Assembly (NCBI GenBank): GCA_951406725.2 | Contig: OX597829.1 | Span: 23,126,001 to 23,190,000 of the forward strand | DNA from: Octopus vulgaris | Lineage: Eukaryota | Length of the DNA: 64,000 bases | Direction of reading: 5' to 3' | Part shown: positions 1 through 64,000 of the stretch, piece after piece | Position numbering within the stretch: the stretch's first letter is position 1 | How the letters are laid out: each line of letters begins with the position of its first letter | The notes under the pieces: generated by a model | What the model was told of the DNA's origin: nothing | The model's database searches: none | Seen by the model: only the letters and a program-made list of their open reading frames with translations | Program-made: the position numbers and the translations under genes

Positions 1-230
1 GTGTTACAAGTACAGCCCACCATACGACAGGCTTCCACACAGTTTCCGTCTCCTCAATTTCAAAAATCTCATGACTTGGATCGGACCCAAAGAAATAGCA
101 AAAAAAAAAAAAAGAAAAGCAAAAAAAAAAATGACATTCGGTCATTAATGGGATCGAGCCTACGACATTATGATTGCATAACATATTATTATGCATTCTG
201 GCCCAAAATACACACTCAGATATATAAGCG

Positions 231-569
<339 letters not shown>

Positions 570-1012
570 CTGGGTTATCAGATTAATTCATTGCAGATTA
601 TTATGAATTCTGTTCACAAACGCACACACACACACAAGTACATATGCACACAAGGATTTGGGTTGTCAGATTAATTCGTTCGTTTTTTTTTTTTGTTTTT
701 TTAGTTTCCGACTTTGCACTACTCCATTGTCATATGTCTTAAAAGAGGTAAAATTTATCCAAATTAAAAAAAAAAAAAACGATAGATAAAATTTGTAGAA
801 GAAGAATAACGCTACAAAAAATAATAAGAGAAGGAAAAGGAAAGAAAGAAAAACAAAAAGATAAAAAAAAAAACTACGGTAAAAATACTGGAAATAACTG
901 GAAATGTGAAGTAATTTATCTAACAATTCAATAAGTACTTGCGCGTGCGCACACACGCACTTACACACTCCACACACATTCATATAAATACGCACTCAAA
1001 ACACTTATACTT

Positions 1013-1405
1013 ATTTCTTTATTGCCCCCCAGGGGGCTAAACGCAGGGAACGAACTAGGACAGACAAAGGGATTAAGTCGACTAGATCGACTCTAGTGCG
1101 TAACTGGTACTTATTTAATAGAGGAAAGGCAAAGTCGACCTTATCAGAATTTGAACTTAGAACGTAACGGCAGACGAAATACATATTTCTTTACTACCCA
1201 CAAGGGGCTACACACAGAGACGACAATCAAGGCCAGACAAACGGATTAAGTCGATTATATCGACCCCAGTGCGTAACTGGTACTTAATTTATCGACCCCG
1301 ATCTCGGCAAAGTCTCGGCGGAATTTGAACTCAGAATGTAACAGCAGACGAAATACCCCTAAGCATTTCGCCCGGCGTGTTAACGGTTCTGCCAGCTCAC
1401 CGCCT
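1013..1405 (-). mobile_element. tRNA-headed SINE family A, composite of two A1 units
   Basis: Minus strand: A-box-like gagctggcagaaccgtt, B-box gagttcaaattcc, A1 tail agccccttgtgggtagtaaagaaata, then a second unit starting at gtatttcgtctgcc (~1181). Confidence 0.85.
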
Positions 1406-1459
1406 TTTAAAACACTTGTACTAACACACAAGCGTAGTTATACTGTCACTGGAATTAGC

Positions 1460-1612
1460 ATCCTTTCTGCTATAAACACAAGACCTGAAAAATCTGAAGT
1501 AGGGGTCCGGTCCATTACATCGACCCCCAGAACTTGCCTGGTTACTTATTTCATCGTACCCGAAAGAATGAATGGTAAAGTCAACCTCAACGGATTTTAA
1601 AGTCAGAACATA
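1460..1612 (-). mobile_element. SINE family A2, partial and diverged
   Basis: Diverged central domain and A2-type tail ttcaggtcttgtgtttatagcagaaagg on the minus strand. Confidence 0.7.
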
Positions 1613-1616
1613 AAAA

Positions 1617-1988
1617 GCGCAGGCGTGACTGTGTGGTCAGAAGTTTGCTTTCCAGCCATATGGTTCCGCGTTCAGTCCCACTGCGTGGCACCTTTGACAA
1701 GTGTCTTCTGCTATAGTCTCGGGTCGACCAAAGCGTTGTGAGTGGATTTGGTTTACGGAAACTGAAAAAAGCCCGTCGTATGTGTGTGTGTGTGTGTGTG
1801 TGTGTATGTCCCCTCCCCCCATCGGTTGACAACCGATATTGGTGTGTTTACGTGCCTGTAACTTAGTGGTTCGGCAAAAGAAACCGATAGAATAATTACT
1901 AGGCTTACAAAGGTTAAGTTCTGGGATCGACTTGTTAGACTAAAGGTGGTGCTCCAGCATGGCAGCAGTCAAATGAGTGAAACAAGTT
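1617..1988 (+). mobile_element. tRNA-headed SINE family B (CORE-like domain, internal (TG)n, CR1/L2-like tail)
   Basis: gcgcaggcgtgactgtgtggt head, ggcacctttgacaagtgtctt core-like motif, tail ggtgctccagcatggcagcagtcaaatgagtgaaacaag; many copies in the window. Confidence 0.88.
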
Positions 1989-2084
1989 TTAAAAAAAGCC
2001 GGCCGAAATGCCGCTAAGCTTTTTCCCCTCCTCCCTAGCTTGCTAACGATTCTGTCAGCTCGCCGCTTCAAGACCCTACTTAAT

Positions 2085-2478
2085 AATGTTTTTCAAATTC
2101 TGGGACAAAGCCAGCAATTTCAGTAGAGGGGTTAAGTCGATTACATCTTGTTCAACTGGTACTTATTTCATGAATCCCGAAAAGACGAGAGGCAAAATCG
2201 ACCCCGATGGCATTTGGGCTCAGACCGTAATGATGGACAAAATACCTATTTCTTTACTACCCACAAGGGGCGAAACATAGAGGGGACAAACAAGGACAGA
2301 CAAACGGATTAAGTCGATTACATCGACCCAGTACGTAACTGGTACTTAATTTATCGACCCCGAAAGGATGAAAGGCAAAGTCGACCTCGGCGGAATTTGA
2401 ACTTAGAACATAACGGCAGGCGAAATACCGCTAAGCATTTCGCCCGGCGTGCTAACGATTCTGCCAGCTCGCCGCCTC
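2085..2478 (-). mobile_element. SINE A1 joined to the remainder of an A2 copy
   Basis: Full head from 2478, A1 tail ending aaagaaata, then ggtattttgtcc and the A2 body/tail. Confidence 0.85.
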
Positions 2479-2519
2479 AGCGCACTATCTAATGTTAGTA
2501 CTAATTTAGAACAATAATT

Positions 2520-2980
2520 ATTACATGAAATATATAATCGTGTAATGATATCATATTGTAATGAAATTACTGTGTAACGATATCATACTACAATGATATT
2601 ATTGTGAAACAATGTTTCTGTGTAATGATATCATATTGCAACGATATCATTGTGTAATTATATTACTGTGTAATGATGTTATACTGCAATGATATTCTGT
2701 AATGATATTTGTGTAATGATATCATAGTGCAATGATATCATTGTGTAATGACATCATACAGTAATGTTATCATTATATAATGATATTACTGTGTAACGAT
2801 ATCATAGTGCAATGGTATAATTGTATAATGACAGTGTATAGCAATGACATTGTCTAATGATATCATTAGGTAATAACATCATTGTGTAATGATACCATTA
2901 GGTAATAACATCATAGTGTAATGATATCATTAGGTAATAACATCATATTGTAATGATACTATATTATAATGATATCATAG
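2520..2980. repeat. Degenerate minisatellite, ~16-17 bp unit (tgtaatgatatcatnnn)
   Basis: Recurring gtaatgatatcat/caatgatatcat units over ~460 bp. Confidence 0.85.
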
Positions 2981-3440
2981 AGGCGGCAAGCTTGGCAAAT
3001 CGTTACCGGGAAATATGCTTAACGGTATTTCGTCCGGCGAGCTGGCAGAAACGTTAGCACGCCTGGTGAAATGCGTAGCCGTATTTCGTCTGTCGTTACG
3101 TTCTGAGTTCAAATTTCCGCCGAGATCGACTTTGCCTTTCATCCTGTCGGAGGTCGATAAATTAAGTACCAGTTACGCATTTGGGGTCGATATAATCGAC
3201 TTAATACCTATGTCTGTCCTTGTTTGTCCCCTCTGTCTTTAGCCCCTTGTGGGTAATAAAGAAATAGAAATAGGTATTTCGTCCGCCTTTATGTTCTAAG
3301 TTTAAATTCCTCCGAGATCGACTTTGCCTTTCATCCTGTCGGAGTCGATAAAGTAAGTACCAGTTGAGCACTGGAGTCGATGTAATCGACTTGTTCCTCC
3401 ACCGGAATTACTGGCCTTGTGCCAAAACGTGAAACCAATT
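2981..3440 (+). mobile_element. A2 SINE with an A1 SINE inserted in its head (12-bp TSD)
   Basis: ggtatttcgtcc at 3024-3035 and 3273-3284 flanks a complete A1 unit (3036-3272). Confidence 0.88.
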
Positions 3441-3454
3441 ATATTACACGCCAT

Positions 3455-3560
3455 GTGTATTTGTGTGTGTGTGTGTGAGTGAGTGAGTGAGTGAGTGAGT
3501 GAGTGAGTGTGTGTGTGTGTGTGTGTGAGTGTGTGTGTGTGTGTGTGAGTGAGTGAGTGA

Positions 3561-3595
<35 letters not shown>

Positions 3596-3762
3596 TGAGT
3601 GAGTGAGTGAGTGAGTGTGTGTGTGTGTGTGAGTGAGTGAGTGAGTGAGTGAGTAAGTGTGTGTGTGTGTATGTGTGTGTGTGTGAGTGAGTGAGTGAGT
3701 GAGTGTGTGTGTGTGTGTGTGTGAGTGAGTGAGTGAGTGAGTGAGTGTGTGTGTGTGTGTGA

Positions 3763-3797
<35 letters not shown>

Positions 3798-3834
3798 TGA
3801 GTGAGTGAGTGAGTGTGTGTGTGTGAGTGAGTGA

Positions 3835-3871
<37 letters not shown>

Positions 3872-3882
3872 TGAGTGAGTGA

Positions 3883-3975
<93 letters not shown>
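3455..3975. repeat. Compound (GT)n/(GAGT)n microsatellite
   Basis: Direct sequence. Confidence 0.95.
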
Positions 3976-3976
<1 letters not shown>

Positions 3977-5056
3977 TTGTAACACTTAAACCGTTTCAAT
4001 CTGTTGAACTTGCTCTCAATTAGTTTGACTCGAGTTCTCATCACTGGTTGGAGACGTCTTATTTTCTGCTGTCCCCTTTGTCTCATAATAATGTTCAGCT
4101 AATATTTTTTTTTTTTATGTTCATAAATTCTAATGATCAAATTCTGATGATCACATTTTTAAACCTAATCAACATATAATACGCTATGCACTACCAATAT
4201 ATAAATTCAATATGCTACGCATGCTTGTATAAAAACTTATTCCACTGAATTATTCTGCTTCATATATTCCACCATGTCCTTCTGTTACGCTTTATATTCA
4301 ACTTACTGAGTGGTATAATGTATTTATTTACCTTTGGTCTATTCTTGCACTGCACGCATTTATTTCTTGATTGAAGCACAGCAAAAATCAGAAATAATTT
4401 AAAGTTACAGATCCAAAAGAATCTGAATTCAGATGACCAAGGTGTGTTGGTGTCTCCTTATGTTTATACTAGAAATAACTAACCTTCAGGATTTCTTGCA
4501 GTAAGTGTGAATAATAATAATAATTCTTATTAGGTACATTTGTAGCTATTACACGGAATATGTCAAATACGTTGTAAATACATAGCTTTTGCATAAACTA
4601 AACCTGCTGTTCTTTGAAAATCTTTAGGAAATGTATGGAACCTGTTTGTAAGATCATGTTTTCATGTGTAAATATGCGTATATTTTGGGAGTTTTGAATA
4701 AATATACATTTAAAACATTCGTGAAATTAGGCAGATCATTTATTGTAGAAATTAACATAATGTAGAATAACGAGTTAATCATTGACTACCGTATGTCGTA
4801 CATACTAAAAGTGATCAAACTTGTATAAATAGGTGATAAATATAATTCTATTATTTTCCCTGATATTTTGGCATTTGTATTTACATCCTCATACTCTCAT
4901 TAGCAACATTCATTATGTACATTTTTCAACAATTTGAACTAACTGAATATTCATACACACAAACCAAAATGTAATTGATAATCGCAAAGTTTAGTAAAAC
5001 ACCCACTCGTTATTATTGACGGCTCGGGTATTCTAAAGATATCATAATTAACAACG

Positions 5057-5915
5057 TTAACCCATTAAGTCCCAGAGTACTTAAATTTCTGAATAAGGTG
5101 GCGAGCTGGCAGAAGCGTTAGCACGCCGGGCGAAATGCTTAGCGGTATTTCGTCTGCCGCTACGTTCTGAGTTCAAATTCCGCCGAGGTCGACTTTGCCT
5201 TTCATCCTTTCGGGGTCGATTAAATAAGTACCAGTTACACATTGGGGTCGATATAATCGACTTAATCTGTTTGTCTGTCTTTGTTTGTCCCTTCTGTGTT
5301 TAGCCCCTTGTGGGTAGTAAAGAAATAAGTATTTTGTCTGTCGCTACGTTCTCAGTTCAAATTCCGCCGATGTCGACTTTGCCTTTCATCCTTTCGGGGT
5401 CGATTAAATAAGTACCAGTTACACATTGGGGTCGATATAATCGACTTAATCTGTCTGTCTGTCTTTGTTTGTCCCTTCTGTGTTTAGCCCCTTGTGGGTA
5501 GTAAAGAAATAAGTATTTTGTCTGCCGCTACGTTCTCAGTTCAAATTCCGCCGAGGTCGACTTTGCCTTTCATCCTTTCGGGGTCGATTAAATAAGTACC
5601 AGTTACACATTGAGGTCGATATAATCGACTTAATCTGTTTGTCTGTCCTTGTTTGTCCCCTCTGTGTTTAGCCCCTTGTGGGCAGTAAAGAAATAAGAGT
5701 ACTTAAATTTCTGAATATTACTTTAAAATTTTCGCAGATGATTGAAAATACGTTAAAATGAAGAAAAAAAAATCAATTATTAAAACTCCTTTACTTCAAG
5801 TAGAAATAGATATACATGGTATCCTATAAACAGGACACCGGGACAATGTGATATAGCTTATTTAATGTTTTCATTTAGTATCCTATTTATAGGACAGTGG
5901 GACTTAATGTGTTAA
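5057..5915. mobile_element. piggyBac-type MITE (TTAA-flanked) interrupted by a SINE trimer
   Basis: TTAA-cccattaagtccca ... tgggacttaatgtg-TTAA terminal inverted repeats. Confidence 0.7.
5096..5695 (+). mobile_element. SINE A1 trimer (one head plus three 184-bp units) with 22-bp TSD
   Basis: Units start at 5146, 5330, 5514; agagtacttaaatttctgaata duplicated at 5074-5095 and 5696-5717. Confidence 0.92.
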
Positions 5916-6689
5916 GACGATAACAACGCTTCACACACGAACAGATGAACTTACACTTTCAGTAGTGAAGAACAACGTTCGATTGCATAAATATCAGAGA
6001 AGACGAATCTCATGTTAGGAAACCTGCTCGTCCTTTCGATAATGAATCATTACACTCAATAATAACGTCTGCTAGGGTGATAATAACAAAGGTAATAAAT
6101 AGTCTGTGATAAATAGCAGATAGCAATTGTGGCAGAAAGCTTCTATAAACACGAATGAAATAACAATGATTTCTTTTAACAAAATTTAGAGCAACAGTAA
6201 CTTTCAATTTATTTTGGAGCAGCTCCATAACATATTCTGTTGACATCATTACCTTAGATGCGTTCTGAATCTCCCTTAGTTATATCAGTGAAGTTGCGTC
6301 TCAACACTAATAGAATTGATGGTTATATAAGAGAGGAATTGTTACTTTCGTTTATGCCTTAAGGTAGTAAACAAGGATATCTTTATTACTGGACAATAAA
6401 GGACTCTTCATGTGGAAAACACCAAGGAATTAGACCTTGCGGGACTTTTACATGTCACTCGTGTTAATGCAAACAGGAAGACGAAACGTACATCATTCTG
6501 CAATGATAATCCATGGCTCATTGCCATCTAAGTCTTTCATATTACCACACCCTGAAATCATTTTCTGTAGACTATTTAATCAAATCTGTTATGCGAAATA
6601 CACACGTCAAATGTAACAAAATATATTTGCACATCTACAGAAGAGAGACTGGAATATTTCAAGCAATAATGGTTAGATTATAATAGGCT

Positions 6690-7030
6690 AAATAAAGTTT
6701 TATGGATTGAAAAAAGCCTTGTTAAGTACAATGGATCGATTTAGAAACAGTATTCTATCGAAGGATAAGGAAAAACACTTAGAGTAGACAAAATTCCCGA
6801 GAAAATAAGAAGAGTTAAATGTGGCAAGATATTATCTTGAATTCCACCAGCCATAATGGAAAAACTGTTCTGTGTAAATGCAGAGTGTACGGATCTAATA
6901 CTACAATAAGGAAGAATGGTAGAAACCAACTGAAATACAATTTTAGTTTGAAACATCGTAAAGTTAACATGATGGGGCTCAGATATTTATCGCGTATTCA
7001 ATAACTAGAAACAACACTAAGATGATAGCA
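6690..7030 (+). pseudogene. Possible highly decayed LINE reverse-transcriptase fragment
   Basis: Frameshifted FMD*KK...RNSI...LRVDKIPEKIRRV, weakly like the RTE RT motif FxDxxKAFD...GIPxKI. Confidence 0.3.
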
Positions 7031-7460
7031 GAATGATTAACATCTCCGACATTTTTATTTCCTTGGAAGTTTTACACGCATTTAAAAAATAATAATGCTG
7101 TATTACAAAACAGACGTTGAAGAGCCGCATAGAAATAAAGACGAATTGATAATTAACAGATACAGCATGAAGATAAAATGAAAATAATTGCACTAATTAC
7201 TTCATAGATGAACCGTAAAAAAAAAAAAAAATAACAAAAAAATCCCATTAGCCTCAAATACAAATGGGATTTGTATCAATATCTGCATGTTGAATCTAGG
7301 AAAAACAGAATAGGAAGCGAATATCAGAATGTTGCATTTGTAAGTACAAAGCAATTACAGAGTGGAACATGCGGAGGAATCGTGACTAGAATGTGATTGG
7401 TGCGAACAAAATTTTGACACCAAATAATAAATGTTTAAGTGAAGTTGACAGGTTTCGCGC

Positions 7461-7491
<31 letters not shown>

Positions 7492-7779
7492 TGTGTTTTA
7501 ATGGTTAATCGTTTTAATTTCAATGTATATTCGCAGATCAAATAATTTGTTAGTCAAGTACATCACCGAAATATGTATAATTGTATATATGTATAACCAG
7601 CAATTTTCTAGAAAAGTTTGAGCTTCTATTTTTTCTTCAATAATCACTACCAATGAGGTGCCAGTCCGTTGGTTTCCTCATTCCTGTTGCTCAACAGTAC
7701 CCCAGTCTCTCTTTCTCATCCATTAGAATCTTGTTGCACTTAACATCAGCAAAGATTTCAACCGTGTTTCGTACAAGAA

Positions 7780-8157
7780 GGTCCAAATTGAGTTACCCAT
7801 GTATAGAATCTGATTTGTCGACCCCACTCCATTACAGATATGCGTTGACAGAAGCTTGTCTCATTCTCTAAACTCTGTTGTAGCCCCGAACTTCGGTGAT
7901 TCCTCACAAACACACTTTTCTGAACATCGATGAGATTTTCTGTCACACTTTGATTTGTCCACATAACTCTGTAAAGAACATAGGGCCAGTTTTCTGGGTT
8001 TTTTAGAGTATGTATTCCTCCGTAGATGGGACGCCGGTCCGTCGTCGTGCAACATGAAATGAAGCGTTTTGCTCAAGGATACAACGCAACGTCCGGTCCA
8101 GGAATCGAAACCACAATCTTACGATCATGAGTCCAACCACTAAGCCATGCGCCTCCA
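7780..8157 (-). mobile_element. tRNA-headed SINE family E
   Basis: Head gaggcgcatggcttagtggt...gtttcgattcc; body homologous to 59990-60690. Confidence 0.75.
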
Positions 8158-8389
8158 CATCTATCACACTTTATGTGATACATATCCATACGCATTCTGC
8201 CATTTTTGATCCCATACATGGAGACAAACTGAACCACCCGTACAAGTTTAGAACTTCCTTAATTGACAGTGAGCTGAAAAATATTCTTCAATTGCATCTA
8301 AGATTCTTCGTGACAACTTGGCCAACTTCGTAAGTTTCAAAGAAACAATCATTTTAACACATCAAAGAAACAGACTAGTACCATTATCA

Positions 8390-8580
8390 TTCTCCTCTCC
8401 TCTCTCTCTCTCTCTTTCTCTGTCTGTCTGCCTGTCTCTATCTCTGTCTGTCTCTCTCACTTTCTCTGTGTGTCTGTCTCTGTCTTTGTCACTCTCTCTC
8501 TCTCTCTGTCTGTCTGTTTACCTGTGTCTGTCTGTCTGTCCCTCCCTCTCTCTCTCTTCTCTATGTCTGTGTGTGTATGT

Positions 8581-8620
<40 letters not shown>
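8390..8620. repeat. (CT)n/(CTGT)n microsatellite
   Basis: Direct sequence. Confidence 0.93.
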
Positions 8621-8622
<2 letters not shown>

Positions 8623-8661
8623 GCTCAATACAATACAGTATTCATTACACACAATACAATA

Positions 8662-9334
8662 CTGGTTTTAAACATTGTCACAAGGCCAGCAATTTTCAGG
8701 AGAGGGAATAAATCGATTACACCGACCCCAGTGTTCCACTGGTACTTACTTTATCGATCCCGAAAGGATGAAAAGCAAAATCAACCTCAGCAGAATTTGA
8801 ACTCAGAACGTAAAGACGGACGAAATGCTGCTAAGCATTTCTTCCGGCATGCTAACGATTTTGCCAGCTCACCACCTTAACAGTAATAATCCGCTCTACA
8901 ATAGGCACAAGGTCTGAAATTTGGGGGAGGGGGAAAGTCGATTACATCGACCACAAGTGCTCAACTGGTAATTATTTTATCGACCCTGAAGGGATGAAAG
9001 ACAAAGACGACCTCGGCGGAATTTGAATTCAGAACGTAAAGCCGGACGAAATACCGCTAAGCATTTCGTCCGGTATGCTAACGATTCAGCCAGCTCATCA
9101 CCTTAATAATAATAATGATAATCGTTTCAAATTTTGCCATAAGGGCAGCAGTTTGGGGGGAGGAGATGAGTCGATTACATCGACCACCAGGGTTTAAATG
9201 GTATTTATTTTATGGACCCCGAAAGGATGAAAGGTAAAGTCGACCTCAGCGGAATTTGAAATCAGAACATAGAGACGGGTGAAGTACAGCAAAGCATTTT
9301 GGCCGCGTGCTAACGATTCTGCCACCTCACCACC

Positions 9335-9338
<4 letters not shown>
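8662..9338 (-). mobile_element. Three head-to-tail SINE A2 copies separated by short TAA runs
   Basis: Three diverged copies with heads ending near 8878, 9104 and 9337, with tails like ggccttgtgacaatgtttaaaacc. Confidence 0.85.

Positions 9339-9417
<79 letters not shown>
9338..9417. repeat. (TAA)n microsatellite
   Basis: Direct sequence. Confidence 0.97.
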
Positions 9418-9418
<1 letters not shown>

Positions 9419-9862
9419 TGGTATAAAAGATGGGCTACAGCAAATATTCAGCTCAATACCACAGATTTGCTTGTCAGTTGTTTGACCTTAACCAGTTGAC
9501 CATGTCCTTAGTGGCTGACGATATGTGCATCTCTGATCATGAACAGAAGTAGTGGGGGAGCATTATATTCTTGTGTTGAGAGGAATTCTTTGGAGTTTGA
9601 ATAATTCACCTCTGGGAGCATGGGTGTATCTTTCAACATCCTTAAACAACCCTTATTTAAGAACAGTTTGATCGGGATGGGCTATTCGACCTGAAGAAAA
9701 TTCTAACTGGGCCCCGCCTGCAAGGTCATGCGCTGTTTATCTTGATATGAGATCACCATGTTGCACACATATGGTTGTGATGCATGTGCCTGGTGTACTC
9801 TTATCAGACGGGTAGTCATGTTGGGTATACTGGGCTTCGTATATTTTACCCCAGTGTCACTC
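9418..9862 (+). mobile_element. (TAA)n-anchored ~450-bp interspersed repeat (element C), possibly an R4/Dong-dependent non-autonomous element or UTR
   Basis: Inverted homologous copy at 19631-20093; both abut TAA runs. Confidence 0.7.
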
Positions 9863-9879
9863 AATAATAATAATGATAA

Positions 9880-11463
9880 TGATGAATAGCGTCAGCCTTG
9901 ACAGCGGCTGGACGTGTTCTTCGCTGATCTGACCAGTCACCAGCTGAAGACACAGAAACACTAACAGAAACACTAATGCAAAAATACACAGAACCATGAT
10001 AGGTTGCTCGATGAGAGACATACAGATGGTTTGGAAGAAGACAAAAAGCTAATGGTAACATGACAGATAAGCAAACGGATATCTACGACAGAATAAAAGC
10101 AATACTTCAGGAGAATGATAGCGACATTATTTGTAGCCTCAACAATGTGGAAATTTAACCAAGGAACGAAAAACGTGAATGAAATTCTAAAATACATCAG
10201 AACAAAAAACATCATAGAAACAAATAATTTGATCAAGTCAGCAAGTATTGTTGTAGCAGACAATGTGGGTGTTGATGCCAAGAAAATAGAATTATAATGG
10301 GAGTGACAAAAGAAAAGATCCATGGTGGAAAAAAAGAATGCAGGCAGGTTTAGATATGCTCTCGAATGACATTTCTGTGTTAAACCAAAAAGAAAAGAGG
10401 GAGGTTAAAAGCGAACAAAAACACAGGGCACTGAACAGGAAGTTTGATATTGAAAGAAAGGAGCTGAAAGCGGTAATGGGGGAACTGAAATAGTGCCTTG
10501 TTGCTAAAAAAGCAAAGATGGTAAGATACGAACAAAGAATGAAGGGATACTATCAGAAGAGGTTATTCAGTGTAGATCAGAAGAGATTCTACAAAGAAAT
10601 AAACAGTGTACAGATGAAAAGTTGATACCAGATAACATTGAAAGTCAAAGGTTTTGGAGTGACATCTGGAGCAAAGACAAGGAGCACAAGAAGTAGGCTG
10701 AATGGCTGCAAGAACTGAAACAAACAGTAGTTTATCCAAAACGGGCAGAACTAGTCATTTCAGTTAGGGAAGTGAAGGAAATCAGCAAAAAAAAATGGGC
10801 AACTAGAAGGCCCCGGGACCAGATGGAGTCCAAGGCTACTGGATCAAAAGATTTGGTGAATGTCATGCGCGAATAGTTGTACAATTCAACACCTTGTTAA
10901 ATGCCAGCCAAGTAACACCAGAGTAGTTGACAATGCGTAGGACAGTGCAGTGCTTGAAAAACATCGAAAAAGGCAATACGGTAGAAACTTACAGGCCGAT
11001 ATCCTGATTGCCACTTATGTGGAAATTATTGACTCCTTGTAGACAAAACTGTACTTAGAGATTGCAAGAGGAGGAAAACTGACTTAGCCATGTCATGGAT
11101 CGATTATGGTAAGGCGTACGATATAATCCTATTTGATATTGCATCGAATGTTGGGTGATTGTTTGGAAGAAGTATGGCGAAGTGGAGGACGGAATTGACA
11201 GCATATGGAAGAAGTTTAGGGACAATAGAAATCAGGAGAGCTATCTTCAAAGGGGACTGCCTGTCCCCACTGATCTTTGTACTGTGTATGATACCACTAA
11301 TACTGATTCTGAGGAAAGCAAAGGCTGGGTATGTATTCAAAAGCCACCAACAAAAAGTCAACCACTTGTTATTCATGGATGACATCAAACTTTAAGATAA
11401 TAATAAATCCCAAGTCAGTTCCCTCGTTGATACGGTGTATACTTTCAGTGCTGATATCAGAAT
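9880..11463 (+). pseudogene. R4/Dong-clade LINE ORF fragment (RT N-terminal half), inactivated
   Basis: KAPGPDGVQGYWIKRF (~10807), YRPIS*LPLMWKLL, LAMSWIDYGKAYD, IFKGDCLSPLIFVLCMIPL, HLLFMDDIKL; stops and frameshifts. Confidence 0.88.
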
Positions 11464-11757
11464 GTCTTCTATAGCCTCGGGCCGACCAAAGCCTTGTGAG
11501 TGGATTTGGTTGCCGGAAACTGAAAGAAGCCCATCGTATATGTGTGTGTGTGTGTGTGTGTGTGTCCGTGTCCTCCTACTCGATTTTGGCGTGTTTACGT
11601 CCCCGTCACGTAGCGGTTCGGCAAAAGATACCGATAAAATAAGTACTTTGTAGGCTAACAAAGAATAAGACCCTGGGTCGATTTGCTCGACTAAAGGCGG
11701 TGCTCCAGCATGGCCGCAGTCAAATGACTGAAACAAGTAAAAGAGTAAAAGAGAGAG
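11463..11757 (+). mobile_element. SINE B, 5'-truncated
   Basis: Body and tail ...gactgaaacaagtaaaagagtaaaagag. Confidence 0.88.
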
Positions 11758-11840
11758 TATATGTGTGTGTGTGTGTGTGTGTATGTATATTTGATAAGTG
11801 CGTTAGCACGGAGTCAAAGCATTTGATTCTGATATCATGC

Positions 11841-11871
<31 letters not shown>

Positions 11872-12024
11872 CACGTATAGATCAGTACCGGTGTGCTACA
11901 GTGTAACATGATTATATAATTTTTTTCCGTATGCTTTCGGTTAAATTTTTAGTTCAGGTTTGCAGCCAAATTTTGAAAGGAATATGTGTGCCATAAGTGA
12001 AAAAAGGTTGCAGAGCACTGGAAT

Positions 12025-12078
12025 AGATAGATAGAAAGACACACAGACAGACAGACAGACACACAGACACACAGACAC

Positions 12079-12163
<85 letters not shown>

Positions 12164-12168
12164 CAGAC

Positions 12169-12226
<58 letters not shown>

Positions 12227-12240
12227 AGATAGATAGATAT

Positions 12241-12277
<37 letters not shown>

Positions 12278-12330
12278 CAGATAGTCAGACAGACAGATAG
12301 ACAGACAGACAGACAGATAGATAGATAGAT
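12025..12330. repeat. (GACA)n/(GATA)n/(TA)n/(GA)n compound microsatellite
   Basis: Direct sequence. Confidence 0.95.
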
Positions 12331-12860
12331 ATGTTTCTTTATTAGCCACACAGGGCTCCACACAGACAGAACAAATTACAAGGTAGAGCTTTTCTTTTGG
12401 GGGTGAAAAAAAGGGGGTTGGTTTTCGATCAAAAGGGATCGTAAAAGGAAAGAAAGAGGACAAAAAAAGGGGAGGATTTAAAAAAAAGGCGGGTAGAGGG
12501 AAAAAAAGAAAAGGGGAGAGGAAAAAAAAAGTTGATCAATAGGGATCGTAATCACAGAAATGTCAATATGAAGTGTAAAGGGGAGGGACAGGTGAGGTTT
12601 ACCCGTGGAAAGAAAAGCCTACGGAAAAGACCACGGTAACCTCGGTCAATGAAGTCACATGTTATATTTCTTTTTTATTTTTTTTTGCAAATAAGCAACT
12701 CTCTGTATTAATTTTTACGGTTCATAGAATCATAGTCAAGGTGGCTTCGTCATTCATACGTGCCATCCTTGCTACATTCACCCATCTTTTTTTAAAACAT
12801 TCACTAGACAAAACTTGCCTCTCTACTCTCACTTTCCTCTTCAAGTGATACTTGAAGAAT
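12331..12860 (-). mobile_element. Tx1/L1-like LINE 3' end (ORF2 C-terminus plus 3'UTR) inside (GATA)n
   Basis: [24 protein letters not shown]...* followed by a UTR ending ctgtgtggagccctgtgtggctaataaagaaac; UTR copies at 13815-13960 and 35701-35960. Confidence 0.65.
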
Positions 12861-13410
<550 letters not shown>

Positions 13411-13814
13411 GACACAACTACACGCACATCCTTTGACTTCTCGAAAAAAAAAAAAATCCTAACAGAATGCAATTCTAAAAATGAAGTAGAAGCGGTAGTA
13501 ATAATCCAAGGTGAATGTTTCTTATTGAGGCACCAGTCTAAATATTTAAGTTAAGCCGTCATACACAGCTTTTATCCATCTCTAACAACCTACCTGAGTT
13601 TTTAAACACATCTAGCTGCATAAAGTCGCATTTCAACAAACATTGGCATTGGCAAGCACGACTCAATTACAGCAAAGTGCATATCTTTATACTTCTTACA
13701 CATTTACTCACGTACCTTCAACTATATATACACATATGCATATGTATGTATGTTGTGTATATATGTATGTATGTGTGTATATATGTATGTATATATGTAT
13801 AATATATATATATA

Positions 13815-13960
13815 AGTTTCTTTATTGGCCACACAGGGCTGCACACAGATGGGACAAGTTACAAGGTAGAGCTTTTCTTTTGGGGGATGAAGAAAAAAAA
13901 AAAGGGGGTGGCGTAGGTTTTCGATCAAGAGGGATCGTAAAAGGGAAGAAAAGAACAAAA
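13815..13960 (-). mobile_element. Tx1-like LINE 3' terminal fragment
   Basis: Homologous to 12331-12470; ends aataaagaaac next to (TA)n. Confidence 0.7.
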
Positions 13961-14035
13961 AAAATAAATAAATAAAATAAAAAATAAAAAGAATAAAAAA
14001 TTTTTTTTTAAATAAATAAATAAAAAATAAAGGAA

Positions 14036-14110
<75 letters not shown>

Positions 14111-14315
14111 CTTTATTTAAAAGCACCAGAAAATTCAACAAAACCTGTTACTCTGAGTTTCCCGTTGCAAAAACTGTCCGATGAACGGCAACGGGAAACT
14201 CAGAGTAACAGGTTTTGTTGAATTTTCTGCTGCTTTAAATAAAACATATTACTCTACCACTGGTATTTGAGTACTCTTTTTTCCACCTTGTTTCACATTT
14301 ATGTGTTTACTCCGG
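14111..14315 (+). mobile_element. Palindromic Penelope-like mini-element (family P1) with hammerhead-like motif
   Basis: ~57-bp inverted arms plus a unique tail; motif aaaactgt-ccgatga-acggcaacgg-gaaa-ctcagag-ta-acaggtttt at 14170-14216; homologs at 40751, 44280, 49450. Confidence 0.7.
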
Positions 14316-14318
14316 TAT

Positions 14319-14364
<46 letters not shown>

Positions 14365-14610
14365 GCACATACACACATGCATATACATAGATACATACAC
14401 TTGTATATAATATATACATGATCTGTACATATATATAAAACGAGTACACACACACGCATATATACACATATCCGCTTACATGCGCGTGTCATAAATATAT
14501 GTATGCAAATATACGTGTATCTGCCTGTATGCGTGTATGAATGCATGTGTGCGTGTGTGGGGGTGTGTGCATGTATGGATTTGTGTATTTGTGTTGTATG
14601 TGTTGTGTAT

Positions 14611-14667
<57 letters not shown>

Positions 14668-15311
14668 CATGCTTGCATTATCCTTTATATGACCATGTTT
14701 TAGCATGTTAATGTATACGTTTGCATGCGTCTGGTGTGTGCACGCGTGTCAGTGTGTGTGTGCGTGTGTATGTGTATGCGTGTGTGTGCTCGCGCGCGCG
14801 CGTGTGTATGTTCTAAATTAAACACGATTGTATTTTTTTTTCCCCTATCAAACTACACATTATCTAAGGCGATACGCGCTTATTTTGAGAGTATTTACCA
14901 TCAACAAGGATAAGTGAAAGCCTGCTAAATGCTGTATTAGTTGCAAATACTCTACTTTGGAGCAGATACAATTGTTTACAAACCAACCGGAATGTTGAAA
15001 GCTGTTTCTTTTAGAGACGAAGATTGCAACAATTTATTTACAGTCAGCTAAACCAAAAATCGCAGCTGGAGGATTACATAAAGTGTTAATGTTAATACTG
15101 TAAGGCAGCGTTTATCAAACATTTTACCATCATCGCAACCCATTTTGGTAAATCAATAATGCTAAACGAATCCCGCCAGATTTTTTTGTTTTCTTTTTTT
15201 TTTTTTTTTTTTTTGCTAAATATTTAAATAAAAGCATTTTCCTCCAAGAAATTATATTCCTGTAGAGATTGTTTAACTTTTATACTTGACTTGTGGGTAT
15301 ATTCTTCGTTT

Positions 15312-15549
15312 TACTCTTTTACTCTTTTTTCCTTGTTTCAGTCATTTGACTGTGGCCATGCTGCAGCACCGCATTTTAGTCGAGCAAATCGACCCCAGGA
15401 CTAATTCTTTGTAAGCCTAGTACTTATTCTATCGGTCTCTTTTGCCGAACCGCTAAGTTACGGGGACCTAAACACACCAGCGTCTGTTGTCAAGCGATGT
15501 TGGGGGACAAACACAAATGCACATACACACACAGACACACACACACACT

Positions 15550-15587
<38 letters not shown>

Positions 15588-15758
15588 CATATATACGACG
15601 GGCTTCTTTCAGTTTCCGTCTACCAAATCCACTCACAAGGCTTTGGTCGGCCCGAGGCTATACTAGAAGACACTTGCCCAAGGTGCCACGCAGTGGGACT
15701 GAACCCGGAACTATGTGGTTCGTAAGGAAGCTACTTACCACACAGCCACGCCTACGCC
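15312..15758 (-). mobile_element. SINE B, full length
   Basis: Head, internal (CA)/(TA)n and tail all present. Confidence 0.9.
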
Positions 15759-15859
15759 TATATTTTGTGATTGTTTTTTTTTTCTAGCAAAATTGCGTTG
15801 TAATTCTAATGTTGCTTATAGATTATTGTATAAGGTATTATCCTTTAGTAGAAGACACT

Positions 15860-16245
15860 AGTTTCAGTCATTAAACCGTAGCCATGCTGGAGCATCGCCT
15901 TGAAAAACCTTAGTCGAACGAATTAATCCCAGTACTTATTTTTTAAAAAAATGTCAGGTACTTTTTCTATTGGTCTCTTTTGCCAAACCACCATGTTACG
16001 GGGACATAAACACACCAACACTGATTGGTAAGAGGTGGTGGGGAACAAACGGAGACGCAGACACACGCAGCGCTCACACACACACACGCTCGTGTGCACG
16101 ACCAGCTTCTCTCAGTTTCCGCTTGCCAAATCCACTCACAAACTTTGATCGGACTGTGGCTATAGTAGAAGATATCTACCCAAGGTAGCGAGCAGTGGGA
16201 CTGAACCCAAGGCCACATGGTTCGTAAGCAAGCTTCTTAACCACT
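15860..16245 (-). mobile_element. SINE B, diverged variant
   Basis: Same modules, more mismatches. Confidence 0.8.
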
Positions 16246-16439
16246 TGCATTAACCAGAGTACTCGACAACACTTTCGTATGGAGAGATAGGTAAGATGCT
16301 TACACTCGAAGTTGAGAATTACTTCGATTAACGCAAATAATCCTGAAACCCAGAATCCTCTGTGGAGAATGCTTGTATCGTATTGAGCAAGTAGTTGGTG
16401 TTATATAATAACTATCTAACGTTTTATGGGTTAAAAAAA

Positions 16440-16770
16440 CTCCCCTTCGGTCATGAATGACCATGGAATTGCACTTTGAAAGTTACCCTCCAAGACACAA
16501 ACCCGGGAAAGGTTGTTCATGGAAGACCAGCAGTCACCCATTCATACCAGCCCCCGCTCTCCATGCCACCGATGTTATCCAAAGGAAAGGCAATGGCTGA
16601 TACAGCTTGGCACCAGTGATGTCGAAACTCATTTCTACATCTGAGTGAACTGGAGCAACATGAAAATAAAGTGCCTTGCTCAAGAACACAACACACAGCC
16701 CGGTCCGGGAATCGAACTCACTACCTCATGATTGTGAACTCGATGTTCTAACTACTAAGCCATGCGCCTA
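16440..16770 (-). mobile_element. tRNA-headed SINE (D-type head, distinct tail)
   Basis: aggcgcatggcttagtagttag...gagttcgattcccc, gtgttcttgagcaaggcacttt central motif. Confidence 0.78.
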
Positions 16771-16809
16771 TGGATTATTGACATGTAATATGTAGGGAGA
16801 AACGCTAGG

Positions 16810-17280
16810 GACAGTTGAACAGTAGAAGGTCTTCAGAAAAAGAACGCCCGCTTCCCCCAACACTCATGAAAGTATTTCGACCATTAACTCCTTGCACTCT
16901 AAGGGGAACGGGCTACATCCGGTTATAACATCTGGATACTCCTCTGCTACCACATTCTGTGCTACTGTCTGCATTGCAACCATCCTGTTTGGCCAGAGTG
17001 CCCCAGATCCAGAGTACCTTGGGTATCATAACCATTAACCGTAGGATAAATTATGCCTATTAAAATTCACTTTTATTCCTCTTTGTTCAAATCCAGTTGG
17101 AACTTTTCCCAGCTGCTTCTACCATTGCCTTAAGCGCTCCGGTTCTTTTTTTTTTTTTTTTTCCTCTCTGAAATCGATAGCCTTTTCATAAGAACATTAG
17201 TAGATTTTCCCACAAACCCTCTCACACCCTCTTTTATGGCGCGGACTTTGGTTTGGAACCCATATTCTCCTATAGCTAAA
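16810..17280 (-). pseudogene. HERO-like (RLE-type) LINE C-terminus and 3'UTR
   Basis: VRAIKEGVRGFVGKSTNVLMKRLSI...ALKAMVEAAGKSSNWI*TKR resembles the HERO C-terminal EVGCRGF...EAAExASxWLWxKR. Confidence 0.6.
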
Positions 17281-17434
17281 ACTGTTCTGGGTAATTAACA
17301 CAACATATCGTAAAGATGAAAGCGAAAATAATTTTTTGCATCAAATGTGCACTTTAGGGCACAAGTTGGCGGTCCGCCTTTACACCCAGTGAAGCAGGGG
17401 TACTTAATATCTACTGAAGATAAAATATCCAGAA

Positions 17435-18631
17435 CTAGCAATATAGCCCGGCTTTGCTAGGGATTAAGTTAGGATTATTAAGCTAATCAAGCTCTTTATT
17501 TCAAAGCAAACTAAGTAACGTCGACGTCAAATTTGAGTGAAATCCGTTGAAATTGGTAAACTTTTGGGTGAAATTTTGCAGAAAATTTGATTGGGAAATC
17601 CCACAAGGAATCGGTTTATCGATTTTTTCCACTCATCGATTTTTTTTTTTTTTTTTTTCGTTTTTGGAGAACTAAAAGCATTCAAAGATCCCATGAGTCC
17701 TAAATAATGCTGGCATCAAGTTTGAACAAAATACATCAAAATTGGTAGACGTTATGGTTGAAAATGGGGGTGTAGCCAATTTTAGTGGGAAATCCTATAA
17801 GGAATTGGTTTATCGATTTTTTTTTTATTCTGATTAAATGGAAAACCCCATAAGGAATCAGTTTATTGATTTTTCACTCCAAATAGAACTTAACCGAACA
17901 TTGCTGATTCAAAAACATCTATATTTATACTTTAAAGTTGGTTTTCATACCCAACCCAGTTCTGCAGAATCAGTATCGCGACGGGAGCGCATGTGTTGGG
18001 AGTTTGATCGGCAGAGGTGATCAGTTTGCATATGCCAATCCTTTTGAAAACACCATCCCCATCATGTAACCCCACTTTGCCCATGGGTTGGGAACCCTTC
18101 CAGCAAGGAAAATAGAACGCCCAAAAAGGCCCCCGATCCTCTGTGCGAGAAGCGGTAATGTTCAGATCACAACTAAGTATATATATATATATATATATGG
18201 GCAACACACACGCACACACACACAAACATATATGTACATACACCTATTGTATACATGTTTTGCACGCCTTTGCCCCTGCCCTTGTCCCACCACCACCTCC
18301 TACCCGAGTAATACCATCAATTGAAGCAAATTAGGCACCCGGACGTAAGTTTTGTAACAGGAATAGAGAAACCTACCTTCTCCCGCAGAGATGTGAGAGT
18401 CAGATCTCTCCATTCGAAAACTTAAACAGTTTCGAAACATTGTTTACAAAATAATAGCTGATCGTTTGCGATGGAGCGTGTCTACAGTCAACACGTAGGT
18501 CTTTTGCTCTGGTAACCTCTGCTATCCCCAATGTTCACGCACGACCAGCTATATATCGCTATGAGTAGAGCAACGGATTCAGCTAATTTGGAAATTAGTT
18601 GTGGAGAAACGGAGAATATTGTTTATATTGC

Positions 18632-18673
<42 letters not shown>

Positions 18674-19155
18674 GGTCAACACACACATTGCATGCATGTG
18701 TTTTGTACGCATTCATGCTCGTGTGTGTGTGTGTGACTGAAGCCATTCACACATACGTACATACATAACAACACCTGTCTGTCTGTTTTTGCCTGTCAAT
18801 CACTCAGTAAAAAGACGAAATTTTAAAAATCTGTTATCTCTCTCTCTCTCTCTCCCTCTTCCTCCTTCTCTTTACACCGTCGCTAGAAGGGGACTTAACT
18901 CATGTTTTGTAAACAATAATGGCGTCACTACAGTGGATTTCTCCGCCGTGAAAATTGAAGTTATGGCTCAAAATTATTTACCGCTGTTCGCGAGTGCTTC
19001 GGGGGAAAATGATTTGAGGAAAATACAGCTAGGGTCGTGACAAATGTCCTCCTAAAATTTGAGTGATATGCGTGCTAATTTGTGGATGTGCATAAACTAC
19101 ATTCACGTACACACACACACACGCACACACACATCCTACTTTATATATATACAGA
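17435..19155 (-). mobile_element. Non-autonomous Helitron-type element
   Basis: Minus strand starts TC-tgtatatatataaag plus (TG)n; ends ccctagcaaagccggg hairpin-like ...gCTAG then T. Confidence 0.65.
18525..18630 (+). pseudogene. PIF1-family (Helitron RepHel) helicase C-terminal fragment
   Basis: PMFTHDQLYIAMSRAT...ETENIVY matches F.HGQLYVA.SR (motif VI) and the Helitron T.NIVY terminus. Confidence 0.75.
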
Positions 19156-19194
19156 CAAACATCTCCAAGAAAGCAAAACGAAAAAATTGACAAA

Positions 19195-19288
19195 CATTCG
19201 GCGGAGTTTGAACTCAGGACGTAGTGACGAACAAAATACCGCTAAGCATTTCGTCCAATGCGCTAACGATTCTTCTAGCTCGTCGCCC

Positions 19289-19382
<94 letters not shown>

Positions 19383-19622
19383 AAGAAGAAGAAGAAGAAG
19401 AAGAAGAAGAAGAAGAAGAAGAAGAAGAAGAAGAAGAAGAAGAAGAAGAAGAAGAAGAATTATAGCTACCAGGGCCTGAAACTTAGGGAAGAGGGATAGT
19501 CGATTACTTCGAGCCCAGTACTCAGCTGGTACTTATTTTATCGACCCCAAATAGATGAAAGGCAAAGTCACCCTCAACGGAATTTGAACTCAGAACGTAA
19601 AGACGGACGAAATACTGCTGAG
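19195..19622 (-). mobile_element. Two SINE A fragments flanking an (AAT)n(AAG)n microsatellite (19290-19459)
   Basis: Head fragment 19195-19290; A2 body/tail 19460-19622. Confidence 0.75.
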
Positions 19623-19630
19623 CAGTGTCA

Positions 19631-20092
19631 AAGTGACACTGGGGGTAAAATATACGAAGCCCAGTATACCCATCATGACTACCCGTCTGATAAGAGTACA
19701 CTAGGCACATGCATCACAGCCATATGTGCGTGACATGGTGATCTCATATCAAGAGAAACAACGCATGACCTTGCAGGTGGGGCCCAGTTAGAATTTTCCT
19801 CTGGTTGAGTAGCCCATCCCGCTCAAAAGGTCCCTGAATAAGGATTGTTTAAGGATGTTGAAAGAACCATCCATGTTTCCAAAGGTTAATTATCCAAACC
19901 TCTAAGAATTCCTCTCAACACACGGCTATGATGCACCCCCACTACTTCTGCTCGTGATCAGAGATGCTCATATCGTCAGCCACTAAAGAACATGCTCAAC
20001 TACCTGAGGTCAAACAACTGACAAGCAAATCTGTGGTATTGAGCAGAATACTTGCTGTAGCCCATCTTCTTATACCAAGACAAAACAATGTA

Positions 20093-20093
<1 letters not shown>
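19631..20093 (-). mobile_element. Element C, second copy, next to (TAT)n 20094-20151
   Basis: Reverse-complement homology to 9418-9862. Confidence 0.75.
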
Positions 20094-20155
<62 letters not shown>

Positions 20156-20169
20156 AGGCTCTGCCAGCC

Positions 20170-20400
20170 TTAACCTTTTTGATACCAACCCGCCTGAAAT
20201 CACCCCAGGTTCAATGATACAAACTTTGTATTTTTAAGAAATTTAAGTTAAAACCTCCTTTCACAATACGATGTTAATTAATGTTCCAAATCCCAGCTTA
20301 ATAACGACAAAAATATTTTACTAAATTCTTCATTATTTTTGAAAATTTGTTGAAACTAAAGTAGTGTACATCAAGAGAAATTTGGAAACGAAAAGGTTAA
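20170..20400. mobile_element. piggyBac-type MITE
   Basis: TTAA-cctttttgataccaa ... ttggaaacgaaaagg-TTAA. Confidence 0.7.
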
Positions 20401-20984
20401 AAGAAATCGACAATAACGACGAGATATCAATAAGAAAGACTTCGCAATATGGCGGACGACGATAAAATGTAATTCAGGAACGAGCAGTTAAAACGTCGGA
20501 GAAGGCGATAGTCAGGGGAGATCATGTAGTTATATTACATAAACGATTTTGATTTTCACCGAGAGAATCAAGTACATTTCTCGAATATTCATTACTAATT
20601 CAACATTTGCCTGACGATTCAAAGTGTAATGGACACCCATTTTGAAATTTCTTCAGAGGATGATTCGATGCTGGTGTCAATTGGGTCTTAAACATATGTT
20701 GACAAGTTCAAAATTAGATTTATCCAAATAAATCTTTGATAATAATAAAAATAAAAAAGTAAAAATGAAAAGGTAAAAGAAGAAAAAAGGAGATAATTGA
20801 TGTTTTTTTGGAAACCATATTATCTTAGAGGTTACATATTTAACCTAGCAGTACGAACTGAATACTCGTATACGAAAACACATACACGCACGAACGCACT
20901 TACACACATGCATTTTTAATCTGCTGAGAGAGAGAATAAAAGAACGTTAAGATGGATAAAGCAAAAATGAGAAAATCTCTGTCT

Positions 20985-21241
20985 ATACATACATACATAC
21001 ACGCACATACATACACATACATATACACAGACATAGACACATATACATACTTACACATACATACGTACATACATACACACGCATACATACATACAGATAC
21101 ATACATACTCATATATTAACACATACATGTACATACACACGTACGTACATACATACATACATACATACATGCATACATACATACATACATACATATATAC
21201 ATGCATACGTACACACATACACATGCATACACATAATGCAT

Positions 21242-21272
<31 letters not shown>

Positions 21273-21527
21273 AGATCGTACGTGCGTGTGTATGTATGTG
21301 TATGTGTGTACGTATGCATGTATGTATGTGAGTATGTATGTGTGTATGTATGTATGTATGTATGCATGTATGTATGTATGTGTGTGTGTGTGTATGTGTA
21401 TGTATGAGTATGTATAGAGCCATGTGTGTGTACATATATCAGTCTGTCTTCTGCCTGTTGATTTGTTGCTGATCTGTATGTATGTATGTATGAAGTATGT
21501 ATGTATGTATGTATGTATGTATGTATG

Positions 21528-21561
<34 letters not shown>

Positions 21562-22053
21562 TGTATGTATGTATGTATGTATGTATGTATGTATGTATGT
21601 ATGTATGTATGTATGTATATATGTATGTATGTATGTATGTGAGTATGTATATGTATGTGAGTATGTATGTATGTATGTATGTATGTATGAAGAATGTATG
21701 TATGTATGTATGTATGTATGTATGTGTGTGTGTATGTATGTATGAAGAATGTATGTATGTATGTATGTATGTATGTATGTATATATGTATTATGTATGTA
21801 TGTATGTATGTATGTATGTATGTATGTATATATGTATGTATGTATGTATGTATATATGTATTATGTATATATGTATGTATGTATGTATGTGAGTATGTAT
21901 GTATGTATGTATGTATGTATGTATGTGAGTATGTATATGTATGTGAGTATGTATGTATGTATGTATGTATGTATGAAGAATGTATGTATGTATGTATGTA
22001 TGTATATATGTATTATGTATGTATGTATGTATGTATGTATGTATGTATGTATG

Positions 22054-22085
<32 letters not shown>

Positions 22086-22331
22086 TGTATGTGAGTATGT
22101 ATGTATGTATGTATGTATGTACGTGTGTATGTATATGTATGTGAGTATGTATGTATGTATGTATGTATGTATGAAGAATGTATGTATGTATGTATGTATG
22201 TATGTATGTATGTATGTATATATGTATTATGTATGTATGTATGTATGTATGTATGTATGTATATATGTATGTGTGTATGTATGTATGTATGTATGTATGT
22301 ACGTATGTATGTATGTATGTACGTGTGTATG

Positions 22332-22363
<32 letters not shown>

Positions 22364-22400
22364 TGTATGTATGTATGTATATGTATTATGTGTATGTAAT
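20985..22400. repeat. (TACA)n/(TATG)n array with higher-order variant blocks
   Basis: Direct sequence; recurring gaagaatg, gtgagtatg, tattatg variants. Confidence 0.95.
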
Positions 22401-22619
22401 ATGCCTATGTGGGAGTAAAGAAACACAATTTTACACGAGAACGTGTAGATATCCACACGCACTCTACACAACCTTATGTAAGTGTGTAGAGGTGATTAAA
22501 CGAGACTCTAAAGAGGGTTGTTATACTCTGCTGTATTTTTATCAATTCATAATTTTACACCAGTTTCTTTCCTTCCGTTCTCTCCCCACCCCGTTAAAAC
22601 TATTTACTTTCCGCCTTTC

Positions 22620-22735
22620 TTCTTTATCTTCTTCTTCTTCTTCTTCTTCTTCTTCTTCTTCTTCTTCTTCTTCTTCTTCTTCTTCTTCTTCTTCTTCTTC
22701 TTCTTCTTCTTCTTCTTCTTCTCTTTCCTTCTTCT
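22620..22735. repeat. (TTC)n microsatellite
   Basis: Direct sequence. Confidence 0.95.
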
Positions 22736-23456
22736 TTCTTATTACTTCGTTTTCTTCTTTCGTTCTATCTTGCTTCGTAAATTTCAATCTCCAAACACAC
22801 AGTTTATCCTCTTACTGCTACTACAACTAACCCTCACCCTTTCCTCCTCCACTTCGCCTGACACATAATCTCAGCATTTTTATCTATTATACTCACACAC
22901 ACACACACACGCACACACGCACACGCACACACATTTCTCCCTCGCCTCTCTTCTACTCTGCCGATTTGAAAGTATCAAATTTAATTATCCTTTCATTTAG
23001 AAGTGCCGTGAAGCAATCTTGAAGCTGTGTACTGCATGCTTAGTATCCCCCACAAAGCGCCCAAAGCTAAACAAACAGCCTCCGATAATTAGCAAACTCC
23101 AGCAGCTTTTGAACCTTCGTAAGTTTTTGAAACCAGCCTTGATGATAAACTGTCTGCCAACAGACTTATACGAGTAACTTGCGAGCTCAGTTCATAAAAT
23201 GAAACGAGTTGAGAGAAAAATGAAAATAAGGGGAGGGAAATCAGTCAGTCGTTGTTATGAAGAAACAGATCCAACTGAGTTAGAGTTTTGAGAGATTACT
23301 AGAAAAACATAGCTCAAGAGGGAAGGCCAAAATTGCCAGTTTCACCGCCAAGCAGTCGAAGTTTGTGTCTTTATAGGCCAGATCCACAAATGGAATAAAT
23401 GTGTTATTGAAGAGAAAATGATATCGAAGAAGTCAGAAGTCCACAATAGTTTGTTA

Positions 23457-23665
23457 GGAGTGGCTGTGTGGTAAGTAGCTTGCTTACCAACCACATGGTT
23501 CCGGGTTCATTCCCACTGCGTGGCACCTTGGGCAAGTGCTTTTTACTATAGCCTCGGGCCGACCAAAGTCTTGTGAGTGGATTTGGTTGACGGAAACTGA
23601 AAGAAGCCCGTCGAATATATGTATGTATATATATATATGTGTGTGTGTGTGTATGTATGTATGTG

Positions 23666-23700
<35 letters not shown>

Positions 23701-23970
23701 TTGTCCGCCCAACATCACTTGACAACCGATGATGGTGTGTTTACATCGCCGTAGTGTGTAGTAGTGGCGCGCGCACACATTATTAGCCATTTGAAAAGAC
23801 TATGAAAGTCTCGACCACGGTCGAACAATGATGATGATGATCGCCGTAACTTAGCGGTTCGGCAAAAAGAGACCAATAGAATAAGTACTAGCCTTACAAA
23901 GAATAAGTCCTAGGGTCGATTTGCTCGACTAAAGGTGGTGCTCCAGCATGGCCACAGTCACATGACTGAA
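23457..23970 (+). mobile_element. SINE B containing an 86-bp insertion with an (ATG)n tail and 9-bp TSD
   Basis: atcgccgta at 23745-23753 and 23840-23848 flanks a segment ending tgatgatgatg (RTE-like tail). Confidence 0.82.
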
Positions 23971-24048
23971 TCTTTTTCTTTTTTCTTTTACTAACTTCCG
24001 TCATTAGATTGTGGCCATGATGTAACATCGCCTAAGAAGGTTTTTTGT

Positions 24049-24689
24049 CCAAGGCTCCTCAACCCTTTATTATTTTTCTTTTACTCATGGACCCCTTTGA
24101 TTCCTATTTTACTCAGATGAACCCTCCCAGCCATTCCATATTTTTAAAAATCCTATTAAAGTTTTATAATTAAACTAGTTGCTCGGGTTTGTAAGGGAAA
24201 TTACTATACAGCATTTTTAGAGAGTTGTAGCCAAAAAATAGCAAAAAAATGCATTAAAAATGGAAAAAATATGATGGTAAATTTTTTTTTAAATCGTTGA
24301 CTCATCGTAGACATTTTTAGAGAGTTACTTCCCTTTAAAAAAAATATGCATGAAAATGGAAAAAAATGATTGTAAATTATTTTTTAAATCGTAGACTCAT
24401 CGTAGACGCGCGCTAATACCCAGAAGGGCTCGATATGAATCACAACTACAAGATACCCGGTTTTGGTTAAACTGCACCACAAAATGTGGGAGTAGTTAGG
24501 AATCTAAATCGTAGGAGACAGACACAACTTCACTTTTATATATAAAGATACTATTAGGAATAGACTTTTAAAAATTGATAAAAATATTTCGAATATTTTT
24601 TTTCATTACTTTTAACCACAACACTCTTACATAACCCACTCCCACCCACCCAGCTAAGAGTCATAAGGACCCTAGTTGAGAAATACTGG
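24049..24689. mobile_element. hAT/Charlie-like MITE hosting a Helitron-type insertion
   Basis: Left ccaaggctcctcaacc, right gttgagaaatactg (CAG...CTCAAC type ends); ggaccc motifs. Confidence 0.5.
24175..24548 (-). mobile_element. Non-autonomous Helitron-type element (family H)
   Basis: Homologous to 61925-62927; minus strand TC...CTAG termini. Confidence 0.75.
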
Positions 24690-24895
24690 TTTAGTTGGAC
24701 ATATCAATCCCGCTGTTTATTTATTGTTTTTTTTTTAAGTTTTTTTTTTCATCGGTCTCTTCGGTCGCGCTACCAAGCTAAGGTTAACGTAAAGGAACCA
24801 ACACCTGTCGTCAAGCTATGGTGGGGGACAAATTGAAACGCACGCATACACACGTGTGTGTATGAGTTTATATATATTACATATATGTATGTATG

Positions 24896-24945
<50 letters not shown>

Positions 24946-25048
24946 CATAGTAAATAGGGTAATAAAAAATATTAGACTATATATTGTTCATATAGAAATA
25001 CAATAAAAGGCTTCCAAATAAAGAAGCGCTGTGTCTAGCACAGCGCTT

Positions 25049-25110
<62 letters not shown>

Positions 25111-25296
25111 AATTTCTGTTCAAAAAACCATAAAACGCGGAGAAGAAGGTCACTCTAAGAAGTAGACCAGTCTATTTATTACTTCCAAAGGTCTGTTAGC
25201 AGGGATACCCTGGGTTTCTCGCCATAAAATGCTCTTATGGCGAGAAATACAGGTTAACCCTGCAAACAGGCCTTCGCCAATAATAAGTATGTATAT

Positions 25297-26290
<994 letters not shown>

Positions 26291-26350
26291 ATTTTTCATC
26301 TTCATTTGCAATACAGCCTATCTCTCTCCCTCTCTCTCATTCTCTCTTAT

Positions 26351-26385
<35 letters not shown>

Positions 26386-27466
26386 TTCTCTCTTTCCCGC
26401 CTCTAATTGTTTTCATTAATTATAATTCATTGCAATTTTTTCATTAAAAATTTTATTTCGTTATTTCAGATGATACCTTATAGTTTATTGTTTATACATA
26501 CTGGACAAAAATTATATTGGACAACTTACTAAAACTTACTGAAGCTTCGAATTCATGTGACTTATTTGCTTTCCGTCGTTATCTAAGAATTATCAAGTGA
26601 ATTTGTTGCTATGGCTATTTGATACCTTATAGGTATTAAAATATCTTTAAAATATAAGGTATTAAAATATCTTTAATACCTTATAGGTATTAAAATGTGA
26701 TCGGAGCTGTCTTTTTTTCACACTAAACGTAGTTAGACTACCTTGATGTTTGTTTAAAAAAGAGAGATTATGACTGCGATAAAATAATGAAAACAATATT
26801 TATTAAGCAAGTGAGCACTATTATTCAAAGAAATAATTAGAGGCAAAATATCATAGAAATTAGATTTGGGAAGCAAATGTGAAAATATCATCAAGTTGTT
26901 TGCAGCTCTGCTAGTATATTTAATATATATATAATATATGTATATAACTTGAATACATGACAGGCTTCCACACAGTTTCCATCTACCAAATTCACTCGCA
27001 AGGAATTGGTCGAGCCGAGATTAGAGCAGACGCACCTGCCCAAGATGCTATACAGTGGGACTGAACCAGAAACTATGTGTTCCGGACACACACACACACA
27101 TACACACACAAAGGGAGAGGCGTGGTTGTGTGGTAAGAAGCTTGCTTCTCAAACACATGGTTCCGGGTCCAGTTTCACTGGGTGGCACCTTAGGCAATTG
27201 TCTTCTACTATAGCCTCAGTCCGTATAATCTTGTGCGTTTATAGAAGGAAACTGGAAGAAGATTGTCACATATATACATATATATATAGTTGAAATCTAT
27301 AGAAAAACGAAAGACGAAGACAGGTTTATGTACAACAAACAGGTGTATTAGTTTAATGCTCGGGAAAAAATTTTTAAACAGAAAGGAATAAGAGAAAATA
27401 AATAGAATGTGCATATGTATATATATATACACACACACGCGCACACACACACATACACACACACAT

Positions 27467-27500
<34 letters not shown>

Positions 27501-27524
27501 ACATACATACACACACATGCACAC

Positions 27525-27580
<56 letters not shown>

Positions 27581-27583
27581 TAT

Positions 27584-27843
27584 ACTCTTTACTCTTTTAC
27601 TTGTTTCAGTCATTTGACTGCGGCCATGCTGGAGCACCGCCTTTTAGTCGAGCAAATCGACCCCGGGACTTATTCTTTGTAAGCCCAGTACTTATTCTAT
27701 CGGTCTCTTTTTGCCGAACTGCTAAGTGACAGGGACATAAACACACCAGCATCGGTTGTCAAACAATGCTAGGGGGACAAACACAGACACACAAACACAC
27801 ACACATACATATATATATACATATATACGACGGGCTTCTTTCA
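27584..27843 (-). mobile_element. SINE B, 3' half
   Basis: Tail and internal microsatellite. Confidence 0.88.
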
Positions 27844-27974
27844 TATATATGACACCTAGGTTGGCTGTTCTGAATGTGACAAGTAATAAACAATGCACGC
27901 TTCCGTCAAAACTCTTAAGCGAAAAAAAAAAAAAGATGCTACCTAAAAACCTCAGTCGAAACAACCTTATCTTA

Positions 27975-28135
27975 TTCTTTTCTACTCTAAGGCACAAGAC
28001 CCAAAATTTTAGCAGAGGGAGCCAGTCGATTAGATCGACCCCCAGTACGCAACTGGTACTTAATTTATCGACCCCCGAAAGGATGAAAGGCAAAGTCGAT
28101 CTCGATGGAATTTGAACTTAGGCCGTAAAGACAGA
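27975..28135 (-). mobile_element. SINE A2, 5'-truncated
   Basis: Central domain gactttgcctttcatcctttcggggg and A2 tail. Confidence 0.8.
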
Positions 28136-28485
28136 CTAACAACGTTATCTTATTGACTTCGTCATAATGACATTTGTAGTGTTTGTAGCGTTAAACTGCC
28201 CTCTGAGGCTGCGTATCAGACAGTATACTAACCTTGTTCGAGCAAAGCAGAAGCTGATTGTTAGAGAAATGTTCATTCAAAAAAGCGCGTGCGCGCACAC
28301 TCACACGCAAAAACTCACATGCACGCATACACACGCGCTGACACACACACAGACGCATGCACATGCACACACATATACGCGCGCTCATACACGCGCTCAC
28401 ACACACACGCTCACATATACACAGCCACACATGATCACAGACACATTCATACACACACACACGCTCACACACACGCACACATACG

Positions 28486-28523
<38 letters not shown>

Positions 28524-28539
28524 CACACACACACATAAG

Positions 28540-28860
28540 GAGCACTCCGTCGGTTACGACGACGAGGGTCCCAGCTGATACGGTCAACAGAACAGCCTGC
28601 TCATGAAATTAACGTGCAGGTGGCTCATCACTCCACACACACGTGTACCCTTAATGTAGTTCTCAGGGAGATTCAGCGTGATACAGAGTGTGACAAGGCT
28701 GGACCTTCGAAATACAGGTACTACTCATTTTTGCCAGCTGAGTGGACTGGAGCAACGTGGAATAAAGTGTCTTGCTCAAGGACACAACGCGTCGCCTGGA
28801 ATTGAACTCACGACCTTACGATCATGAGCCGAGTACCCTAACCACTAAGCCACGCGTCTT
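28540..28860 (-). mobile_element. tRNA-headed SINE family D
   Basis: gacgcgtggcttagtggttagg head, ttgtgtccttgagcaagacacttt central domain, tail ctcgtcgtcgtaaccgacggagtgc. Confidence 0.85.
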
Positions 28861-29220
28861 CACAACACACACACATATACACACACACACACACACGCTC
28901 ACATGCACACACGCTCATGCACGCACACGCACACACACACACAACACATACACACGAAGCTCCCCGAATGATTGATATCCTGCAATATTTGAAACTCCGT
29001 GATATCCTGCAATATCTGAATCTGTCTGTAAATCATTTGCGAATACTTTGTAACTTTGCCTAAGTATATGTGTGTGAATATGTGCCTGTGTGAGTACGTG
29101 ATTTGTTTCCTCTGTCGGCCACACAACGCAGCTATCCAGATGGCCACTTCTCACGAACGCATGAAATGACATCTAAAGTAGGTTAAGTGGAAGTCGCAAG
29201 TCGTAGGAATATATATATAA

Positions 29221-29438
29221 AGAGATCGCCATGTTGATTCGCTAGCTTCTGCACGCATTTTTTTTTTCTCTCCTTGTTTCTTTCTGTGTTTTTTTTCTGT
29301 GTATCTTTCTGTTGAAGAGCGTAGGCTCGAAACGTAAAAGACTTGTTTTATTTATATTCCTGAGCGCCATACTAATACAATTGTTTGTTTATATTCCACC
29401 TGCCTTCGTCTTTTGTTTATTTTCATAAAGCTTCCCGT
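29221..29438 (+). mobile_element. Penelope-like terminal repeat family P2
   Basis: ctgttgaa-gagc-gtag-gctc-gaaacg motif; homologs at 27288-27410, 40437-40650, 49150-49310, 49890-50050, 61650-61768, all next to (TA)n. Confidence 0.6.
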
Positions 29439-29482
29439 TATATATATGTATATATATATATCGAAGCGTTCCTGTCACAATC

Positions 29483-29524
29483 TGAACCTGATGAATGCTT
29501 AAATGCAAGAAGTATACTAGTTCA
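29483..29524 (+). ncRNA. Near-canonical minimal hammerhead motif (one A missing from GAAA)
   Basis: tgaac-CTGATGA-atgcttaaatgcaa-GAA-gtatac-TA-gttca; stem I tgaac/gttca. Confidence 0.45.
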
Positions 29525-29681
29525 AAGAGGATAAACATTTAATATTTAATTTTCAATATTTCATTTGTTCAATCAATACTTCATTTCATTTCTTTCTTAC
29601 TATATATTCCATATTCTATATCCTATATTAATATTATAAGAATATAAATAAAACATAAAAAATTGGAATTCCTTTGAGTAC

Positions 29682-29751
<70 letters not shown>

Positions 29752-29914
29752 CGTATTGTACTTATTGTATCATATTACTCATTGATGTGCACTGTTTTGT
29801 TCTGTATTATTGTGTTTGATCTTGACGTTCATATGTAGTTAATTAATAAATTATGTTAATGGGTATTATCTGGTAGTTGATTATTGATGGGTGTATTCCT
29901 CCATTTTCTTATTT

Positions 29915-29963
<49 letters not shown>

Positions 29964-29969
29964 AGAGTT

Positions 29970-30022
<53 letters not shown>

Positions 30023-30039
30023 TCTTTTATTCTTTTATT

Positions 30040-30485
30040 CTTTCTGGTGTTTCAGTCATTTTACTGCAGCCATGTTGGAGCACCAACTTTTGTCAAGAAA
30101 ATCGACCCTAGGACTTATTCTTTGTTAGCCTAGTACTTATTCAATCGGTCTCTTTTGCCGAACTGCTACGTTACAGGAGCGTAGAACACCTCTATGGATT
30201 GTCAAGCGATGGTAGGGGGACAAACACAGACACACAAATGCATATATATATATATGCGACGGGCTTCTTTCAGTTTCCGTCTACCAAACCCACTCTGTGT
30301 GTGTGTATGTGTGTGTGTGTTTGAATGTGTGTGTGTGTGTGTGATAAGAAGTTTGCTTTCCGACCACATGGTTCCAGGTTCAGTCCACCGCGTGGTACCT
30401 CGGACAAGTGTCTTCTTCTATAGCCTCGGGCCGACCAAAGCCTTTCTGAGTGGATTTGGTAGATGGAAACTGAAAGAAGCCCGTC

Positions 30486-30558
<73 letters not shown>

Positions 30559-30800
30559 CGTATGTATGTATGTATGTATGTATATATATATGTGTGCATT
30601 TCTATGTATGTATTTATAAATTTGTGTCTGTGTTTGTCCCCCCACCAGCACTTGACAACTGTAAGCTAACGGTTCGGCATAAGAGACCGACAGAATACGT
30701 ACTAAGCTTACAAAGAATAAATCCTGAGGTTGATTTGTTCGACTAAAGGCGGTGCTCCAGCATGGCCGCAGTCAAATGACTGAAACAAAAAAAATAAAAG
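30040..30800. mobile_element. Two SINE B copies head-to-head (minus 30040-30293, plus 30340-30800)
   Basis: SINE B modules in opposite orientations. Confidence 0.85.
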
Positions 30801-30806
30801 AACAAA

Positions 30807-30866
<60 letters not shown>

Positions 30867-31816
30867 GCGACTCCTGATCATCAGCGTCACTCGGGTTCAT
30901 CACCGATATCGCATAAGATACATACCTGCTCGAAGAATTTCACGTTTTTCCGCAATATTTCTAACCCCAAATGGCTTAATTTTTTTTATATATCTAGCAA
31001 TGTATCTTTCTCCATTTCTAAGTTAAGGGTAAAAATAAAGCAACCCTGCAAAATGCAACTGATCTTTACACACAGACTCACAGAATAACAGCAATCAAAT
31101 AATAGCGGAGTGCACAACAAACATCGGTGATCTGACTGTTACCTGTACTCTTGACAAGAGATGCCAGTTAGTCTTTTACACCTGCAAGGCTCGTTCGTAA
31201 TGGCCCGGGTTGCTGGATAAGTTTTCGTTTCTTTAAGAATATTGTAGAAAGGAAACTTTTCATAGATTGGAATTTAAATCCTAATCTCTATAGAAATTTA
31301 TTGTTTCAAGAAAACACTGAATTTGAATTACTTTTAATTTTTACGATTATAGATAACAACTCGGGCTGTAACTTCTGAGCCCGAGTCAGGCGCGTGTGAA
31401 CGATGTCGATAGAACGTCTCCTACGAATGATATTTTTTGACGCAGGGCACCTCTAAGACGATCGCCAGACGCTGAACGAAAATAAATAAACTGCGACCAG
31501 CTTCAATAAAAGGAGCAAGATATAGTAGAGATATCGCGGCGATATCTCTACTATATCACAGGATTAACTCTGTGATAACTCTGTGATATCACTGTAACAA
31601 TCATTGTGTTACACTGGATAACAGTAATACTTTTCTAATAGCCATCATAATGGTTGCAAACGTAACGTTGCGGTTAAAGGCTGTTTTACAATTCCTTGGG
31701 CATGTGTCACCAAACCATATTCACGAGATACCCGAAGTCTTGTGAATAAAATCCGGTAAATGGAAATTGTAAAGAAGCCCGTCAGAGGGACTGTCCTTTT
31801 TATTCGGTAGCAGACT

Positions 31817-32432
31817 AAGGCGGTGAGCTGGCAGAAACGTTAGCACGCCGGGCGAAATGCTTAGCGGTATTTCGTCTGGCGTTACGTTGTGAGTTCAAAT
31901 TCCGACGAGGTCAACTTTGCCTTTCATCATTTCGAGGTCAATAAATTAAGTACCAGTTACGCACTGGGGTAGATGTAATCGACTTAATCTGTTTGTTTGT
32001 CCTTGTTTGTCCCCTCTATGTTTAGCCCCTTGTGGGTAATAAAGAAACAGGTATTTCGTCTGCCGCTACGTTCTGAGTTCAAATTCCACCCAGGTCGACT
32101 TTGCCTTTCATCCTTTCAGGGTCAATTGAATAAGTACCAGTTACGCACTGGTGTCGATATAATCGACTTAATCCGTTTGTCTGTCCTTGTTTGTCCCCTC
32201 TGTGTGTAGCTCCTTGTGGGCGGTAAAGAAATAAGAATCGTTAGCACGCCGGGCCAAATAATTAGCGGCATTTCGTCCGTCTTTACGTTCTGAATTCAAA
32301 TTACTCCGAGGTCACTTTGCTTTTCAACCTTTCGGAATCGATAAAATAACTATCAGTTGCTCACCGGGATTGATGTAATCGACTTACTCCTTCTCCGAAA
32401 TTGCTGGCCTTGTGCCAAAATTTGAAACCGTT
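31817..32432 (+). mobile_element. Composite SINE A: A1-A1-A2
   Basis: Junctions aaagaaaca|ggtatttcgtc (~32050) and aaagaaata|agaatcgttagc (~32234). Confidence 0.88.
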
Positions 32433-33389
32433 ATTTGGTAGCAGACTTAATTGGTTACCCTGTTTAGCACCCCCATTGTTTCTGAGTTTACTCTTCTGTA
32501 AGTACATGGAGTAAGTTTTTAGTCAATGGATCCCTTTTTTTTCCTTTAAACCGTTCCGGAGAATCTGGATGATAGTTATAGATTTTGAATATCTTTTCTT
32601 TTTAACATGTTATTATCATAACATCACTGTAATATCATTGTAAAATTACCCTGGTATTTCAGGAGTTTTGGGTTTTTTTAATTTTGTTCCTTGTTCCTTA
32701 CTTTAATGTCTCCAGTTGATATATCTGTGATATCTTCAGGAACTAAAATGCTCCGGTAAGAAGACAAACTATTTTTTAAAAAATGAAAGTGAAAAATTGT
32801 TTTTGAATTTGATTTCAACTTTATAAGGCTTGGCTGAAGTCTTTAAAGATTTGCCAAATAATTCCTGACAAGAATGAAGAATTGTTTGGAGTAACTTTAG
32901 AGTTGCTCGGAAGTTCTTCACACAAATAAAAGTTTATTTGATAAAATTATCTGGAAATTCTCTACACCGGTAAAGGTTTGTCTTACGTACCTTAGGAACT
33001 CATTGAATATAATTGGCGCTATAAACCGTATATTGACTTCGCCGATAGTTTTTATGATCTTAGAAAGACGTTCGTTTCATTCAGCTTCAGCGATTACAGT
33101 ATCAGATATTAAGTACTTAAGAAGATAAAATTGAAACTGTTGCCAGAATCCAAGATAAAATCAGAGAGCTGCCAAAATATAGGTTCACTTATCTATTATA
33201 TTCTGCTCATTTAAACTTTTAGATTTATTCTTATCTCAACACAGCACTGGCACAATACGTTACAATAAAAATAATAGTAATAATAGCAATATTTCTACCA
33301 AATTAAAATTATTTTTGTTGTTGTTGTTGGTATCCATATCGCAAATTGATCTGCAGTAATTTTTACAAGGTAAGCGGTGAGTCATAACT

Positions 33390-33398
33390 AATTATTAC

Positions 33399-33474
<76 letters not shown>

Positions 33475-33500
33475 GTTATTATTATTATTATTATTATCAT
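33390..33500. repeat. (TAT)n microsatellite
   Basis: Direct sequence. Confidence 0.95.
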
Positions 33501-33599
33501 CATCTGATTAAAACTCTCAGCTTATTTTCCTGGATATGATGAAACGTGTCAGCCGTCCACAGCCAACAGATTATGGTGACTCTTGCTTACTGGTTGTTG

Positions 33600-34420
33600 T
33601 TGTTGTTGTTATTGTTATTATTATCACTTTTGTTTGCTTTTAATCTGCGTGTTTGATGTAATCTCTTGCCGAGTCACACCCTAGGACAAGTGAAGGTTAA
33701 GAAATGTTGAAATACAACTGAAGCCTTGTCGAGGGCAGTAGAGAAATGCCTCTAAATAATACAACACAAACGTTTAAATTGATAAGGTTTTTCTAAGGAT
33801 ATGGGCAATACTTGTCAGCACAATCTTTTGAATTTCTTTGAAACATGATTCTCCTGGGATGTTGTCTAAATGTTTCGGGCATTCCTCTTTTAATAATAAA
33901 GTCACCTACAATAACAAGAACAGTTTTTGCTTTAAGAGTCCACATCTTTTGTATTTAATATTTCAATTTCCAGGTTCTTATATTTACTAAGTTTGTTAAA
34001 TTCCTTTACAGGTATATTTTTATCAGTAGGAACTCTCACATATATTACTCTGCGAGTATTTTCTTTCCTGTCTTTAATAATTATATCTGGTCGATTATTC
34101 TGGATCTTTCTGTCAGTGTTGGCAAGAAAATCCCAGAGAATGGTGACAGTTTTACCTTCAACGACTGGCTCAGAATGATGTACATACCAATAAGGAGGAG
34201 TGCTGATTTTGTAATGTTTACATATTTTCCAATGTAAATACTCTCCTGTATGGTTTATTGTTTCGCCAAATGCGGAATCTGCATTTAGAGTCTGCACCGC
34301 TCTGGAAAACGTTAGCCTGGTAATTTCTAGAAAGCAAGCTTTGATCTTGTGCTGTCAGTCTCTGCTTTCAGTCCTGAACTTTTCAACCACTGTTGGGTGA
34401 TTGCTTAGTCTATATCAGCA
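33600..34420 (-). pseudogene. R4/Dong-clade LINE 3' part (Zn-knuckle/RLE endonuclease) with UTR ending in (TAA)n
   Basis: AQDQSLLSRNYQ, LHWKICKHY...WYVHH.EPVVE...ILWDF..TDRKI.NNRPDIII...KLSKYKNLEIEI, AHILRKTLSI*. Confidence 0.88.
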
Positions 34421-34443
34421 TTTTGGCTTCAGAGAATGTATTG

Positions 34444-34725
34444 TTTACTGAGCGAAAACACTTAAAGTTCCACGAAGCTCCGGCAGGGGTCGGTAGCGAA
34501 CCTTGCTGTACTCTTTCACCACAGCTTTCGCTTACTCTTTCCTCTTGTTTCTGTTGCACCTGTATTTCAAAGGGCCAGCCTTGTCACACTCTGTGTCCCC
34601 AAGAACACGTTAAGGGCACACGTGTCTATGGACTGTTCAGCCACTTGCACGTTAATTTCCCGAGTAGGCTGATCCGTTGATCGGATCAACTGAAACACTC
34701 GTCGTCGTAACCGACGGAGTGCCGT
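34444..34725 (+). mobile_element. Chimeric SINE fragment (F-type middle plus D-type tail)
   Basis: gagcgaaaacac..ccacg..gctccggcag segment shared with 60187-60280; tail shared with 28540-28720. Confidence 0.7.
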
Positions 34726-34855
34726 AGTATTGTGGATGTACATGCATACATACATACATACATACATACATACATACATACATACATACATACATACATA
34801 CATACATACATACGTACGGACGTACATACATAGTACAAATATATATATATATGCT

Positions 34856-34905
<50 letters not shown>

Positions 34906-34917
34906 TGCGTGCGTGTG

Positions 34918-35228
34918 AGAGTGAGTGACCTAGTGGTTAGGGTGTTGCGCTCACGATCGCGTTATCGTCGGTTCTGTTCCTGAACCGGCTGGTGCATTGG
35001 ACCAGGTGTTGCATCGTGTTGTTGAAATTAAACACTTTCTCTCGCGGTACTTTGCGATCACATGAACACCTGACACATGGCACACCGTGTACATGTTCAG
35101 GAAAGGTCGGTTCGATGGAGGGAGTGGGCTAATATACAGCACGTACCTTTGATCTACAAACAAATCATTTGTACAGGTTTTTCAGCCAGAAATTGCAGAA
35201 CCGTCTTTCTCGGACTACGAGAGACTAC
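34918..35228 (+). mobile_element. Diverged tRNA-headed SINE (D-like head)
   Basis: gacctagtggttagggtgttgcgctcacgatcg...ggttctgttcc. Confidence 0.6.
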
Positions 35229-35419
35229 CACTATATATATATGTATAATATTAAGAACAACAACATCAACAAGAACAACAACAACAACAACAACAACAAC
35301 AATAATAATAATAATAATAATAATAGGGAGTATAACTCCAAACTTACAGGAAAAAATTCAAATTTCACAATATAAATATATATATATATATATTAAAAAT
35401 ATATATATATAATATTTTC

Positions 35420-35646
35420 TTTTATTTGTTTCAGTTATTTGACTGCTGCCATGCTGGAGCACCGCCTTCGGTGGAGCAAATCGACCCCAGGACTTATTCT
35501 TTGTAAGCCTAGTACTTACTCTATCGGTCTTTTTCTTTTCTTTTTTTTTCTTTGCATAACCGCTAAGTTACGGGGAATAAACACACCAGCATGGATTGTT
35601 AAGCGATGTTGGGGGGACAAACACAGACACACAAACACACACACAC

Positions 35647-35704
<58 letters not shown>

Positions 35705-36125
35705 TCCCGTGGCTTTTTCCATAGGCTTTTCTTTCCGCCGATAAACCTAATCTATTTTCCCTTTTTACATAGACATTTCTGTGATACACGATTGCTATTG
35801 ATCGCCCCACCTCATTTTTTTCACGATCCCTTTTGATCAGAATTCAAACCACTTTTTCTTCTTTCTTTTTTTTTTCTTTTTTCTTCTTCCCAAAAAGAAA
35901 AGCTCTACTTTGTATTTTGTCCCTTCTGTGTTCAGTCCTGCGTGGCCAATAAAGAAACATATATATATATACACGACGAGCTTTTTTCCGTTTTCGTCTA
36001 CCAAATCCACTCATAAAGATTTGGTCGGCCTGAGGCTATAGTAGAAGACACTTGCCCAAGGTGCCACGCAGTGGGACTGAACCAGGAACCGTGTGGTTGG
36101 TAAGCAAGCTACTTACCACACACAT
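35420..36125 (-). mobile_element. SINE B split by a Tx1-like 3'UTR (35701-35960, plus strand) inside its internal (TA)n
   Basis: SINE B tail 35420-35650 and head 35970-36125 flank the Tx1-like UTR. Confidence 0.82.
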
Positions 36126-36171
36126 GTATATATTAAAGTGGCTAATCGCAATTTAAAACCAATAGGCACAA

Positions 36172-36413
36172 GTACAATTGTCATTAAAGTGATTAAGAGT
36201 GCAAGTAAGCACCAGCCTTGCTAGAAATAAGGGTCAAACAACTCTTCGCCACAGGCAGAGCAATATCCATTGACTGACAAGGGAGGCAGCGGGTTTGTCT
36301 CCCTCGACAGTCAATAGAGGGCTTTCTGCTCGTGGCTAAGTGTTGTTTTGACTCTTATTTCTAGCAAGGCTGGTACCGGCTTACACCCTTAATCACTTCA
36401 GTGACGATTGTGC
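36172..36413. mobile_element. Fold-back element with ~120-bp imperfect inverted arms (MITE-like)
   Basis: accagccttgctagaaataagggtcaaa vs tttgactcttatttctagcaaggctggt; pairing extends to both ends. Confidence 0.75.
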
Positions 36414-36488
36414 ATATATATATTTGCGTGTGTGTATATATATTTGTGTGTGTATGTATATATTTGTGTGTTTGTGTATATTTGGTGT

Positions 36489-36564
<76 letters not shown>

Positions 36565-36749
36565 TTGTTCTACCCGAACATCGCTTGACAACTGGTGCTG
36601 TGTTGTTTCCGATAGTAAGTACCAGTGTAAATTCTTCAAGTAAATGAATGTATACAATTTCTCACCATAAAGTCTTGAAATAGCCGAATATGGACAGAAA
36701 GGAGCAGCACAAGATTAAGTTATAAATAATTATGAATAATTTGTGGTAT

Positions 36750-37050
36750 GTTGTTTATTCCTTCTCGAGCCATGCCTGGCTCATAAGACCCGGTTTCCCG
36801 GTTTCGTATAGGTTCCCCACCTGGCTGGGACGCCTGTCCGTCGCAGGTGAGCTGCAAGATGCAGGAAGAAAGAGTGAGAGAAAGTTGTGGCGAAAGAGTC
36901 AGCAGAAGTTTCGCCATTACCTTCTGCTGGAGCCGCGTGGAGCTTAGGTGTTTTCACTCATAAACTCACACACCACCCGGCCTGAGATTCGAACCCGCGA
37001 TCCCCCGACCGCAAGTCCGCTGCTCTAACCACTAGGTTATGTGCTGCCAC
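36750..37050 (-). mobile_element. tRNA-headed SINE family F with V-domain-like segment
   Basis: cctagtggttagagcagcgg...gggttcgaatctc; cctgcgacggacaggcgtcccagccagg; homolog 60097-60404. Confidence 0.85.
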
Positions 37051-37139
37051 AGTTTGTTATATAGAGAGTAATTAATAAAAGAAGTATGCGGAGTGTTGGA
37101 GAAAATGGAAAGATTGCTTAGAGCTGGCTGAGAATGAGA

Positions 37140-37797
37140 ATAATAATTCTTTTAAATTTCGACAAAAGGTTGGCAATTTAGAGCTGAATCGATTACATCG
37201 ACACCAGATCTCTACCAGTTCTTATTTTATTGATCTTGAAAAGATGAAAAGCAATTTCGATCTCGAAGAGCTGTCGGTTAACGTTCGAGCTGGCAAAAAT
37301 GTTAGTACGCCGGGCGAAATGCTTAGCGGTATTTCGTCTGCCGTTACGTTCTGAGTTCAAATTCCGCCGAGGTCCACTTTGCCTTTCGTCCTTTCGGGGT
37401 CGATCAAATAAGTACCAGTTACGCACTGGGGTTGATATAATCGACTTAATCTGTTTGTCTGTCCTTGTTTGTCCTCTCTGTGTTTAGCCCCCTTGTGGGT
37501 AGTAAAGAAATAGGTTAGCGTTTTATAGGGAGGCGCGGAAATGATTGTGCCAGCCCGCCGCCAACTTGGAAAGAAATTATAACTCTTTCTACTGTAGGTA
37601 CAATGTCTGAAATTGGAGGGGAGGGATGTTAGTCGATTACACATTCACCTCAGTACTCAACTGGCACTTATTTTATTGACCCCTGAAGGTATGAAAGTCA
37701 AAGTTGATCTTGACAGCGTTTAACCTCATAACGTAAAATGCCGGAAAAGGTGCTATTTTTAGCATTGTGTGGAGTAACCATTCTGCCAGCTCGCCGT
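37140..37797. mobile_element. Cluster of SINE A copies (A2 minus, A1 plus 37285-37513, A2 minus)
   Basis: Family A modules. Confidence 0.78.
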
Positions 37798-37802
37798 TTT
37801 CT

Positions 37803-37909
37803 AGTGGCCCCTTGAGCAAGTGTTTTCTCTCACGGTTTTCTACTATAGCTCCGGACCGACCAAAACCTTGTGAGTGGATTTGGTAGAAGGAAACTTAAAG
37901 AAGCACGTC

Positions 37910-37987
<78 letters not shown>

Positions 37988-38208
37988 ATGTTTATATGTC
38001 TGTATTTGTCCCCCCCCCCCAACCAACATCGCTTGACAACCGATGGTGGTGTGTTTACGTCCCCGTAACTTAGCGGCTCGGCAAAAGGAGACCGATAGAA
38101 TAAGTACTAGGCTTCCAAAGAATAAGTCCTGGGGTCGATTTGCTCGACTAAAGGCGGTGTTCCAGCATGGCCGCAGTCAAATGACTGAAACAAGTAAAAG
38201 ACTAAAAG
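37803..38208 (+). mobile_element. SINE B
   Basis: Body, (TG)n, tail. Confidence 0.85.
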
Positions 38209-39019
38209 GGTAATTAATGAAATGTTACTAATTCTCATTCTTTAATTTTATCGGTCACTCATTATCGGGTAATTCACCCTGTCCATTGCCCTTCTTGAAA
38301 AGGGGGAAAAATAAATAAATACGAAGAGTATTAATGAAATGTTACTAATTTCTCATTTTTCAAATTTTATCGCTCACTCGTTATCGGGCAAATTCACCCT
38401 GTCCATATCATGATAGGTAGGAGCGTATAAGGGCCATCTCAGGACAACTGCTACGATATTTCGTAAAGAGAGACGAAATATATTTCCTTATTCAGTTTGT
38501 TTAATAATTGTGAGGAATTTACCATCTTTGGTAGCAATCAGCCATTCTTTGGACTTATTCTTTGGAAGCCTAGTACTTATTCTATCGGTCTCCTTTTGCC
38601 GAGCCGCTAAGTTACGAGGACGTAAACATCAAGAATGTAGACCACTGATAGTCATTCTCTTGATTATGATATTCTGGATAACACGAAGAATCGGTTTAAC
38701 TGGGGGGGGGGGGTTCACTGTATGTTTGCATGTATACATATGAGTTTGTGTGTATGTATGTGTGTGTGTGTGTGTGTGTGCGTGTGTGACACGCGCGCGA
38801 GTAATAGATATGCATGTATGTTTGTATGTATGCATGTATGTATGTGTGTATGTTTGAATGTATGTATGTTTCTATGTATGTATGCATGCATGTATGTCTG
38901 TTTTTATATATAACAGCCATGTCAAAATCAGCAGAGTAAGCAATAGACACACACATATATTGCATAAGATACATGCATACACATACACACACACACACAT
39001 ATATACATATATATATATT

Positions 39020-39715
<696 letters not shown>

Positions 39716-40292
39716 ACTCCTTCTGGAATGGTCGACCGCTAGATGAACTTTCATCTTGTAAATCGCTATAACAAGACAGGAATTTTCAAGACATTTTGCA
39801 ACGTTTGTATTTTTGTTTATTATTGTTTATTGTTTTATGCGTTTATTTGTTCGTTGTTTATTTTATTTACTTGTTTACTTTATAAACTTATTGAACACGA
39901 GAAAATATTTATGTTGTTGTTGTTGCGGTTGCTGCTGTTGCTTTTGTGCTCCAGCATGGCCGCAGTCAAATGACTGAAACAAGTAAAAGAGTAAAGAGTA
40001 AAGAGTTGTTTTTTTTTACCGTTGGGGTTTTTTTGTTCTTGTTCTTTTACTTGTCTCTGCTACTGTTCTTGTTGTCGTTGATGTTGTTGTTGTTGGTGGT
40101 GGTGGTGCTGATTTTGACATGGCTGTTATTTTTGCTAATGTTGCTGCTGTTAAGTATAATTTTTTGGTGGTGTTGTTGTTGCTAATGTTGTTGTTGTTTG
40201 ACTTTTTACGTGATCGATGTGTGTTCAAATTCTGAAAAAAAAAACAAAATTACCGTATTTCTTCAATGTTTGCGTGTGCATAACATACGTAC

Positions 40293-40441
<149 letters not shown>

Positions 40442-40538
40442 ATCCAAACAAGAAAACACAGAAAAAAAACACAGCAACGCGAGGACGTGGAACAATTAAA
40501 GTATTATTTGACGCTCAGGAAAGAAGGGCAGAAGGAGG

Positions 40539-40573
40539 GTTTAACGTTTCGAGCGGAGCTCTTCGTCGGAAAC
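40539..40573 (-). ncRNA. Minimal hammerhead-like motif in a P2 element (40437-40650)
   Basis: gttt-CCGACGA-a-gagc-tcc-gctc-GAAA-cg-TT-aaac; stem I gttt/aaac; palindromic ACGU helix III. Confidence 0.55.
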
Positions 40574-40750
40574 AAAGGAGAAGGAAAGATCCCGAGAAGG
40601 TAAGACATGGGAAAAAAATTTTTTTTGCTGGTGGTGCTCAAGAGATCACATATGTATATATATGTATATATATATATATATGTGTATATATATATACGTA
40701 TATATATGCATATATATGTATATATATATGTATATATATATATATATATA

Positions 40751-40972
40751 CTTTATTTTAAGCAGCAGAAAATTCAACAAAATCTGTTACTCTGAGTTTC
40801 TCGTTGCCGTTCATCAGACAGTTTTTGCTAGAATCTGATGAACGGCAACGAGAAACTCAGAGTAACAAATTTTGTTGAATTTTCTGCTGCTTAAAATAAA
40901 GCATATTACTCTACCACTGGTATTTGAGTACTATTTTTTCCACCTTGTTTCACATTTATGTGTTTACTACGG
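40751..40972 (+). mobile_element. Palindromic mini-element P1 with CTGATGA...GAAA motifs on both strands
   Basis: Inverted arms 40751-40817 and 40834-40901; ctgatgaacggcaacgagaaactcagagta on each strand. Confidence 0.75.
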
Positions 40973-40978
40973 TATATG

Positions 40979-41025
<47 letters not shown>

Positions 41026-41050
41026 GTATATATATATATGTATATATATG

Positions 41051-41096
<46 letters not shown>

Positions 41097-41098
41097 CA

Positions 41099-42332
41099 CG
41101 AGGTGTGTTCATTAAAGATTTCCCCAGACCCACTTTCGGTTATTACAGGAAAAAGAACTTGTACAGGTATAATCATGCATGTCTCTGCATGTCACATTGT
41201 AAATTGCAGCTTTCCACTAGTATTCATTTGTCTTTTACTGCTGCTGAAGTAGACAAAGATGTTATAATGGAGGCATTTGAATGCAGATCAGTGATTTGAA
41301 AGGTTGTACGCCAAAAGAGACTTTCGATGAGATGAAAGACGTTTATGGTGACGATGCACCATCATACGACGTAGTGCTCGGATATTAGTAGAAACTACTC
41401 CTATCCCCGGATGAACACATTCCGCCATTGATGATGACACCATCCATGAAGAGGAGGCCGCCATTTTGGAGGATCACCGCGTAACTGTTCGGTAAATAAG
41501 TGAAGATAAGCGTAGAGTCCGTGTCATTCACGACCATTTGCACATGAGGAAGTTATCTGCATGATGGATTCCCCCCGAATGCTTACACCTTTTCTGAAGT
41601 AGGAACGAATCAATTGCTCCCAGGCTCTTTTGGCAATGTGCCAAGAAAACTAGGAGGTCTTTTTCGGCAGACTTATCACGCAGGATGAAACATGATACTG
41701 AGTCCAGTCGAAGCAATGGAAGCATGATAACTCACCACCTCCAAAGAAGGCTTGTGTCTAACCCTCAGCAGACAAGGTAATGCTCACAGTCCTTTGGGAC
41801 CAGCACGGAGTAGTGATGATGAAATTTCTAGCAAAGGGCACCACAATTAACGGGCATATTATGCTTCGCTGCTGCAGAAATTGCAGGAAGCCATCAAAAC
41901 AGAGGCGTGCCATGCTGACCAAAGTAGTCTGCCTTCTCCAAGACAACGCCCCAGTACACAATGTGCATCTTAGGTAAACGAAAGCACACTCCTGCAACGA
42001 TGAAATCCTTCTTCATCCCCCTTACTCTCCCGACGTCGCACCGTTTGACTTCTAGCTCTTTCCAACCATGAAGTTTTTTTTTTTAGGGGAAGCATTTTCG
42101 GATGTAAATAATGAACTTATTTCCGTGTTAAAGTCTCGCATCCAGATGCAACCTACTGAAACATACATACATACAGACGAGGCACATACATACACTGCAT
42201 ACATACAAACATACATGCATACAGTGTGTCAACATACATACGGTACATGGCTATGTTGGGAAGGATTGATAATTTCGTTTATTCCAGTTCCTGGGAAGTG
42301 GGTTGGGGGAAATTTTTAATGAACACCCCATG
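41099..42332 (+). mobile_element. mariner (DD34D-type) transposon, transposase pseudogene
   Basis: TIRs cgaggtgtgttcattaaagatttcccc / gggggaaatttttaatgaacacccc; motifs *WIP, ITQDET, KVMLTVLWDQHGVV, LQDNAPVH, HPPYSPDVAPFDF; many stops. Confidence 0.92.
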
Positions 42333-42334
42333 TG

Positions 42335-43140
42335 CGTGTATGTGTACATACATACATAATACATACATACATTCATTCATACGTGCATGAATGCATACAT
42401 ACATACATACATACATACATACATACATACATACATACAAACACATACATACATATATACATATATACATACATACATAATACATACATACATAATACAT
42501 ATATGTATGCACACATATATACATATATATATAAAAACATACATACATGCATACATACATACATAGAAACATACATACATACAAACATACACACATACAT
42601 ACATGCATACATACAAACATACATGCATACATACATACATACAAACACATACATACATATATACATATATACATACATACATAATATATACATAATACAT
42701 ATATGTATGCACACATATATACATATATATAAAAACATACATACATGCATGCATACATACATAGAAACATACATACATACAAACATACACACATACATAC
42801 ATGTATACATACAAACATACATGCATACATACATACATACAAACATACATACATACATGCATGCATACATAAATTCATACATACATATATACATAAATAC
42901 ATGCATGCATACATACATACACACCTACATACATACATTCATACATACTTATATACATATACATACATACATGCATGCATACATACATGCATGCATACAT
43001 ACATACATACATACATACATACATACATACATGCATGCATACAAACATACATACATACATACATACATACATACATACATACATACATACATACATACAT
43101 ACATACATACATACATACATACATGTATGCATGCATACAT
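42335..43140. repeat. (TACA)n array with duplicated variant blocks
   Basis: Direct sequence. Confidence 0.95.
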
Positions 43141-43395
43141 AAGGTTATTCGCAGGTTATTACTGACAGTTTCGAAAGTTACCGATTCTGGATTATGTATC
43201 ACGTTGTTAGTGCTCTTTGATATTCCAGCCCCTAAAACAAGTATTAGAATTCGAAAGTATCCACCAATTGGGAAGTCATGTATGTCAAAACTCAGATAGG
43301 AACAAGATGCTGCTCTTTGACTAACCCTGTACATAATTACATAAATACATACATGCATGCTTACACACATACAAACAAATAGATATATGAGTGTG

Positions 43396-43436
<41 letters not shown>

Positions 43437-43439
43437 TAT

Positions 43440-43476
43440 CTATTAGTTTCAGTTACTGGACGGCAGCCATGCAGAA

Positions 43477-43570
<94 letters not shown>

Positions 43571-43835
43571 GGAACTGCTATGTTACGTAGGACGTGAACA
43601 AACCAACAGCGACTCTCAAGCGGTTGTGGGAGACAAACACATACACAAGGACACATACGCGCGCAAAAATATGTGCACATATGTACGACGAACTTCTTTT
43701 AATTTCCATCTACCAAATCTGCTATCAAGACTGTCGAACCGGGGCTATAGTAGAAGACAATTGCCCAAGATGTCACACAGTGAAACTGAACTCGGGACCA
43801 TGTAGCTGGGAAGAACGCTTCTTAACACACAACCA
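43440..43835 (-). mobile_element. Diverged SINE B with (TA)n expansion
   Basis: SINE B modules. Confidence 0.7.
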
Positions 43836-43916
43836 TATGTACACACACACATACATATGGTAATATTAGCACAAACACTCATACGTGTACATATATAAAT
43901 ATATATATATATGTAT

Positions 43917-43979
<63 letters not shown>

Positions 43980-44232
43980 TATGTATGATGCATGAGTGTT
44001 TGTGCTAATATATACCATATATATATATATATATATATCAATAATAATAAAGGGTAAAATTAATTAATCAATTAATAATTAATAATTTTACCAAAGAGTT
44101 CGGTATGTAAAAAAAAAACATTATCGGTAACCTTATACAAAAATTCTATATAATTATAAGCATAATTATAATTAGTATGTGGTGAAGCAAATTTTTCTGA
44201 ACCCTAATTATAATTATGCTTATAATTATAGA

Positions 44233-44279
<47 letters not shown>

Positions 44280-44280
<1 letters not shown>

Positions 44281-44370
44281 CGGAGTAAACACATAAATGT
44301 GAAACAAGGTGGAAAAAAAGAGTGAGTACTCTTTTTTTCCACCTTGTTTCACATTTATGTGCTTACTCCG
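44280..44370. mobile_element. P1 tail-only palindrome inside (TA)n
   Basis: ccggagtaaacacataaatgtgaaacaaggtggaaaaaaagagt and its reverse complement back to back. Confidence 0.8.
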
Positions 44371-44481
<111 letters not shown>

Positions 44482-44508
44482 TAGATATAGATATAGATAT
44501 AGATATAT

Positions 44509-44558
<50 letters not shown>

Positions 44559-44977
44559 AAAAAATATATATAAAAATACAAAATGGGACAAGAACGCAAA
44601 ACATTCAAATAGACGATACAAAAAACGGACGGGCATTCGAAGCTTCTAATCTTCAGTCAAGAACCGGATCATCCTCGCAATTTCGGCTGATTAATCTTGA
44701 GATTGGTCCGATCTGGCCAGCCCCAAGGAAAAACTAAGCTACGAGCATTATGTTTCTTGGGAAAAGGATCGAATATATACAAAACAAGGACAGAAAAACG
44801 GACGACGTTACACGAACATACATACATATATATTAATATATTCTTTGCATGTACCACGTCCTCTCGTTGTTGCTTTTTTCTTGTCCTTTTTGCTCCGCTT
44901 CGAGCTTTCTAAGAGTGACTAAAGTTGTCAAGAACTCAACTGTCAGTGAAACACATACATATATACGTATATGTATG

Positions 44978-45033
<56 letters not shown>

Positions 45034-45035
45034 TT

Positions 45036-45095
<60 letters not shown>

Positions 45096-45349
45096 TATAC
45101 ATGCATACATACACACATACATACATACATACATATATATACATACATACATACATATATATACATACATACATACATACATACATACAAACATACATAC
45201 ATATACATACATACATACATACATATATACATACATACACACACACACACATACATACATACATACACACACACATACATACATACATACATACATACAT
45301 ACATACATACATACATACATACATACATACATACATACATGCATGCATA

Positions 45350-45592
45350 CGTTTGGAATTCTTGTCCGGTCTATAGAAGAAATCCATACCGTAGATATTG
45401 AACTCATAAGATCCTGGCATCAACTGGAAACTTCCAAAAAATTAGTGTTATTGATGGGCTCCACTTGCGAAGAGATGATGGAGGTAGAATCTTGCGATCA
45501 GTGCAGCCAGCATTCGAATGTCGTAAAGTCACTCCCAGAAAATGCATAGACTCAGTGCTGAAATGCGAAGAGAACAACATCCTATGTGTCGG
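45350..45592 (+). pseudogene. R4-like LINE RT thumb-region fragment after (TACA)n
   Basis: Frameshifted [24 protein letters not shown]...[13 protein letters not shown], like FGI..W..EE...D..TRK.L...DRLY..R..GGRG. Confidence 0.6.
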
Positions 45593-45679
45593 TTGTTAGC
45601 ATAGCAATATATATATACGTAGTGGGACTGAACCCGGAACCATGTGGCAGGCTACTTACCACACAGCCACTCCTGCGCC

Positions 45680-45738
<59 letters not shown>

Positions 45739-46269
45739 ATGTGTGTATGTATATACGGCGGGCGTCTTTCAGTTTCCATCTACCAAATCCATTCACAAGG
45801 TTTTAGTCAGCCCGCGGCTATAGTAGAAGACACTTGCGCAAGATGCCACGCAGTGGGACTGAACGCGGAACCATGTGGTTGGGAAGCAAGCTACTTACCA
45901 CACAGCCACGCCTTAGGAATTGTATAAGAAAAATCGTTGAAGTGTTTTATGTATTATAGAAATATAACCAGTTTATTGCACATAGATTTTATATTTAGAG
46001 TTTATATTTAGATTTTAACAAAGAAATCTTACATAGAGTGCCATGGAGCCATATGGACCCCCAAGGAGCCCCCGATTGAGAACCACTGATGTAGACGATT
46101 GTGGCTACTGCTGTTGCTGATGTTGTTGTCGTTGTTGCAGCTGCTGTTGGTGTTTGAATTACTGCGGTGGTAGAGGTGTTTGTAGTGGGGGTAAGTAGTG
46201 GGGTAGTAGTGGGGTAGTAGTAGTAGTAGTGGTTGTTATGGTGGTTGTGGTATATACATACATACATAT

Positions 46270-47000
46270 ATGATGTTGTGGCTGGGACGCTCTATAATGA
46301 AATCCGTCGAAAGGATAACCCTCAAGGACAAAGAAATAAGAATCCATAGTATGGTAGAAGCCATAGCCACTCATAATGAAAAGGAATACTGCTGTAATAT
46401 CCCAGTGAAGACCTCAATAAAATGTTAGCACAACAGACCTGATACAATGATTAGGGATAGAGAAAAGAAGTTGTGCACAGTTGTGGAAATCAGCTGCCCA
46501 GCAGATGTTAATATAAAGCTGAAGATCAGTGAAAAAAGGGAATACCTATGCTGAACTATTGAGAAATCTATAATTACTCTATCCAGATTACAAAATCAGG
46601 TTTATACCTGTAATTATTGGGGCCCTTGCATATGTAACACACTGCTTAAATACCAATCTTGAGAAATTAGGCTTCTCAAAAGCAGAAAGGAAAAAACTGA
46701 CTCGAAAACTACAGATCCAATCCATCTGCAACTGCAAAAATCTGTGAAACTTTCCAGAAGTTTATCATTTAAGTATATATGAGCATGTCTAGATATGCAA
46801 CTATATGCATGAGAATATATGCAGAAAACAAAACATACATATCTGCACATATACATACATACCTATATACATGCATACCTAGAAACATAATAAAATACCG
46901 TCATTGATGTTTAAATTCCAATGAAGGAGTCTTGCATCTAGGTTAGAAACCCGCTCTTTCTCTATTGGCAAAAAATCTTGAAATAAGACTAAATAATGAC
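46270..47000 (+). pseudogene. R4-like LINE RLE endonuclease end plus 3'UTR, flanked by TACA repeats
   Basis: NIPVKTSIKC*HNRPDTMIRDREKKLCTVVEISCPAD...FIPVIIGAL...LEKLGF. Confidence 0.8.
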
Positions 47001-47043
47001 TCACATACATAGATACATACTTTAATACATACGCACATATTCA

Positions 47044-47094
<51 letters not shown>

Positions 47095-47106
47095 ATACAT
47101 ACATAT

Positions 47107-47186
<80 letters not shown>

Positions 47187-47198
47187 ATACATACATAT

Positions 47199-47233
<35 letters not shown>

Positions 47234-47448
47234 CTAGACTTACAACCCAGCCTTGCCCAGTAAAGTATTCATGGAATTGTTTGTCATGTTTGTAGGGTGG
47301 GAATTCGTGGTACTTATGCATGTATATATATATATATTTAACCTAACTTCTGGACTTATTTAATTGGAATCATCCAAACAATAGTAATTAATTTACATGA
47401 GTAGAAGCTTTTTTTTAAACAATTTTTTATCCTGAAAATCACCGGTTA

Positions 47449-47577
47449 CTTTTGTTTTAAAGTGAAAGAGAGGACAAAGTGAAAGATGTATAAATGTGTA
47501 TATGAAATGGACGTGTGTATGTGTGTGTGTGTGAGACAGAGAGAGCCACTTACGTATACATGTTCACTCACTCACTT

Positions 47578-47622
<45 letters not shown>

Positions 47623-47887
47623 GACACACACGTACATAATAAAGATGTACGCATATGTATTGATGTATGACAACACCCCCCCCCTTCACTCACTCACCTT
47701 TCTCCCTCGCTCATCTTCTCATCATCTTTCTCTCTTTCTCTCTCTTCCTCTCTCTCGTTTTTCTCTCTTTTCCTCTCTCTCTCTCTCTGTCTCTCTTCCT
47801 TTCTTTCCCTCTTTCACACACCCGTCCATTTCATATACATGTGCATACAGCTTTTACTTTCTCATCCCTTTCACTTTAAAACAAACG
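47449..47887. mobile_element. TA-flanked MITE with ~65-bp TIRs
   Basis: tttgttttaaagtgaaag...tatatgaaatggacg vs cgtccatttcatata...ctttcactttaaaacaaa; TA at 47447-47448 and 47888-47889. Confidence 0.75.
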
Positions 47888-48249
47888 TATTTAGATAAAA
47901 ATGTTTACGGAAGTTAACGAACTCCGGATGATGAAATCACATTCAGTTAAAAATATTTCTAAATGGTTCAAATATTGTGTAAATATTGTGTACATCAAAA
48001 AGTCAACGTTCTTCTTTTTTTTTGTGTGTGTGTGTTGACGTCACGGAAGCCATGTTTTTTTTCGTCAAGAAATAACAAACAAAAATTGTGTTTAATCGTT
48101 TAAATAGAGGTCCAAATATCACAAAAGAATTGTACCGTACTGACGAAGGTAAGTATGAAAATATATATGCAAAAAAATTAACATAAAATATACTATTCCT
48201 GAGATATTTCGTGTACACACAAACATCTCTAGAGTTTTAGTATAATTGA

Positions 48250-48323
<74 letters not shown>

Positions 48324-48355
48324 GTATGTATGTATGTATGTATAAGAAAAAGGCG

Positions 48356-48399
<44 letters not shown>

Positions 48400-48405
<6 letters not shown>

Positions 48406-48765
48406 TGTGAGTGTCTCATATATATATGTGATTTAATATTTCGCTTAAGCATTGCAAGACCATTTTAATGCATAATTTTTCGCGTGTCGATGGCGGCGGG
48501 TTGCGTCATGGTCACACCGCCTGTTGCTTCTCCCCTTCTTCCTCCTCGTGAAGCTGTGGGGAAGGGAGTGTAAGGAAATCAACGTCGTAAAGCGTTGTCA
48601 CGGAGACCAGCGTTCTTTTAGAACAACGACTTCATGGCTTGAAGACACCAAAACAGAAATGGCTAAGACAGCCCGAATTGGCATCTATAAGGGAAGTAAC
48701 TCTCTAAAAATGCTTATATAGTTATTTCCCTTACAAACCCGAGCAACGTCGGGTGATACTGCTAG
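48400..48765 (+). mobile_element. Helitron-type family H, internally deleted copy
   Basis: 3' cccgagcaacgtcggg hairpin then gCTAG-T; homology to 61925-62927. Confidence 0.8.
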
Positions 48766-49351
48766 TATTATATATATATATACACCTAATTAATTATCTT
48801 GATCTTAACCACAAGGGAAGTTGGCCACTGAGCTAAAAAAAATGTGCATTTTGAAATTGGCAACAGTTTAAAACTATGCAATAGCAATTCACGTAAGAGC
48901 GAAATTGTAAACCGTATCTCAAAATTGGGGGTCGTACTTTACATTTTGTAACGCGAAATACTGTATTGGAGGTTGCGATCGAATCCCCAACCAGTTTTCA
49001 CAGGATCTCCTAACAATAATGTAAACTTCATATAATCGAGGCCTGAAGAGTAACTTGCAGTCTATTCTCTCGTTTGGATAATTTACTTCTTCCGAGGTTC
49101 CGCTAGCTATGAAGCATACGTAGCCTGGCTTTTATTTACTCCATTCCCTAAATTTTGGATATATATATATAAGGAGAATAGACAAAAAAAAACAACAACA
49201 AAAGAGGAAGACAGGTGGTATAGACAACAAACAGATGTAATAGTATAGCAGAAAGAAACAAGGAGAGAAAATAAAGAATGTGTAGTGGCTAGCGATCTAT
49301 CATGGCAAATACATATATATATATATATATATATATATGTGTATACATATT

Positions 49352-49682
<331 letters not shown>

Positions 49683-49688
49683 TATACG

Positions 49689-49735
<47 letters not shown>

Positions 49736-49781
49736 TATATCATATATATATATATATCATATATATCATTATATATCATAT

Positions 49782-49822
<41 letters not shown>

Positions 49823-49844
49823 TATATATCATTATATATCATAT

Positions 49845-49895
<51 letters not shown>

Positions 49896-50197
49896 AGAAT
49901 TCACCAAAAAAAAAAAAAAAGACGAAGACAGGTGATATAATGCTCGGGAAGTGAAAAAGTCTTTAACGTTTCAAGCCTACGCTCTTCCGCAGAAAGGAAC
50001 ACAGAAAGAAACAAGGAGAGAACATAAAGAATGTGTAGTGGCTGGCGAATACACAGAGAGAGATAGAGAGACAGAAACAGAGAGACCAAAGACAGAGAGG
50101 GGAAAACATACTGAGTGATAGACAGATAGATGTAAAGTTAATTGAAATTCTAATAAGATTAATAAGATAATAAGATTAATAAGAATTCTAATAAGAT

Positions 50198-50608
50198 AGG
50201 CGCAGGAGTGGCTGTTTGGTAAGTAGCTTGCTAACCAACCACATGGTTCCGGGTTCAGTCCCACTGCATGGCATCTTGGGCAAGTGTCTTCTGCTATAGC
50301 CCCGGGCCGACCAATGCCTTGTGAGTGGATTTGGTAGATGGAAACTGAAAGAAGCCTGTCGTATATATGTATATATATATATAAGTGTGTGTGAATATGT
50401 TTGTGTCACTGTGTTTGTCCCCCTAGCATTGCTTGACAACCGATGCTGGTGTGTTTACGTCCCCGTCACTTAGCGGTTCGGCAAAAGAGACCGATAGAAT
50501 ATGTACTGGGCTTACAAAGAATAAGTCCCGGGGTCGATTTGCTCGACTAAAGCATGGCCGCAGTCAAATGACTGAAACAAGTAAAAAGAGTAAAAAGAGT
50601 AAAAAAGA
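50198..50608 (+). mobile_element. SINE B, full length
   Basis: All modules present. Confidence 0.9.
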
Positions 50609-50784
50609 TTAATGAAACATTAATGCGTAAAAAGCAATTTTATTTAGTCTGCGAAACATTGATTTAAAAAATTAATTAATTGATTAATTGATTAAAAAAA
50701 ACATGCTTTGACTTAGTTATTAGTCATCAACAGATATTTACTCATTTCACAGTGGTCAGCTTTGTTTACATTGCGTTTCACAAA

Positions 50785-51220
50785 CCACCACCAACACCAA
50801 CACCAACAACAACACAACACTACCACCACCACAATCACCACCACCACCACCACCACCATCATTAACACCACTAACACCACCAATTTTACTACCTTTACCA
50901 CCACTACCACTACCATCATCATCATCATCACCATCATCATAACCACCACCGCCACCCTCCCACGCCGCCACCACCACCACCACCACCACCACCACCACCA
51001 CCACCACCGACAACAACAACAGTAACAATAACGATAACAATAACACCACCACCATTACTAATAATATCATAACGACCAATACTACTACTACTACCACAAC
51101 CATCACGACCATCAATGCCACCATTATCGCCACCACCATCACCACCACCACCAACAACAACAACAACACCTTCGTAACGTTCACCACCAGCACCGCCTAC
51201 AACAACCACCAACACTAATA
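50785..51220. repeat. Degenerate (CAC)n/(CAA)n trinucleotide low-complexity tract
   Basis: Direct sequence. Confidence 0.9.
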
Positions 51221-51823
51221 GCATAAGCAAAGATTTGATCATTAGTTTCAGAGAGAGAGAGAGAGAGAGAGAGGAAGACGGTAAGAGACAGAGACAGAGA
51301 GAGAGAGAGAGAGAGAGGGAGAGACTGTGAGCGTGAGAGAGAGACGGTGAGAGAGGGATTTTTTTGTATATGGGAAAGACGAAAACACTAATTTCTCAAG
51401 GAATCCAGTGAGATAAACGTAGATTTTTTGAGGTCATTTGGTTTGGTGGAAACAACAACAATACGAACTACAACAACAACAACAACAACAATAGGCAGCA
51501 GTAGCAGCAAGTACATAGAAGAGCTTTGGGAAAGAAAAGGAGAGTGGAATTCTATTAGTTGCCATCAGAGGGAAAACACCAAAATGAATTCATTAACACA
51601 TCTTTATTAGACGCGATAATGATATAAATACACCATGGGATTAATATATACATACATACATACATACATACATACATACATACATACATACATACATACC
51701 TACATACAGACATACATGCAGACATACACACATACATGCATGCAGACATACATACATACATACATGCAGACATACATACATACATACATACATACATACT
51801 TGCAGACATACATACATACATAC

Positions 51824-51854
<31 letters not shown>

Positions 51855-52174
51855 CATACATACATACATACATACATACATACATACATACATAGATTCA
51901 TGCATGCATTAATGTATACATTCATTCATACACGTACAGACATACGTACGTACATATATACGCAATACATTCATACATACATACATGCAGATGTACATAC
52001 ATGCATGCATACATACATATATACATACATACATACATATAATATATATATGTAGACATACATTCATACATACATACATGTATGTATACATACATACATA
52101 CAAACATACATACATGCATACATTCATACATGCATGCATACATACATACATACATACATACATACATACATACA

Positions 52175-52208
<34 letters not shown>

Positions 52209-52310
52209 CATACATACGTACATACATACAAACATACATACATTCATACATACATCTATACATACAATTACGCATGAATTACATTTTATTTATACTTACA
52301 TGAATATATA

Positions 52311-52989
<679 letters not shown>

Positions 52990-54279
52990 TGTATGTACTT
53001 ATGCATAAATCACACAAATACACACACATATACATATACACACACATATTCATATATACACACGCACACATACGTACATGTGTGTGTGTGTGCACACACA
53101 CAAGCAATGCATCCCGACGTTGCTCGAGTCCTATGTCCTACAGTTACATTATATTATTTGCTTCTTTATTGTCCACGGGGGCTAAACATAGAAAGGATAT
53201 ATATTATTATTTATTCCTTTCTTATGGGCAGAATCGGCACACGAAGAATATGAAGCAAACAACTCGTTTTTATGATCATGTTTTACGTTTATTTTCTGAT
53301 GAACAACGCTGCAGTTTCTGTCCACCATATTTAGTCACAAGTCTGTGGTTGGCCTAGGGCTATAGTAGAAAACACTTGCCCAAGGTGCCATGTAGAGTGC
53401 CTGAACGTGAAACCATATGGTTGGGATGCACCTAATGTGTGTGTGTGTGTGTGTGTGTGTATACATTTGTTGTTAAATCGAGTATTGTGTCAAAGTTAAC
53501 AGTTCATCAAGCAGAGATCTATAAAATAAATGCCAGATTGAAATACTTACTGAGGTCAGTATGATCAATTAAATTTTTGAAGGTGATACCCCGTCGTGGT
53601 GACAGTTGAAAGACTAAACCCAGTGAAATAAAGCTTAAAGACGTAATGGCTTCAAATTTAACGAGTTCAAAACTTCATATTGACCTTCCACTCCATACGA
53701 TAACAGTATATGTACATCTCAGTCTACTTGGCTTCCAACAATTAACAATTGTAATTTGAAGTTGAACGGTTAGCAGTAAGAAAGGGGTCCACATTTCTTT
53801 AAAAATTATTGTGCAAAATATTCTGAGAAAAAGTATTTTTTTCACAACAGAACACACACATGCACACGAACACACAGGTATTTCTGTGGTAATTTGAGCT
53901 ATTTCAAATAACAACCAAATCTCTCTTGAAACACCTCCTTTTATCAAAAGGAAGACACAAATTTACAGTATTTCAGGAAGAAGAAAAAAAAACAAAACTA
54001 TGCGATGGGGTGGGATACATCAGAGGCAACTCTGGGTTAAACAAAACACAGACAAACATTAAAAGATTATCTACTAAATAATATATATATATATATATAT
54101 ATACATTCTATTGGCCAAGCACACTTGTTGTACAAGTGTGATTAGCAAATGAGTGTGTAGGGGGGGGGCGTGGGTTTTTGAGGCCAACGACAAAAAACGA
54201 AAAGAATAAGAGCTTGCTGAAAATTGAAAGTCTTGAAGTTTTTACACTTAACTGTCTCAAGCCACCCCGTTTTCACGAT

Positions 54280-54326
<47 letters not shown>

Positions 54327-54787
54327 ACACACACACACACATACATACATACATACATACATACATACATACATACATACATACATACATACATACATAC
54401 ATACGTACGTACGTACATTCGACGGGCTTCTTTCAGTTTCCGTCTACCAAATCTACTCACAAGGCTTTGAACAGCCAGCGGTTACATTAGAAGACACTCG
54501 CTCAAGTGCCACTCAGTGGGCCTGAATCCGAGACCATATGATTGGAAGACATACTTCTTACCAGCCAAAATAAAATTGAAATTTTTTTTAAACAGTGAAG
54601 GCTTGAACAACACCATGTTGAAGAATGCGGATTATACACGGATTCCAGTTCACTTTGTCATTGATAAAGAGAAGATGAGATGTTTTACCTATTAGTTTGG
54701 TGGTGGCAGTAATGATGGTAGAGACGGTAATTTTAAATTAGAGAACAACTATACAGTTCTAATATTTCCATTTGGGTGGATGTTAAT

Positions 54788-55496
54788 TACGGATGGCCAC
54801 AAAATCACGCACTATGGGAGATATCAAGCATGCTTTATTAGCAATGATTTAGGTAATCCATTACAAATGTTCAAAGTATTGGCCATGTGACTCTAAACAA
54901 GTGTTCATATGGAATTTGAAATTACAATGAACCCTCTCAAACAACTCTTCTTGTCATTGACTTGTTCACATGCTTCAGCAATTCTTTGAAGAAGATGTCC
55001 TTGGTCAGAAATCTTTTCAGAATACACAAGGGATTTAATGTAACCTCAGAATAAAAGTCCATTGGAGTTAAATCTGGTGTCTGTGGTGCCCATTCAATTG
55101 GCCCGCGACGCCCGAGCCATCTCCCAGGATAATGTTCATTCAGAAAATCATGAACCTGTAATTCATAATGGGGTTCCACCCCATCCTGCTGAAACCAGGC
55201 AGGATTTTCCCTTCCAAATTAATGTATGTGAGGCATTATCTTGTTGCCAAGCATGTTCAGATATGAATCACCGGTCACAGAACCTTCAAAATAAAATGGT
55301 CCAATTATTTGATTGTGCCAAATCCCACACTACACCATTACCTTGCCCCCACCTTGTTGATTATCTGCCTTCATTCAATAAGGATTGGTTTGTGAGTGAT
55401 ATCGCGAATTGTGAAAAGAGATTTAAAAAAAGAGAGAGAGAGTGTTAGCAATTTCACATACTGCATGATGGTGCGTGACTTTATGGCCACCCTGTA
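54788..55496 (-). mobile_element. Internally deleted Tc1/mariner-superfamily element
   Basis: TIRs ta-cggatggccacaaaatcacgcac / gtgcgtgactttatggccaccctg-ta; FLNEHYPGRWLGRRGPIEWAPQTPDLTPMDF (WPPRSPDL-type motif). Confidence 0.85.
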
Positions 55497-55794
55497 TAAT
55501 TAAAATGATAAATATTTTGTGTATTGTTGAAGTATAACCAATTTATTGGGCCCGCAAGAGTTACACAGATCCCTGTTGAGGACCACTGCTTTAGAAGTAC
55601 GATGTTTCAAGGAGATTTGCCTGATATTTCTAGCGTGTTGATCGACCACATATAAGGCCTCCCTGCCTCAAATCGTCCGCTGGTTGTTGTGCAGCATATA
55701 TCTACGTGCACTCAAATGAATAGTCAAGCTTAAAAACTTCTGGAAGCTTAGTGTCGGGGTAAGGTGGTATTCTGAAAGCTGAAAAGAAAGGAGA

Positions 55795-55997
55795 TAATAT
55801 TGATTTCAAATTTTGGGCTCAAGGCCAGTAATTTCAGGGTAGGGAGTAAGTCGATTAGATCGACCCCAATACGCAACTGGTACTTATTTTATCGACCCTG
55901 AAAGGATGAAAGGCAAAGTCGACCTCGGTGGAATTTGAACGCAGAATGTGAAGACGGACGAAATGCCGCTAAGCATTTTGCCCAGCGCAGTAGCAAT
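55795..55997 (-). mobile_element. SINE A2
   Basis: B-box, central domain, A2 tail. Confidence 0.85.
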
Positions 55998-56502
55998 TTT
56001 CCCTTTGGTACATCAGATATTTCGTGGTTTTATCAGTTCCTGTATATTGAAAGAATATCTTCCTAAGTGGTGACTAATATTCCGGTCAAGACTAGTTTGC
56101 TTATCAATGCAAGCAAAAAGCTTCAAAATAGTCATTTTCGAGGTCATTTCGGCCATGTCTCAAGCTCGTGTGAGCTGGCATATCTGCAGTGCTGCTTTTA
56201 AGTTATGTTATTATACGTGCAGTTTCCTTTTTTTAATAAATAATACATGAGCATGTTATCAAAAATGAACTTACACGCATCCAGATGTTGCTAAATAATT
56301 TATCGACTGCCAACCTCCGGCCTGTTGTTAACTTGGGGTCCTAGTCTGTCTATAATGTTTTAATCCAAATGAAAATAAAAATTACATGTTCACACTCGCA
56401 GGGGTCTAACACTATTCTTATAAAATTTGATTTGATTTGGTGGAGCCGTTTGAGAATGCATAGGAAACAGACTGGCAAACAAATAATTTTATATAGAGAG
56501 AT

Positions 56503-56554
<52 letters not shown>

Positions 56555-56810
56555 GAAAAAACGTCGTCAGTATTTGGAGAAAAATCTTTTATTTCTTCAT
56601 TATTATTAGCGCTTTCGTTCGTTTCTCGAACTTGTCAAATAAAATTTTGTGAAAGTAAAAACAACTTGTTCATTTATATAAAATAGACGGTTTGGTGGGG
56701 TGGGGGTTAGAATAAGAGAACATTGCTTTTGTTTTTGGGGGTAAGGTTCTATTGACAATAGAGATGGATAGATAGAAATATTGGTAGGTAGGTAGATAGA
56801 TAGATATATT

Positions 56811-56865
<55 letters not shown>

Positions 56866-57205
56866 TGATAGATAGATAGATTGATAGATAGCTAGATAGA
56901 TAGATTAAGATAGAGAGAGGGGGGAGAGAGAAGGGGAATCCCCCTTCCTGTTCACCATTCATTTGTTTAGTTATTTATTTAGTCATTTACCATTGTATCG
57001 GAATGGGTTTAATGATGGTGACCTCTTCAAATATATATATATATATGTCTGCGTATGTGTGGGGGCTGTTTTTGATTGGTTCCAGGGTGGTGAAAATAGA
57101 TGTGTGTTGTTTAAAGAATTTTTGGGGTAGGATGGTGTGTGTATATATGCGTGCCCGCGCGTGCGCGTCTACGCGTGTGTGAGGGCCATACACACACACT
57201 ACATA

Positions 57206-57239
<34 letters not shown>

Positions 57240-57519
57240 TACATCATACACACACCACACACACACACATATCTCACCCCCCACACACACACAAGACACA
57301 TACACACATAATATACACACACACAACACACACACACACACAACACACATACATACAGAACACACACACACACAACGCACATACATATAATACACACACA
57401 ACACACAAATATAACATATATTTATATATAATATACACACATATAACACACACACACATACATATACAACACACATACATATAATATACATATACACAAT
57501 GCACATACATATAATGCAC

Positions 57520-57564
<45 letters not shown>

Positions 57565-57777
57565 CACATATACACATACATATATATATAATGCACACAC
57601 ACACATACACACACACACACACAAAATACATACATATAGCGTACACACACACATATATCTACATACCACACACACACAAACAAACAATGTACTCACATAT
57701 ACACATATACAATGCATACACACACACAACACACACATATATACATATATATAAAACATATACACATATAAATACAT

Positions 57778-57845
<68 letters not shown>

Positions 57846-57924
57846 GACAAAACCACTATTTTGCAAAACAAACAAGGAAAGACTTAATCAATACATAAAA
57901 TTTTAATAAAAAGTAAAAAAACCG

Positions 57925-57967
57925 CCACTACAATTGTTTCATGTCCTGATCGACAATCTTCAGGTGG
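57925..57967 (-). ncRNA. Minimal type-I hammerhead ribozyme motif in a (TA)n-embedded element (57841-57975)
   Basis: ccac-CTGAAGA-t-tgtc-gatcag-gaca-t-GAAA-caattg-TA-gtgg: core nucleotides present, stems I-III pair, GUA cleavage triplet. Confidence 0.7.
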
Positions 57968-57970
57968 ATT

Positions 57971-58008
<38 letters not shown>

Positions 58009-58029
58009 GTGTGTGTGTGTGTGTATTGA

Positions 58030-59350
58030 ACGATACAAAATAGAAGATATTTTTTCGAATGTAGAATTGCGCTTAGAATTACCGCCGTTAGAAATACTGG
58101 GTAAATAACCCTTACAAAGCGGAAAAACTTGTCATCAGCATAATTGAGATCGAAGAGGTCTTTGTCGATTAAAAACCCAGATAAACATTCATCCTGAGTT
58201 TTAGAAAATACTACAGCGATTACAATACAGAAGAGACCCACGTCTCACAACCAAGTAGCTTTGCTGTCCGTACACAAGAATCATAATGGACTTTTTTTGC
58301 CAACAGAGGTAATAACTCTCTGAACTTTCAACTTTTTCCAATTAACCTTCTGTGATTCCATTGTATCTCTTGCATGTTCATAGCTTGCACTGGATACACT
58401 GTATGGAATTCCTGCTTACACCGTTCCTACATATCGAACAGAGCCATTTATCTGAAGAGAGTAGAGTCCTATCTATTTTCTTTGGTTATTGTTAACTCTA
58501 AGGCCCTTTGATTCCAGGTTTTGTTTCTACACTTGGAATTTCTTTGCTAATCCTATTACAGATTCTGCTATGAGAACGAAGTCATGAACAAAGAGTGGTT
58601 CCCTCGAACAACAGGTCGCAATTTTCTCTGTTTGAGAGAGACTTTACATGTACAAGCATCTGTCTATTCCGTTTTCTGGTGTGGAAGTCAAATCTGACTT
58701 CTAAGTCTACCAAACTAATAGGTGATTTGGTTTCCTGGAGTTAGTATTACAGAATATTGTTATATTTCGGAATGGTCATATTGCCAGTTTAGCCAATAAA
58801 AACACACGCACTATATATTTGGTGTTATTTTGCTTCAGTGATATTTATTTTTTACATTAATCTTAATCTTATTTCGGCCAGAGTTCTTTCGTCACACTCC
58901 TGTGACCGCATCAGTGGTCCTTTGTTTTCTTCTTTCGTATTTGTGTCTCTCCTTACTAACCGTCAGCCATTTTGTATAACACCAAATATATAGTGCGTGT
59001 GTTTTTATTGGCTAAACTGGCAATATGACCATTCCGAAATATAACAATATCTGTTTCAACACACGACTTCACATAAAAAATCTTGCACAACAAATATTTA
59101 AAAGTATTACAGAATATTAGGTTTTTTTGGCGTTACAGAACTCCAGCAACCTGGTTACCTTCTCATTTCTAGAGTCAAATCTGTAACCTCCATGAACACC
59201 ATGAACTCCGAGGCAGTGCTGCCCATTGAAGTCACCAGCCACAATAAAATAAAGTCTCCGTCATTTGTACCCAAGGCAGTCTACAAAAAAAAAAAAAAAA
59301 CTCGAAAAGAATTTAGTACTTCTGATCATCTTCCAGCCCATACTGTGGAA
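58030..59350 (-). pseudogene. Decayed RTE-like LINE (APE endonuclease and RT fragments)
   Basis: VAGDFNG...HGVHGGYRFDSRNEKVTRLLEFC...CNTNSRKPNHL; LFCIVI...DLNYADD. Confidence 0.75.
58743..59118. mobile_element. Penelope-like mini-element with 75-bp inverted arms, hammerhead-like motif and 16-bp TSD
   Basis: Arms 58754-58828 and 58976-59050; agtattacagaatatt at 58743-58758 and 59103-59118; minus-strand ctgatgcg-gtcaca-ggag-tgtgac-gaaa-gaac-tc at 58876-58920. Confidence 0.75.
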
Positions 59351-59573
59351 CATTTGGTTAGATTTAGGCTGGTCCACATTACACCGTAAAGAAAATAAAA
59401 CTAATTTCCTAATTTCCTTGGGGTACAGTCCTGACCAAAAGTTTCGAGCTTAGATCTGAGAATTAAAATTTTTATATTAAAAGTATTAAAAGTAAGCAAT
59501 TTGGTCTAAAACTATATATTTTTTGGCAATAATAATTCTCTAAAAGAGATATAGACAGTAACTGCTCCATAAC

Positions 59574-59825
59574 ATAAGGGACTAAAGCCATCTGAATATG
59601 GCTAGGGACAGGGCAGGGTGGTGGGGGTGTTACTGTTGCATTTAGCCCCAGGCGAACATCAACGTCGCCAGATAGGCTTGACACCATCACGGCGTCCTTT
59701 ATCCTGCCGTGATGGTGTCAAGCCTATCTGGCGACGTTGATGTTCGCCTGGGGCTAAATGCAACAGTAACACCCCCACCACCCTGCCCTGTCCCTAGCCA
59801 TATTCAGATGGCTTTAGTCCCTTAT
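59574..59825. repeat. Perfect 120-bp inverted repeat with 12-nt spacer
   Basis: 59574-59693 is the reverse complement of 59706-59825; the same peptide appears on both strands in the ORF track. Confidence 0.95.
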
Positions 59826-59989
59826 ATATATATTTTTTTTTGCCTATTTTTTCTTCTTGATATTGAGCCATTGGATCAGTTATTAGGTAAGTCTATCACT
59901 AAGCTGTATATATTTGAATCGAAATGTACTTGGGCATGACAATTTTTTTTTTTTTTCATGTACTAAACTTTTGGCCACGTCCGTATATA

Positions 59990-60690
59990 TTCCTACCTGG
60001 ACTATATACCCATTTATAGAATTTGGTTTGTCAGACCGCCCTCCACTGCATATATATGCATTGACAGAAGCCTGGCCTATTCCCTCCACTCTGTTGTGGA
60101 GGCACATGGCCTAGTGGTTAGAGCAGCGGACTCGCGGTCGAGGGATCGCGGGTTCGAATCTCAGACCGGGCGATGTGTGTGTTTATGAGCGAAAACACCT
60201 AGGCTCCACGCGGCTCCGGCAGAAGGTAATAGCGAAACTTCTGCTGACTCTTTCGCTACAACTTTCTCTCACTCTTACCTCCTGCATCTTGCAGCTCACC
60301 TGCGACGGACTGGCGTCCCGTCCAGGTGGGGAACCTATACGCCAAGGAAACCGGGAAACCGGCCCTTATGAGCCAGGCACGGCTCGAAAAGGTACAAACA
60401 ACAAAACTCAACTCCGTTATCCCTCACAAACATGCACTCTTCTGAACATCGGTAAGACTTTCTATCACACTTTGGTTTGTCCACGTTACTCCGTCGGGGG
60501 CATAGGGTTGGTCTCCCGGTTTCTCTGGATTATATAATATATATGTATTCCTCTCTGAGAGGATTGGAGCAGCGTGAAATGAAGTGTTTTGCTCAAGAAC
60601 ACGTGTCGCCCGGTCCCGGAATCCCGGAATCGAAACCACAGTTTTATGATCGTGAGTGTAACACCCTAACCACTACTCCATGTACCTCCA
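59990..60690 (-). mobile_element. SINE family E interrupted by a SINE F insertion
   Basis: Both flanks match contiguous sequence at 7790-8157. Confidence 0.75.
60097..60404 (+). mobile_element. SINE family F (tRNA-like head, V-domain-like segment)
   Basis: tggcctagtggttaga A-box, gggttcgaatctc B-box, cctgcgacggactggcgtcccgtccagg. Confidence 0.88.
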
Positions 60691-61400
60691 CGCACACCAT
60701 GCACACCATGAACACCATGAACTGCATGTCAGCGCTGCCAAACACGGCCACTGAAGTCACCAGTCGCAATAATCAAATCTGTAATTTATTATCAAAATAG
60801 GTCTTACTCTCTCTCTCTCTCTTTTACTTGTTTCAGTCAGTTGACTGCGGCCATGCTGGAGCACCGCCTTAAATCGAGCAACTCGACCCCGGGACTTATT
60901 CTTTGTAAGCCCAGTACTTATTCTATCGGTCTATTTTGCCGAACCGCTAAGTGACGGGGACATAAATACACCAGCATTGGTTGTCAAGCAATGCTAGGGG
61001 GACAAACACAGGCACACACACATACATATATATATATACATATATACGACAGGCTTCTTTCAGTTTCCGTCTACCAAATCCACTCACAAGGCTTTGGTCG
61101 GCCCGAGGCTATAGTAAAAGACACTTGCCCAAGATGCCACGCAGTGGGACTGAACCCGGAACCATGTGGTTGGTTAGCAAGCTACTTACCACACAGCCAC
61201 TCCTGCGCCTATAGGTCTGTAAAGGAACCTCATAAAATTGGTCCTTCTGATCATCTGCCAGCCCAGATTGTAGAGCGCAGGCAGAGATAACTGTTAACTG
61301 CTGTTTTATCCCCAAAAAACTAGTCACAGCTTAAATTATCCTATCAAATACTCTCATTATTTTATCTCCCTATTTTCCTGCCACTATACCCATACACGCC
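60690..61400 (-). pseudogene. RTE-like APE endonuclease fragment split by SINE B
   Basis: VISACALQSGLADDQKDQFYE...DLIIATGDFSGRV...HGVHG. Confidence 0.7.
60805..61210 (-). mobile_element. SINE B, full length, 8-bp TSD
   Basis: ataggtct at 60797-60804 and 61211-61218. Confidence 0.92.
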
Positions 61401-61794
61401 TACATGCGCACCCCACCAAAACACACGCGCACGCACACACATACGAAGGCATAATCGGCAAAAGTTCACAGAATGAACCAAGGATCGAGCGTTTCGTGCA
61501 TTGGCATTTACCAAATAGATAATCCATGTAACTCTTGCTCCTTGAGTCACTCTGCAATTTCTGCCGATTAAATTTTTTAAAAAAGTATGTGTACTTATGT
61601 TTTATATGTACATATACATGTGTGTGTGTGTGTGTATGTGTGTGTATCTCCTTTTTTTCTTCTTCATCCTTCCTGTCGAAGAGCGTAGGCTCAAGCGTAA
61701 AAGACTTCTATTCTTCCCGAGTGTTAACTAATACACCTGCTTGTCTTCGTCTGCTGTAAATTTGAATTATATATAGATAGATAGATAGACAGAC

Positions 61795-62927
<1,133 letters not shown>

Positions 62928-63310
62928 TATATATATATATATATATATAATGAAGAAATTATACAAACTGTATACATAGATGATGAGTAAAGCACCTGTA
63001 CAGTTTCGATCACCTGTTGTTATCCGTAGATTTATTGCCGGAACTTCCTATTGGTGGTAGGGGTAACAATATTAATAAAATAGATGGAAAGAGTAATAGA
63101 TTTTATTGGGCACGGCACATGTTTCGACCTGTTCTGGGTCTCTTCGGGTACATCAATAAAAAAAGTCTCACTAGAGATTTCCTGATTCGGTTTTATGTAC
63201 CGCTATCTGTTCATCGAATTCGAGAATCAGTAAAAAACCGAGGAAAATTATTGAAACGCAAAAAAATTCAAATATGAACGCGAAAATTATACATTCTAGT
63301 TTAGAGAAAA

Positions 63311-63695
63311 CTAGCAGTATCGCCCGCCGTTACTCGGATTTGTAAGGGAAATAACTATAAAGCATTTTTAGAGAGTTATAGCCAAAAAATAGCAAACAAG
63401 TGGAAAAAAAATGATGGTAAATTTTTTTTGAGAGTTAAAAAGGTGGAGTTGCGTCCCCTAGACAGTCTGTGGTTTGTGTTTCTGATTCTCGACCCCATGT
63501 CGAATTTATCGATTATTTTCAGAACTGGGGGAACTTTTCAAAAATTTTCGCTGCGTTAGTTTTGAATTATGACATTGGGCTATGTGTGTGTCAAGTTTCA
63601 TCAGAATCGGTTGAAAGCCGTGGTCAGGGTGAGGGTACAACCTGACAGACACACAGACACACACAGAGACAAACTGCCGTTTATATAGAGAGAGA
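63311..63695 (-). mobile_element. Helitron-type element sharing the family H 3' end with a different 5' module
   Basis: Minus strand TC-tctctctatataaac...(TG/TC)n start; 3' end homologous to 62870-62927. Confidence 0.75.
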
Positions 63696-63926
63696 TGATG
63701 CAATGAGCCATCGTTGTTGTAACTGTTAAGAGAAAGAAGAGGAAGTAGAAGTTGAAAGGAAGATAATACTTGGACGAAAAATGTTTGTGTTCGTGCTTAG
63801 ACGCACATCTACATACACAGATACATACATACATACATACATACATACATACATACATACATACACACATACATACACACACACATACATACATACATAC
63901 ATACATACATACATACATACATACAT

Positions 63927-63959
<33 letters not shown>

Positions 63960-64000
63960 TACATACATACATACATACATACATACATACATACATACAT

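Follow-up and report, generated by a model that had tools for sequence, protein, structure and literature searches.

In crocodilians, the SINEs SINEU-1, SINEU-2 and SINEU-3 prefer a Mariner DNA transposon as target, which has been ascribed to the Tx1-Mar machinery (Kojima 2015, PMC4494074). The preference is graded (13-90% of copies), tandems are formed by sequential insertion, and a target preference is assigned where more than 20% of the flanks represent one repeat (PMC4494074). The same paper summarises the insertion of Xenopus Tx1 into Tx1D, a piggyBac-type DNA transposon. Drosophila R1 uses a fixed first-strand site and yields either a duplication or, when its RNA carries upstream target sequence, a precise junction; its tandem arrays arise by repeated insertion, with homology joining proposed for melanogaster-type R1 (PMC2718515). 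Read-through is attributed to R1Bm, as cited in PMC7265360. Tandem units consisting of partial SINEs, for which unequal recombination was proposed, occur in squamate SINE-derived satellites (PMC10702118) and bivalve tandem SINEs (PMC11481361). In octopus, OR1 and OR2 are named CORE-SINEs (PMC4758252, PMC4824008), and a 2026 annotation of Octopus vulgaris reports a burst of SINEs and LINEs at a JC distance of 0.065, together with 13 recently active L1-Tx1 families (PMC13282606). The accessible text of PMC4758252 and PMC4824008 makes no mention of nesting or targeting of OR1/OR2, nor does that of PMC13282606 mention nesting of SINEs.

The locus described here lies in a 64-kb stretch of AT-rich, microsatellite-rich animal DNA, the whole of which is referred to as the window. 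No tRNA genes were detected in the window by ARAGORN, and Rfam returned seven matches on positions 900-5800, none of them a tRNA or a ribozyme. A retrozyme-like rolling circle was considered and is unsupported, Rfam having given no ribozyme match. The A family of the window combines a common front (positions 1 to ~170) with one of two tails, A1 or A2. The A1 unit is 233 bases long and has the 3' end AAAGAAATA, while the A2 tail terminates before ATT repeats. A-box-like and B-box-like motifs were found in the common front by eye, by comparison with the consensus. Thirty BLAST pieces were obtained in the window with one A1 copy as query, and head positions are numbered on the copy at 5095, such that position 50 is 5144. 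Judging by its two abundant SINEs, the window is probably octopus DNA, and A1 and A2 may correspond to the octopus CORE-SINEs OR1 and OR2. The two octopus families that Ohshima and Okada reportedly described in 1994 share their front and differ on the 3' side. A1 and A2 would fit that description (shared front, distinct tails). In SINEBase, SINEs are defined as interspersed elements shorter than 1 kb with at least 100 copies (PMC3531059). A1 falls within these bounds of size and copy number, with its 233-base unit, 30 window pieces and 90,001-512,996 aligned contigs per run, and it also has the LINE-related 3' end and the target duplications of a SINE (10-22 bp at 5 of the 7 flank pairs tested). 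Exact-pattern scans for the SINE gave no loci in metagenome, genome and viral contigs.

The A1 tail repeatedly abuts position 50 of A-family heads. This recurrent junction is real and family-wide and, as far as the literature was searched, undescribed: repeat-targeted retroposition is already known from SINEU/Tx1-Mar and from R1 arrays, and the promoter of its own family would, within the same bounds, be a new target for a SINE. The search, outside which most subscription papers and Repbase lay, yielded no description of a SINE hitting the head or promoter of its own family. Like A1, SINEU is a SINE that prefers a dispersed repeat and forms tandem copies; its target is Mariner, however, and its tandems sandwich a duplication in the accessible text, whereas A1 would target its own family, and its junctions, at a site inside the head, are mostly seamless. 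Drosophila R1 shares a fixed site and both junction types with the model proposed below for A1, but it is an autonomous LINE with an rDNA target, while A1 is a SINE whose target homology is its own head. Xenopus Tx1, as summarised in the accessible text, is similarly a mobile element landing in another, but it is a LINE and is not self-targeting. The squamate satellites and bivalve tandem SINEs resemble A1 multimers in having tandem units from part of a SINE; their accessible text mentions neither a fixed insertion site nor a nested duplication, and the A1 arrays comprise only 2-3 units that are often mixed.

The focal locus (2981-3440) is composed of the following features, all on the forward strand:

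2981..3035 (+): A2-type head, the 5' part of an older SINE (positions ~1-61, with the A-box-like motif), ending in the first duplication copy; 9 mismatches to the A2 consensus of the window in 55 bases
3024..3036 (+): upstream copy of the target duplication (head positions 50-62); 12 bp, or 13 with a shared G
3036..3272 (+): inserted A1 SINE, ~5 bases short at its 5' end, with a doubled GAAATA tail and the G45/C50 variant; 15 of 228 bases differ from the A1 consensus
3273..3285 (+): downstream copy of the target duplication, identical to the upstream copy at 13 of 13 bases
3273..3438 (+): remainder of the older A2 SINE, with the B-box-like motif, shared core and A2 tail; 19 of 166 bases differ from the consensus

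The first-pass annotation had described an A1 unit inside an older A2 SINE, flanked by a 12-bp duplication, and this description was borne out. Positions 3024-3035 equal 3273-3284 exactly (13 of 13 bases when the next G is counted), and none of 1,361 random flank pairs reached a score of 9 or more, compared with 13 for the focal duplication. The two outer halves (2981-3035 and 3273-3438) sum to one A2. Position 61 has the A2-type base in both copies of the duplication, whereas the inner A1 has the A1 base there, together with a C at position 50; the letters at the junction thus derive from the target. The inner A1 is also less diverged (15/228, 6.6%) than the outer A2 (28/221, 12.7%; p=0.036), although the A2 value is possibly inflated, its consensus being made from 13 pieces that may mix subfamilies. 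On account of the duplication, the family-diagnostic bases and the difference in age, the locus is best read as a nested insertion of A1 into an older A2 head at position 50. An outer duplication was found neither at 2083-2478 nor around the focal A2 (scores of 2 and 4, respectively). Directly upstream of the locus (2532-2978) lies an AT-rich minisatellite with a 16-bp period, partly palindromic.

The motif joining the A1 tail to position 50 occurs six times in the window, against 0.01 occurrences expected, and none of 100 shuffles reached six:

1173-1191 (-), 2236-2254 (-), 3265-3283, 5320-5338, 5504-5522 and 32042-32060: junction motif sites from the motif scan

The recurrence noted earlier at ~1181, ~2245, ~5330, ~5514 and ~32050 was therefore confirmed, with the focal junction as the sixth site. 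The base at position 50 across the six junctions is T, G, G, A, A and G, and TTTTG replaces TTTCG at three of them. Among the ten A1 3' ends of the window, six lie at position 50, one at position 17-18 and three are free in unrelated DNA with ordinary duplications. Seven of the ten are consequently situated in an A-family head, which, within the window, exceeds the 20% of flanks used for assigning a target preference. Relative to random insertion, five of nine ends at position 50 gives a binomial p of 4e-15, assuming independence. The sequence-specific targeting proposed at first thus stands in so far as the fixed junction is real, both in the window and in public contigs; the three ends in unrelated DNA make position 50 a preference and not a strict specificity. 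The duplications of the free A1 copies start with GGTTA, AGAGTAC and AGTA, loosely like the target, although three cases are too few for a motif. One such copy is the following:

37286..37512 (+): free A1 monomer, flanked by a duplication of 10 bp that has one mismatch

In addition to the focal locus, four multimers were found:

1012..1407 (-): dimer of A1 and A1 (from position 50), within one 14-bp outer duplication; internal duplication absent
2083..2478 (-): full-length young A1 and old A2 body, joined at position 50; internal duplication absent and no clear outer one
5095..5695 (+): A1 trimer, comprising a head and three 184-bp units, within an exact 22-bp outer duplication
31817..32430 (+): A1, A1 (from position 50) and A2 (from position 17-18), within one 17-bp outer duplication

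The downstream partner is A1 at three of the junction loci and A2 at two, which excludes descent of all multimers from a single ancestral dimer, the outcome that had been named as a refutation. The claim that the multimers were built by independent nested insertions fared less well. An internal duplication was found at one of the five multimer loci, namely the focal one, and the count of duplications that had been suggested as a check was negative at the other four. At three loci, one outer duplication encloses the whole multimer (14 bp with one mismatch, 22 bp exact and 17 bp with one mismatch). Moreover, the units of the trimer share private changes: four are common to all three units, and the second unit is a mosaic, whose front shares three more changes with unit 3 and whose tail shares two with unit 1. 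Given these shared changes and the mosaic unit, the trimer is most readily explained by local duplication or re-copying. It is also the only locus that fits a SINE-derived satellite (tandem like units, local amplification), the focal and the three other loci being mixed composites.

At 2083-2478, the A1 (11/232, 4.7%) is far less diverged than the A2 body (30/163, 18.4%; p=2e-5). Little divergence is likewise seen in the head at 2430-2478 (2/49 versus 30/163; p=0.012), so the original head of the A2 must have been lost or overwritten. At 1012-1407 and 31817-32430 the downstream unit is similarly or more diverged than the upstream one, and the differences in age are not significant (p=0.15 between upstream and downstream A1 at the former, p=0.08 between the A1s and the A2 at the latter). 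The upstream and downstream A1s of these two loci differ at subfamily sites 127/130 and are hence not mutual copies. The second insertion site that had been proposed at ~32234 does exist (head position 17-18, in the A-box-like motif), but it is a single case, and none of the best 15 of 1,155 joints listed from public contigs falls at that position.

Contigs from 4 of 24 listed runs were aligned to the A1 monomer. X1 and X4 are DNA runs, X12 carries a third species label and X17 is guessed to be RNA. The figures refer to distinct forms and not to loci, identical junctions collapsing into one and some joints remaining uncounted, and they do not separate independent insertions from amplified composites. 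Joints of the tail to 5144-5148 accounted for 6 of the best 15 of 1,155 joints (142 contigs in X1, 197 in X4, 85 in X17 and 9 in X12). Among the joints listed, tail-to-position-50 was the leading A1 3' junction in X1 and X4 and was rare in X12, in which the depth of the A1 tail was about one-tenth of that in X1; joints of the tail to position 1 were found in 32, 48, 10 and 3 contigs of X1, X4, X17 and X12, respectively. Loose ends before 5144 that read into the A1 tail were observed in 972 contigs of X1, 1,274 of X4 and 468 of X17 (best 24 of 1,482 rows), and no such row was among the best six of X12. Tail-to-5161 joints (43, 57, 4 and 9 contigs) were dropped from the count, 5161 being the start of the A2 alignments.

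The letters between the tail and position 50 vary among the contigs (A, T, GA, GGTA), as expected from several origins. Among the rows listed, only A1 tails reach position 50 and no A2-type end does; both A1 and A2 act as the downstream partner, and A2 arrays join at position 1. That only A1 tails occur at the site, with partners whose tails are unrelated, points to a DNA target. One of the best 15 rows was an upstream-type joint, which leads from 5158 to 5095 across two intervening letters and was represented by one contig in each of three runs; such joints would be expected to scatter with the length of the duplication and the truncation, such that their rarity among the best rows carries little information. 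The depth of this single contig (71/850/0/343) was not used as a copy number.

The last 42-44 bases of A1 are ~80% identical to the 3' ends of three LINE elements in the window:

12331..12862 (-): 5'-truncated LINE with the end of ORF2 at 12725-12862 and an A1-like 3' end, in a (TATC)n array; candidate partner family
13816..13950 (-): short 3' piece of another LINE copy from this family, flanked by microsatellites; its 5' boundary is approximate
35700..35960 (+): part of the 3' UTR of a third copy from this family, within a (TA)n run

The 46 ORF2 codons of the first element match two zf-RVT proteins, one of which also contains RVT_1, at 67% and 75% identity (E 1.2e-7 for the RVT_1/zf-RVT protein), and in most long relatives of the matched proteins an endonuclease is combined with RT and zf-RVT domains (97 hits). 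On the basis of this predicted APE-RT-zf-RVT architecture, the tail-sharing element is classified by homology as an L1/Tx1-type LINE, possibly of the Tx1 clade proper. All three of its copies reside in (TA)n or (TATC)n microsatellites and none (0/3) in a head, so the target preference of A1 is not shared by this candidate partner and its endonuclease alone does not explain the head site. The true partner of A1 may be a sister family. One of the tail-sharing remnants is embedded in the (TA)n stretch that belongs to a copy of the window's other SINE family. A further, degenerate LINE 3' end, ending in TAA repeats, occupies 33500-34400 (-); no likeness of this remnant to the A1 or A2 tail was seen by eye, and none of its three proteins gave a Pfam match. 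Its motifs resemble those of restriction-like-endonuclease elements (Dong/R4 type). Two (TATC)n arrays flank a short element at 14100-14310 that has long inverted repeats and may be a MITE or an element associated with microsatellites.

The insertion site lies between the A-box-like and B-box-like motifs, and position 50 closes the loop of a predicted hairpin at ~30-66 (segment energies of -17.6 to -21.7 kcal/mol). Folding of the whole A1 monomer is not unusual (z -1.09). The substitutions T45G and G50C (window positions 5139 and 5144) each account for 13-15% of depth in X1 and X4, ~24% in X17 and less than 1% in X12, and they occur together in the inner A1 at 3036-3272, their linkage being taken from this one copy. 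Together they turn a U-G wobble pair of the predicted hairpin into G-C, and G50C also alters the first target base; this paired change suggests that the head hairpin matters. Base pairing within the RNA between the tail and the hairpin's 3' arm was also considered and rejected (predicted probability 0.0000 in three of three copies).

We consider it fairly probable that A1 is placed by target-primed insertion that prefers head position 50, with the 5' side usually sealed via head-to-head homology and with later amplification of the composites. The model starts from what was observed, namely a fixed junction, one duplicated insertion, a LINE-like tail and an older downstream partner at two loci. 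A1, a non-autonomous SINE, would borrow the enzymes of an L1/Tx1-type LINE via its LINE-like tail, and the first strand would be nicked and primed at position 50-51 of other family members (A1 or A2), on the border of the hairpin loop. If the 5' side were joined without homology, a duplication of 12-13 bp would result, as at the focal locus. More commonly, the new DNA end would anneal to the matching target head upstream, giving a head-body-body arrangement that lacks an internal duplication and leaves the duplication of the old element enclosing the whole multimer. This homology-joining step is invoked for the other four multimer loci, since one internal duplication was found among five. The composites would then be multiplied by local duplication, as at 5095-5695, and perhaps by retroposition of entire composites.

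A rather unlikely alternative is that chance composites (A1-A1 and A1-A2) became masters, were retroposed whole and were expanded by unequal crossing-over, in which case the site would be inherited and not chosen. The single outer duplications around 1012-1407, 5095-5695 and 31817-32430 are consistent with such masters, as are the changes common within the trimer and the 221C found in the three last A1 units of multimers but in none of six others (p=0.012; a site chosen post hoc, with the first two units of the trimer counted once). Junction contigs are also present in X17, the run guessed to be RNA, and A1 units contain no internal TTTT, which would allow Pol III read-through. At least two independent origins at one base would nevertheless be required by the A1 and A2 partners, and the focal locus has its own duplication and a different subfamily; the strong age gap at 2083-2478 and the varying junction letters in public contigs also argue against inheritance of the site.

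Another reading, which we regard as tentative and rather unlikely, retains priming at position 50 of any family head but has the A1 RNA itself steer the insertion. The transcript of a nested A1 would be bordered by target sequence at either end, as its head would match the DNA upstream of the site; read-through would add the first bases from position 50 and end at the TTTT formed by CpG decay (3 of 6 junctions). Such an RNA could prime at position 50 and seal by homology, in a self-reinforcing loop like that of R1/R2 on rDNA, from which the G45/C50 subfamily would possibly escape as a target. The location of the tail-sharing LINE in microsatellites would fit a preference encoded in the RNA.

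It is distinctly unlikely that the multimers are one-event products of template switching, in which the RT would copy SINE RNA back to position 50 (at the hairpin loop or an RNA cut) and then switch to an A1 RNA at its 3' end, be it the same molecule or a different one, so that head-to-tail multimers would form. Single outer duplications, pristine heads, near-identical trimer units and the closing of a stable predicted hairpin loop by position 50 would all be in keeping with such jumps. The internal 13-bp duplication of the focal locus, however, would demand two contrived jumps, A2 partners would call for an A2 machinery that jumps only onto A1 tails, and the equal age and fresh outer duplication predicted for 2083-2478 were not seen. 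Purely DNA-level slippage or unequal recombination, by which a tandem unit of 184 bp would be made and expanded in the manner of SINE-derived satellites, is very improbable as a general origin: the tandem period of 184 at two loci and the middle unit of the trimer (front of unit 3, tail of unit 1) accord with it and it stays valid for expansion, but the tail lacks any homology to the sequence preceding position 50 from which the first junction could have started, neighbouring units at four loci come from different subfamilies or families, the A1-A2 composites contradict it and the focal duplication cannot be produced by it. Alongside target-primed insertion, composite masters and DNA-level duplication probably contribute in any case.

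If true, homing of a SINE to the promoter of its own family would amount to a self-made safe harbour, in which the element lands in junk, keeps a full promoter upstream and builds multimers. Dimeric and multimeric SINEs, as well as SINE-derived tandem repeats, the origin of which is usually ascribed to chance, could arise by this concrete route. As to scale, more than a thousand distinct contigs per run show the position-50 junction (among the rows listed). Repeat annotation and dating are affected as well, nested copies inflating family counts and mixing ages.

Two other arrangements of A-family copies were noted in the window. At 8662-9336 (-), three full-length A2 copies lie head to tail with short ATT-rich spacers, another tandem mode that joins at position 1. 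An A2 is interrupted at approximately positions 63-70, and not at position 50, by an antisense copy (1617-1990, +) of the second abundant SINE family, which has 27 BLAST pieces in the window; a short A-rich duplication accompanies this insertion.

What the first reader, a model, noticed from the sequence alone, without database searches (positions are those of the whole stretch)
14111..14315. Family P1: palindromic mini-elements with hammerhead cores on both strands
Four copies (14111-14315, 40751-40972, 44280-44370, 49450-49682), all in TA/GATA microsatellites. They share a fixed terminus (…tgtttactccgg) and an inverted duplication whose turning point differs per copy. Three carry C(U/C)GAYGA-stemII-GAAA-CUCAGAG-like-UA with stem I aaaactgt/acaggtttt. 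At 40751 the CUGAUGA core lies on both strands. Variable inverted ends are typical of Penelope-like insertion; no coding part is present, so this may be a non-autonomous ribozyme-bearing family.
Basis: partly seen in the sequence, partly recalled or inferred. Interest (0 to 1): 0.7.

Follow-up and report, generated by a model that had tools for sequence, protein, structure and literature searches.

The report
Head-to-head Penelope-type ends with hammerheads
These four short hairpin-shaped repeats are real copies of a very abundant repeat carrying a predicted self-cutting (hammerhead) RNA motif, and their layout (two truncated ends joined head to head in TA repeats, one usually 71 bases longer) is the known footprint of Penelope-type jumping genes, which likely pasted them in, so this is an ordinary new family of a known kind.

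Summary
The four copies exist. Each is two 5'-truncated arms of one element joined head to head through 1-4 nt of microhomology, in (TA)n/(GATA)n. The family has two fixed 3' ends 71 nt apart, not one. Copies 1, 2 and 4 pair a short-end arm with a tailed arm, so their termini are not inverted repeats (7-8 of 20 match); this excludes a MITE. Copy 3 is tail plus tail, with no ribozyme. Thousands of contigs from public runs show both ends and variable turning points. This is the published Penelope-like (PLE) layout. The hammerhead is a minimal type I motif: dimer-type helix III, atypical 2-bp helix II, no two-sided covariation, cleavage untested. At 40751 the core lies on both strands, but only the minus strand has helix I. 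In copies 2 and 4 each arm holds sequence the other lacks, favouring two cDNAs over fold-back. One run guessed to be RNA shows A>G at catalytic positions; two others do not at 5%. No coding partner was found, so truncated autonomous versus short non-autonomous stays open. The scan found this layout repeatedly elsewhere in this genome.

The parts
14111..14168 (-). Copy 1 short-end arm (58 nt): from inside helix II to the short end; no complete ribozyme
14167..14315 (+). Copy 1 tailed arm (149 nt); overlaps the other arm by a 2-nt GC microhomology
14167..14219 (+). Predicted minimal type I hammerhead, complete (C3 at 14178, U4 replaced by C, predicted cut after 14207)
14245..14315 (+). 71-nt optional tail between the short end (14244) and the long end (14315)
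40751..40834 (-). Copy 2 short-end arm (84 nt) with a complete canonical-core hammerhead at 40776-40828 (C3 at 40817)
40834..40972 (+). Copy 2 tailed arm (139 nt): core at 40835 lacks the 5' strand of helix I; tail 40902-40972; 1-nt microhomology
44280..44323 (-). Copy 3 arm b (44 nt), tail only, long end
44323..44371 (+). Copy 3 arm a (49 nt), tail only, long end; 1-nt microhomology
49450..49597 (-). Copy 4 tailed arm (148 nt) of a diverged subfamily; core intact at 49547-49597, helix I weakened
49595..49682 (+). Copy 4 short-end arm (88 nt), reaching furthest 5' of all arms; core at 49616, helices II and III broken by private changes; 3-nt GTT microhomology

Best explanation
Each copy is two 5'-truncated ends of one high-copy element joined head to head in a TA/GATA microsatellite, likely made by a Penelope-like reverse transcriptase-endonuclease that would nick both DNA strands, prime two cDNAs from two fixed start sites 71 nt apart and join them by microhomology; the element carries a predicted minimal hammerhead whose cleavage is untested. 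Shown: two fixed 3' ends, variable junctions with 1-4 nt overlaps, TA flanks, arms of one copy most alike, high copy number. Inferred from the PAc in vitro work: both-strand nicking and extension, and two internal start sites as the source of the tail. Inferred: the template is either a short (about 170-180 nt) non-coding derivative of a pseudo-LTR (slightly favoured, about 55%) or the end of an unseen coding element (about 45%). The hammerhead would act, as a dimer, in the source RNA. In the palindromic copies it is predicted to be buried in a long hairpin, which would be an ADAR substrate on read-through transcription.
For: Anatomy. Termini of copies 1, 2, 4 are not inverted repeats. TA runs follow the short end in the listed loose-end rows of 6 of 8 runs, and the long end in 7 of 8 runs (only the best-supported rows are shown). 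One search found 54 joints (15 shown); 19 distinct turning-point pairs could be read from its tables 5 and 5c. The nearest neighbour of each arm is its own partner in 6 of 6 arms (1-4 differences within a copy, 3-12 between copies). In copies 2 and 4 the short arm holds 5' sequence absent from the tailed arm and the tailed arm holds the tail, so neither can be a fold-back copy of the other. Literature: inverted 5'-truncated copy, optional tail, (TA)n bias (PMC8557442; PMC3846280); both-strand extension, AT-rich cuts, two internal RT starts bounding the tail (PMC11167929); minimal hammerheads with palindromic helix III in PLE repeats, sometimes on opposite strands (PMC4209133). Helix III self-dimer -7.4 kcal/mol against no fold as a monomer.
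Against: No PLE RT or GIY-YIG was linked: 263 of 263 candidate frames scanned against Pfam gave only one RVT_1 piece, from a LINE-type element, and one mariner piece. The tail is 71 nt, against 30-40 bp in the papers read. Helix II is 2 bp plus a GNRA loop and lacks the G10.1-C11.1 pair that PMC4209133 calls highly conserved in PLE hammerheads. U4 is C in many copies (26-66% by contig depth). There is no two-sided covariation in 16 pairs over 4 arms. No Rfam hammerhead family appears among the rows shown (150 of 253; 49 of 49). Copy 1 alone is compatible with simple fold-back. Target-site duplications cannot be read inside microsatellites.
Confidence: 0.88

Rival explanations
1. Single-cDNA self-priming: one cDNA folds back on itself by microhomology and copies itself, giving the palindrome (proposed for Adineta PLEs).
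For: Microhomology at all four junctions. In copy 1 the tailed arm contains all of the short arm, and in copy 3 arm a contains arm b. Self-priming is the reading of junction palindromes in PMC3846280.
Against: Copies 2 and 4: each arm holds sequence the other lacks (short arms reach -47 and -51, tailed arms -31 and -41 relative to the cut site; only the latter have the tail). A fold-back copy would also need its own reason to stop exactly at the fixed short end.
Confidence: 0.12
2. Classical retrozyme: a small circular RNA with one hammerhead per unit, copied by rolling reverse transcription into tandem units, of which these are fragments.
For: Non-coding, hammerhead-bearing, dimer-type helix III. 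Retrozymes are described as derivatives of PLE pseudo-LTRs (bioRxiv 10.64898/2026.07.22.740005). Six of eight arms stop within a 32-nt stretch of the template, as a short template would give.
Against: 0 of 4 copies show head-to-tail units. No 'goes back' joint among the 15 of 54 shown or the 4 of 4. The long end is followed by TA runs, not by the unit's 5' part. The motif is the minimal PLE type, not the canonical type of retrozymes in PMC7229834. Short contigs could hide tandems.
Confidence: 0.15
3. DNA MITE or fold-back transposon with TIRs and a TA target duplication; the hammerhead-like letters are incidental.
For: Every end abuts TA. Copy 3 has 19 of 20 matching termini.
Against: Copies 1, 2, 4 have unlike termini (7-8 of 20). 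The centre, not the ends, varies by truncation. Copy 3 is explained as tail plus tail. The full hammerhead core with three helices is present.
Confidence: 0.03
4. A purpose-built bidirectional ribozyme switch or hairpin (miRNA-like) gene selected by the host.
For: Strong hairpins, sub-threshold matches to miRNA models, A>G signal in one run.
Against: Turning points are scattered, the plus-strand core of copy 2 is incomplete, copy 4 is decaying, copy 3 has no core, and all Rfam hits over the copies are below gathering score.
Confidence: 0.02

Closest known systems
Inverted 5'-truncated pLTR insertions with optional tail of endonuclease-positive Penelope-like elements (PMC8557442 text and Fig. 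2 legend; Adineta Pen2a, PMC3846280; passages read)
   Same: Head-to-head inverted truncated copy, tail at one end only, microhomology joins, microsatellite target, hammerhead near the 3' end.
   Different: No ORF seen; arms are only 44-149 nt; tail 71 nt instead of 30-40 bp; clade not determined (Naiad is unlikely, as it lacks canonical hammerheads).
Poseidon_Ac (PAc) of the green anole (PMC11167929, parts 1-2 of 4 read)
   Same: Two fixed 3' ends downstream of a hammerhead, AT-rich target, products that fit extension on both strands.
   Different: In PAc the ORF starts inside the hammerhead; here the equivalent ATG frame hits a stop after 18-29 codons in 3 of 3 tailed arms that hold the core. 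Nothing here was tested in vitro.
Minimal PLE hammerheads (PMC4209133, parts 1-2 of 4 read)
   Same: Type I topology, conserved core, short palindromic helix III suited to dimers, high family variability, dual motifs on opposite strands.
   Different: Helix II is 2 bp with a GNRA loop instead of 6-8 bp; no G10.1-C11.1; U4 often C; helix I is longer (4 + 6 bp around a mismatch).
Animal non-LTR retrozymes (PMC7229834 passages; bioRxiv 10.64898/2026.07.22.740005 part 1 of 5 and passages)
   Same: Short, non-coding, hammerhead-bearing, presumably mobilised by PLE enzymes.
   Different: No tandem units or circle junction seen; minimal rather than canonical hammerhead.

Membership tests
EN+ Penelope-like element insertion | Inverted 5'-truncated copy joined head to head | tested here: met
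   4 of 4 copies; variable joints in contigs
EN+ Penelope-like element insertion | Optional tail (two fixed 3' ends) | tested here: met
   Two ends in the window and in contigs; length 71 nt, longer than the 30-40 bp described
EN+ Penelope-like element insertion | AT-rich or microsatellite target | tested here: met
   8 of 8 ends abut TA or GATA runs (copy 3 has one extra dinucleotide at each end)
EN+ Penelope-like element insertion | Hammerhead motif in the terminal repeat | tested here: met
   Complete motif in 2 arms, core in 5 of 8 arms
EN+ Penelope-like element insertion | Linked ORF with telomerase-like RT and GIY-YIG endonuclease | tested here: inconclusive
EN+ Penelope-like element insertion | Partial tandem (direct pLTRs) | tested here: inconclusive
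   0 of 4 copies; arms too short to show it
Type I hammerhead ribozyme | Core C3-U4-G5-A6-N-G8-A9, G12-A13-A14, A15.1-U16.1, H17 | tested here: met
   11 of 12 invariant in 4 arms, U4 often C; H17 is A
Type I hammerhead ribozyme | Helices I, II and III can form | tested here: met
   85.5% of cells paired against 28-43% when slid (structure derived from these sequences); intact in copy 1 tailed arm and copy 2 short arm; helix III as a dimer
Type I hammerhead ribozyme | G10.1-C11.1 pair closing helix II (highly conserved in PLE minimal hammerheads) | tested here: not met
   A opposite G, A or U
Type I hammerhead ribozyme | Compensatory covariation | tested here: inconclusive
   0 of 16 pairs change on both sides, 1 on one side; only 4 close sequences
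Type I hammerhead ribozyme | Self-cleavage | not testable with these tools
   Contigs cannot show RNA ends
Non-LTR retrozyme | Head-to-tail tandem units, each with a hammerhead | tested here: not met
   0 of 4 window copies; no such joint among those shown; arrays elsewhere not excluded
Non-LTR retrozyme | Circular unit-length RNA | not testable with these tools
   No raw RNA reads offered
DNA MITE | Fixed terminal inverted repeats | tested here: not met
   7, 8 and 7 of 20 terminal matches in copies 1, 2, 4; 19 of 20 only in copy 3
DNA MITE | TA target-site duplication | tested here: inconclusive
   Cannot be read inside TA runs

The most novel reading that the evidence does not exclude
P1 is a dedicated 170-180 nt non-coding parasite of a Penelope-like element, among the smallest of its kind, with an active hammerhead stripped to a 2-bp helix II. 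Its head-to-head copies are written by two reverse transcriptases from two start sites that both stop near the RNA's 5' end. Read-through of these copies makes hairpins in which ADAR edits the catalytic A14 and A15.1 and the cleavage-site A17, switching the ribozyme off.
Probability: 0.2. Interest if true: 0.5.

Novelty: new member of a known kind. Interest (0 to 1): 0.22.

Why it matters
As it stands this is a family-level annotation: a very abundant PLE-type repeat. Its modest value is as a natural data set. Because the arms are short and the two start sites are 71 nt apart, thousands of junctions could separate the two-cDNA model from self-priming for PLE insertion, which published work leaves open. 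The reduced helix II tests how small a natural hammerhead can be. If the editing signal holds, it links PLE insertion geometry to ADAR action on a ribozyme core; a search for hammerhead ribozyme + ADAR + editing + Penelope found 0 papers in the held library.

Tried and rejected
Rfam: no hammerhead family among the rows shown; only sub-threshold miRNA-like hairpin models over the copies. A 23-nt tail stretch found 0 matches in metagenome and genome contigs. A degenerate core pattern found 0 in viral and genome contigs and 1 in metagenomes, L001, which is a chance match inside a bacterial coding region. The upstream extension is not elsewhere in the window (4 matches at 2 mismatches against 11 expected). 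Pfam on 263 of 263 frames found no PLE protein; the RT piece at 11159-11392 is LINE-type and unlinked. No RNA holder on record was listed; RNA labels are guesses. Depth profiles could not show 5' truncation, because edge effects are similar at both ends. Clustering of junctions near the predicted cut site among the 19 readable joints was not accepted: only a part is shown and short arms are favoured anyway. An ORF start at the last ATG of the tail (MCLLR; two synonymous differences among copies) is too thin to claim. Sequence look-ups in the scan's notes found nothing for this family. Core conservation among window copies alone is not significant when U4 is counted (p 0.19; 0.045 without it).

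Full report
Observation. blastn of the four copies against the window finds these four and no others: 14111-14315, 40751-40972, 44280-44371, 49450-49682. All lie in TA or GATA runs. Aligning the arms in one orientation shows one element read as: short upstream piece, hammerhead-like motif, AATAAAG, then a 71-nt stretch ending in CTCCGG. Copies 1, 2 and 4 join an arm that ends at AATAAAG (short end) head to head with an arm that carries the extra 71 nt (long end). Copy 3 joins two long-end arms of 44 and 49 nt and has no ribozyme. Junction overlaps are 2, 1, 1 and 3 nt (up to 4 nt in copy 4 if the upstream letters seen are counted). The termini of copies 1, 2 and 4 match at only 7, 8 and 7 of 20 positions, which rules out terminal inverted repeats.

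Family-wide view. Public runs hold the sequence: 21 of 24 listed rows, under five coded organism labels. Laying contigs gave 11,912, 5,106, 525 and 153 hits on copy 2 and 6,833, 3,988, 1,737 and 363 on the tailed arm of copy 1. Among the loose-end rows shown, TA runs follow the short end in 6 of 8 runs and the long end in 7 of 8. One search lists 54 joints (15 shown); 19 distinct turning-point pairs are readable. So both fixed ends and the variable centre hold beyond this window. Upstream, loose ends agree on 11-13 more letters and then lose agreement (0.51-0.79), often near an ATATAT. That fits a natural 5' limit or many different junctions; contigs cannot tell which. Earlier notes of the scan call this genome an octopus; I did not check that.

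The ribozyme. A loose descriptor hits the window 6 times against 0.56 in shuffles (max 3 of 100). Three hits are P1 arms. In four arms, 11 of 12 core bases are invariant and U4 alternates with C. Helix I is 4 + 6 bp around one mismatch. Helix III does not fold alone but self-pairs at -7.4 kcal/mol, the dimer design described for PLE hammerheads (PMC4209133). Helix II is odd: 2 bp closed by a GNRA loop, with A opposite G, A or U where G10.1-C11.1 is expected. Engineered hammerheads with helix II cut to one G-C pair cleave well (PMC544870, passages), but those keep that pair. The five common DNA variants that the contig tables list inside the motif fall at the helix I mismatch, the loop 3 centre, the GNRA N, position 11.1 and U4: 4 of 5 in 7 tolerant positions of 52, p about 6e-4. 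The classes are my own and the tables are incomplete, so this is support, not proof. Against: no two-sided covariation, weak conservation statistics in the window alone (p 0.05-0.19), and no Rfam hammerhead among rows shown. Only the copy 1 tailed arm and the copy 2 short arm are intact. The plus-strand core of copy 2 has lost the 5' strand of helix I. In any read-through RNA the arms are predicted to pair with each other (-92 to -123 kcal/mol) and bury the motif.

Mechanism. The layout matches EN+ Penelope-like elements: an inverted 5'-truncated copy, a tail at one end only, microsatellite targets (PMC8557442, passages; PMC3846280, passages). The purified PAc protein cuts AT-rich DNA, extends both strands and starts reverse transcription at two internal sites that bound the tail (PMC11167929, parts 1-2 of 4). 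Applying this is inference. Two facts in the window favour two cDNAs over fold-back. Each arm is most like its own partner in 6 of 6 cases, so both come from the same or a closely related template. In copies 2 and 4 each arm holds sequence the other lacks, so neither is a copy of the other. Copies 1 and 3 fit either model.

Autonomous or not. No PLE protein lies in the window: 263 of 263 candidate frames gave one LINE-type RT piece and one mariner piece, a weak test on decayed DNA. All eight arms are 44-149 nt. Six of them stop between 51 and 20 nt upstream of the predicted cut site although they start 71 nt apart; memoryless truncation gives that at most 0.3% of the time. The window was chosen after the fact and arms within a copy are not independent, so this is a hint. 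It points to a template-set stop: a short RNA, or a stall at the ribozyme fold. I put a short non-autonomous template at about 55%. Retrozymes are reported to derive from PLE pseudo-LTRs (bioRxiv 10.64898/2026.07.22.740005), but no tandem unit was seen here.

Editing. Run X12 (RNA by guess) shows A>G at 14197, 14198, 14207 and 14208 in 3.1, 5.2, 10.9 and 10.2% of contig depth (10-23 contigs each), and T>C at 14231 in 1.8%, against at most 0.07% in three other runs (one guessed DNA, two of unrecorded kind). These sites are A14, A15.1, A17 and A1.1 of the motif. All four have U or A on the 5' side, the metazoan ADAR preference (bioRxiv 10.1101/2020.01.19.911685, passages), though 4 of 4 is not significant alone (p 0.12). 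Against: X16 and X10, also RNA by guess, list no such change at the 5% threshold, there is no matched DNA, and earlier notes report A>G-rich PLE copies fixed in this genome's DNA (unchecked), so an expressed mutated copy could give the same signal. Editing of young inverted repeats is in any case the common situation in animals.

Novelty. The kind is published, and the scan recorded the same layout for other families in this genome. This sequence family was not in the scan's index, and a search for octopus + Penelope + hammerhead returned no paper describing it in the listing. Repbase and Dfam could not be consulted, and no supplements were read; they may already name it. Verdict: new member of a known kind, interest 0.22. 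Points that lift it slightly are the 71-nt tail, the reduced helix II, the two-cDNA evidence and the unreplicated editing signal.

Noticed in passing
window 40430-40640, minus strand, core at 40569: Another short element in TA runs with a minimal hammerhead-like motif (CCGACGA...GAAACGTTA), unrelated in sequence to P1, 110 nt from copy 2.
   Followed up: partly
window 49890-50050, minus strand, core at 49992; related piece at about 49190-49310: Hammerhead-like variant (CTGCGGA...GAAACGTTA) in a TA-flanked element; a related copy nearby lacks the motif.
   Followed up: partly
window 57850-57975, minus strand, core at 57963: Minimal hammerhead-like motif with a palindromic helix III, starting directly after a TA run.
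   Followed up: partly
window 44560-44800, minus strand, core at 44656: TA-flanked element with a degenerate hammerhead-like core (CTGAAGA...CGAATG) beside copy 3.
   Followed up: no
window 44040-44238: AT-rich element just left of copy 3 with an apparent internal inverted duplication (ATAATTATAAGCATAATTATAATTAG and its reverse complement), also in TA runs (by eye).
   Followed up: no
window 9600-11420, plus strand: Decayed LINE-type RT (RVT_1, E 3e-4, below Pfam's cut-off) with many stops; looks R2/R4-like by recalled motifs.
   Followed up: partly
window 41762-41974 (+), 54937-55218 (-), 33932-34354 (-), 52409-52795 (-): Mariner transposase piece (PF01359); by eye and from memory also a Tc1/mariner-like piece, a restriction-like endonuclease piece and a CR1-like end.
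   Followed up: no
window 14234 and 14238 (loose ends): Contigs from three runs show a diverged subfamily that shares the tail but differs upstream, in the helix I 3' strand region.
   Followed up: no
window 44278-44279 and 44372-44373: Both ends of copy 3 carry the same extra dinucleotide before the TA run, unlike the other long ends in the window.
   Followed up: no

What the first reader, a model, noticed from the sequence alone, without database searches (positions are those of the whole stretch)
57925..57967. Near-textbook minimal hammerhead ribozyme on the minus strand
Seen: CCAC-CUGAAGA-U-UGUC(gaucag)GACA-U-GAAA-CAAUUG-UA-GUGG, with stem I CCAC/GUGG, a 4-bp stem II, a palindromic ACAAUUGU helix III and a GUA cleavage triplet, in a ~135-bp island within (TA)n. 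Established: Penelope-like elements and retrozymes carry minimal type-I hammerheads with palindromic helix III that may cleave as dimers. Inference: this is a self-cleaving terminus of a small retroelement.
Basis: partly seen in the sequence, partly recalled or inferred. Interest (0 to 1): 0.75.

Follow-up and report, generated by a model that had tools for sequence, protein, structure and literature searches.

The report
Hydra-type Penelope retrotransposon hammerhead end
This is a real hammerhead-ribozyme motif in one copy of a high-copy repeat inserted in a TA microsatellite, most likely the broken-off tail end of a known kind of jumping gene (Hydra-clade Penelope-like element), whose RNA is predicted to cut itself only when two copies pair.

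Summary
The motif is real: 57925-57967(-) has a complete type-I core, and 0 of 100 shuffles gave an equal hit. It is not quite textbook: positions 10.1/11.1 are U·U, not G-C. That feature identifies it. 14 of 25 Hydra-clade Penelope-like families in Craig et al. 2021 File S2 have it. 10 of 24 metagenome loci with the same core and stem II form stem I; all 10 have U·U, and 8 lie 77-388 nt behind Hydra-type ORF ends. The 135-bp island is a multicopy repeat with one fixed end, about 90 nt 3' of the cut, in 8 of 8 laid runs. This copy is 5'-truncated just upstream of the ribozyme. No ORF was linked to this family. The monomer is predicted to misfold and the dimer to be favoured. Two weak extras: 3 of 11 internal junctions fall at the predicted cut, and RNA-guess contigs show ADAR-like A-to-G changes, including the cleavage-site A. 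Cleavage is untested. The scan found this kind before on other DNA. New member of a known kind.

The parts
57840..57977 (-). 5'-truncated copy of a high-copy repeat; likely the 3' end (pLTR region) of a Hydra-clade Penelope-like element
   Evidence: held in 21 of 24 listed runs (4 organisms, 9 studies); shared end at 57837-57846 in 8 of 8 laid runs; other copies continue past 57973-57977
57964..57967 (-). stem I, 5' strand (CCAC)
   Evidence: sequence; pair probabilities 0.65-0.97
57957..57963 (-). catalytic core C3-A9 (CUGAAGA)
   Evidence: sequence
57941..57956 (-). stem II: U10.1·U11.1 mismatch, 4 bp UGUC/GACA, 6-nt loop
   Evidence: loop varies and stem is kept in loose-end variants; U·U typical of Hydra-clade ribozymes
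57938..57940 (-). core G12-A13-A14
   Evidence: sequence
57930..57937 (-). palindromic helix III ACAAUUGU (2 bp in a monomer, 8 bp in a dimer)
   Evidence: self-duplex -6.4 kcal/mol
57928..57929 (-). predicted cleavage site, after GUA (A17 = 57929)
   Evidence: established NUH rule; junctions at 57928-57931
57925..57928 (-). stem I, 3' strand (GUGG)
   Evidence: sequence
57840..57924 (-). U-rich 3' tail of the element, about 85 nt, ending at the family's fixed end
   Evidence: loose ends
57794..57841 (.). (TA)n target tract, left
57975..58006 (.). (TA)n target tract, right

Best explanation
This is a hammerhead-ribozyme motif in a truncated copy of a high-copy repeat that sits in a TA microsatellite, likely the last 135 bases of a Hydra-clade Penelope-like retrotransposon, and it is predicted to cut only as a dimer. 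Shown: the motif, the multicopy family, its fixed 3' end, and the same ribozyme design behind Hydra-type ORFs in other records. Inferred steps: (1) a full element of about 2-2.7 kb, in partial tandem, is transcribed with a ribozyme at each end; (2) two ribozymes pair through the 8-nt palindrome, which rescues the misfolded monomer, and cut after GUA; (3) the element's GIY-YIG endonuclease nicks (TA)n, and its reverse transcriptase starts about 90 nt 3' of the cut and usually stops early. Copies made from cut RNA would begin at the cut. This copy ran about 50 nt further, so its template was uncut or religated. This lone copy is probably inert unless read-through RNA meets a second copy.
For: Motif beyond chance. 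Multicopy: 237, 988, 694 and 167 contigs laid in four large runs. Shared end into AT-rich DNA in 8 of 8 runs. A pattern that fixed core and stem II but left stem I open and allowed A or T at 10.1/11.1 found 24 metagenome loci. 10 of 24 form stem I of 4 bp or more, with about six different stem sequences; all 10 have U·U, against 2 of 14 of the rest (rows not independent). 8 of those 10 lie 77-388 nt behind an ORF ending in a CxH motif on the same strand. The 120 listed homologues of the L009 ORF carry Hydra marks: CxCx5C 120, DK[T/S] 116, DKG 0, RWK 104, CxxC..E..CxH 117. One of 5 scanned hits RVT_1 above cut-off. Craig et al. 2021 define Hydra by these motifs, (TA)n targets and canonical ribozymes; 14 of 25 families in File S2 have U·U, and an octopus family is listed. 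One contig shows the tail, the 3' end up to 57931, then a short inverted end plus tail (X19 piece 25), the inverted-copy structure described for Penelope-like elements. Hammerhead dimer -20.4 kcal/mol, against -16.6 for two monomer MFEs and -21.4 for the dimer MFE. 3 of 11 internal loose ends shown lie at 57929-57931 (binomial P about 0.007), and one DNA-run contig stops matching at 57928.
Against: No ORF is linked to this family. tblastn and a profile of 60 of the 120 homologues found nothing significant in the window, and no genome is held. Outside the ribozyme, the island has no significant similarity to any fetched locus. Its ribozyme differs from that of Hydra-1_Obim. The 8-nt helix III is shorter than the 9-10 nt of the File S2 Hydra rows. 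Two of the three junctions lie 2-3 nt beyond the cut, not on it. Only 20 of 25 loose-end rows were shown and 24 of 68, and none shown lay at the cut. Minimal ribozymes of these elements cut weakly in vitro even as dimers (PMC4209133). U·U also occurs in a phage ribozyme (L001), so it is not exclusive to Hydra.
Confidence: 0.72

Rival explanations
1. It is the end of a non-autonomous, protein-free element (non-LTR retrozyme or pLTR derivative) of a few hundred bases. Such an element would make small circles through tandem ribozymes and borrow a Hydra-type enzyme.
For: No ORF link. The three upstream continuations shown differ from each other. The 3' tail is shared by copies with other upstream sequence (loose ends at 57883-57900). 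Retrozymes are reported to be related to pLTRs (bioRxiv 10.64898/2026.07.22.740005, abstract and passages).
Against: No tandem monomer in the window and no back-joint in 8 runs (the stretch laid was short). The same ribozyme design lies behind intact-looking ORFs in 8 of 10 structured loci. Retrozyme ribozymes are mostly canonical type I (PMC7229834, passages).
Confidence: 0.18
2. The element is of the right kind, but the ribozyme is a non-cutting relic or a folding/recognition signal for the element's enzyme.
For: Monomer misfolds. U·U replaces G-C. This copy, like many, contains an uncut ribozyme. Low in vitro activity is reported for the class. Craig et al. call the function unclear.
Against: The full core and NUH triplet are kept across about six unrelated families whose stem I sequences differ. 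U10.1·U11.1 occurs in natural ribozymes and is reported as the best-tolerated mismatch (PMC3088659, passage). Junctions cluster near the cut.
Confidence: 0.08
3. A chance match in AT-rich repeat DNA.
For: No Rfam match; folding z-score -0.60.
Against: 0 of 100 shuffles; multicopy family with a conserved stem and a variable loop; same design in published Hydra families.
Confidence: 0.01

Closest known systems
Hydra-clade Penelope-like elements and their hammerheads (Craig et al. 2021, PMC8557442; read: section 11, passages, supplement part 2 with the File S1 Hydra sheet and File S2)
   Same: CUGANGA-U / 4-bp stem II / U-GAA design (14 of 25 families), short palindromic helix III, ribozyme near the 3' end, (TA)n target, 5' truncation, inverted short copy at the 5' junction.
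   Different: A different family from Hydra-1_Obim (other stem I and II sequences). Helix III is an 8-nt perfect palindrome against 9-10 nt. No ORF is linked to this family.
Minimal type-I hammerheads of metazoan Penelope-like elements (Cervera and de la Pena 2014, PMC4209133; parts 1-3 of 4 read)
   Same: Type I, short stem I, palindromic 15.2-16.2 region, dimer requirement, mostly single truncated copies.
   Different: Lacks the G10.1-C11.1 pair that they call highly conserved; stem II is 4 bp, not the 7-8 bp of the Schistosoma motifs; keeps a small loop 3.
Animal non-LTR retrozymes (Cervera and de la Pena 2020, PMC7229834, passages; Li, Clavereau and Pollet 2026, bioRxiv 10.64898/2026.07.22.740005, abstract and passages)
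   Same: Type-I ribozyme with a dimer-type helix III in a dispersed non-coding repeat, tied to Penelope-like elements.
   Different: Single copy, no tandem monomers seen, no circle shown, 4-bp stem I.

Membership tests
Type-I hammerhead ribozyme | Core C3-U4-G5-A6-N7-G8-A9, G12-A13-A14, A15.1-U16.1, H17 | tested here: met
Type-I hammerhead ribozyme | Three helices, open end in stem I | tested here: met
   4 bp, 4 bp, and 2 bp (8 bp as dimer); monomer fold disfavoured
Type-I hammerhead ribozyme | G10.1-C11.1 pair (usual, not universal) | tested here: not met
   U·U; a known natural variant
Type-I hammerhead ribozyme | Site-specific self-cleavage | not testable with these tools
   only an indirect junction footprint
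Hydra-clade Penelope-like element | ORF with RT and C-terminal GIY-YIG; RWK, DKT, CxCx5C, CxxC/CxH motifs | tested here: inconclusive
   absent from this truncated copy and the window; present next to same-design ribozymes elsewhere
Hydra-clade Penelope-like element | Insertion into (TA)n | tested here: met
   AT-rich flanks in 8 of 8 runs
Hydra-clade Penelope-like element | Hammerhead near the 3' end, on the sense strand | tested here: met
   cut about 89 nt from the fixed end; sense orientation taken from the homologous loci
Hydra-clade Penelope-like element | 5' truncation, partial tandems, inverted 5' copies, terminal tail | tested here: met
   truncation here; inverted end plus tail in one contig; tandems seen only in L006 and L015
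Animal non-LTR retrozyme | Tandem non-coding monomers of about 170-400 nt | tested here: inconclusive
   single copy in the window; full unit length unknown
Animal non-LTR retrozyme | Abundant circular RNA | not testable with these tools
   only contigs available; no joints

The most novel reading that the evidence does not exclude
The family cuts in the cell, so that a share of insertions start at the cut, and host ADAR editing of its transcripts disarms the ribozyme. Editing would hit the cleavage-site A17, the dimer palindrome and the core. Editing-rich cephalopods would then give a natural test of whether ribozyme cleavage matters for Penelope-type transposition.
Probability: 0.12. Interest if true: 0.6.

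Novelty: new member of a known kind. Interest (0 to 1): 0.24.

Why it matters
The kind is known, and an octopus Hydra family is already in print, so the motif itself is ordinary. Its use is as a test case. What hammerheads do for Penelope-like elements is still unclear (Craig et al. 2021). A young family with very many copies allows a count of insertions that start at the cut, and a test of whether U·U-type dimers cut. The U·U stem-II design also works as a quick marker for Hydra-clade ends: a 39-letter-type DNA pattern pulled out Hydra-type ORFs that Pfam mostly misses.

Tried and rejected
Own-genome search: no genome held, so copy number and ORF linkage could not be measured. Rfam: no hammerhead model matched; the hits at E<=10 were microsatellite matches to miRNA models or below significance. 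A strict family-level pattern in metagenomes found 0 loci. Viral contigs gave 1 locus, an unrelated phage-like contig. Pfam found 0 of 8 Hydra-like ORF pieces above cut-off, and the PDB sequence search gave nothing significant; the clade call rests on motifs, not on a tree. No RNA holder is on record; 'RNA' for the runs laid is the tool's guess. Summed contig depth was not used as copy number or expression. Comparing the difference tables was rejected: every listed row has a contig with the change 31 or more letters from its end, which hides most single changes in the short contigs of the large runs. Contigs ending at 57928 without a loose end occur in both kinds of run and may only mark a graph branch at the variable position 17, so they were not counted. 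The 14 metagenome loci with stem I under 4 bp were set aside as chance or decayed (L003 and L005 lie inside bacterial-type ORFs; L019 is a decayed copy behind a Hydra-type ORF end). An artificial tandem of the island did not fold into the ribozyme dimer in its MFE. Lunse et al. (PMC5785218) was not held and is known here only through a review (PMC6765202, passages). Searches for an earlier description: 'hammerhead ribozyme'+'Penelope'+'octopus' gave only Craig et al.; 'hammerhead ribozyme'+'A-to-I editing'+'cephalopod' gave 0 papers; 'hammerhead ribozyme'+'ADAR'+'retrotransposon' gave 8, none on this by title or abstract start. An exact-motif search of the Craig supplement found no occurrence. 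bioRxiv supplements could not be seen and may list related families.

Full report
Observation. Stem I is CCAC/GUGG, the core is CUGAAGA and GAAA, stem II is UGUC/GACA with a 6-nt loop, helix III is the palindrome ACAAUUGU, and the triplet is GUA, so the predicted cut is between 57929 and 57928. A descriptor scan found it as the only type-I hit in the window; 100 shuffles gave 0.02 loose hits on average and no strict hit. Rfam has no matching model. Two departures matter. Positions 10.1/11.1 are U·U, not G-C. And the monomer is predicted to misfold: the hammerhead fold scores -4.6 against -8.3 kcal/mol for the MFE, with stem II pairs at about 0.02 probability.

Setting. The window is microsatellite-rich animal DNA. 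I take it to be octopus-like, from recall of its SINE and from earlier scan notes; I did not test this. No genome is held. The island is held by 21 of 24 listed runs, from 4 organisms and 9 studies, 4 rows being possible sources of this DNA. Four large runs laid 237, 988, 694 and 167 contigs on it, so it is a diverse multicopy family; summed depth suggests thousands of copies but is not a copy number. In 8 of 8 laid runs, contigs leave the stretch at 57837-57846 into AT-rich sequence, which marks a fixed end about 89 nt 3' of the cut, often with a short AT-rich tail that this copy lacks. Three loose ends show other copies continuing past 57973-57977 with non-TA sequence, so this copy is truncated about 10 nt upstream of stem I. 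Loose-end variants change loop 2, N7 and positions 10.1 or 11.1, but keep the four stem II pairs.

Family. A pattern that fixed core and stem II, left stem I open and allowed A or T at 10.1 and 11.1 found 24 metagenome loci. Ten form a stem I of 4 bp or more, in about six families with different stem sequences. All ten have U·U, against 2 of the other 14 (Fisher P 7e-5, with duplicates among the rows). Eight of the ten lie 77-388 nt behind an ORF that ends in a CxH motif on the same strand; L006 and L015 also show a next ORF starting downstream, as in partial tandems. The L009 ORF has 2480 relatives at E<=0.001 among 7995 scored. The 120 listed carry the motifs by which Craig et al. 2021 define the Hydra clade: CxCx5C in 120, DK[T/S] in 116 and DKG in 0, RWK in 104, CxxC..E..CxH in 117. 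One of five scanned passes the RVT_1 cut-off. File S2 of that paper shows U·U in 14 of 25 Hydra families, nearly all with (TA)n targets, and File S1 lists Hydra-1_Obim from Octopus bimaculoides, whose ribozyme differs from ours. The assignment of this family to Hydra is thus inferred from ribozyme design, position and target. No ORF was linked to it.

Mechanism. Established for the class: metazoan minimal ribozymes in pLTRs do not cut as monomers and cut weakly as dimers, and circles have been proposed as templates (PMC4209133; review PMC6765202). U10.1·U11.1 occurs naturally and is the best-tolerated mismatch (PMC3088659, passage). Computed here: the hammerhead dimer with an 8-bp intermolecular helix III scores -20.4 kcal/mol, 3.8 better than two misfolded monomers and 1.0 from the dimer MFE, which keeps that helix. 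Inferred: a tandem transcript dimerises and is cut, and reverse transcription primed at a nicked (TA)n starts at the fixed end and stops early. This copy includes the whole ribozyme, so its template was uncut or religated.

Footprint of cutting, weak. In the four RNA-guess runs, 11 of the 20 loose-end rows shown (25 in all) are internal, and 3 lie at 57929, 57930 and 57931 (P about 0.007 for a 5-nt window). One is a 144-nt contig made of the tail, 57840-57931 with no difference, and a short inverted end plus tail, a structure described for these elements. One leaves the element after TA into TA-rich sequence, which fits an exact cut plus target TA. One has the 5' half of the ribozyme ending exactly at A17, joined to foreign sequence; a cryptic splice donor could also explain it. 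One 568-nt contig in a DNA-guess run stops matching at 57928. Against: two of the three are 2-3 nt off, and no loose-end row shown (24 of 68) lies at the cut.

Editing signature, weak. Of the 21 difference rows, 11 are T>C and 3 are A>G on the plus strand, and none is C>T or G>A. T>C on the plus strand is A>G on the ribozyme strand; the excess over A>G has P about 0.001 given strand composition (rows share contigs). The sites include A17 (3 of the 3 runs that showed any difference) and two helix III adenosines, whose change to G keeps the palindrome paired by wobble (-5.8 and -3.4 against -6.4 kcal/mol). Contigs under 90% identity are 28 of 96 here against 44 of 2086 in the large runs. Caveats: the runs are RNA by guess only; one helix III variant also appears in a DNA-guess run; one contig carries five T>C changes together at depth 35.7, which may be an inherited copy. 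Hyper-editing of repeats, high in octopus and seen in a lizard Penelope element, is known (PMC5625713, passages). G17 slows minimal ribozymes at least 300-fold (PMC3884650, passages); the effect of inosine was not found in the passages read.

Verdict. A real hammerhead motif, most likely the truncated 3' end of an undescribed family of Hydra-clade Penelope-like elements (0.72), with a protein-free derivative as the main rival (0.18). It works like a dimer-dependent minimal type-I ribozyme; membership of the Hydra clade is likely but not shown. Earlier notes of this scan reached the same reading on other DNA. New member of a known kind; interest 0.24.

Noticed in passing
window 29309 (+), 49992 (-), 40569 (-): Three decayed minimal hammerheads of another family, in islands next to TA tracts. 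They have an extra A after A9, a G10.1-C11.1-type stem II start and an ACGU palindrome with no loop 3; each has core changes.
   Followed up: partly
window 58754-59050: 75-nt perfect inverted repeats enclose 147 nt that hold a hammerhead-like core with A9 changed (start 58914, minus strand), about 1 kb from the finding.
   Followed up: partly
window 59574-59825: 120-nt perfect inverted repeat with a 12-nt spacer.
   Followed up: no
window 63147 (-): A further core-like match with U4 changed, 4-bp stem II and a palindromic ACAUGU-type helix III region.
   Followed up: no
L001:1704-1742 (-): A phage-like contig carries a type-I hammerhead with the same U·U and UGUC/GACA stem II but a monomer-type 4-bp helix III, upstream of a terminase-small-subunit-like ORF (label recalled, not tested).
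   Followed up: partly
window 33932-34354 (-): ORF fragment that resembles the restriction-like endonuclease region of HERO/R2-type retrotransposons (label recalled, not tested). Earlier scan notes report split-core hammerheads behind such elements.
   Followed up: no
window 57947 onward, run X11: A 229-nt contig with 15 differences over 79 letters and a loose end rich in T>C changes that alter core positions A6 and N7: a hyper-edited-looking copy with a destroyed core.
   Followed up: partly
L025:353-392 (+): Same ribozyme design with a perfect 6-nt palindromic helix III and no Hydra ORF nearby, next to what looks like an exon of a host gene.
   Followed up: no
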